In this document: piece by piece, positions 1 to 43,812 of the stretch
How the letters are laid out: the number at the start of each line of letters is the position of its first letter
Numbering within the stretch: the first letter of the stretch is position 1
Assembly: GCA_018831025.1 (NCBI GenBank)
Contig: JAHJRB010000059.1
Span: 1-43,812 of the forward strand
Direction: 5' to 3'
DNA length: 43,812 nucleotides
Source: Nanobdellota archaeon
GTDB taxonomy: Archaea > Nanobdellota > Nanobdellia > SCGC-AAA011-G17 > ARS1403
Notes under the pieces: generated by a model
Told to the model about the DNA's origin: nothing
What the model saw: the letters and a program-made list of their open reading frames with translations, nothing else
The model's database searches: none
Position numbers and translations under genes: made by a program

Positions 1-237
1 AAAAATTTTAAAGAATTAAAAAAAGAATTAAAACTAAGCTTAAGACTAAGGAATGTTATGAATTCTATGAAAGAGCAACAATACAATGACTTAGTAAAAA
101 TATTTGAAAAAGAAAATAACAAAGAAATTTTAAGCAAGTATGATAGAGATTATCCAAGTAAAATTATTTTTAAATTATTAAAGGAATATAGAGTATGGAA
201 ATTAGGAATGGGTATTTTGAGAAGCAAGCTTTTCTAA
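1..237 (+). CDS. 3' end of an unidentified protein-coding gene, open at the window edge
   Basis: Frame +1 is open from nt 1 to TAA at 235-237 (...KEQQYNDLVKIFEKENNKEILSKYDRDYPSKIIFKLLKEYRVWKLGMGILRSKLF*). It overlaps the convergent S3Ae gene by 36 nt. No motif recognised. Confidence 0.3.
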   Translation, partial: KNFKELKKELKLSLRLRNVMNSMKEQQYNDLVKIFEKENNKEILSKYDRDYPSKIIFKLLKEYRVWKLGMGILRSKLF

Positions 238-789
238 TATTCTAATTTGAAACTGTGCTAAAGGATATATTTTTTTCAGTTCTTTTTTCATTATACTTTG
301 CACTTTAAATCTAATAATATCCTGGAAAAAAGCTTCATAATCTGACCTTTTTAAAAAATCTGCCAATAATTCCTGGGATTTTTTTCTTAAAGCTGTAAGA
401 ATTGATCTATTTGCTGCAGATTTTGTTACTATAAATGGTTTTACTCTTACATTAACTCCGTCTCTTGATTTTAATTTGAAAGAATCATCAATTTTTTCTT
501 TTCCCTTATGAACCATTCTTTTCAAAGAACCAGAAGCAATTTCATATTTAACAAGTTCTGTTAATGCTCTATTATCTTTTATCTCTTTAATTTTGAAAGT
601 TACTTTAACGTTTTGAGATTTTGAATCATTCATTAAAAGTCCAAGATTATAAGAAACATTTCTGCCAATTAAAGTAGATGGTTGTGCAATGAAGGTTTCT
701 CCTACTTCTACATTATTAAAATGACTAGTAGAAACTATAGGAAACCATATTTTTTTCTTAACTTTTAATTGTGCTTTTTCTTTTGCCAT
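202..789 (-). CDS. rps3ae: 30S ribosomal protein S3Ae (eS1)
   Basis: 195-aa ORF. The N-terminus MAKEK..KKKIWFPIVSTSHF and the overall profile match archaeal S3Ae. It lies in an S3Ae / RecJ-like / S15 cluster. Confidence 0.9.
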   Translation of the reverse strand: MAKEKAQLKVKKKIWFPIVSTSHFNNVEVGETFIAQPSTLIGRNVSYNLGLLMNDSKSQNVKVTFKIKEIKDNRALTELVKYEIASGSLKRMVHKGKEKIDDSFKLKSRDGVNVRVKPFIVTKSAANRSILTALRKKSQELLADFLKRSDYEAFFQDIIRFKVQSIMKKELKKIYPLAQFQIRILEKLASQNTHS

Positions 790-790
790 T

Positions 791-2179
791 TTACGTGGTA
801 ATAACAGTTTTTTCTTGTTTTTTAAAGCTTTCTAATGCTATGTTTATGAATTCCTGCTCTTTTTCCTGAGGGATTAAAGAACCTGCTGCGAATTTATGGC
901 CTCCGGCAGGACATCCTATTTTTTCAGTTATTTTACTTAAAACTTCCCTTAAATCAACATCATTAGCCTTAAATCCAGAGATTCTAATAGAGATTTTTGT
1001 GTTATTATCTAATGTATGGGCCAAAGATAATAAGATTGTTTCTGGAGGGTAGACGTTGCTTTTGCTTATCATAGAAGTCATTGTTCCTATTATGGTGTCT
1101 TTAATATTATCCTCTGCATTTATTATTGTTAAATCCGGAGTTTCAATTACAGATTTAGAATCTTTATTTTTATAAAACCAGTTCAAGGATTTTATTATCT
1201 CTTCTTTATATTTTTGTGAAATTTCTAAGGCTTTTTCATAACTTTTAATGTCATTAAGACAGGTTCCTATTGCTAATGAAGGCCTATTTAATCTTCCGCA
1301 TGCGTTTAGCAATGTTGAAAATTCTTTTAAATCTCTAGTTGGAGAAGCTTCCTCTTTATCATTTAAAATGTAGATATTACCTAAAACATCTTCTGGGTCG
1401 GTTTCAGAGCCCATTCTCTGAACTATGATAGCGGATACTAGATTTTTTATTTCTTCTTCACTTAAATGTATTAATTTTTTATTTGGGTCAATTCTTAAAT
1501 TATTGAGAAATTCTCTTGCTAAATCTTCATATCCTGTAATTCCTGGAATATAAGGATCTGTGGAGTATTGTAAAACTTTATACAGAGGTCTAGTTTGAGA
1601 ACCGAACATCCTTAAACCTTTTTTAACTTCCAATAATCCTGAAGATACAGCGTCTTGTAAAATATCTTTGTTTAAGCCAGTAAATCCATCTTTATCTTCC
1701 TGAACGTCTCCTATAGCCCCTAAGATTGCTAAATAGGCTAAATCTTTGTTTTCGGGGTTAATTGCTTTTGAGAATAGATAAGTAATTCCTGCGCCTGAGA
1801 TTTCTTTATTTCCATCTAATTTATGTAAATGAGGATTTATTTGGGTAAAATTAGTTTTATAATCTTGAGGAACATGGTGGTCTAAGATGAAAATTGTTCT
1901 GTTTTTTAAAACTGAATTAATCTCTTTTAAATGGCCCGAGCCTAAATCTAAAAACACATAATTTTCATATTCTTCATTCCTAAATTCATTTAATACCTGA
2001 GGAGATAATTGTTTTACTATGGATAAAGAAAAAACTTTGTTTAATCTTGTTAAAGTTTTAATTAAAATTGAAGCAGAGCTTAATCCATCTGTGTCTAAGT
2101 GAGAAATTATTCTTATTGGTGTTTTTATTTTTGAAAATTGAGAAGCTGCTTCTTTAATGGAATTAAAGAAAGAATCCAT
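791..2179 (-). CDS. DHH/DHHA1 phosphoesterase, archaeal RecJ/Cdc45-like (GAN-type) nuclease
   Basis: 462 aa with DHH-family motifs (HLDTDGLSSASIL, FLDLGSG, ILDHH) and the DHHA1 motif GGHKFAAG. It sits between S3Ae and S15, with 1-nt spacers on both sides. Confidence 0.8.
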   Translation of the reverse strand: MDSFFNSIKEAASQFSKIKTPIRIISHLDTDGLSSASILIKTLTRLNKVFSLSIVKQLSPQVLNEFRNEEYENYVFLDLGSGHLKEINSVLKNRTIFILDHHVPQDYKTNFTQINPHLHKLDGNKEISGAGITYLFSKAINPENKDLAYLAILGAIGDVQEDKDGFTGLNKDILQDAVSSGLLEVKKGLRMFGSQTRPLYKVLQYSTDPYIPGITGYEDLAREFLNNLRIDPNKKLIHLSEEEIKNLVSAIIVQRMGSETDPEDVLGNIYILNDKEEASPTRDLKEFSTLLNACGRLNRPSLAIGTCLNDIKSYEKALEISQKYKEEIIKSLNWFYKNKDSKSVIETPDLTIINAEDNIKDTIIGTMTSMISKSNVYPPETILLSLAHTLDNNTKISIRISGFKANDVDLREVLSKITEKIGCPAGGHKFAAGSLIPQEKEQEFINIALESFKKQEKTVITT

Positions 2180-2180
2180 T

Positions 2181-2636
2181 TTATTCTATTAATAATTTAG
2201 CGTTAGCTTTAGAATATCTCCAACTTTGCGGCAATAATCCCTTGTTTTTATAGTATTTTGCTAATCTTTTAATTTTAGATTCTGTTAAAGTTAATCCTCT
2301 AACACTTGGTTGATCGTGTTTATTTGTCTCTAAATGTTTTAGGATTATAATAGATTTTTTTATTAAAGCTATAACATCTTCTGGCAGTTTCGGGTAAAGT
2401 TTTTGCTCTCTTAATATTGTAGTCAAATTTTTATTAATAATTAATTTTACATCTGGAATCCCATATGTGTCTCTTAGAGTAATTCCTATTTGAGAAGAGG
2501 TTAAACCTTGTTTAGCTAGTTTTTCAATTAATGCAGTTACTTCTTCTGGTTTGTAACGCTTCCATATGGTCTTCTCTGACTTAAGTGGTTTTTTACTTCC
2601 AGATTTTCCCTTTGCTCTACTATGCATTCTTGCCAT
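2181..2636 (-). CDS. rps15: 30S ribosomal protein S15 (uS15, S13e type)
   Basis: 151 aa. MARMHSRAKGKSGSKKP... N-terminus and C-terminal S15 fold signature (LTESKIKRLAKYYK). Confidence 0.9.
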   Translation of the reverse strand: MARMHSRAKGKSGSKKPLKSEKTIWKRYKPEEVTALIEKLAKQGLTSSQIGITLRDTYGIPDVKLIINKNLTTILREQKLYPKLPEDVIALIKKSIIILKHLETNKHDQPSVRGLTLTESKIKRLAKYYKNKGLLPQSWRYSKANAKLLIE

Positions 2637-2777
2637 TTTGAACTTTTTTAGAAAAAAACTTCACTAAAAAGCTTTTTCTAATCCTTTATTTTAGGGTAAA
2701 TATCCCTTTAAAAGTTTTTCCTAAGGAAACTACTAGAATTTCGTTTCCAGTATAAGGAAGTCCTAAAACTGCCTTAT

Positions 2778-3035
2778 CTATTCAGTAATTTTGAATACTT
2801 CGTCGCTAGGTCTTACTTTATCTTTTACTTTTATACCTACTGAAGTTCCTTCTTCTGCTTCTTGAACAACTTTGTGTTCTACTTGCATGGAGTCAACTGT
2901 CTGTTCAAAGTCTGTGGTGGCGCCTTTAATATGGATTTTATCTCCTACACTAAGGCTTCCATCAGTTAACTCAATAGCAGCTACGTTAATATTGCTATAA
3001 AAGCTCATTACCTTGCCAACTTTTTCTTCTGACAT
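2778..3035 (-). CDS. small EF-Tu domain-2-like beta-barrel protein
   Basis: 85 aa. The GDKIHIKGATTDFEQTVDSMQVEHKVVQEAEEGTSVGIKV pattern resembles the translation-factor domain II barrel found as a stand-alone archaeal protein (from memory). Confidence 0.5.
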   Translation of the reverse strand: MSEEKVGKVMSFYSNINVAAIELTDGSLSVGDKIHIKGATTDFEQTVDSMQVEHKVVQEAEEGTSVGIKVKDKVRPSDEVFKITE

Positions 3036-3076
3036 CTTACTCCCCCCTAATAATTTATTATATAGGAATAAAGTAT

Positions 3077-3829
3077 TTAAATGTTTTTATTGGTCAAATC
3101 TGACCATATCCAACCCTTTTTTCTTATTAAATGCCTACATATCATAGAGGTATCTGCGTAGATTGGAATTTTTAAATTAATGAGGTCCTTACAGAAGTAA
3201 GAATCATCAAAAATAAGTTTATTTATAGTAGGATCATCATTTTCTTTTGAATAATGGAAAGTTATTTTTTTTAATACCGAGCTATGGATGAATAAACACC
3301 CAGAACCGCATAAACCTATCTGGATTACTCTTGGGGGCTGCAATTCATGCTCCTGGATCTGTCTTAAATCCCCTTTTTGGTTTAATAATGCCCATATTGT
3401 TGGGAATAATTGTCCATGTCTAATCCCTTCTTTAGAACCTTTTTCTTTTGGAGTGAATTGTTTATAATTAAAGTAAATTCCGGTTAAAACTCTTCTTTTA
3501 TGAGCTAAAAAACGTTCTATAATGTCTTTTGGAGGAATAACATCCTGATCTAGGTTTAAGAAATAATCATATCCCTGCTGTAAAGCTTTTTCTCTTAAAA
3601 GATTTCTTCCGCTTACTTGTCTGTTTCTTGGTTCGTCAAAGTGCTTGTCTTTAATTACTTTAACTCCCATTGATTGTAATCTTTTGAAGAACTCATCTCC
3701 ATCGGAATTGTCAATTAGTAGAATATCATAATTGGTATATGTTAAAGATTTTAAAGCAGCTACATATTCTTCTATGCAGTAATCATACATACTGTTTACA
3801 GGAGATCCTACTAAGACTTTTGGGTTCAT
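3077..3829 (-). CDS. GT-A fold glycosyltransferase-like protein (paralog 1)
   Basis: 250 aa with acidic motifs LLIDNSDGDEF and NLDQDVIPP. It is clearly paralogous to the adjacent ORF (shared KSLTYxNxDxLLxDNS, SxRNLLREK, YDYF, QDVxPP, ADTSxxCxHL). Confidence 0.6.
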   Translation of the reverse strand: MNPKVLVGSPVNSMYDYCIEEYVAALKSLTYTNYDILLIDNSDGDEFFKRLQSMGVKVIKDKHFDEPRNRQVSGRNLLREKALQQGYDYFLNLDQDVIPPKDIIERFLAHKRRVLTGIYFNYKQFTPKEKGSKEGIRHGQLFPTIWALLNQKGDLRQIQEHELQPPRVIQIGLCGSGCLFIHSSVLKKITFHYSKENDDPTINKLIFDDSYFCKDLINLKIPIYADTSMICRHLIRKKGWIWSDLTNKNI

Positions 3830-4527
3830 TTTTGTATTTTACTCCAAGGATAGGGTCGATTAAAAATTAAGTGTTTGCATTTTATAGATGTATCGGCAAA
3901 GGATTTTATTTTTTTATTATAACAGTCGATGAAGAACCATCTATCATCAAATGTATTTTTTTCGTATCTAAATTTAATATCTTTTAAAATATCTCTATGA
4001 ATTAACAAACATCCAAGTCCTGCAGAGATAATTTCATGCAATCCTTGCTGTTCCCATAATTCTAAATCATTCAATGGGCGCATAGATAAAGTCTCTTTAT
4101 CTACTAATTTGTAAACAAGAGGCATTAACTCTCTTGTAATTTTATCTGGGATAATATTGTTAGCGAAGTAAATAGCAGTTATTAATTTTTTTTGATGTTT
4201 TAGTAAGTTTTGTAAAATATCTGGGGGAGGAAGGACATCTTGCTCTAAAGAAAAAAAATAATCATAATTTCCTTTTAAGACTTTTTCTCTTAAAAGATTT
4301 CTAGAAGCAATTATTCTGTCTCTGGCTGAAGGAAAATAAGGTCCTTTAATGATAGGTATATTTAATTTCTTAATTTTTTCAAAATAAATATTGTCTTCAG
4401 AGTTATCTACCAAGAGTAAGTCAAAATTTTTATAAGTTAAAGATTTAACTGCTTGGGCATAGGCTTCTAAAGCGTATTCTTTATGAAAAGAGGTAGGACA
4501 TCCAACTAATATTTTTGGATTATTCAT
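3826..4527 (-). CDS. GT-A fold glycosyltransferase-like protein (paralog 2)
   Basis: 233 aa, tandem paralog of 3077..3829. Its 3' end overlaps the start of that downstream gene by 4 nt. Confidence 0.6.
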   Translation of the reverse strand: MNNPKILVGCPTSFHKEYALEAYAQAVKSLTYKNFDLLLVDNSEDNIYFEKIKKLNIPIIKGPYFPSARDRIIASRNLLREKVLKGNYDYFFSLEQDVLPPPDILQNLLKHQKKLITAIYFANNIIPDKITRELMPLVYKLVDKETLSMRPLNDLELWEQQGLHEIISAGLGCLLIHRDILKDIKFRYEKNTFDDRWFFIDCYNKKIKSFADTSIKCKHLIFNRPYPWSKIQK

Positions 4528-4593
4528 GGATTTATTAAAAACAATAAAATTTATAAATGGTTAGAGTTCTCTGAATGCCTTCCAAAAAATAAA

Positions 4594-5202
4594 ATGAATA
4601 TAAGAAGACTATTAGGGGGGTATTTTTACCTAACTTTGACAGCGTCACTTCTGGATTTTACAACACCGATTAAAAGTGAAGTAAGTTTTCAGGTTGCTCC
4701 AATGATTAATGAAATTTATATAGATGTTGAGGATTTAGAAGAGATATTACGCAGAGAAGCCCAAAGAGTTCAAATAGTAAGAGCTGTACCCTCTTCACAA
4801 AAATATTTAGAGGCTATAATGAGAAATTCTTATAGTAATGGTCTTGATCCTTTTGAAGTTGTTGCTGTGATAGAAAGAGAATCTAGATGGAATCCAAAAG
4901 CAAAATCTGAAAAAAATGCTAGGGGATTGATGCAATTAAGGTCAAGATATTTTAATTTGAAGGACCCATACGATCCTATTGAAAGTATTAAGGTTGGGAC
5001 TTCTCATCTAAGCAGGCTTAAAGGAAAATATTCTGACTCTAGAATTTATTTAGCAGCTTATAATGCCGGAGAAGGTGCTGTTAATAATTGGCTTAGGGGA
5101 GGATGGGATGGATCTATCCACACCATCCCATATAGAGAAACCAGAAATTACGTTAGAGGAGTCATAAGAACTGCCGAAAGCTTAAGGCATTCTAATCTTT
5201 AA
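4594..5202 (+). CDS. SLT-domain lytic transglycosylase (goose-type lysozyme fold) with N-terminal signal/anchor
   Basis: 202 aa. Catalytic E-S motif (ERESRWNPKAKSEKNARGLMQL) and AAYNAGEGAV are the canonical SLT (GH23) motifs. The N-terminus is hydrophobic. Confidence 0.8.
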   Translation: MNIRRLLGGYFYLTLTASLLDFTTPIKSEVSFQVAPMINEIYIDVEDLEEILRREAQRVQIVRAVPSSQKYLEAIMRNSYSNGLDPFEVVAVIERESRWNPKAKSEKNARGLMQLRSRYFNLKDPYDPIESIKVGTSHLSRLKGKYSDSRIYLAAYNAGEGAVNNWLRGGWDGSIHTIPYRETRNYVRGVIRTAESLRHSNL

Positions 5203-5806
5203 TTACTTCTAAAATATGATAAATTAATCTATCAGAAGCTCGAACTATTTCCCATTCATTTGTTCCCTGAACAATTATGCAGCCGTTATTTTCTAAGAAA
5301 ACTTTTGTTTCTGGACCTAACTGTAAGCGCACTATATTTGATTTTTGAGTAACATTATCACAGTCAACTATTAAATTTCCAGAGGGTTCTGTTGCGTTTT
5401 CAGATTCTTTTGTTATTGCTCCAAAAACTCTTTTATCGTAAATTCCTAAACGCCTACCTAAGATTGTTGCTAATTCTGAAGCACCTAAAACTGGGATTGA
5501 ATTAAAATCTGGATCAATAGTAAAGAATACAGCTTCTTTAAACATTATTGAAGACCTAATTCTCGAATCTATCGGGATATCTGTAACATTTTTTGGGTCA
5601 TATCTTAATTGTAAATGATATGGTTGTTCTTCTAGATAAGCTACTACTGTATAACCTATTGCTGGATTCTTAAAAACCCTAAAATCATTGTAAATGTATT
5701 CATTTGGATTTGTTGTTTGTTTAGTAGAGATTACATAAATTCCAAAACTAACTAATGCAATTAATAGTAAAGAAAGAAAAATCACTACCTTCTTTTCTGT
5801 TTTCAT
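5192..5806 (-). CDS. membrane-anchored hypothetical protein
   Basis: 204 aa. Single N-terminal TM helix (VVIFLSLLLIALVSFGIYVI); the rest has no recognised motif. Confidence 0.5.
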   Translation of the reverse strand: MKTEKKVVIFLSLLLIALVSFGIYVISTKQTTNPNEYIYNDFRVFKNPAIGYTVVAYLEEQPYHLQLRYDPKNVTDIPIDSRIRSSIMFKEAVFFTIDPDFNSIPVLGASELATILGRRLGIYDKRVFGAITKESENATEPSGNLIVDCDNVTQKSNIVRLQLGPETKVFLENNGCIIVQGTNEWEIVRASDRLIYHILEVIKD

Positions 5807-5859
5807 AATTTTTTAACATAAGGTAAGTTTTTAAGTTTTATTGTAGTAATAGGGAATAT

Positions 5860-6414
5860 ATGTTAGAACTAAGAAGACAAGGGTTTCATGCGTTATTGGG
5901 ATTATTTTTAGTTATTTTACTTAATTTTAATTTAATTAATTTAAAAATATTAATTATAGTTTTTATTTTAGGAATTTTAACTTCTATCTTATCTAAAAAA
6001 TATAAAATAAAAGGGATTGAATGGTTTTTAAAGAATTTCGACCGAGAGGTTAATGTAAGGGGAATGGGGATAATAACTTATTTTATCGGTGTTATTTTAG
6101 CTTTGTTTTTATTTGAGAAAAGAATTGCTTTAGCTAGCATAATTATATTAGCATTTGGGGATAGTTTTTGTCATTTAGGAAGATTTGGAAGTTTGAAAAA
6201 TCCTTTTAATGATTTGAAATATATTGAAGGAATATTAATTGGGATTGCTGTAAGCACTTTTGGGGCTGTTTTTTTTGTTAGTTTTTTACAGGCATTGCTT
6301 GGAAGTAGTATTGCGATGATTTTTGAAAGTTTGGATGTTAAAATTAAAGGTAAAAAAATAGATGATAATATTTTAGTTCCTGTAATAGCTGGAATTGTAA
6401 TGAGTTTATTGTAA
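5860..6414 (+). CDS. polytopic membrane protein, dolichol/polyprenol kinase-like (CTP_transf_1-like)
   Basis: 184 aa with about 5-6 TM segments. FGDSFCHLGRFGSLKNPFNDLKYIEG resembles the GD..(x)..G...K..EG C-terminal motif of dolichol kinase / CDS-family enzymes (from memory). Confidence 0.4.
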   Translation: MLELRRQGFHALLGLFLVILLNFNLINLKILIIVFILGILTSILSKKYKIKGIEWFLKNFDREVNVRGMGIITYFIGVILALFLFEKRIALASIIILAFGDSFCHLGRFGSLKNPFNDLKYIEGILIGIAVSTFGAVFFVSFLQALLGSSIAMIFESLDVKIKGKKIDDNILVPVIAGIVMSLL

Positions 6415-6951
6415 AAGAAATTTTAATATTAATGAGTCTACTAAGTTTTGTATTTCTAAGTCATTTCCTTGGATATGTAAACAATTATTTTCATAAGTAA
6501 GTGAAGATTTTTCTGCCAGATTAATCTGGATTATTTTATCTGTAGCGGATGCGTCCTTGCATGTTTTTAATGGTAATTGAGAACATTGTTCAGAATCTTT
6601 AATGCAGGAAATTATAAAACTCTTTAATTTTGGTCTGATGTTAATATCGAAGTAATATAAAGCTTGAAGGTTTTCTTCTGGGTTAAAGGTAAAGTAAATT
6701 TTACTTGCGGAATTTATCTCCTGTAATGAAATTGGTTGAATAATTAAATTAAGGCTTTCAGGATTTTGAGAGATTAATATTGGTTGATTATCCTTGTATG
6801 CAGTCCATCCTTGGTCTGTTTGTTGGAAATTATAACCATTAAATTTAACTTTTGAAATGTTTTCTGTTTGCGTAGAATTTAATGAGAATCCTATAATACT
6901 GAGTATCATTAAGGATGCTAGGAACAATGGCAATATTATTTTTGTGTTCAT
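6406..6951 (-). CDS. membrane-anchored/secreted hypothetical protein
   Basis: The ORF track gives 6406..6990, but its first 13 codons run into the tRNA-Gln gene. ATG at 6949-6951 gives MNTKIILPLFLASLMILSIIG..., an N-terminal anchor. Confidence 0.5.
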   Translation of the reverse strand: MNTKIILPLFLASLMILSIIGFSLNSTQTENISKVKFNGYNFQQTDQGWTAYKDNQPILISQNPESLNLIIQPISLQEINSASKIYFTFNPEENLQALYYFDINIRPKLKSFIISCIKDSEQCSQLPLKTCKDASATDKIIQINLAEKSSLTYENNCLHIQGNDLEIQNLVDSLILKFLLQ

Positions 6952-6959
6952 TTTGAAAT

Positions 6960-7072
6960 TAGCCCCGCCAGGATTCGAACCTGGGTCCATAGCTAACCTC
7001 TGTTATAAACATCCAAAGGCTATGATGCTTGGCCGTTGTGCCTTGATTTAAACAAGTCTACACCACGGGGCT
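6960..7072 (-). tRNA. tRNA-Gln(UUG) with two BHB introns (D-loop and 37/38)
   Basis: The RNA sense reads AGCCCCG TG GTGT AG[22-nt intron]CGGCCAA GCAT C ATAGC CTTTGG[18-nt intron]A GCTAT GGAC CCAGG TTCGAAT CCTGG CGGGGCT A. Acceptor stem is 7/7 bp and the T-loop is TTCGAAT. Introns are at 7036-7057 and 6995-7012 on the plus strand. Each sits in a 4-bp helix flanked by 3-nt bulges (GTGT/GCAC with AGA and AAC; CTTT/GAGG with GGA and TTA). 72 nt of exon plus 40 nt of intron equals the 112 nt observed, and the discriminator A follows. No CCA is encoded. Confidence 0.85.
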
Positions 7073-7107
7073 GTAATGATTTGAAAAAGAAAAAGTGTTT
7101 AAAAACA

Positions 7108-7704
7108 TTATTGTTTTCTTTTTTTATATCTTCCTCTGCTTTCTACTTTTTCTAAGCGTTTTAAGACATCTTTATGCTTATAATTCTTCAATATAATTTC
7201 ATAGAATTTTTCAAAGTTTTTATAGTGTTTAGACTCTAATGCTTGCTTAAGTAAATGCAAATCAACTGCTTTATCTTCCACTTTTGAAGAAAAAAAGCCT
7301 AATCCGAAGTCAATAAAATAAACTTTATTATCTTTTAATATCATATTAGATGTTGTTAAATCTCCATGGATTATATCCTGAGAATGTAAATTAGAAACTT
7401 CTAAAGCTATTTGTTTGCAGATTTCTAAAGATTTTTTTAAAGGTAAAGTGTCTAGGATATTTTTTAATAAATCTCCCTGCAAGAATTCCATTTCAATAAT
7501 CATATTTTTTTCATCAACACTGAATACTTTAGGAACATTAACATTAACAGTTGAAAGCAATTTAGCTTCTCTTTTTGTTCTGAATTTTCTTATTTTAGAA
7601 TCTAATTGGGGAATTCTATAGGATTTTGAAATTCTTTCTTTAATTAATTTATTTCCATTTTTTATTAACAGAGCTTCTGCACCCTGAGCTATTATTTGTT
7701 TCAT
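7108..7704 (-). CDS. bud32: Kae1-associated serine/threonine kinase Bud32 (KEOPS subunit)
   Basis: Atypical small kinase with QGAEALL, catalytic HGDLTTSNMIL and IDFGLG. Start moved to ATG 7702-7704 (MKQIIAQGAE...), because the longer ORF would overlap the divergent hldD start. Confidence 0.8.
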   Translation of the reverse strand: MKQIIAQGAEALLIKNGNKLIKERISKSYRIPQLDSKIRKFRTKREAKLLSTVNVNVPKVFSVDEKNMIIEMEFLQGDLLKNILDTLPLKKSLEICKQIALEVSNLHSQDIIHGDLTTSNMILKDNKVYFIDFGLGFFSSKVEDKAVDLHLLKQALESKHYKNFEKFYEIILKNYKHKDVLKRLEKVESRGRYKKRKQ

Positions 7705-7756
7705 TTGTCTATTAAGGCTACAATAACTTTTTAAATCTATAGGGAGTGTCAGTTTT

Positions 7757-8665
7757 ATGAGAATTTTAGTTACTGGCGGAACAGGATTTATTGGGTCTAA
7801 CATTGTAAAATATTTATGTAAAGAAGACCATGAAGTTCTAATTACAGGTAATGATTCAGAGATAAAATTAACTGGTTTTAAAGGTAAGTATCTCCAACCT
7901 AGTTTTATTGGTCTAGACTGGGATGAGATTGGAAGGGTTGATATTGTTTTTCATCAAGCTGCAATTAATGATACTACTAATTTGGATAAGAAAGAGATGT
8001 TTAGGGCTAATGTAGAGTCTTCTAAAAAATTATTTAGACATGTTGTTGAAAATGGATGTAAAAGAATAGTTTATGCTACCTCTACTGCAATCTATGGCAA
8101 CTCTCCTGCCCCTTATAAGGAAAATGAAACTGTTTTGGATCCTCTTAATCCTTACGCTGAATCTAAAATAGAATTGGAAAAGTTTGCCAGTGAATTTAAT
8201 AAGGAATATCCTGAAGTTATTATTGTTGGGTTGAGATACTGTAATGTATATGGTCCTGGAGAAAATTCTAAAGGTAAGAGGGCTACTATGATTTATCAAT
8301 TGGCTCAACAGATGTTAAAAGAGAATCCTAAAATATTTAGGGATGGTGAGCAGAAAAGAGATTATATTTATGTTAAAGATGTTGTAAATGCAAATATCCT
8401 TGCTTCAAAAGCAAAGGAAAGTTGTGTTGTAAATTGTGGGTTTGGAAAGGTCGTTACATTTAACGAACTAATTAGAATAATAAATAGTATTTTGAGGGAA
8501 GAGAGAAAACCAATCTATATAGAGAACCCTTATGTTGGAAAATATCAAGATTATACTGAATGTGATATGAGTTTAGCTAAAGAAAAAATAGGATTTGTTC
8601 CTGAGTTTGATATTGAAAAAGGGATTAAGGATTATTATGAAAATGAGAATCTTGTAAGAAACTAA
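7757..8665 (+). CDS. hldD: ADP-L-glycero-D-manno-heptose 6-epimerase-like SDR (HldD/RfaD)
   Basis: 302 aa. VTGGTGFIGSN Rossmann motif, YAESK catalytic YxxxK, and LRYCNVYGPGENSKGKRATM and GKYQDYTECDM, which resemble E. coli HldD RYFNVYGPRE.HKG.MASV and GRYQAFTQADL (from memory). Neighbours are other heptose-pathway genes. Confidence 0.7.
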   Translation: MRILVTGGTGFIGSNIVKYLCKEDHEVLITGNDSEIKLTGFKGKYLQPSFIGLDWDEIGRVDIVFHQAAINDTTNLDKKEMFRANVESSKKLFRHVVENGCKRIVYATSTAIYGNSPAPYKENETVLDPLNPYAESKIELEKFASEFNKEYPEVIIVGLRYCNVYGPGENSKGKRATMIYQLAQQMLKENPKIFRDGEQKRDYIYVKDVVNANILASKAKESCVVNCGFGKVVTFNELIRIINSILREERKPIYIENPYVGKYQDYTECDMSLAKEKIGFVPEFDIEKGIKDYYENENLVRN

Positions 8666-9135
8666 TCTTTTGTAGAAGATAATTTTTCTATTAAATTTGT
8701 GGTTGATTTTCCTGGAATATCTTCCAAAAGTATTATTTTTCCTCCGTTTTCTTCGACTGTTTCTTTTTCTATACCCTTGAATCCTGATTTAGATTTTACA
8801 TGAAAATGGGGTTTTATTACTTTAAGTAATTCTCTTGGATCTAGTTCATCAAAAACTGTTACATAATCAATACATTCTAATGCGGCAAGCATCTCCGCCC
8901 TATCTTGTTGAGAGTTGATAGGTCTGTTAGGAGATTTATATTGTTTTATTGAAGAATCTGAGTTTAAACCAACAATTAAAATATCTCCTTGTTTTTTTGC
9001 TTGTTGTAAACTTTTAATATGGCCAATATGAATCAAATCAAATGATCCGTTGCTAGTGACTATCTTTTTCCCCTCTTCTTTTAAATTTTCCACAATACCT
9101 TTGATTTCTTCTCTGGTTTTAATTTTAGAATCCAT
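8662..9135 (-). CDS. hldC: heptose-1-phosphate nucleotidyltransferase (HldC / RfaE domain II-like cytidylyltransferase fold)
   Basis: 157 aa. The GSFDLIHIGHIKSLQQAK motif (GxFDxxHxGH) and its size match HldE domain II. Which nucleotide it uses (ADP, CDP or other) cannot be read from the sequence. Confidence 0.7.
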   Translation of the reverse strand: MDSKIKTREEIKGIVENLKEEGKKIVTSNGSFDLIHIGHIKSLQQAKKQGDILIVGLNSDSSIKQYKSPNRPINSQQDRAEMLAALECIDYVTVFDELDPRELLKVIKPHFHVKSKSGFKGIEKETVEENGGKIILLEDIPGKSTTNLIEKLSSTKD

Positions 9136-17566: not shown

Positions 17567-18907
17567 TTACATTCCGGGTAATTTAAACTTCTTCATTAAT
17601 TTACTTGGATCTTTTCCTTTCATCATCTTCATCATCTTTTTTACGGTTTTATGTTGTTTGATTAAATCTCTAATCTCTGAACCTTGAATTCCTGAACCTT
17701 TAGAAATTCTATTGATTCTCTCTGTAGACATAACTTCATCCGGGCGCTCTAATTCTTCTTTAGTCATTGAGTTCATCGCTATACGCCATTTTTTTAATTT
17801 TCCTTCTTGAACTTGTAAGGCATCTTTAGGTAATTTTAATTGGGAAAATCCTGGAATCATTTCCATTACTTTTGAAATTGGACCCATTTTTTTCATAGCT
17901 TCCATTTGTTCGTACAAGTCTAGTAAATTAAATTCTCCTTTTAGGAATTTTTTTCCTAGATCTTTAGCTTCTTCATCTGAAATGGCTTCTTTCGCTTTTT
18001 CTAATAATGTTTCTAGGTCTCCCATTCCAAGTAATCTTGAAACAAAACGTTCAGGAATATAGGGTTCTAAATCCTCTGGTTTTTCTCCAGTACCTAAAAA
18101 TTTAATTTTAGCTCCTGTAGAAGCTGCTCCAACGAGTGCACCTCCTCCCTTAGCTGTGCCGTCCATCTTTGTAACTACAATACTAGTAATGTTACATGCT
18201 TTTTTGAATGCTTCAGCTTGATTTTTTAAATCTTGTCCTATATCTGCAGAGAATACTAAAACAGTTTCATCTGGATTGATTTCTTTTTTTAAAGATTCTA
18301 TTTCTTGTATTAAATCATCTGATAAAGCGTCTCTTCCTGCGGTATCTATAATTAAAATATCATATTTTTTGTATTCTTTTTCAAATTGTTTGTAAATTTT
18401 AATAGGATCTTTTTCTTCTGGATTAATAAAACAAGGAATGTTAATTTGTTTACTTAGCTGTTGGAGTTGTTCTGGTGCTGAGGGTCTATGTACATCTAAG
18501 CCTAAAGTTGCAACCTTATAATTTCTTTTTGAGTAATACTTCGCTAATTTTTGTGCTAAAGTTGTTTTTCCATTTCCGAACAAACCAACCATCATAATCT
18601 TGAATGGTTTTTTTCTTTCAATTTTTATTTCAGACTTTTCTTTTCCTAAAAAATTAACTAGCTCTTCATAAACAATTTTTATAAGGAATTCTTTTTGGGA
18701 TATTGTTTTTGGTGGTTTTTCTTCTAAAGCTCTTTGTTTTATTTTTTCAGTTAAGTCAAATACTAGTTGAACGTCAACATCTGCAGAAAGTAAAGATCTT
18801 TGTAAATCTTTAACTAAATCTTCAATTACACGCTTGTCTACAAAAATAGATTTAGTAATTTTCCTTAAAGATTCTTTTAATTTTTCGCTTAAGCTTTCTA
18901 AAACCAT
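17567..18907 (-). CDS. srp54: signal recognition particle protein SRP54
   Basis: 446 aa. N, G and M domains; GLFGNGKTT P-loop, DTAGR, TKMDG, and a Met-rich C-terminus (MKKMGP...MMKMMKG). Confidence 0.95.
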   Translation of the reverse strand: MVLESLSEKLKESLRKITKSIFVDKRVIEDLVKDLQRSLLSADVDVQLVFDLTEKIKQRALEEKPPKTISQKEFLIKIVYEELVNFLGKEKSEIKIERKKPFKIMMVGLFGNGKTTLAQKLAKYYSKRNYKVATLGLDVHRPSAPEQLQQLSKQINIPCFINPEEKDPIKIYKQFEKEYKKYDILIIDTAGRDALSDDLIQEIESLKKEINPDETVLVFSADIGQDLKNQAEAFKKACNITSIVVTKMDGTAKGGGALVGAASTGAKIKFLGTGEKPEDLEPYIPERFVSRLLGMGDLETLLEKAKEAISDEEAKDLGKKFLKGEFNLLDLYEQMEAMKKMGPISKVMEMIPGFSQLKLPKDALQVQEGKLKKWRIAMNSMTKEELERPDEVMSTERINRISKGSGIQGSEIRDLIKQHKTVKKMMKMMKGKDPSKLMKKFKLPGM

Positions 18908-18908
18908 T

Positions 18909-19973
18909 TTAATCTAACCCCAACCTTTTTAGGAATTTATCAATATCAAATTCCTCTAAATCATCCATTTTTTGTCCTATGCCTAAATAAAGAATTGGTT
19001 TTTTTCCTATATACGTTGCTGATAACATTGAACCCCCTTTTTCATTTGTGTCCACCTTAGTTAATATGATCCCATCTACATCTATTATATTATCAAATTC
19101 CCTCATTTGTTCTACAATATCTGAACCTGTTAAAGAGTCTAAAATAAGAATAGTTAAATCTGGATTATTTACTCTTGCTATCTTTTTAAGTTCATCCATC
19201 AAATTTTGATTATTATGGATCCTTCCTGAAGTATCTGCTATCACTACATCAAATTCTTTATTTTTAGCGTGTTTAATAGCATCAAAAATTACTGAGCAGC
19301 TGTCTTTTGTGTTTGGATTATGGATAACAGGAACATCAATCATTTTACCATATTCCACTAATTGAATTGCACCTGCAGCCCTATAAGTATCTGCTGCTGC
19401 TAATAAAGGGCTAAAGCTGTATTTTTTTAATTTTTTTGCTAATTTTGCACAAGTTATAGATTTACCGGAACCATTATATCCAATAACCATTATCACATAG
19501 GGTCTTTTTTCTTTACTTGTTTTCTTTATAGATCCTACTAAGTTTATTTCTTCTAGGTTTAATATTTTTCTAATTGATTTCTTAAGAGAGTCTTTTATTT
19601 GCTCTTCAATATTTTTTCTGGATAATGGCTTTGAGGTTAAATCCTGTTTTAAATCCTGTTTTATTTTTTCTACAACTTCAAAAGCTACATTATTTTCTAA
19701 TAAAGCTAACTCTAATGGTTGAAATAATTCTTCGAATTTTTCTTCAGAAATACGTTTTGTTGTTACTTTTTCAGCAACTTTCTTGAAAAAACCTTTTTCC
19801 TGGATTTCTTCATGAAGTTTTTCTTTTTTTATTTCTTCTTCAACTTCTTTTTTCTTCTCTTTTATCTTTTCTTTAGGTGCGGTTAATACTTCTACTTCAG
19901 TTTCTTCTTTTTTAAGTTTTTCACTAACTGCATCAACTGCTTTCTTTATCTTGTCTTTTAAGAAATTAAACAT
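18909..19973 (-). CDS. ftsY: SRP receptor FtsY
   Basis: 354 aa. K/E-rich N-terminus followed by an NG domain (GYNGSGKS, DTSGR, TKVD). Confidence 0.9.
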   Translation of the reverse strand: MFNFLKDKIKKAVDAVSEKLKKEETEVEVLTAPKEKIKEKKKEVEEEIKKEKLHEEIQEKGFFKKVAEKVTTKRISEEKFEELFQPLELALLENNVAFEVVEKIKQDLKQDLTSKPLSRKNIEEQIKDSLKKSIRKILNLEEINLVGSIKKTSKEKRPYVIMVIGYNGSGKSITCAKLAKKLKKYSFSPLLAAADTYRAAGAIQLVEYGKMIDVPVIHNPNTKDSCSVIFDAIKHAKNKEFDVVIADTSGRIHNNQNLMDELKKIARVNNPDLTILILDSLTGSDIVEQMREFDNIIDVDGIILTKVDTNEKGGSMLSATYIGKKPILYLGIGQKMDDLEEFDIDKFLKRLGLD

Positions 19974-20598
19974 CTTCTTTTTGTTTTTTTTCTTCTTTTA
20001 AATTTGAAGATATGGGACCTATATCTGAGCCAGGCATTTTTGGCATTTCTTCTGAAGGAACTTCACTCGGACATGGATCTTCTATTTCTGGTAATTGTTT
20101 TAAGGCTTCTTCTTCTAATTGTTTTGTTATTTTATCCTTATTTGTGTCAAAATACTGGAAAAATTTTGGTGTAAGCTTTATTGTTTTGCTTAATCCTGTT
20201 GGTGTGGTTGATACGAAATCATTTTCCACTAAGGTTTTCATATGCTCGTAGGTCTTATTTCCGCGTATTTTAACTACATCAGATTGTAAAACAGGATGTT
20301 TCCAAGCAATTATGGCTAAGGTTTCTAAAGTGGATTTGTCTAATTCGGTAATTGGCATTAAATCCCTTACTAGATGCATATGCTCTCCTTTAATGTTCAT
20401 TCTGAATTTATTACTATCTTCTATAATTTCTAATGCAGAATTTTTTTCAGAGTATTCTTTTTTAAGCTCTGTTAATGCATTTTTAACCATTCCAGTAGAA
20501 CCTAAACTAAGCATTTCAGCTATTTGCTGGGTATCTAAAGGACGACCTACTGTAAAAAGGATAGCTTCTATTTGTTTTTTATATTCTTCTAAGTTCAT
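19966..20598 (-). CDS. scpB: segregation and condensation protein B (ScpB)
   Basis: 210 aa. QIEAILFTVGRPL start and two winged-helix repeats, plus an acidic/Pro-rich tail. Confidence 0.7.
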   Translation of the reverse strand: MNLEEYKKQIEAILFTVGRPLDTQQIAEMLSLGSTGMVKNALTELKKEYSEKNSALEIIEDSNKFRMNIKGEHMHLVRDLMPITELDKSTLETLAIIAWKHPVLQSDVVKIRGNKTYEHMKTLVENDFVSTTPTGLSKTIKLTPKFFQYFDTNKDKITKQLEEEALKQLPEIEDPCPSEVPSEEMPKMPGSDIGPISSNLKEEKKQKEDV

Positions 20599-20656
20599 AA
20601 GACAAGGAGAAGAAAGGGTAGTTTTTAAATATTATCTTTATTTCTTAACTAATCAT

Positions 20657-20703
20657 AATCTTATCCGACACATCCATACCCGCGCAGGATTTATAAATAA
20701 AAG
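20657..20703 (+). promoter_or_regulatory. conserved GC-rich element + TATA box, copy A
   Basis: AATCTTATCCGACACATCCATACCCGCGCAGGATTTATAAATAAAAG. It is near-identical to the reverse complement of 26457-26505. The TATA (TTTATAAATA) lies about 30 nt upstream of GGGCAGG at 20723. Confidence 0.45.
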
Positions 20704-20721
20704 ATTTTTATATAATATAAT

Positions 20722-20840
20722 AGGGCAGGAACTGTCCGAATTTAAGCTTGTAGAGGTTGCTCTGACAGCGGAACCTAATAATTTAGGGTCTACGAGTTAT
20801 CAATTAATGAAGCAGGAAGCTTAGAGATAAGTAGTTCACA
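20722..20840 (+). ncRNA. candidate small structured RNA of unknown class
   Basis: Intergenic region with no ORF and clearly higher GC than its surroundings. It is preceded by the element/TATA above. Hairpins visible by eye: GGTTGC-TCTGACA-GC(GG)AACC, CCTAA-TAAT-TTAGG and GTAGA...TCTAC; two AAGCTT palindromes could close the molecule. The ends are guesses. Confidence 0.3.
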
Positions 20841-20844
20841 AAGT

Positions 20845-21042
20845 TTACTTAGTTGCCAGCCTTAAATCGGCTGGTTTTATTGTTTTTCTTCCGCCGTGCT
20901 GGGCTAATTCCCATGCTTTTTTTCCTAAAGATTCGGCGTGATTTTCTAAAAGTTCTTTTAAAGTTGTTTTAGCTTCTTCGCTAACTCTTTCAGCACCTGC
21001 TTTTTTCAATAAACGTTCCATTGCTGCTAATGGTAATGACAT
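20845..21042 (-). CDS. archaeal histone (HMf family)
   Basis: 65 aa. LPLAAMERLLKKAGAERVSEEA...HGGRKTIKPADLRLA is the canonical archaeal histone fold. Confidence 0.9.
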   Translation of the reverse strand: MSLPLAAMERLLKKAGAERVSEEAKTTLKELLENHAESLGKKAWELAQHGGRKTIKPADLRLATK

Positions 21043-21082
21043 AAAATAGAATAATATGAACTTATTTTTAAGTTTTTAGGTA

Positions 21083-22183
21083 TTATTTTATTGCATATCT
21101 CAAAATAGCCCCTATTCCGCCCAGGCTTTTTAATTGCATGCCTTCTTGTGTGTCTGTTGAGACTATTTCTGTGCTGGAACCAAATTGAGAAGCTAAGGTT
21201 TCTAATTTTTCTGCTAATTTATCCTCTATGTCTTCTGATAATATTAATGTATCTACCACTCCATTGTTAAGGGCTTTCACAGTTTCTGTTTCTCCATAAA
21301 CTATTTTTCCTGGTTCTTTTCCCAAGGTTTCAAAGAATTTTTTTAATATCTCTAATTCTTTTGTGCGTGCTTGTTGGGAGATAAATTCTTTTGATTTATC
21401 AACTAAGTCTTGCAAGCCAAATTCATCTGTGTAAGTAATATCTGCTATTCCTAAAATTTTTGGTTTAATTTCATTATTTAAATAATCACCATCAACAAAT
21501 TCATGTTTTGTTGGTCCTGGACCGCCTACTAACAAGCCTTTTAATTGCTTATTTCCTAAAAACTCTTTATTAGCAACAGCTGCGATACGTTTATAGAATT
21601 CGTGAGCTGCTTCTTCTCTTAGTCTTGCAAAGCGTTGAGCACTTTGACCGCCAGTTTTATATTTTCCTGGAACTCCTGAAGTTAAATTAGCTAATGTTAT
21701 TATTGCGCTTCCTTTTAACAATCCAATTGTAGATTCTCTTTTATCTAAAACTATTAATCCAAAGACATCTGTATGCTCTAATTGCTCTTCAAGCGGTTCT
21801 AATAAAAATGTTTGATCACATCTATAAACTCTGGTTCTTACGGGTTGAGGAGGTTCGATTGAGAAAACTTCAATAGTGGTTTTACTTTCACTTTCTGAAA
21901 GATTTCCGGCGAAAGCAGCTAAACCATTTTCAGGTGTTGCTTTGTATAATCTTAAATGCCTGATTAATCTTTCTAAAGAATCTTGGACATGAGTTCTTGT
22001 CTTTTTATCTTTGATGTTAGAAGCAGTACCTTGTTCTTGTTCTAACTGCTGTATAACCTTAATTAATTCAGTGCCTTGAGGAATATAAACAGAAACTAAT
22101 TCAGTATGACGACCGCGTATGTTCTTTAAATGATTAATGAAATGCTTTAATTTATACTTCTTTTTGCTATCTAATTCTTCCAT
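21083..22183 (-). CDS. prf1: peptide chain release factor aRF1
   Basis: 366 aa. GGQ motif (KYKTGGQSAQRFARLREE) and the NIKS-region TASNIKD. It is shorter than the ~410 aa I remember for aRF1. Confidence 0.85.
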   Translation of the reverse strand: MEELDSKKKYKLKHFINHLKNIRGRHTELVSVYIPQGTELIKVIQQLEQEQGTASNIKDKKTRTHVQDSLERLIRHLRLYKATPENGLAAFAGNLSESESKTTIEVFSIEPPQPVRTRVYRCDQTFLLEPLEEQLEHTDVFGLIVLDKRESTIGLLKGSAIITLANLTSGVPGKYKTGGQSAQRFARLREEAAHEFYKRIAAVANKEFLGNKQLKGLLVGGPGPTKHEFVDGDYLNNEIKPKILGIADITYTDEFGLQDLVDKSKEFISQQARTKELEILKKFFETLGKEPGKIVYGETETVKALNNGVVDTLILSEDIEDKLAEKLETLASQFGSSTEIVSTDTQEGMQLKSLGGIGAILRYAIK

Positions 22184-22193
22184 TTTTTACCTG

Positions 22194-24557
22194 CTAGAAA
22201 TCTACTCTGAATTTATGTCCAAATTTCATTTCTTTTGTATTAGTAACTGACTTTATATCAGGTAAGAATTCAGAGTTTTTAAACTTATTTGGTAGTGTTA
22301 AGATGATTTCTTCTTTAAGTGGTTTGTGATGAGAGGTCTTAAATTGTCTTACTTTGGAAATTATCTCTATTAACTCATCTCCAACTTTTTCTAATTTTGT
22401 GTCTACTTTATCTATTTTTGGCCAAGAAGAGAGATGAATGCTCTTTGTTTTTTCATGTTTTTTAAAATATAACTGATAAAGCTCTTCTGTTATATGTGGC
22501 ATTACAGGCGCGAATAGTTTCAATATAGTTAATAATGAAGTGTATAAAACAAACTGAGCAGATGCTTTCTCCTGTTTATTTCCATTGTAGAGTCTATTTT
22601 TTATAATTTCCAAATAATTGTCGCAGAATGTATGCCAGAAGAAATTTTCTGTTTCTGATTTTGTTTTAAAGTACTCATAATTTTCAAAAGCTTCTGTACA
22701 TGTTTTGATTAGATTATTTAATTTAGATAATTGCCAGGTGTCAAAGGGTTGAAGTTTAATTTTTTTAGGTTTGTAGTTATTTAAATGCATTAATGCAAAC
22801 TTGTAAGCATTAAATAATTTAGTCATGGTTTTTTGTCCAGAGACCAATTCTTTTTCCTGGAAAGGAATGTCTTCCCCTAATTTAGATGAAGCTGCCCAAA
22901 ATCTTAATGCATCTGCTGAATATTTCTGAATCATTTCCTGCGGTTCTATAACATTGCCCTTACTTTTTGACATTTTTTTACCATGGGGATCTAAAACCCA
23001 ACCAGAGATAACTACATCTTTCCATGGATTTTTTTTATTATGTAAATAAGATTTTACTACTGTATTGAATAACCAAAATGAAATAATATCATGAGCTTGA
23101 GGTCTTAATGACATCGGATAAATTTTATCATAAAGTTTTGGATGTAAGGAAGCTACTATTTGCGGAGTTAATGAAGAAGTTGCCCATGTGTCTAAAACAT
23201 CACTTTCAGGTTCAAAAGATTTTGAACCACATTTAGGACAAGATTTTAAGGGGGAATCTTTTAATGGATCTACGGGCAATTGTTTTTTATCTGCTATTAT
23301 AATTTCTTTACATTTAGAACAATACCAAACCGGAAACGGAATTCCGAAGAATCTTTGTCTGGAGATACACCAATCATACTTAAGACCTTTAACCCAGTTA
23401 TCATATCTATTACGCATATGAGCGGGGTACCAGTTTAATTTTTTACCAAAAGTTAGGAATTGTTTTTTAAGATCTAAGTAATGGATAAACCATTGGTCTG
23501 TCATTAAAATTTCAATTTCAGCTCCACAACGTTCATGGGTATTAACTACGTGGGTTATTGGTTCTATTTTTTCTACTCTTCCTGCTGTTTTTAAATCCTC
23601 AATGATTGCTTTTCTTGCTTCTTTTGTTGAAAGTCCTCCATACTTTCCTGCCTTTTCATTTAAGGTTCCGTCCTTGTTTAAAATTTCAATTGTTTTTATT
23701 TTAAATTTTGAAATCCATTCTGCATCTTCCATACCTCCGAAAGTACAATGATATACAACTCCGGATCCAAATTCTTGGTCAACATCTTTGTTTGCGTAAA
23801 TTTTAACTTCTCTATTAAAAAAAGGAATTGTTGCTTTAGCTCCTATGAATTTTTTATAACGTTTATCATCGGGATGAACATGAACTGCTACGCAAGCAGG
23901 CATTAATTCTGGACGAGTTGTTGCTATTATTAATTGGGCTCCGATGTTTGTATCGAATTTCATATAAACAAATTCTGAATTAGTTGTTTTGTCTTCTAAT
24001 TCTACTTGAGCTATTGCGGTTTGACATTCAGGACACCACATAAATGGAGTTCTTTTTCTATATTCTCTTTTTAGGTCATATAAATCTATAAAAGATTCTT
24101 GGGAAATTTTTTGACAATGCTCGTTTATAGTTGTATAAGAAAGATCCCAATCACAACTCATACCGATACTTTTCCAATCAACTAAATATTTTGGTCTTAA
24201 TTCTTCCTTTAAAGTTTTTAGACAGAGTTTAATGAACTCCGGTCTAGGCATTTTATTTGCTTTTACATTTTTTTCTTTTTCTATTAAACGTTCAGTTGGT
24301 AATCCATTATCATCTGTTCCAAAAGGGTAGAAAACATTTAACCCTTGCATTCTTTTATATCTGACAATCATATCTTGTTGAGTGTAGCTACATGCGTGAC
24401 CTAAATGCATTTTTCCAGAAACAGTAGGCGGAGGAGTATCTATTGAATATATTTTATTCTTGGATTTTGGATTAAATTTGTAAACTTTATTTTTTTCCCA
24501 AAATTTTTGTATTTTTTCTTCAGTTTCCTTAGGATTGTAATGTTTTGGTAATCGCAT
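22194..24557 (-). CDS. valS: class Ia aminoacyl-tRNA synthetase, most likely valine--tRNA ligase
   Basis: 787 aa. HIGH-type PPPTVSGKMHLGHA, WCISRQRFFGIPFPVWYC, DTWATSS and KMSKSKGNVI. ValRS versus IleRS cannot be fully separated by eye. Confidence 0.65.
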   Translation of the reverse strand: MRLPKHYNPKETEEKIQKFWEKNKVYKFNPKSKNKIYSIDTPPPTVSGKMHLGHACSYTQQDMIVRYKRMQGLNVFYPFGTDDNGLPTERLIEKEKNVKANKMPRPEFIKLCLKTLKEELRPKYLVDWKSIGMSCDWDLSYTTINEHCQKISQESFIDLYDLKREYRKRTPFMWCPECQTAIAQVELEDKTTNSEFVYMKFDTNIGAQLIIATTRPELMPACVAVHVHPDDKRYKKFIGAKATIPFFNREVKIYANKDVDQEFGSGVVYHCTFGGMEDAEWISKFKIKTIEILNKDGTLNEKAGKYGGLSTKEARKAIIEDLKTAGRVEKIEPITHVVNTHERCGAEIEILMTDQWFIHYLDLKKQFLTFGKKLNWYPAHMRNRYDNWVKGLKYDWCISRQRFFGIPFPVWYCSKCKEIIIADKKQLPVDPLKDSPLKSCPKCGSKSFEPESDVLDTWATSSLTPQIVASLHPKLYDKIYPMSLRPQAHDIISFWLFNTVVKSYLHNKKNPWKDVVISGWVLDPHGKKMSKSKGNVIEPQEMIQKYSADALRFWAASSKLGEDIPFQEKELVSGQKTMTKLFNAYKFALMHLNNYKPKKIKLQPFDTWQLSKLNNLIKTCTEAFENYEYFKTKSETENFFWHTFCDNYLEIIKNRLYNGNKQEKASAQFVLYTSLLTILKLFAPVMPHITEELYQLYFKKHEKTKSIHLSSWPKIDKVDTKLEKVGDELIEIISKVRQFKTSHHKPLKEEIILTLPNKFKNSEFLPDIKSVTNTKEMKFGHKFRVDF

Positions 24558-24591
24558 CTGAATAGGTATAGAAGATTATTGTTTATAAATA

Positions 24592-25377
24592 TTAGTATTG
24601 ATTTAGAGATTTTTGTCTTAGTGTAACTGACTTAGATAAAGGGTTTATCATTAATCCGTCTTTTGCTGCTAAGGTTTGGATTTCTGTTTCTTTTTGTATT
24701 AACCTAGCTTCATATAATGGATTAGCTTCTAACATTTTAGTTGAGAAATGTGTTATTATTGCTAAACTCGGTTTTATTTCTTTTAGAATTTTTATTGTGT
24801 CGTTTGTTGTTAAATTATCCGTGTCTTTTTTTATTATCTGGGGGAAGACATTATTTAATATTAATATATCTGAGTTTTTATATTGCGGAATTAAATCTTT
24901 TGAGAATGCTGTATCTGAGGTGTAAGATATGGTTAAATCCGGAGTAGTAAATTTTAAACCTACTGCAGTAGAATCGTTATGTTTTGTTTGTAAAGTTCGT
25001 ACTGTAACTTCATCAAAATCTTTTGTTTGTTTTGGTCCTAATGAAAAAAATTCATTTAGATAATGTTTTAGAAATTTTTCCTGAGACAATGAATGGGAAA
25101 TTAGTAATGTTCCTGTTTTGTCCAACCCCGCATAAGTCATTGCGTTTATTACTGCATTTACATCATGAAAGTGGTTTAAATGAGCATGGGTTGAGATAAC
25201 AACATTGTTTTCTTTTAGATTAATACTTGCTTCTCTTGCTGAAACTAAAGCTCCGGGTCCTGGGTCTATATGAAATTGTTTATCATTAAATTTTAAGATG
25301 ATTCCTCCTGCAGATCTTAGTTGCTGATAAGAGGCATTATTACCTGCAGTTCCTAAAAATACTATTTTATAGTTCAT
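24592..25377 (-). CDS. metallo-beta-lactamase-fold hydrolase
   Basis: 261 aa. ISTHAHLNHFHD is an HxHxDH-type motif with N in place of D. Later H/D residues are consistent with an MBL fold. Confidence 0.65.
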   Translation of the reverse strand: MNYKIVFLGTAGNNASYQQLRSAGGIILKFNDKQFHIDPGPGALVSAREASINLKENNVVISTHAHLNHFHDVNAVINAMTYAGLDKTGTLLISHSLSQEKFLKHYLNEFFSLGPKQTKDFDEVTVRTLQTKHNDSTAVGLKFTTPDLTISYTSDTAFSKDLIPQYKNSDILILNNVFPQIIKKDTDNLTTNDTIKILKEIKPSLAIITHFSTKMLEANPLYEARLIQKETEIQTLAAKDGLMINPLSKSVTLRQKSLNQY

Positions 25378-25484
25378 GTACTCTTTAAATATATTAGATT
25401 CTTATAAGGATTATGATGGTAGAATTCATATATAGAAATATTTAAATAAAGACTTTTTGTAATCTTACTAAGGTTGAGCACAAT

Positions 25485-25681
25485 GGGGATTTTAAAGTTT
25501 AATACTTTGAGACCATATACGTAGCTCAGCCTGAACTTTGAAAAAAGTGGCTAAGGAGAGCACTAGACACAGCTTCAGATGCAAGCTTGAGTGATACTGA
25601 AGTCTCAGGCAGAAATCTAGGTGTCCGGAGAAAAGATAAATTAAAGAAAATCTTTCCGGGATTCAAATCTCCGCGTCCCCA
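25485..25681 (+). tRNA. tRNA-Phe(GAA) interrupted by five BHB introns
   Basis: Exons join to GGGGACG TA GCTC AGCCTGGGA GAGC A CTAGA CTGAAGA TCTAG GTGTC CGGAG TTCAAAT CTCCG CGTCCCC A (74 nt). All stems are Watson-Crick, with G18G19G20, U33, G37, G53:C61 and A73 in place. Introns are 25489-25518 (30 nt, position 4/5), 25534-25554 (21 nt, D-loop 18/19), 25567-25595 (29 nt, 30/31), 25603-25614 (12 nt, 37/38) and 25631-25661 (31 nt, 53/54). 74 + 123 = 197 nt, exactly the observed span. Each junction sits in a 4-bp helix flanked by two 3-nt bulges (details in findings). A TATA-like TTTAAATAAA lies at 25441-25450. Confidence 0.85.
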
Positions 25682-26438
25682 ATTTTAATTTAATAGGAGG
25701 TCTCCCTATTTTTTTAGAAATATTCCCACTATCCAAATATTCTTTATATTTATTTAAATGCCTATTATTCCTAAAACCAATAAAATCCATCCACATTTCT
25801 AAATTCTTTCTTCCACTTAATGTTAACCTAAATTCTATTCCTGTGTTATTTGTTCTTTTATCAAAATGTTTGTCTTTCCTTATATATACTAAAAATCCTT
25901 TTTTATTCAACCAAGACCCTATAATGTGTACTAATTCTTTGGACACTGAAGTTAATCCTATTTTAGGATAAATGGGATATATTTTTCTATTTTTATATAG
26001 CATTAATGAAAAATCTGTATCTGCAACACCTTGTATAAAAGGTATCATGAAATCATTATTGTTAGTAATCCATCTAGGGATTTTAATATTTTTACTTTTA
26101 TGTTTATAATAACCGACATATTTTAAAAAGTTTATTAATCCTTTTGAGGTAATGTAAATTTCTGCATATTTTGCTCTCTTTCTTTTATTTGCCCTTGTAT
26201 CTAAATTAAATAATTTTTTAATTAAGTTTTTAATATGTTTATTAAGATAATCATAATCATATCTAGAATCCCCAGATATAGAGATTACATTTCTATTTGT
26301 ATTAAAACTAACATAACCATCCCCAGCTAATATTCCAATAAATTCAGCTAATTCTTCTGAGGGTTGTTTAGGCAAATGTAAATTTCTCTGTTTATCATAA
26401 TGGCTTAATTTTATTCTTGATAAATCAAACGTTTCCAT
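25641..26438 (-). CDS. free-standing double-motif LAGLIDADG homing endonuclease
   Basis: 265 aa. Two LAGLIDADG motifs (LAEFIGILAGDGYVS and FIQGVADTDFSL). The last 13 codons (...GTRRFESRKDFL*) are antisense to tRNA-Phe (overlap 25641-25681). TATA TTTTAAATAAAATA lies ~25 nt upstream of the ATG, suggesting a near-leaderless transcript. Confidence 0.85.
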   Translation of the reverse strand: METFDLSRIKLSHYDKQRNLHLPKQPSEELAEFIGILAGDGYVSFNTNRNVISISGDSRYDYDYLNKHIKNLIKKLFNLDTRANKRKRAKYAEIYITSKGLINFLKYVGYYKHKSKNIKIPRWITNNNDFMIPFIQGVADTDFSLMLYKNRKIYPIYPKIGLTSVSKELVHIIGSWLNKKGFLVYIRKDKHFDKRTNNTGIEFRLTLSGRKNLEMWMDFIGFRNNRHLNKYKEYLDSGNISKKIGRPPIKLKLGTRRFESRKDFL

Positions 26439-26456
26439 ATTAAAAATGAGGGTTAT

Positions 26457-26505
26457 TTTATTTAAAAGCGCTACGGGGGTATGGCGGATGAGTCGGATAA
26501 GATTT
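26457..26505 (-). promoter_or_regulatory. conserved GC-rich element + TATA box, copy B
   Basis: The minus strand reads AATCTTATCCGACTCATCCGCCATACCCCCGTAGCGCTTTTAAATAAAAT. It matches copy A (20657-20703) except for a 3-nt indel and a few substitutions. It directly precedes the LAGLIDADG gene. Confidence 0.45.
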
Positions 26506-26583
26506 TAGAAACTTATATAAATAAAGAAGACATAGGAAAATTTATAAATAAATTAAGATTATAATATAAAAAGGTGATAAATA

Positions 26584-27069
26584 ATGGATAAAAAGGGTGC
26601 AATTGAATTTTCTATGACCACTATCATGGTTGTTATTATTGGTGTTGCTGTTCTTGCTTTAGGATTAACTTGGATAAGAGGGACATTTAGTCAAGTTGGC
26701 GGAATAACTGATGAAGCTTTTGAACAGGCAAGAGCCCAAATTTCAACAAGGGCTACTGCTGATAATCCGTTAGTAGTTTCTAACAGTAATATTAAACTTA
26801 AGCAAGGAGAACAAATTGTTCTTGCAGTTGGTTATTTAAACTCTGTTTCTCCACCAGCAGCAATTCAGGCAACTTTAGATGTTACTGGAATTGTTAATAG
26901 TGATATAACAAAGGATACTGGATCAAAGACAATACAGTCGGGAGAAGTATGGGATTGGAGGGTAATTTTAAAGGCGAAAACTACCGCAAGTGGTTCAGAG
27001 GTAGGAGAAATAAAGGTAACCGTTGGCGGGGTAGCAAAGGCTGTACCTATTAGCATTATCTACCAATAA
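26584..27069 (+). CDS. archaeal type IV pilin-like protein (class III signal peptide)
   Basis: 161 aa. MDKKGAIEFSMTTIMVVIIGVAVLALGL is a short charged leader with KG/A followed by a hydrophobic helix, as in archaeal prepilins/archaellin-like proteins. Confidence 0.6.
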   Translation: MDKKGAIEFSMTTIMVVIIGVAVLALGLTWIRGTFSQVGGITDEAFEQARAQISTRATADNPLVVSNSNIKLKQGEQIVLAVGYLNSVSPPAAIQATLDVTGIVNSDITKDTGSKTIQSGEVWDWRVILKAKTTASGSEVGEIKVTVGGVAKAVPISIIYQ

Positions 27070-27122
27070 TTTTTTTCTTTTTTTCTAAACTTTTATATAT
27101 TCTTGAAAATACAGTATTGTAG

Positions 27123-27836
27123 ATGAAAGAATTTTCAAAAAAGGAAATTGAAGATTATGACAGTTTATTATACATCAAAGCGGATACTAAAAGATTAAAG
27201 GCTATTGAAATTATAAAAGGAAAAAGGAAAGTTCTACTAAATAAAGAAAGAGAGGTAAGAAAAACTAATGCCGGTGGGATGGCTAAGAAAAAATTTAGGA
27301 GACATTTTGAAGCTGTAAAAAAAAGAACAGGAAGTTGGCATTTAGAAAACTTAGATAAAATTCAAAGAGATAAATATGATAAGTTAAAGTTGGATATTGA
27401 AAATCCTAAATACAAAGAAACTATTTTTAATTTTTTAAAGAAAAAAATAACTAATAAAAAATGGTATGAGAGATTCAGGTATTTTATAAAAAATAATACT
27501 TTAATTGTAGGCGGGAAAAGTAGAAGCTCTAATGAAGAGTTATTAAAAAATTATCTAGAAAAAGATGATTTAGTTTTTCATACAGAGGCTAGAGGAAGTC
27601 CATTTTTTTTAATTAAAAAAGGAAGTAAAGAATTAATTAATTTTACTGCTTTAGTAACAGCAAAATTTAGTAAAGAATGGAAAAATGCTAAAAAAGATAT
27701 TGAAGTAATGTATGTTAGAGGAGACCAAATCTACAAAGATAAAAATATGAATAAAGGAACTTTTGGAGTTAGAGGGAAAAAAGAGATAATTTTAGTAAAA
27801 AAAGAGGATATAGAAAGCTTTAAAAATAAAATTTAA
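27123..27836 (+). CDS. stand-alone NFACT-R (DUF814) domain protein
   Basis: 237 aa. WYERFRYFIKNNTLIVGGKSRSSNEELLKNYLEKDDLVFHTEARGSPFFLIKKG matches the NFACT-R/DUF814 core of Rqc2/NEMF/FbpA and CCDC25 (from memory). No NFACT-N part is present. Confidence 0.6.
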   Translation: MKEFSKKEIEDYDSLLYIKADTKRLKAIEIIKGKRKVLLNKEREVRKTNAGGMAKKKFRRHFEAVKKRTGSWHLENLDKIQRDKYDKLKLDIENPKYKETIFNFLKKKITNKKWYERFRYFIKNNTLIVGGKSRSSNEELLKNYLEKDDLVFHTEARGSPFFLIKKGSKELINFTALVTAKFSKEWKNAKKDIEVMYVRGDQIYKDKNMNKGTFGVRGKKEIILVKKEDIESFKNKI

Positions 27837-27851
27837 GCTATTTTTGTTAAG

Positions 27852-28466
27852 ATGGTAAAAATTTATGATGTTGATCCGGGAAAGTTAATTAAAAAATTAG
27901 CTGAGGAGCTAAAAAAAGTAGAATTAATTATTGCTCCTGAATGGGCTAAATTTGTTAAAACAGGCACTGGAAAAGAAAGACCACCGAAGGAAAAAGACTG
28001 GTGGTATTTAAGAGCAGCTAGTGTGATGAGGAAAATTTACGTTAACGGACCTCTTGGAGTAAGTAAATTAAGAAAGAAATACAGCAGTAAAAAAAACAGA
28101 GGTCATAAGCCTGATAGAGTTTATGTAGGGAGCGGAAATATATTAAGAAAAATACTACAACAGCTTGAAAAAGCTGAGTTACTAAAATATGTTGAAAAAG
28201 GAGTTCATAAAGGTAGAATCGTAACTGGTAAAGGTGAGAAGTTGCTTAATCAAGTTGCTAAAGAATTAGGCAAAGTTGAGGAAAGTGTTAAGGAAGAAAT
28301 AAAAAAAGTAGAAAAAGTTCCAGAGAAAAAACCAGTTATAGAAAAACCCAAAGAACCTTCTTTAGAAAAGAATGTTCATGAAGAAAAAAAGGAAATCAAA
28401 AAACTTATTATAGAAAAACCAAAAGAGACTAAAGAAAAGATTTCTGGAGGGGAAGATGAGTCTTGA
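27852..28466 (+). CDS. rps19e: 30S ribosomal protein S19e (eS19) with K/E-rich C-terminal extension
   Basis: 204 aa. The first ~140 aa (VKIYDVDPGKLIKKLAEELKK...WYLRAASVMRKIY...GKG) are typical S19e. The last ~60 aa are low-complexity K/E/P. Confidence 0.9.
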   Translation: MVKIYDVDPGKLIKKLAEELKKVELIIAPEWAKFVKTGTGKERPPKEKDWWYLRAASVMRKIYVNGPLGVSKLRKKYSSKKNRGHKPDRVYVGSGNILRKILQQLEKAELLKYVEKGVHKGRIVTGKGEKLLNQVAKELGKVEESVKEEIKKVEKVPEKKPVIEKPKEPSLEKNVHEEKKEIKKLIIEKPKETKEKISGGEDES

Positions 28467-28656
28467 GAGTTATGTCCCCTGGGCAGTTACTGCTCTTTGC
28501 GTTGTTGGCATCGGGGTACAGTATGATATTCTAAGGAGTCAAAGTGAAAGAAAATACAGAAGATTAATGGGAATCTCTGAAGAGGGAGAGGTTATAAGAA
28601 CTCCGGATATTGAAGGATTTTATAGTGTTGTAGGAGCAGAAGATGGCGAGCAATAA
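28456..28656 (+). CDS. small hypothetical membrane protein
   Basis: 66 aa. One hydrophobic helix (VPWAVTALCVVGIGV). It overlaps S19e (11 nt) and L39e (14 nt). Its 5' half has locally elevated GC. Coding status is uncertain. Confidence 0.35.
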   Translation: MSLESYVPWAVTALCVVGIGVQYDILRSQSERKYRRLMGISEEGEVIRTPDIEGFYSVVGAEDGEQ

Positions 28657-28816
28657 GCCCCGAGGGAAGAAAATCAGATTGATAAAGAAAGGAAAACAAA
28701 CTAGATGGGCTCCTTTTTGGACTGTTCCAAAAAAATATGGAACTGGGAAAAGAATTCATCCTGGAAGGCATACTGCTAAAAAGAGAAGCTGGAGAAGAAC
28801 AAAAACTAAAGCGTAA
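28643..28816 (+). CDS. rpl39e: 50S ribosomal protein L39e (eL39)
   Basis: 57-aa ORF not in the track: MASNKPRGKKIRLIKKGKQTRWAPFWTVPKKYGTGKRIHPGRHTAKKRSWRRTKTKA. This is the typical L39e sequence and the typical position upstream of L31e. Confidence 0.85.
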   Translation: MASNKPRGKKIRLIKKGKQTRWAPFWTVPKKYGTGKRIHPGRHTAKKRSWRRTKTKA

Positions 28817-28818
28817 AG

Positions 28819-29313
28819 ATGGTAGAAGAAAAAATTTATACGGTTCCTCTGAGGAAAGGATTTTTGAAAGTACCAAGGTATGATAGAAGTAGAAAAGCAA
28901 AGGATGTTCTTAAAGAATTTTTAAAAAAACATTTAAAAAAAGATGTTAAGATTGGAAAATATTTAAATTTAGAAATATGGAAACAAGGAAGACAAAATCC
29001 CCCAAGCAGAGTTAAGATTAGAATTGAAGAAAGTAAAGATAAAATAATTGCTGAACTTATTAATGCTCCTAGAGAAAAACTAAAAGAAGAGAAAAAAGAA
29101 ATTAAGAAAAAGAAATCTGAAGTAGCGGAGAAACAAGAAGAAGAAAAGAAAGAAGAAACAAAAAAAGCAATTGAAAACGTTCCTGAGGGAGAGATTAAAA
29201 AAGTTGATAGTGAAAAAAGAGAAGCAGAGCCAGTTGAAAAAGAGCACGCACATAGAAAAGGAGAGGGAATTATAACTCAAAGAACTGGAAAAACTAAATC
29301 TAGAACTAATTAA
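28819..29313 (+). CDS. rpl31e: 50S ribosomal protein L31e (eL31) with K/E-rich C-terminal extension
   Basis: 164 aa. YTVPLRKGFLKVPRYDRSRKAKDVLKEFLKKH...NPPSRVKIRIEE is the L31e core (~85 aa), followed by an ~80-aa K/E-rich tail. Confidence 0.85.
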   Translation: MVEEKIYTVPLRKGFLKVPRYDRSRKAKDVLKEFLKKHLKKDVKIGKYLNLEIWKQGRQNPPSRVKIRIEESKDKIIAELINAPREKLKEEKKEIKKKKSEVAEKQEEEKKEETKKAIENVPEGEIKKVDSEKREAEPVEKEHAHRKGEGIITQRTGKTKSRTN

Positions 29314-29358
29314 AAATCATAAACTTTATATACCTTTTCTATACCCAAAAAAGGTATT

Positions 29359-29490
29359 ATGAAAATTGTTATCGAAGAAGTTGTAGAAATGATTGAGAGA
29401 CAAGTTAAAAGTTATCCAACCAGTACCAGGGTTAGTGTTCCTAAGAGTTGGGCAAATAGAAGGATTAAAATAATACTTATTAAAGAGTAA
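29359..29490 (+). CDS. small AbrB/SpoVT-like (DUF2080-like) protein
   Basis: 43-aa ORF not in the track: [43 protein letters not shown]. The ...[14 protein letters not shown] pattern resembles swapped-hairpin AbrB-type or 'putative transposon-encoded' DUF2080 proteins (from memory). It ends 13 nt before the cdc48 ATG. Confidence 0.4.
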
Positions 29491-29503
29491 ATTGGGGGGG
29501 AAA

Positions 29504-32500
29504 ATGCAAACAGGAGAAGCTAGACTAAAAGTAATGGAAGCTTTGCAAGAGGAAGCTTACAAAGGTATAGTCAGAATAGATAGTGGGACTATGGGTCATA
29601 TTAAAGTAAGACCTGGCGATATTGTTGAAATAGAGGGAAATAGAAAAACTGTTGCAATTGTTGATAGAGCTTACCCTAGTGATGTTGGTCAAGAAGTTAT
29701 TAGAATGGATGGTATTGTAAGAAGAAATGCTAAAACTGGAATTGGAGAGGTTGTAAATGTCAGAACTGCAGAAGTTAAAGAGGCTAAAAGCGTTACAGTT
29801 GCTCCTGCTCAACAAGGTGTTATGATCCAAGCACATCCTGATGTTTTTAAAAGAGGATTATTGGGAAGGGCTATGATTAAGGGGGATATAGTTGCATTAG
29901 GTGGAACTAACAGAAGGAAGAGAACATTGAGTGATAGTCCACTATTTGATGAAATCTTTAATGTTTTTGGAGAAGACTTTATGGGTAATTTCGGGCTTAG
30001 TTCACTTAAATTCATAGTTGTCGATACTAATCCAAAAGAAGCTGTAATTATTAGTGATGGTACAGAGATTAAAGTAAATCCAAAAGCTATGGAGGTTATT
30101 GAAGAAAATATTCCTGAAGTAAATTATGAAGATATTGGTGGATTAAGTGATGAGATTATAAAAATAAGAGAAATGGTAGAGTTGCCGTTAAGACATCCTG
30201 AGATATTTAAAAAATTAGGTATTGAACCGCCTGCAGGAGTGCTATTACATGGTCCGCCGGGAACTGGTAAAACTCTACTAGCTAAAGCGGTTGCTAATGA
30301 ATCAGAGGCTAATTTTATTTTAATTAATGGACCCGAGATTATGAATAAATTTTATGGTGAATGTGTTGATGAAAATTCTTTAGTATTTACTAATGGAATT
30401 GGTTTGACTCCTATAAACGAAGCGATTCAAAATTCTGATGTTCATAATATAGCTGCACTGGACTTTGAAAATCAAAAAACAAGTATGTTGCCTATATCTG
30501 ATAGATTTGATAAAGGCGTACAAAATACTTTAACTGTTAAAACACCCCATGGTAGTATAACTACAACTCCAACTTCAAGGCTATTAGTTTTAAGAAATGG
30601 AGAGCCAGAATGGGTTTTTGTTAAAGACTTAAAAAAGAATGATTTTGTAGCTACTTCAAAAAATATGCCTCGGGGAAAAGAAGAAATTCCTATTTTGATT
30701 AATTTTTTAAAAAATAATAATTATTTGCAAGGAGATAAAGTTAGAAAAATATTTGACTTATACAATGGATATGGAAAAAATAAAGAAACTGCAGAAATAC
30801 TGGGAATAAAACAAAGAAGATTAGAAGATTTGAAATATAGGAAATCTGTTCCAGTTAAAATCATAAAAAAGTTAATTGAAGGGAAAGAAGATCTTATTGA
30901 AGGAGATTTTAATTTAATGGGTAAAGGAAAAATCCCTTTTAGATTTAATTCCGAAATAGCTTATTTAATAGGATTAATAATTGGTGATGGACATCTTAGA
31001 TATACCTATAAAAATAAACATGTAACTACCATTCATTTTACAAATGATGATAAAAAAGTAGTTGAAAAATATAAAAAAAATATGAATGATGTTTTTGGAA
31101 TTAAAGATATTAAATATGACGGCAAATATGGATATTATTTTTCTTCTTCAATTATAGGAACTTTATTACATAAGCTTGGAATTCCTTATAGCGATAAATC
31201 TCATAATGCTATTATTCCTAATTATGTTTTAAATTTACCAGATGAAATGCTTAAAGAATTTATTAAAGGACTTTTTGATAGTGATGGGGAAGTACATTTT
31301 GTAAAAAGTGGAAGACAAATAATTCATTATACTATGAGTGAAAAACTTAATATTGGTTTGAGATTGGCACTTCTAAGATTTAATATTCAAACAACATTGG
31401 GAAGGAAAAAAGATGGGACTTATATACTAACGATTAGTGATGTGAATTCAATTGACAGATTTAGAAAAGAAATAGGATTTAATCATATAAAAAGAAATAA
31501 AAGATTAAAGAAAGAAATAATTGTAAAATATAATAAACCTGTTTATGATAGAATTCCTGTTTATGATTTTTTAAAGAACATTGCTAAAGAATATAAGATA
31601 AGTAAAAGGGAATTTTTAAGAAATAAAATTAATTTATTTGCTGTAAAATCTTATACTGATAAACAAATTAAAAAAACCATAAGAATATTGAAAAGATATA
31701 AAGTTGATTATAAAGAAATAGAGAAATTAGAATTATTAAATAAAAATGACATTTTGTGGTCTCCTATCAAGGAAATTAATGAAGGAACGGCTCATGTATA
31801 TGATTTGACAGTTCCTAAGGATCATAATTTTATTGCTAATGGTTTTATTGTGCATAATTCTGAAAAAAGATTAAGAGAAGTTTTTGAAGAAGCTGAAAAA
31901 AATGCTCCTAGTATTATATTTATAGATGAGATTGATGCTATAGCTCCTAAAAGAGAGGAAGTTCATGGAGAATTAGAAAGAAGAGTTGTAGCGCAGATGC
32001 TTGCTCTTATGGATGGATTAAAAAATAGAGGCAGAGTTGTTGTTATTGCAGCAACTAACAGACCAAATGCTATTGATCCTGCTTTACGTAGACCTGGAAG
32101 ATTTGACAGAGAGATTAGTTTTGGAGTCCCTGATAAAAAAGGAAGATTGAATATTTTAAAGATTCATACTAGAAACATGCCGCTGGATAAAACTGTAAAC
32201 TTAAAAGATATATCTGCAATTACTCATGGTTTTGTTGGGGCTGATTTAAATGCATTGGCGAAAGAAGCAGCTATGAATGTACTTAGAAGACTATTACCTG
32301 ATTTTACATTGAGAGAAAAAGATCCAATACCTAAGGAACTACTAGATAAACTCGTTATAACTGGGACTGACTTTAAAGAATCTTTGAAGATTGTAAGGCC
32401 TAGTGCAATGAGAGAAGTTTTAGTTGAGATACCTAATGTAAAATGGGAAAACGTTGGTGGATTAGAAAGTACTAAGCAAGAATTAAAAGAAGCTGTTGAA

Positions 32501-33436
32501 TGGCCATTAAAATATCCTTCAAGTTTTAAAAGATTAGGGATTAAACCACCTAGGGGGATATTACTATATGGTCCGCCGGGAACTGGTAAAACTATGCTAG
32601 CTAAAGCTGTTGCTAATGAATCAGAGGCTAATTTTATTTTAGTAAAAGGTCCAGAGTTGTTGAATAAATTTGTTGGTGAGAGTGAAAAAGGTGTTAGAAA
32701 AGTATTTGAAAAAGCAAGACAAACTGCTCCAACTATTGTATTCTTTGATGAGATTGATTCTATAGCTCCTAGAAGAGGGACTGACTCAAGTAAAGTAACT
32801 GAAAGAATTGTTAATACTATGTTAAGCGAGATGGATGGATTAGAGGAAATGCATGATGTAATTGTGCTTGCTGCTACTAACAGACCCGATATGGTGGATA
32901 GTGCATTATTAAGACCTGGAAGATTTGACAGAACTTTAATGATACCTGTGCCTGATGAAGAATCTAGATTAGAGATTTTAAAGATACATACTAAAGATAT
33001 GCCTTTGGAAATAAATAAAGAAATAATAAAAGAACTAGGGAAAAAATATGATGATAATTATATTTATGAAGAAAGCAAAATCCTCTCAAAAATGGCGGGG
33101 GATGAACCAATAAAATCTGAAAATATAAAAAAGAAGAAAATTAAATTTAAAGAATTGAATGATAGGGAAAAAATATTGTATTATATTTCAAAGGACCTTA
33201 ATAATTTTACTGGTGCTGATATTGAAAACTTATGTAGAGAAGCAGCGATTTTAGCTTTGAGAGAAAATATTAAGGCGGATAAAGTTAGGGTAGAACATTT
33301 TGAAGAAATTATGAAAAAAGTAAAACCAAGTATAACTGAAAACGATTTAGAGACTTATAAAAGAATTGAAGAAGAATATTTGAAGACTGCTAGAGGTGCT
33401 GCAATTAAGAAGGAGGCACCTACTTATTTTGGTTAA
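29504..33436 (+). CDS. cdc48: AAA+ ATPase Cdc48/VCP (CdcD), intein-containing
   Basis: N-domain followed by D1 and D2 AAA modules (two GPPGTGKT Walker A motifs, two DEID Walker B motifs, SRH regions). ATG at 29504 is preferred over the TTG at 29492 in the track. One intein lies in D1 (separate feature), and a ~60-aa K/E-rich insertion lies in the D2 lid region. Confidence 0.9.
30249..30322 (+). repeat. 74-nt segment near-identical to 32568-32641 (Walker A region of D1 vs D2)
   Basis: By hand alignment there are 3 mismatches in 74 nt (atggtccgccgggaactggtaaaact...gaatcagaggctaattttatttta). Flanking D1/D2 codons are much more diverged. Confidence 0.8.
30362..31858 (+). mobile_element. Cdc48 intein with LAGLIDADG homing endonuclease domain (499 aa)
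   Basis: It interrupts the conserved [11 protein letters not shown]|SEKRLREVF. It starts with Cys ([10 protein letters not shown]) and ends ...FIVHN followed by Ser+1. Endonuclease motifs are [11 protein letters not shown] and [12 protein letters not shown]. Confidence 0.85.
32568..32641 (+). repeat. second copy of the 74-nt Walker A segment (D2)
   Basis: See 30249-30322. Confidence 0.8.
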
Positions 33437-34308
33437 ATCTTAGTCGTAATTATTGGTTTATCTTTTACTATTACTGTGTGTTCTGCTTGAGAAACAATTC
33501 CCCCAGATCTTTCAACTAATTGAGGGTATTGATGGATTATTTCTTCCCTCTCTAAAATTCTTAATCCAAAACTGCCTTTAAAATCTCCGAATTTTTTTAG
33601 AATTTGGCTTTTATGAAAGGGGAGTGTTTTGAAATTGTCTATTATAAAATTTAAAACGTCTCTTCCAGAACGAGAATTTTTTGGATTAACTAATTTATAA
33701 ATTCCAGAAGGTTTTCCATCTTTAACATAACCATCTCCTGTTGTTGCAAAGGGTTCTACTGCAAAAACCTGATTTTCTTCTAAAGGGGTTCTATCTTTAT
33801 TATTAAAATTTGGGACTGTTAAACCTGCATGCAATTCATAGGGTTTTATTTCATGACCGGATAGATTTCTTATTGGTTGAAAGCCGTAACCTACAATAAC
33901 TTCTTCAATAGCCTTGCCTATTTTTGTTAATGGTGTTTCTGGTGTAAATAAGGTTAATGCTTCCTTTAGTGCATCTTTGCTTGCTTTTACTAACTCTAAA
34001 TGTTCATTATTTTCACTAAGGTCTACTGTTAAAGCTGTATCAGCTATATGTCCGTTAATCTGGACTCCCAAATCTAATTTAACTAAATCTTCTTCCTTAA
34101 ATTCAGTATCATCAGAAGGATCGGGATAATAATGGGCTGTTATATTATTCATAGAAATTTGGGGGGGAAATGCAAAAGCTCCCTTATCTGCTATTATTTT
34201 TTCCTCTACCTTTTTTACAACCTCAGAAAGTTTAATTCCTGGTTTGATTAATCTTCTACCGTATTGCAATGCTTCTGCTGCAATTTTTCCTGCTTTTTCA
34301 TAGCTCAT
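33433..34308 (-). CDS. map: methionine aminopeptidase, type II (archaeal)
   Basis: 291 aa. Pita-bread fold metal ligands in context ([34 protein letters not shown]). Confidence 0.9.
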
Positions 34309-34361
34309 AAAATAAAGTAGAAGAATAATATATTTAAAGCTATTTATGTGGTTTTAAGGGT

Positions 34362-37300
34362 ATGAAAGGCTTTATTTTATATCCTACATATAGGGTAATT
34401 GATGGAAAAAGTTATGTTTGGTTGTTTGGAAAATTAGAAAATGGAGAGAGTTTTCTAACTATGAATAAATATGAACCTTATTTTTATATTAGAACAAAAG
34501 ATAGTAAGAAACTTTTAAAAAAAGATTCACCAAAAGACTATGAGATTGAAGATACTAATTTTAAGAATTTTAAAGGTGAAAAATTAAGCAGGGTAAAGCT
34601 AGAATTGCCTAAAGAAGTTCCAAAGGTAAGAAGAGAGTTAGAGGATGATAATGTTGTTTGTTATGAGGCTGATGTTAGATTTGCTCAAAGATATTTAATT
34701 GATAAAAATATTATGATGGGAATTGAGATAGATGGAGAGTATGAAATTGGAGAATTTGTTGATAAAATTTATCATGAGCCAAGCATTACTCCATGTGATG
34801 ATTTTTTTCCTAATTTGAAGGTTTTTTCTATTGATATTGAAACAAATAGAGATGCTAAGAAATTGTATAGCATTGCTGTTTATTCTGAAGGTTTTGAGAA
34901 AGTTTTAATGGGAGAAGAAGAGGATATGTTAGAAGAGTTTAAAAAAATAATAATTGATGAGGATCCAGATATTTTAACAGGATGGAATTTTATTGATTTT
35001 GATTTAGATATTTTAAAGAAAAAATTTAAACAGCATAAGATACCATTTATATTAGGAAGAATAAATCAAGCTTGCAGGCTAAAATTAGAAAGCAATTTCT
35101 TTAGAGACAGTAAAGCAGATTTTCCTGGTAGAATTGTGCTTGATGGTATAAGTCTGCTGAGGATGAGCTTTGTTAAGTTACCTAGTTTTAAATTAGGTGA
35201 TGTTGCTTATCAAATTCTAAAAGAAAAAAAATTAATTGGGGATAAAAATAAAGTTGCGGAAATTGAAAGATTGTTTAAAGAAGATAAGAAAAAATTAAAA
35301 GAGTATAATCTAAAAGATGCTAAATTAGTTTATGATATTTTAAAAAAAATTAAAGCTGTTGAGATGGTTATTGAAAAAAGTTTTTTAACTGGAATGCCTC
35401 TTGACAGGGTAAATGCTTCAATAGCTTCTTTAGATTCATTATATTTAAGAGAATTGAAAAAAAGAGGTTACGCTGCGAATTCTGGGAGTTATAGTGTTAA
35501 GGAAGAAAGGATTAAAGGCGGGTATGTAATGGAATCTAAACCTGGAATTTATGATAATGTAATTATTTTAGATTTTAAAAGTGTTGACTACTCTGAACCT
35601 ATATATTTACTTGATAATTTGAATAATGTTAAAATTATTCCTATTGGAAAATTTGTAGATTCTTGTTTAAATAGTGGAAATAAAAAATATTTTAAAAATC
35701 TTGAAATTGGTATGGTTCCCGGTGATTGGAAGGTTCTTTGTTTTGATAAGGATTACAAAGTACGGTATTCAAAGATTAGTCAAGTTTCAAGGCACTATAA
35801 TAATGAGCCTCTTTACGAAATCATAACTATCTCTGGGAGAACGATAAAGATAACAAAATCCCACAGCCTTTTCAGTATAAATAATAATTTTAGGCCTATT
35901 CCTGTAAAGGGTTCTGAATTAAAAGAAGGTAGCTCTATAGTGATTCCTTTAAAGGCAAATCTTCCATTAGAAAATAATATAGAAAAAAATTTGAATCTTT
36001 TATCCCTATTAAGAAATATTCCTAAAGAAAAATTAAAAAATTTAGAATTGTGTATTGAATCTAAACATTGTTTATACAAATATAAAAGAAGAATTAAATA
36101 TCTTAAGGCAATATATCGTAGAAATGGAATTGCCCCTCAAAAATTGGAACAATCGCTCGGACTTAAAAAATTATGTGTTTATCCAGTAATTAGGAATTTA
36201 AGAAAAGAAGGGTTAATTTCTATTGATAAGGGAAAAATAAAACTCACCCTTGAAGGACTGTCTTATTATAAGAATTTATCAGTTATTTGTAAATCACATA
36301 AATATAATCCTGCAACAGGTTTATGTTCAATCGATTTCTTGAAATCTTTTAAACATATAAATAAAGAAGATAATTACTTTCTGAAGTGGAAGTTGGGATA
36401 TAAATATACTCCTTCTAATTCTAGGATTAAATTACTTCTCCCTCTAAAGCCTCTTTGTTCTTTATTGGGGTATTTTGCTGCTGAAGGGTGTTGTGTAAAA
36501 TCTAGGAAAAAAGATAGGATAAATCAAGACCACTATAAGGTAAATATTACTGCTAGAGATTTACATAAAAAAATAGTAAATGATTGTAAAAAATTAGGAT
36601 TAAGGGCATATAATAAAAAAGAAGGTTTTGTTACTTTTTCATCAAAATTAATGTATTTTTTATTCAAACATATGTTTAAGACAGGTGTAAATGCACATAA
36701 TAAGAAAGTTCCCTTCTTTATATTTAATCAAGAAAATAAACTCAAGAAAATATTTTTAAAAAGTTATTTTGAAGGAGATGGTCATTTATATTCTCATGCT
36801 CAGCAATTTGCAACTGCTAGTGAAGAATTAGTTAATGGCATTGCACTACTCAATATGGGGTTAGGAAATTTAGGATTTAAAATAGGAAAGTATAAATCGT
36901 ATTATCATTGTTTTATTAATAATGATATATTTTCTAATAGAAAATTGAAGAGGGTTAATTATGCTTTTAGAGTACCGAATAAAAATATACCCAAAGGTTT
37001 TTTTGAAAAAAATAAAAGAGAAAAATATAATAAAAGTATAAATGCTAAAAAATTGTGTTCTTGGTTGAATTCCCAAAATATTAAAAAACATATTTTTAAT
37101 GGACATTTGGGAATAGATACAATTAAAAAAATTAGAAAAATAAAACCAACAAAAAATTTTGTTTATGACATTGGAGTAAATCCTAATCAAAATTTTATAT
37201 GTGGTAGAGGAGGGATAGTTGCACATAATAGTTTGTATCCGAGTATGATGCAAACATTTAATATCGACCCGCTTAACTATGTTGAAGATTGTAAAGGGAA

Positions 37301-38279
37301 GAATTTAATTACTGCTCCTAATGGTGCTTGTTTTAAAAATAATAATGGAATTATGGGAGATATAATTACTAAATTATTAATTGCGAGAGATAAATCAAAA
37401 AAAGAAGGTAATGAATTACAAAGATGGGCTATTAAAATACTTCTAAATTCTTTCTTTGGAGTAATTGCTAATCCTAACTGTAGATTTTTTAATTTGAATA
37501 TTGCAAATGCAATTACACATTTTGGTCAAAAATTAATTAAATTAACTGCTGAGAAAGTTGAAGAAGAAGGTTATGAAGTAATTTATATGGACACAGATTC
37601 CTGCTTTATTTTAAGTAAAGTTGAAAGTTTAAAAGAAGCTAATGAAATTGGAGAAAAATTAAATAAAAAATTGAATAGTTTTTTTAATAATTATGTTAAA
37701 AAAGAATATAATAGAGAAAGTAAATTAATTTTAGAATATGAAAAATGTTTTACTAGATTTTTAATGCCTAAGATTAGGGGTAGTGAAGAAGGCGCTAAAA
37801 AAAGATATGCCGGAGTGAATTCTAAGGGAAAGATTGAAGTAACTGGTATGGAATTTGCTAGATCAGATTGGACGGGGTTAGCTAAAAAGTTCCAATTGGA
37901 GTTATTAAAAAAAGTTTTTGAAAAAAAAGAAGTTAAAGGTTTTATTAAGAAATTTGTTGAAGGTATAAGAAAAGGAAAATATGATGAATTATTAATTTAT
38001 AGAAAAAATGTTAGGAAAGAATTGGAGATGTACACGAAAATCACCCCCCCTCACATTCGAGCGGCTCGCAAACTAAAAAATTTCCAAGGCAATGTTATTG
38101 AATATATTATGACTGAAGACGGTCCTGAGCCTATTGAAAATTTAAAAAATAAAATAGATTATGAACATTATATAGATAAACAAATAAAACCTATTGCCGA
38201 TAGTGTTTTAGTTTTCTTTGATCTTAGTTTTGATGAGTTATTGGAAGGGAGTACTCAAACGAACTTGAGTGGTTTTTAA
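34362..38279 (+). CDS. polB: family B DNA polymerase (PolB), intein-containing
   Basis: Exo motifs (FSIDIET, NFIDFDL), motif A split by the intein (ILDFK|SLYPSMM), KILLNSFFG and motif C YMDTDS. The extein is 755 aa. Confidence 0.9.
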   Translation: MKGFILYPTYRVIDGKSYVWLFGKLENGESFLTMNKYEPYFYIRTKDSKKLLKKDSPKDYEIEDTNFKNFKGEKLSRVKLELPKEVPKVRRELEDDNVVCYEADVRFAQRYLIDKNIMMGIEIDGEYEIGEFVDKIYHEPSITPCDDFFPNLKVFSIDIETNRDAKKLYSIAVYSEGFEKVLMGEEEDMLEEFKKIIIDEDPDILTGWNFIDFDLDILKKKFKQHKIPFILGRINQACRLKLESNFFRDSKADFPGRIVLDGISLLRMSFVKLPSFKLGDVAYQILKEKKLIGDKNKVAEIERLFKEDKKKLKEYNLKDAKLVYDILKKIKAVEMVIEKSFLTGMPLDRVNASIASLDSLYLRELKKRGYAANSGSYSVKEERIKGGYVMESKPGIYDNVIILDFKSVDYSEPIYLLDNLNNVKIIPIGKFVDSCLNSGNKKYFKNLEIGMVPGDWKVLCFDKDYKVRYSKISQVSRHYNNEPLYEIITISGRTIKITKSHSLFSINNNFRPIPVKGSELKEGSSIVIPLKANLPLENNIEKNLNLLSLLRNIPKEKLKNLELCIESKHCLYKYKRRIKYLKAIYRRNGIAPQKLEQSLGLKKLCVYPVIRNLRKEGLISIDKGKIKLTLEGLSYYKNLSVICKSHKYNPATGLCSIDFLKSFKHINKEDNYFLKWKLGYKYTPSNSRIKLLLPLKPLCSLLGYFAAEGCCVKSRKKDRINQDHYKVNITARDLHKKIVNDCKKLGLRAYNKKEGFVTFSSKLMYFLFKHMFKTGVNAHNKKVPFFIFNQENKLKKIFLKSYFEGDGHLYSHAQQFATASEELVNGIALLNMGLGNLGFKIGKYKSYYHCFINNDIFSNRKLKRVNYAFRVPNKNIPKGFFEKNKREKYNKSINAKKLCSWLNSQNIKKHIFNGHLGIDTIKKIRKIKPTKNFVYDIGVNPNQNFICGRGGIVAHNSLYPSMMQTFNIDPLNYVEDCKGKNLITAPNGACFKNNNGIMGDIITKLLIARDKSKKEGNELQRWAIKILLNSFFGVIANPNCRFFNLNIANAITHFGQKLIKLTAEKVEEEGYEVIYMDTDSCFILSKVESLKEANEIGEKLNKKLNSFFNNYVKKEYNRESKLILEYEKCFTRFLMPKIRGSEEGAKKRYAGVNSKGKIEVTGMEFARSDWTGLAKKFQLELLKKVFEKKEVKGFIKKFVEGIRKGKYDELLIYRKNVRKELEMYTKITPPHIRAARKLKNFQGNVIEYIMTEDGPEPIENLKNKIDYEHYIDKQIKPIADSVLVFFDLSFDELLEGSTQTNLSGF
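35580..37229 (+). mobile_element. PolB intein (550 aa) in motif A, Ser-1 type, with LAGLIDADG endonuclease
   Basis: Inserted in DFK|SLYPS. It begins SVDYSEPIYLLD and ends GGIVAHN followed by Ser+1. Endonuclease motifs are LLGYFAAEGCC and FLKSYFEGDGHL. Confidence 0.85.
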
Positions 38280-38330
38280 TATATTTTGTAGACTAATTTT
38301 ATTTTTAAAGATTATAAAGAATTAAAATTT

Positions 38331-38549
38331 ATGTTTGAGAAAGATTCTTTGAGTGTTAAAATTGGAAAAACTATTATTGGAACGGTGGGTACCTCTTTAA
38401 TTATTATTGAAGTTTATGAAAGATTTAAAAAATCATTTAATATTGATAGCCATATTTTTGCTCTTTCAATTTTGTGTATTACTTTAATTTTGTTAATTGT
38501 AGAACTTGTTGAAAAAAATAAGGAATATTTAAATATTTGGAGGTTTTAA
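38331..38549 (+). CDS. small membrane protein, hypothetical
   Basis: 72 aa with two hydrophobic segments. Confidence 0.4.
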   Translation: MFEKDSLSVKIGKTIIGTVGTSLIIIEVYERFKKSFNIDSHIFALSILCITLILLIVELVEKNKEYLNIWRF

Positions 38550-38557
38550 AAGTGAAT

Positions 38558-38656
38558 ATGGATAAAAAAGGTATGTCTCCCATTATTATATGGATTATTG
38601 CTATTATTTTAGTTATAATCTACTTATGTAAGACCGGTCAATGGTGTCCATTCTAA
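38558..38656 (+). CDS. possible 32-aa membrane peptide with MDKKG leader
   Basis: MDKKGMSPIIIWIIAIILVIIYLCKTGQWCPF. It has the same MDKKG + hydrophobic start as the pilin-like gene at 26584. It is very short, so this is speculative. Confidence 0.25.
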   Translation: MDKKGMSPIIIWIIAIILVIIYLCKTGQWCPF

Positions 38657-38664
38657 TTTAGATT

Positions 38665-39744
38665 TTAGGGTATTATTATAAAAAATCCAATACTCATTAA
38701 GAATAGATAAAGTGCGAATAAAATAATTAAAATAAAACCCTCTTTTCTTGTTATTGATTTTGGAGCTGAATGCAGGAACTTTATTGAAACTAATATTGTT
38801 AATAACATAAAAGGAATTTGAAATCCTAAAATAAAATTATTAAAATGTAATGTTACAAAAAAAGATATTAGAGCCAAACAAAAAACAAAGTTAATTATAT
38901 CACTCGTTATTAAATTAGTAAAGATATTCTCTTCTTCTCTATGGGATAATACTACTAAACCAATTGCAAATTCAGGAAGGGAAGTGCCTATAACAACCAA
39001 TACTGAAGAGATTATAAATGATGGAATTGAGAAGATATTCGCTATTTTAATGAAAGCGAGGACACTTTGATTTGCGAACCAACAAACTAAGATTCCGAAA
39101 AATAAAATTAAGATTAAAGCTAATGTTGTGTTTTTTTCTTTTGCTGGAGAGTAGTTTGAATGCTCTGTGCTAAAAAATTGGAGCAATAAAATAAAAAAAA
39201 CAAATAATCCGAGCAAAATAAAACTTTCATTATGGTCTATTATTCTCCCTGAAGTTGAAGATTGTGCTAAGGATTGAGAAAATGGATTTACTGTGAAGAA
39301 AATTAAAGAAATAGCAAGTAAAATTATTATTAAAGCTATTATTCCTTTTGCAACATTTTTTCCAGAGTTTAATGGTTTTAAAATAGCTAAGGTTCCTAAA
39401 ACTAAAGTTAAATTAGCTACATTTGTTCCTATTATACTATTAATAGCTATATCTAATTCTCCTGCTAGTGCAGCTGTTAAAGCAAAAACTATCAATGGTA
39501 AAGAACTAGATAACCCCAACAATGCTGTTCCGATTGCTGGACCTGTTTTTGTACTTATTGCAGAAACATTTTTTTCTAAAAATATAGCTGAGATCATCAT
39601 TGCAATTAATAATCCAAAAGCAAGCAAAAATAATTGATTTGTAGGCATGTTTAAAGAAAGTTCTGGACCGAAGCTAGAACCCATAGCTAAAGAAGTAGTT
39701 GAGAATAATAAAAAAACTAATGCTAATAATATACCTCTTTTCAT
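38665..39744 (-). CDS. Ca2+/cation antiporter (CaCA/YrbG-like) membrane protein
   Basis: 359 aa, polytopic. The alpha-2 repeat IGTSLPEFAIGL is canonical; a degenerate alpha-1 repeat (GLSSSLPLIV...GTNVANLTLVLG) is present. Confidence 0.65.
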   Translation of the reverse strand: MKRGILLALVFLLFSTTSLAMGSSFGPELSLNMPTNQLFLLAFGLLIAMMISAIFLEKNVSAISTKTGPAIGTALLGLSSSLPLIVFALTAALAGELDIAINSIIGTNVANLTLVLGTLAILKPLNSGKNVAKGIIALIIILLAISLIFFTVNPFSQSLAQSSTSGRIIDHNESFILLGLFVFFILLLQFFSTEHSNYSPAKEKNTTLALILILFFGILVCWFANQSVLAFIKIANIFSIPSFIISSVLVVIGTSLPEFAIGLVVLSHREEENIFTNLITSDIINFVFCLALISFFVTLHFNNFILGFQIPFMLLTILVSIKFLHSAPKSITRKEGFILIILFALYLFLMSIGFFIIIP

Positions 39745-39783
39745 AATTATAATTAATAATAAGTTAAGTATAAACTTTTTGGT

Positions 39784-40437
39784 TTAGAAATCTTCTATTG
39801 ACTTTGAGATTGGTAAAGAGCAAGAATTGGGGTCAAATAAATAACAGTTTAAGTGGTCAAAATATCCACATCTAAAATGTTCTAAAGGTATTTTAGTTCT
39901 AACACTTAACATTAAAGCGTAGAAGTAAATTTGGGTTGCTGCATATTGTTCTTTTTGTGCATTTGGTTTGTAATCTAAAATCCAAATCTTATTATCTTGA
40001 ACTCTTAAAATATCTATATGGCCAGTTAATGGCTCAGTAGAATTAAATAATTTCTGATAGGTTTTTAATTCATTGTGTTTTAACCATAAAGGGACTTCAC
40101 AAGCTATTGAAGAACTATCATGTTCTAGCATAAATACCTGAACTTTTGAATGTGCTGTAGAGTACCTTTCATTATTTTTTTCTAAACCGTGGTGGGTTAA
40201 TAAGCATAATTCATGTTTTGGAATATTTTTTACATCTAAGTTTGATAATTTGAATTTTAATGAAGAAGATCTGGGACCTTGGAAAAAATATTTATCTGGA
40301 CAGGATTCAAACATAGCTTCTAAATAATCTTTTAAGGGTTTTAAAGGACCACTACATAAGTTGTTTAATTTTAATTTATGAACCCTATAATGATAATAAC
40401 CACCTTTATGGTCGAAGCTAAAATTTCTAATCACCAT
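39784..40437 (-). CDS. PD-(D/E)xK (RecB/Cas4-like) nuclease-fold protein
   Basis: GHIDILRV...KIWILDYKPN...QYAATQIYFYALML fits the D...(D/E)xK...QxxxY arrangement. ATG at 40437 is preferred over the TTG at 40443 in the track. Confidence 0.5.
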   Translation of the reverse strand: MVIRNFSFDHKGGYYHYRVHKLKLNNLCSGPLKPLKDYLEAMFESCPDKYFFQGPRSSSLKFKLSNLDVKNIPKHELCLLTHHGLEKNNERYSTAHSKVQVFMLEHDSSSIACEVPLWLKHNELKTYQKLFNSTEPLTGHIDILRVQDNKIWILDYKPNAQKEQYAATQIYFYALMLSVRTKIPLEHFRCGYFDHLNCYLFDPNSCSLPISKSIEDF

Positions 40438-40517
40438 CTTCAATTTTAAAAAATTATAAGTAACTAATAAATATATCGGTAGAAAACTATTTATAGTTTG
40501 TAATTAAATAAGATTTT

Positions 40518-40781
40518 ATGAGTCTAATGGAAACAATTTGTAATATTATTCCGGTAAGTGGAGAAAATTGTTCTTTGATTTTTAAATTGGAACCCAAGTA
40601 TTATCTAATTATATTATTAGTATCCATTGTTATTGTGTTATTAGTAGTGTTTCCTATTTATTTTAAGCTCCAAAATGTAGATTTTAAAATTAAGAATTTT
40701 TTATGGAAATCCTTTGCTTTACTTGTAATTATATTTTTAATTCTTTTAGTACTTTTTATATATTTTTTACCAAAATCTTGA
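40518..40781 (+). CDS. small membrane protein, hypothetical
   Basis: 87 aa with two long hydrophobic helices. Confidence 0.4.
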   Translation: MSLMETICNIIPVSGENCSLIFKLEPKYYLIILLVSIVIVLLVVFPIYFKLQNVDFKIKNFLWKSFALLVIIFLILLVLFIYFLPKS

Positions 40782-40826
40782 TAGGATATCGGTAAATTTT
40801 TAAGTTTATTTTGTTTAAAGATAGTT

Positions 40827-40871
40827 ATGGGAGTTAAATTAACTGGATTTATATTATGTATATTCTATTAG
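40827..40871 (+). pseudogene. possible remnant of a fen1 5' end
   Basis: atgggagttaaattaactgga... encodes MGVKLTGF...* (stop after 14 codons). Compare the fen1 start atgggtgttaaactgccagga = MGVKLPGI at 41227. The match is short, so chance cannot be excluded. Confidence 0.35.
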
Positions 40872-40911
40872 AATAATATTTAAATACTATAAAATCTTAT
40901 AAAATAATACT

Positions 40912-41046
40912 ATGAAAGAAGAATTTTTAAGAACGATTATAAGAAATGGTGGAAGTTTGGCAATCAATATCCCGAAGGAGATTAAGCAGTTATTAAAGGT
41001 AAAAGAAGGAGAGATTGTTAGAGTTGTTATCGAGAAAAGGAAATGA
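40912..41046 (+). CDS. AbrB/SpoVT (MazE-like) swapped-hairpin DNA-binding protein
   Basis: 44-aa ORF not in the track: MKEEFLRTIIRNGGSLAINIPKEIKQLLKVKEGEIVRVVIEKRK. GGSLAINIPKEI...VKEGE.V is the classical AbrB-type antitoxin pattern. It shares an ATGA overlap with the next ORF. TATA TTTAAATA lies about 30 nt upstream. Confidence 0.6.
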   Translation: MKEEFLRTIIRNGGSLAINIPKEIKQLLKVKEGEIVRVVIEKRK

Positions 41047-41237
41047 AAATTCAAACTAACTGGAATATGAACTTAGAGAAAACTCTGGAATTACATAAAG
41101 AAGTAGTTTTTCTATCTAAAAGATTTAGAAACTGTTTTGATTGGAGAATTCTTTTACATCCTATAGGAGGTTTTTCTTTAAATAAAGTTATCGAAAAATT
41201 ACCAAACGTTATACAGGAGATAAAAAATGGGTGTTAA
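41043..41237 (+). CDS. 64-aa hypothetical protein, translationally coupled to the AbrB-like gene
   Basis: MKIQTNWNMNLEKTLELHKEVVFLSKRFRNCFDWRILLHPIGGFSLNKVIEKLPNVIQEIKNGC. No known motif. It overlaps the fen1 start by 11 nt. Confidence 0.4.
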   Translation: MKIQTNWNMNLEKTLELHKEVVFLSKRFRNCFDWRILLHPIGGFSLNKVIEKLPNVIQEIKNGC

Positions 41238-42243
41238 ACTGCCAGGAATATTACCTGTGAAAACAATTTCATGGGAAGAATTAAAAGGGAAGAAGATTGG
41301 GATAGATTTTAGTAATTGTGCATATCAATTCTTAAGTTCTATAAGACAGAGAGATGGAACGCCGCTTATGGATTCTAAAGGTAGAGTAACCTCTCATTTA
41401 TCAGGTTTATTCTATAGATCCTCTAATTTAATACAAAAAGGATTGAAATTATGTTATATTTTTGATGGAAAGCCACCTTCTTTAAAGATTGTAACACAAG
41501 AAGAAAGAGAGCATAGGAAAAGGATAGCAGAAACAAGATTAGAGAAAGCTAGAGAGGAAGAAGATATAGAGGCTATGGGAAAATATAGTAAGCAGACTAC
41601 TAGAATGAGTAAAGAGATTGTTAAAGAAAGTAAGGAATTATTAAAAGCTATGGGGATTCCGATTATACAAAGTCCTAGTGAATCAGATGCACAGGGTTCT
41701 TTTATGGTTGAAAATGGAGATCTAGATTATTTTGCTTCTAGCGATCAAGATTGTTTATTGCATAATTGTCCTAGATTAATTCCCAATTTAACTTTATCTC
41801 AAACCAGGAAAGTTGGAGGAAGTTATGTTTATATTCAACCCCAAATTATTGAATTAGAAGATGTGCTTAATCATTTAGGGATAGATAGAGATAGATTAAT
41901 TGTTATGGGAATCCTCACGGGAACGGACTATAATCCAAAAGGAATTCCTGGGATTGGTCCAAAGAAAGCTCTTAATTTAGTTAAACAATTTAAGAAATTT
42001 GATACTTTATTCAAAAATGTTGAAGCTGATTTTAACTGGAAAAAGATTTATGCTATTTTTAAATCAATGCCTGTAATGAAAGAATATCAACTTAAATGGG
42101 ATAATGTAAATGAAAGTAAAATTAGAAAACTGCTTATTAAAGAACATGAATTTGGTGAAGAAAGAGTTGAGAAAGTTTTAGAAAAGTTAAAGAAAAAAGA
42201 TAAAAAGAAAGAACAGAAAGGATTGGGGGATTTTATAAAATAG
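41227..42243 (+). CDS. fen: flap endonuclease 1 (FEN1)
   Basis: 338 aa. XPG-N (MGVKL...IDFSNCAYQFL), XPG-I (SESDAQGSFM...SSDQDCLL), H3TH (GTDYNPKGIPGIGPKKA) and C-terminal PIP box QKGLGDFI. Confidence 0.9.
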   Translation: MGVKLPGILPVKTISWEELKGKKIGIDFSNCAYQFLSSIRQRDGTPLMDSKGRVTSHLSGLFYRSSNLIQKGLKLCYIFDGKPPSLKIVTQEEREHRKRIAETRLEKAREEEDIEAMGKYSKQTTRMSKEIVKESKELLKAMGIPIIQSPSESDAQGSFMVENGDLDYFASSDQDCLLHNCPRLIPNLTLSQTRKVGGSYVYIQPQIIELEDVLNHLGIDRDRLIVMGILTGTDYNPKGIPGIGPKKALNLVKQFKKFDTLFKNVEADFNWKKIYAIFKSMPVMKEYQLKWDNVNESKIRKLLIKEHEFGEERVEKVLEKLKKKDKKKEQKGLGDFIK

Positions 42244-42320
42244 GGCTAAGTCAAGTTATCTGTGTTAGCTAACATTAGTAGGGCTCAGGAATTTGGAATT
42301 TAGCTATCTGGAGGCTTGGG

Positions 42321-42326
42321 TTTTTT
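42321..42326 (+). terminator. oligo-T tract downstream of fen1
   Basis: GGGTTTTTTC follows a GC-richer stretch containing the inverted repeat TAGCTAA...TTAGCTA (42267-42306). This is archaeal-type T-run termination; the assignment is inference only. Confidence 0.3.
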
Positions 42327-42396
42327 CAAAACACAATTAAGTTGACTGTACCTAAAATAGAAAAGTTTAAATAGTATAATTTTAATTAGTATAACT

Positions 42397-43725
42397 ATGA
42401 TTATACAATTTAAGAACAGAAAAAAAGAAATTAAAGAAATTAAAGATGTTCTTAACTCAAGAAATTTTGAGTTCTTAATAGTGTATGGAAGAAGAAGGAT
42501 AGGAAAAACAGAGTTAATTTTGAATGCGACAAAAAATTCTAAGAGAATATATTATTTAGCTACTGGAGAGAATAATTTAACGAGATTTTATAATGTTGCT
42601 TCTAAATATGATCCGAATGTTATTAAATTAAAAAAAGATTGGGAAATTTTATTTGATTATTTAAAGGATAAAACAGATGTCATAATATTGGATGAATTTC
42701 AAAATCTGATTAAAGAAGATAAAAATATTTTACATCTATTTCAATCTATAGTTGATATTATCCTTAAAAAATCTAATATGAAGTTAATATTGCTTGGTTC
42801 TTCTGTTTCTATGATGACTTCCAAAGTTTTAAGCTATCAAAGCCCCTTGTATGGGAGAAAAACAGAATCTATGAATCTAAAAGCTATTTCCTTTTTTGAC
42901 TTACATGATTTTTTCCCTTCTATGAATATTAAAAAATTAGTAGAAGTCTATGGTTTTTCCGATGGAATTCCTTTTTATCTAAATAAAATTTGTGATGAAT
43001 TTTGGAAATGGTTGGAAAATGAGATAAAAAAAGAGAGCGTTTTTTTAAAGGATGAAGTTGATTTTTTGATGAGATATGAGTTTGAAGATGTTGGCACTTA
43101 TAAATTAATTTTAGAAGCTATTGCTAATGGCCATAGCAAACTTAATAATATTAAAAATTTTATAAAAGTTGAAAGAACAGATATTAGTCCTTATCTTAGA
43201 AATCTTATAGAAGTTGATTTTATCGAAAGAAAGGTTCCTGTTACAGAAAATATTAAATCAAGAGAGGGAAGATATTATCTCTCTGATAATTTTTTGAAAT
43301 TTTGGTTTAGATTTATTTATCCTAATTTAAGTTCTTTAGAAGAAGGCATTTTAAATACAAATACTATAAAAAAAGAATATAATGCTTATTTAGGAAAAAT
43401 ATTTGAGGAAATTGTTAAAGAATTTGTTATTAAAAGTAAATTTTTTAAATTTGATAAGATAGGAGGATGGTGGCATAAAGATAAAGAAATCGATTTAATT
43501 GCTTTAAATGGTGATAAAGAAATTTTATTTGTAGAATGTAAATGGAAAGATAATGTAAATGTTATAAAGATTTTAAAAAATTTAAAAGAAAAAACAAAAT
43601 ATGTTGAGTGGCATAATAATAAAAGGGAGGAATATTTTTGTATTGTTGCTAAAAGTTTTAAAAGAAAAATAAAAGAAAAAAATTTGTATTTGTTTGATTT
43701 GAAAGATTTTGAAAAAAAGTTTTGA
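42397..43725 (+). CDS. Arch_ATPase-type P-loop ATPase with C-terminal DUF234
   Basis: 442 aa. Walker A YGRRRIGKTEL, Walker B VIILDEFQ, and C-terminal EIDLIALNGDKEILFVECKW (PD-(D/E)xK-like DUF234 module). Confidence 0.8.
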   Translation: MIIQFKNRKKEIKEIKDVLNSRNFEFLIVYGRRRIGKTELILNATKNSKRIYYLATGENNLTRFYNVASKYDPNVIKLKKDWEILFDYLKDKTDVIILDEFQNLIKEDKNILHLFQSIVDIILKKSNMKLILLGSSVSMMTSKVLSYQSPLYGRKTESMNLKAISFFDLHDFFPSMNIKKLVEVYGFSDGIPFYLNKICDEFWKWLENEIKKESVFLKDEVDFLMRYEFEDVGTYKLILEAIANGHSKLNNIKNFIKVERTDISPYLRNLIEVDFIERKVPVTENIKSREGRYYLSDNFLKFWFRFIYPNLSSLEEGILNTNTIKKEYNAYLGKIFEEIVKEFVIKSKFFKFDKIGGWWHKDKEIDLIALNGDKEILFVECKWKDNVNVIKILKNLKEKTKYVEWHNNKREEYFCIVAKSFKRKIKEKNLYLFDLKDFEKKF

Positions 43726-43739
43726 AGAGAAAGTGATTT

Positions 43740-43812: not shown

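What the first reader, a model, noticed from the sequence alone, without database searches (positions are those of the whole stretch)
25485..25681. tRNA-Phe(GAA) gene split by five bulge-helix-bulge introns
What the sequence shows: a 197-nt stretch contains every part of a tRNA-Phe, but in six pieces.
- Joining the pieces gives GGGGACGTAGCTCAGCCTGGGAGAGCACTAGACTGAAGATCTAGGTGTCCGGAGTTCAAATCTCCGCGTCCCCA (74 nt).
- That sequence has a 7/7 acceptor stem, GCTC/GAGC D-stem, D-loop AGCCTGGGA, CTAGA/TCTAG anticodon stem, loop CUGAAGA, CGGAG/CTCCG T-stem, T-loop TTCAAAT and discriminator A73.
- The five inserts (30+21+29+12+31 = 123 nt) plus 74 nt account exactly for the 197 nt.

Every insert sits in BHB geometry: a 4-bp central helix, two 3-nt bulges, and the junction after the second bulge nucleotide.
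- I1: ATGG(25483-86)/CCAT(25513-16), bulges GGA and ATA, 9-bp inner helix.
- I2: AGCC(25528-31)/GGCT(25549-52), bulges TGA and AAG, inner helix ACTTT-GAAA-AAAGT.
- I3: CACT(25561-64)/AGTG(25590-93), bulges AGA and ATA.
- I4: CTGA(25597-600)/GCAG(25609-12), which is 3 Watson-Crick pairs plus A.G; bulges AGT and AAA; canonical 37/38 site.
- I5: CCGG(25625-28)/CCGG(25656-59), bulges AGA and GAT, inner helix AAAGAT/ATCTTT.

Established knowledge: archaeal splicing endonuclease recognises BHB motifs, and non-canonical intron positions are known in Thermoproteales and some DPANN. As far as I remember, three introns per tRNA gene is the maximum described, so five, including ones in the acceptor stem and T-arm, would be exceptional.
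Basis: partly seen in the sequence, partly recalled or inferred. Interest (0 to 1): 0.92.

Follow-up and report, generated by a model that had tools for sequence, protein, structure and literature searches.

The report
tRNA-Phe gene with five introns
A small uncultured archaeon (Woesearchaeota/Nanoarchaeota group) encodes its phenylalanine tRNA in six pieces separated by five short introns, two more than the published maximum of three, while close relatives carry the same gene at the same place with 0, 1, 3 or 4 introns.

Summary
Joining 25485-88, 25519-33, 25555-66, 25596-602, 25615-30 and 25662-81 gives a 74-nt tRNA-Phe(GAA) that ARAGORN accepts. ARAGORN and Rfam find nothing in the unspliced DNA.

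Four inserts sit in exact bulge-helix-bulge (BHB) geometry: a 4-bp Watson-Crick helix, two 3-nt bulges, and the cut after the second bulge base. The 12-nt insert at 37/38 is a relaxed bulge-helix-loop form. Shuffling the inserts puts the chance of this junction-exact placement at about 2e-12.

Comparative data decide the case. The same gene lies behind the same promoter box beside the same RNase Z-like gene in relatives, with these intron counts:
- 0 introns in L004-7 and L013 (Rfam tRNA 62-64 bits)
- 1 in L010
- 3 in L003 and L011
- 4 in L009
- 5 in the window

The spliced orthologues keep 100% cloverleaf pairing, with compensatory changes at 9 pairs, some spanning introns. That argues against a pseudogene.

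A second hidden gene, tRNA-Gln with two introns, lies at 7072-6960(-).

The mechanism is the known archaeal one (EndA cleavage, RtcB ligation), so this is an extreme member of a known kind. RNA evidence, the endonuclease gene and the rest of the genome could not be examined.

The parts
25432..25449 (+). Archaeal promoter box (ATAGAAATATTTAAATAA, TATA-like) of the tRNA-Phe gene
   Evidence: The block ATAGAAATAT(A)TTTAAA is conserved upstream of all 7 orthologous tRNA-Phe genes (alignment A2). That it acts as a TATA box is inferred from established archaeal promoter architecture.
25471..25479 (+). Extended 5' leader segment AGGTTGAGC that pairs with the D-arm GCTCAGCCT (25524-25532). Proposed outer helix and splint for the acceptor-stem intron.
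   Evidence: The 67-nt leader-to-exon 2 fold has MFE -24.7 kcal/mol, z = -5.6, with this 9-bp helix. The distance from promoter box to G1 is 35 nt here and 40 nt in L011, the two genes with an acceptor-stem intron, against 25-26 nt in the five without one. The L011 leader GAGCTGAG co-varies with its D-arm CTCAGCTC. The function is inferred.
25485..25488 (+). Exon 1 (GGGG, tRNA positions 1-4)
25489..25518 (+). Intron 1, 30 nt, acceptor stem 4/5. The central helix ATGG(25483-86)/CCAT(25513-16) uses 2 leader bases. Inner helix 9 bp.
   Evidence: The BHB is the local MFE. An intron at the same GG|A site, weakly similar in sequence, is present in L011.
25519..25533 (+). Exon 2 (positions 5-18)
25534..25554 (+). 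Intron 2, 21 nt, in the D-loop between G18 and G19. Strict hBHBh': AGCC/GGCT, inner 5 bp with a GAAA loop, outer 3 bp.
   Evidence: central-pair probability 0.9-1.0 in the local fold
25555..25566 (+). Exon 3 (positions 19-30)
25567..25595 (+). Intron 3, 29 nt, anticodon stem 30/31. Central helix CACT/AGTG, inner helix 2+5 bp.
   Evidence: Homologous to the 30/31 introns of L003, with which L010 groups. L009 has an intron at the same site.
25596..25602 (+). Exon 4, a 7-nt micro-exon ACTGAAG that carries the anticodon GAA (positions 31-37)
   Evidence: The same micro-exon is present in L003 and L009.
25603..25614 (+). Intron 4, 12 nt, canonical 37/38 site. Relaxed bulge-helix-loop form: CTGA/GCAG with 3 Watson-Crick pairs plus A.G.
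   Evidence: Its outer helix is the anticodon stem, which is contiguous only after intron 3 is removed. L003 and L009 have 14- and 13-nt introns at the same site.
25615..25630 (+). Exon 5 (positions 38-53)
25631..25661 (+). Intron 5, 31 nt, T-arm 53/54. Central helix CCGG/CCGG, inner helix 6 bp (HBh' type).
   Evidence: The central pairs have probability 0.89-0.95 even in the full primary transcript.
25662..25681 (+). Exon 6 (positions 54-73, ending in discriminator A73; CCA is not encoded)
25683..25691 (+). T-rich tract (TTTTAATTT) directly after the gene, a likely oligo-T terminator
   Evidence: Sequence. The function is inferred from established archaeal termination signals.

Best explanation
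This is the functional tRNA-Phe(GAA) gene of a Woesearchaeota/Nanoarchaeota-group archaeon, interrupted by five protein-spliced BHB introns at positions 4/5, 18/19, 30/31, 37/38 and 53/54.

Proposed pathway. Steps 1 and 5 and the enzyme assignments rest on established archaeal tRNA biology. The ordering is inference from structure.
1. Transcription starts about 14 nt upstream of G1, from a conserved TATA-like box.
2. The precursor folds locally so that each exon-intron pair presents two 3-nt bulges separated by a 4-bp helix.
3. The splicing endonuclease EndA cuts after the second base of each bulge, and RtcB joins the exons.
4. Removal must be at least partly sequential.
   - Intron 4's outer helix (the anticodon stem) exists only once intron 3 is out.
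   - The 7-nt anticodon micro-exon would be lost if introns 3 and 4 were cut at the same time.
   - The 4-nt exon 1 stays attached to an extended leader whose 9-bp pairing with the D-arm holds it in place. That helix overlaps intron 2's central helix, so I1 and I2 cannot be presented simultaneously.
5. RNase P and RNase Z trim the ends, and CCA is added.

The lineage is gaining and losing such introns quickly. One orthologous gene shows 0-5 introns at 8 sites among close relatives.
For: - Product: exact 74-nt tRNA-Phe after splicing.
- Motif: four perfect and one relaxed BHB at product-exact junctions, joint chance about 2e-12. The BHB is the local minimum-energy fold for I1, I2, I3 and I5.
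- Synteny: tRNA-Phe orthologues lie behind the same promoter box beside the same RNase Z-like and ValRS genes.
  - No intron: L004-7 and L013, Rfam tRNA 62-64 bits.
  - One intron: L010.
  - Three introns: L003 and L011.
  - Four introns: L009.
  - All spliced forms are accepted by ARAGORN.
- Selection on the spliced product: in six spliced or intron-less orthologues (L009 not included), 100% of cloverleaf cells pair and 9 of 21 pairs show changes on both sides. No shuffle of 500 reached the observed covariation score. This includes window-specific G4:C69, A5:U68, C6:G67 and A52:U62, whose partners lie on different exons.
- Shared ancestry: the 30/31 introns of the window, L003 and L010 are related in sequence.
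- Leader: its length and sequence co-vary with the presence of the acceptor-stem intron.
- Genome-wide habit: a second gene in the window, tRNA-Gln(UUG), has two BHB introns.
- Assembly: the locus is identical in two assemblies.
- Literature: DPANN archaea including Woesearchaeota have EndA with an extra loop, increased tRNA disruption and incomplete predicted tRNA sets (PMC5829648).
Against: - No RNA data, so splicing is inferred.
- EndA and RtcB are not in the window (Pfam), and the rest of the genome could not be read. The enzyme type and the absence of a second, uninterrupted tRNA-Phe are untested.
- In whole-precursor thermodynamic folding only I5's central helix is probable. I1 reaches 0.07, and I2, I3 and I4 are about 0. 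I2 rises to 0.9 once the others are removed.
- I4 has an A.G in its central helix, and its local MFE is a different hairpin.
- I1 and I5 lack a contiguous outer helix, so they are relaxed HBh' types that strict endonucleases cut poorly.
- BHB-like geometry is frequent by chance in this AT-rich DNA.
Confidence: 0.87

Rival explanations
1. It is a decaying tRNA-Phe pseudogene that has accumulated insertions. A different, intact tRNA-Phe gene elsewhere in the genome does the work.
For: The rest of the genome could not be searched. Some BHBs are relaxed (I4, and the D-loop insert of L009). Whole-precursor folding does not favour most BHBs.
Against: The exons carry no lesion: all 21 cloverleaf pairs and all conserved bases are intact. 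Window-specific compensatory double changes maintain pairs that span introns. Every insert is bounded so that excision is exact and sits in BHB register. The promoter box and T-tract are retained. The locus is the syntenic position of the only tRNA-Phe seen in the intron-less relatives. Small DPANN genomes usually carry single-copy tRNA genes (general knowledge).
Confidence: 0.06
2. The gene is real, but fewer than five inserts are removed by EndA. For example, the 12-nt insert 4 or the acceptor-stem insert 1 might be handled by another route or tolerated, or the exact junctions might differ.
For: I4 has only 3/4 central pairs, and its local MFE is another hairpin. I1's central helix needs leader bases and has probability of only about 0.07-0.37. 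Junctions I1 and I3 are ambiguous by one base at the sequence level.
Against: Leaving any insert in place destroys a stem or the 7-nt anticodon loop. Introns at the same 37/38 and GG|A sites recur in L003, L009 and L011 with the same register. No other RNA family or self-splicing intron signature was found, and inserts of 12-31 nt are far too short for group I or II introns.
Confidence: 0.05
3. It is an assembly artefact or a chance pattern over-read by the first reader.
For: The source is a metagenome assembly. BHB-like geometry is common in AT-rich DNA.
Against: The same sequence appears in two assemblies made with different assemblers. Related multi-intron versions appear in independent samples (L003, L009, L010, L011). 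Joint chance is about 2e-12. The covariation is significant.
Confidence: 0.02

Closest known systems
Multiple-intron tRNA genes of Thermoproteales (Pyrobaculum, Thermofilum, Caldivirga; Sugahara et al. 2007/2008, Fujishima et al. 2010, as summarised in PMC4033280 and PMC8450103)
   Same: Short BHB or relaxed-BHB introns at canonical and non-canonical positions, including acceptor stem, D-loop, anticodon stem, variable region and T-arm. There are several per gene, adjacent introns need ordered removal, and gain within a lineage is rapid.
   Different: The published maximum there is three introns per gene; here it is five, and four in L009. The host is a 29% GC DPANN archaeon from metagenomes rather than a hyperthermophilic crenarchaeon. 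No evidence was found here for repeated, transposed intron families. The expected endonuclease is a DPANN type, not the crenarchaeal (alpha-beta)2 with the CSL loop. That comes from the literature and was not tested.
Disrupted tRNA genes of DPANN archaea (Kaneta et al. 2018, PMC5829648; ARMAN-2 epsilon2 EndA, PMC3239211)
   Same: The same superphylum, and Woesearchaeota and Pacearchaeota genomes were included in that study. It reports multiple-intron tRNA genes, EndA with an L3 insertion, and incomplete tRNA sets attributed to undetected disrupted genes. The hidden genes found here fit that description.
   Different: That work does not describe genes with more than three introns. The orthologue series 0/1/3/4/5 and the leader to D-arm helix are not described there, as far as the passages read show.
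Nuclear tRNA genes of the red alga Cyanidioschyzon merolae (PMC3728597)
   Same: Ectopic and multiple BHB introns in the D-arm, at 37/38 and in the T-arm. Ordered removal was demonstrated by RT-PCR, with non-canonical introns removed before the canonical one.
   Different: It is a eukaryote, the maximum is three introns, and some genes are also permuted.
Split and tri-split tRNAs (Nanoarchaeum equitans, Caldivirga maquilingensis)
   Same: The tRNA is assembled from pieces through BHB-like junctions cut by EndA.
   Different: Those pieces are separate genes joined in trans. Here all six exons are colinear on one strand within 197 nt behind one promoter.

Membership tests
Archaeal tRNA gene with BHB (endonuclease-spliced) introns | Removing the inserts yields a canonical cloverleaf tRNA with the conserved bases | tested here: met
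   ARAGORN calls tRNA-Phe(gaa) on the 74-mer. It is 87% mean column identity to orthologues, two of which score 62-64 bits with Rfam tRNA. 100% of the stem positions pair across the aligned orthologues.
Archaeal tRNA gene with BHB (endonuclease-spliced) introns | Each exon-intron boundary lies in a 3-nt bulge, the two bulges are separated by a 4-bp helix, and the cut falls after the second bulge base | tested here: met
   I1, I2, I3 and I5 have 4/4 Watson-Crick central helices with the correct register. I4 has 3/4 plus A.G and is a relaxed bulge-helix-loop. Shuffle control gives about 2e-12. The BHB is the local MFE for four of the five.
Archaeal tRNA gene with BHB (endonuclease-spliced) introns | The host is an archaeon | tested here: met
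   Archaeal informational genes are in the window. NCBI labels it 'Nanoarchaeota archaeon'. The relative is 'Candidatus Woesearchaeota archaeon RIFOXYB1_FULL_31_12'.
Archaeal tRNA gene with BHB (endonuclease-spliced) introns | The genome encodes the splicing endonuclease EndA with broad specificity and the RtcB ligase | not testable with these tools
The literature says DPANN EndAs carry an L3 loop associated with disrupted tRNA genes.
Archaeal tRNA gene with BHB (endonuclease-spliced) introns | Mature spliced tRNA and excised (circular) introns are detectable in RNA | not testable with these tools
   No transcriptome data available.
tRNA pseudogene | Loss of stem pairing or conserved bases, and loss of selection on structure | tested here: not met
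   All stems are intact. Compensatory changes are specific to the window sequence.
Split or permuted tRNA gene | Pieces are encoded at separate loci or in permuted order | tested here: not met
   The six exons are colinear on one strand within 197 nt.
Self-splicing (group I/II) intron in tRNA | A catalytic RNA core of hundreds of nucleotides that matches Rfam intron models | tested here: not met
   The inserts are 12-31 nt. No Rfam match even at E<=10 in the locus.

The most novel reading that the evidence does not exclude
A mesophilic DPANN (Woesearchaeota-group) lineage is undergoing a burst of BHB-intron turnover independent of the one in Thermoproteales.
- One orthologous tRNA-Phe gene carries 0, 1, 3, 3, 4 or 5 introns at eight different sites among genomes whose neighbouring protein is 62-83% identical.
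- The five-intron and four-intron genes both exceed the published ceiling of three.
- The acceptor-stem intron depends on a co-evolving extended 5' leader that base-pairs with the D-arm. This leader-assisted BHB would tether a 4-nt first exon.
- A 7-nt anticodon micro-exon forces ordered splicing.

If so, these genomes offer snapshots before and after intron gain, which could reveal how BHB introns are acquired. A free-standing LAGLIDADG endonuclease gene that changes position around this tRNA may or may not be connected.
Probability: 0.4. Interest if true: 0.75.

Novelty: new member of a known kind. Interest (0 to 1): 0.62.

Why it matters
- It raises the documented upper limit of introns in a single tRNA gene from three to five. 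It also shows that a 74-nt RNA can be encoded with exons as short as 4 and 7 nt.
- It gives a concrete reason why tRNA sets look incomplete in DPANN genomes. Both tRNA genes in this window are invisible to ARAGORN and Rfam. This affects completeness estimates and claims of tRNA loss or split tRNAs in these lineages (compare the missing-tRNA discussion in bioRxiv 10.64898/2026.05.13.725050).
- The series of orthologues with 0-5 introns at a fixed locus is a natural experiment on how BHB introns are gained and lost, which is still an open question.
- It places strong demands on the substrate range of the DPANN endonuclease and on the order of splicing. Both are testable in vitro.

Tried and rejected
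- ARAGORN and Rfam on the raw DNA, at gathering and permissive thresholds, found nothing. This reflects detector blindness to multi-intron genes, not absence. Rfam also misses the 1-intron (L010) and a 3-intron (L003) orthologue and barely detects L011 at 29.5 bits.
- Whole-precursor thermodynamic folding was tried as a test of the BHBs. It supports only I5, plus I2 once the others are removed. I treat it as weak evidence because bulged motifs are penalised and are enzyme-stabilised. Local folds do recover four BHBs.
- A genome-wide BHB scan was tried as a specificity test. The motif is too common in AT-rich DNA to be informative alone.
- The search for repeated or transposed copies of the intron sequences in the window and the 15 loci found none. 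All-against-all intron comparison shows clear homology only among the 30/31 introns.
- The search for EndA and RtcB in the window found neither.
- My first exon boundaries for L003 intron 3 and L011 intron 2 gave no BHB and tRNAs of the wrong length. Corrected boundaries give perfect BHBs and 74-mers.
- L009's D-loop insert has no perfect BHB. The best is 3/4 at 14/15.
- L008 and L012 have no tRNA at the syntenic spot. L014 and L015 contigs are too short upstream. The P0004 contig had no retrievable DNA.
- The metagenome and genome scans with the neighbouring protein returned only the intron-less species.
- Literature searches for tRNA genes with four or more introns found nothing relevant.

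Full report
**1. What is there**

The window is a 29% GC contig of an uncultured archaeon. It encodes eRF1, ribosomal proteins S19e, L31e, S3Ae and S15, an archaeal histone, SRP54/FtsY, ValRS, and intein-containing Cdc48 and family-B DNA polymerase. The protein next to the finding is in NCBI as MBU2639713.1, 'MAG: hypothetical protein KKG75_03330 [Nanoarchaeota archaeon]'. The nearest named relative is 'Candidatus Woesearchaeota archaeon RIFOXYB1_FULL_31_12'.

ARAGORN calls that 74-mer tRNA-Phe(gaa) with a perfect cloverleaf. On the unspliced DNA, ARAGORN and Rfam at gathering and permissive thresholds report nothing.

**2. The inserts as BHB introns**

I applied the standard geometry. The 5' exon contributes a 4-nt strand, followed by a 3-nt bulge. 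The end of the intron contributes the complementary 4-nt strand, followed by a second 3-nt bulge. Cleavage falls after the second base of each bulge. The results are:

| Intron | Coordinates | Length | tRNA position | Central helix | Inner helix | Outer helix |
|---|---|---|---|---|---|---|
| I1 | 25489-25518 | 30 nt | 4/5 | ATGG/CCAT | 9 bp | none adjacent |
| I2 | 25534-25554 | 21 nt | 18/19 (D-loop) | AGCC/GGCT | 5 bp, GAAA loop | 3 bp |
| I3 | 25567-25595 | 29 nt | 30/31 | CACT/AGTG | 2+5 bp | 2 bp |
| I4 | 25603-25614 | 12 nt | 37/38 | CTGA/GCAG (3 WC + A.G) | loop only | anticodon stem |
| I5 | 25631-25661 | 31 nt | 53/54 | CCGG/CCGG | 6 bp | none adjacent |

The only adjustment is that I1 and I3 shift one base left under the cleavage rule, which does not change the product.
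- I4 is too short for an inner helix, so it is a bulge-helix-loop form.
- Shuffling the insert sequences gives a perfect central helix at a product-preserving junction in 0.06-0.9% of trials per intron. The joint estimate is about 2e-12.
- In local folds the BHB is the minimum-energy structure for I1, I2, I3 and I5.
- In the whole precursor only I5's helix is probable, and I2's becomes probable once the others are removed.
- BHB-like geometry as such is common in this AT-rich DNA. The motif alone would not be evidence.

**3. Comparative evidence**

This is the decisive part. The tRNA lies about 107 nt upstream of, and divergent from, an RNase Z-like MBL-fold gene that is followed by ValRS and eRF1. 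I fetched contigs that encode homologues of the MBL protein (62-83% identity). Seven distinct genomes, the window included, have a tRNA-Phe(GAA) at this locus behind the same conserved promoter box ATAGAAATAT(A)TTTAAA (alignment A2).

| Locus | Introns | Sites |
|---|---|---|
| L004-L007 (one species), L013 | 0 | none (Rfam tRNA 62-64 bits) |
| L010 | 1 | 30/31 |
| L003 | 3 | 30/31, 37/38, 46/47 |
| L011 | 3 | 3/4, 25/26, 46/47 |
| L009 | 4 | 14/15 (relaxed), 30/31, 37/38, 46/47 |
| window | 5 | 4/5, 18/19, 30/31, 37/38, 53/54 |

- All spliced forms are accepted as tRNA-Phe by ARAGORN.
- Of the 11 introns in L003, L009, L010 and L011, seven have four Watson-Crick central pairs. One more has four pairs including a G.U, and three have 3/4.
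- In an alignment of six spliced or intron-less orthologues (L009 was not included), 100% of the 126 stem cells pair. Nine of 21 pairs show changes on both sides, no shuffle of 500 reached the covariation score, and sliding the partners collapses pairing to 41-56%.
- The window sequence has its own compensatory pairs (G4:C69, A5:U68, C6:G67, A52:U62) whose two sides lie on different exons. That is what selection on the spliced RNA predicts, and a pseudogene would not show it.
- The 30/31 introns of L003 and L010 are clearly homologous (z = 5.5). The window's 30/31 intron is related to L003's more weakly (z = 2.9).
- On a neighbour-joining tree of the MBL protein, the intron-rich L011 groups with the intron-less L004 and L013. 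Gains and/or losses are therefore recent and repeated.

**4. Mechanism**

Established knowledge: archaeal EndA cuts BHB motifs, leaving 2',3'-cyclic phosphate and 5'-OH ends, and RtcB ligates them. RNase P, RNase Z and the CCA-adding enzyme finish the ends, and CCA is not encoded here.

Inferred from the anatomy:
- **I4 follows I3.** I4's outer helix is the anticodon stem, which I3 interrupts. Exon 4 is a 7-nt micro-exon (ACTGAAG, carrying the anticodon) that would be released if both neighbouring introns were cut at once. I3 is therefore probably removed and ligated before I4. A comparable order, in which the canonical intron is removed last, was shown experimentally in C. merolae (PMC3728597).
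- **I1 uses the leader.** Exon 1 is only 4 nt, and I1's central helix uses two leader bases, so I1 must be processed before RNase P trims the leader.
- **The leader co-varies with the acceptor-stem intron.** The two orthologues with this intron (window, L011) have leaders 10-15 nt longer than the five without it. The distance from promoter box to G1 is 35 and 40 nt against 25-26 nt. The extra leader is complementary to the D-arm: AGGTTGAGC 25471-79 pairs with GCTCAGCCT 25524-32. In L011, GAGCTGAG pairs with CTCAGCTC, so the leader follows the D-loop difference. The window's 67-nt fold has z = -5.6.
- **Proposed role of the leader helix.** I propose that it serves as the outer helix of the I1 BHB and tethers the leader-plus-GGGG fragment for ligation. 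It overlaps I2's central helix, so I1 and I2 cannot be presented at the same time.

**5. Rivals**

- **Pseudogene.** Contradicted by the intact structure, window-specific covariation, the retained promoter and T-tract, and the syntenic position. Without the rest of the genome, a second tRNA-Phe cannot be excluded.
- **Fewer true introns.** Leaving any insert in place destroys the tRNA, and the weakest one (I4) recurs at the same site in L003 and L009.
- **Artefact or chance.** Excluded by two assemblies with identical sequence, by related multi-intron genes in independent samples, and by the statistics.

**6. Comparison with what is known**

The kind is well known: multiple BHB introns in archaeal tRNA genes, best documented in Thermoproteales.
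- The stated ceiling is three introns per gene (PMC4033280; PMC8450103). The red alga C. merolae also reaches three.
- Kaneta et al. 2018 (PMC5829648) included Woesearchaeota and Pacearchaeota genomes. They reported increased tRNA disruption linked to an L3 loop in DPANN EndA, and suspected undetected disrupted genes.
- Full-text searches found no description of a tRNA gene with four or more introns. The searchable library is incomplete, so this is absence of evidence only.

I file the finding as an extreme new member of a known kind. Its features are five introns here and four in L009, eight sites in one orthologue group, and 4- and 7-nt exons.

**7. Support from the same window**

A scan for intact T-arms with matching acceptor strands found a second hidden gene on the minus strand, 7072-6960. 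It is tRNA-Gln(UUG) with a 22-nt D-loop intron (7057-7036; central helix GTGT/GCAC with one G.U) and an 18-nt intron at 37/38 (7012-6995). ARAGORN accepts the spliced 73-mer. Both tRNA genes I could find in the window are therefore multiply interrupted and invisible to the standard detectors.

**8. Limits**

There are no RNA data, no EndA or RtcB sequence and no whole-genome tRNA census. tRNAscan-SE and SPLITS were not available. The comparative set is seven genomes, and the species tree rests on one protein.

Noticed in passing
window 6960-7072 (- strand): A second hidden tRNA gene: tRNA-Gln(UUG). Its exons are 7072-7058, 7035-7013 and 6994-6960. It has a 22-nt D-loop intron (7057-7036) and an 18-nt intron at 37/38 (7012-6995). 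ARAGORN and Rfam miss it on the raw DNA, but ARAGORN accepts the spliced 73-mer. The listed ORF 6406-6990(-) starts inside its 3' exon.
   Followed up: yes
window 25641-26438 (- strand): A free-standing LAGLIDADG endonuclease ORF (265 aa) resembles the endonuclease domains of RFC, VMA and IF2 inteins. It converges on the tRNA: its last 13 codons are antisense to exon 6 and its stop codon lies inside intron 5.

A LAGLIDADG gene also sits at this locus in L010 (overlapping the tRNA 3' end), L009 (between the tRNA and the MBL gene), L008, L012 and the P0004 contig. It is absent in the intron-less L004-7 and L013. Whether this is linked to intron gain or merely reflects phylogeny is open.
   Followed up: partly
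window 26463-26499 (+), and L009 ~655-690, L010 ~625-660 (minus strands): A GC-rich island (GCGCTACGGGGGTATGGCGGATGAGTCGGAT) in otherwise 25% GC spacer, preceded by TTTATTTAAAA and followed by a T-run. It lies directly upstream of the LAGLIDADG start. Similar islands accompany the LAGLIDADG gene in L009 and L010. There is no Rfam match. It could be a small RNA or a structured 5' UTR; unexplained.
   Followed up: partly
window 29492-33436 (+) and 34362-38279 (+); L004 7956-8786: Cdc48 and family-B DNA polymerase each carry an intein with a LAGLIDADG domain. In the relative L004, Cdc48 is only 811 aa, which suggests it has no intein, while its eRF1 carries one. Intein content therefore also varies between these close relatives.
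   Followed up: no
window 24592-25377 (- strand): An MBL-fold protein with weak, sub-threshold RNase Z similarity (TIGR02651, 68 bits against a cutoff of 293; also Anti-Pycsar_Apyc1 Pfam hits). It is conserved divergently next to tRNA-Phe and upstream of ValRS in all relatives. JGI names homologues 'ribonuclease BN (tRNA processing enzyme)'.
   Followed up: no
L008 1378-1500 and L012 925-1049: Two relatives (a marine metagenome and GCA_001370115.1) have a divergently oriented LAGLIDADG gene directly upstream of the MBL gene and no tRNA-Phe in the fetched DNA. The spacer there carries a C/A-rich tract (…CCCGACACAGTCGACACACCCGTCAGACC…) not seen in the others.
   Followed up: no
window 42240-42335 (+): An intergenic stretch with locally raised GC that ends in GGAGGCTTGGGTTTTTT, a stem followed by a T-run. 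It lies between the FEN1-like gene and an ATPase gene. It may be a small RNA or a terminator and was not examined further.
   Followed up: no
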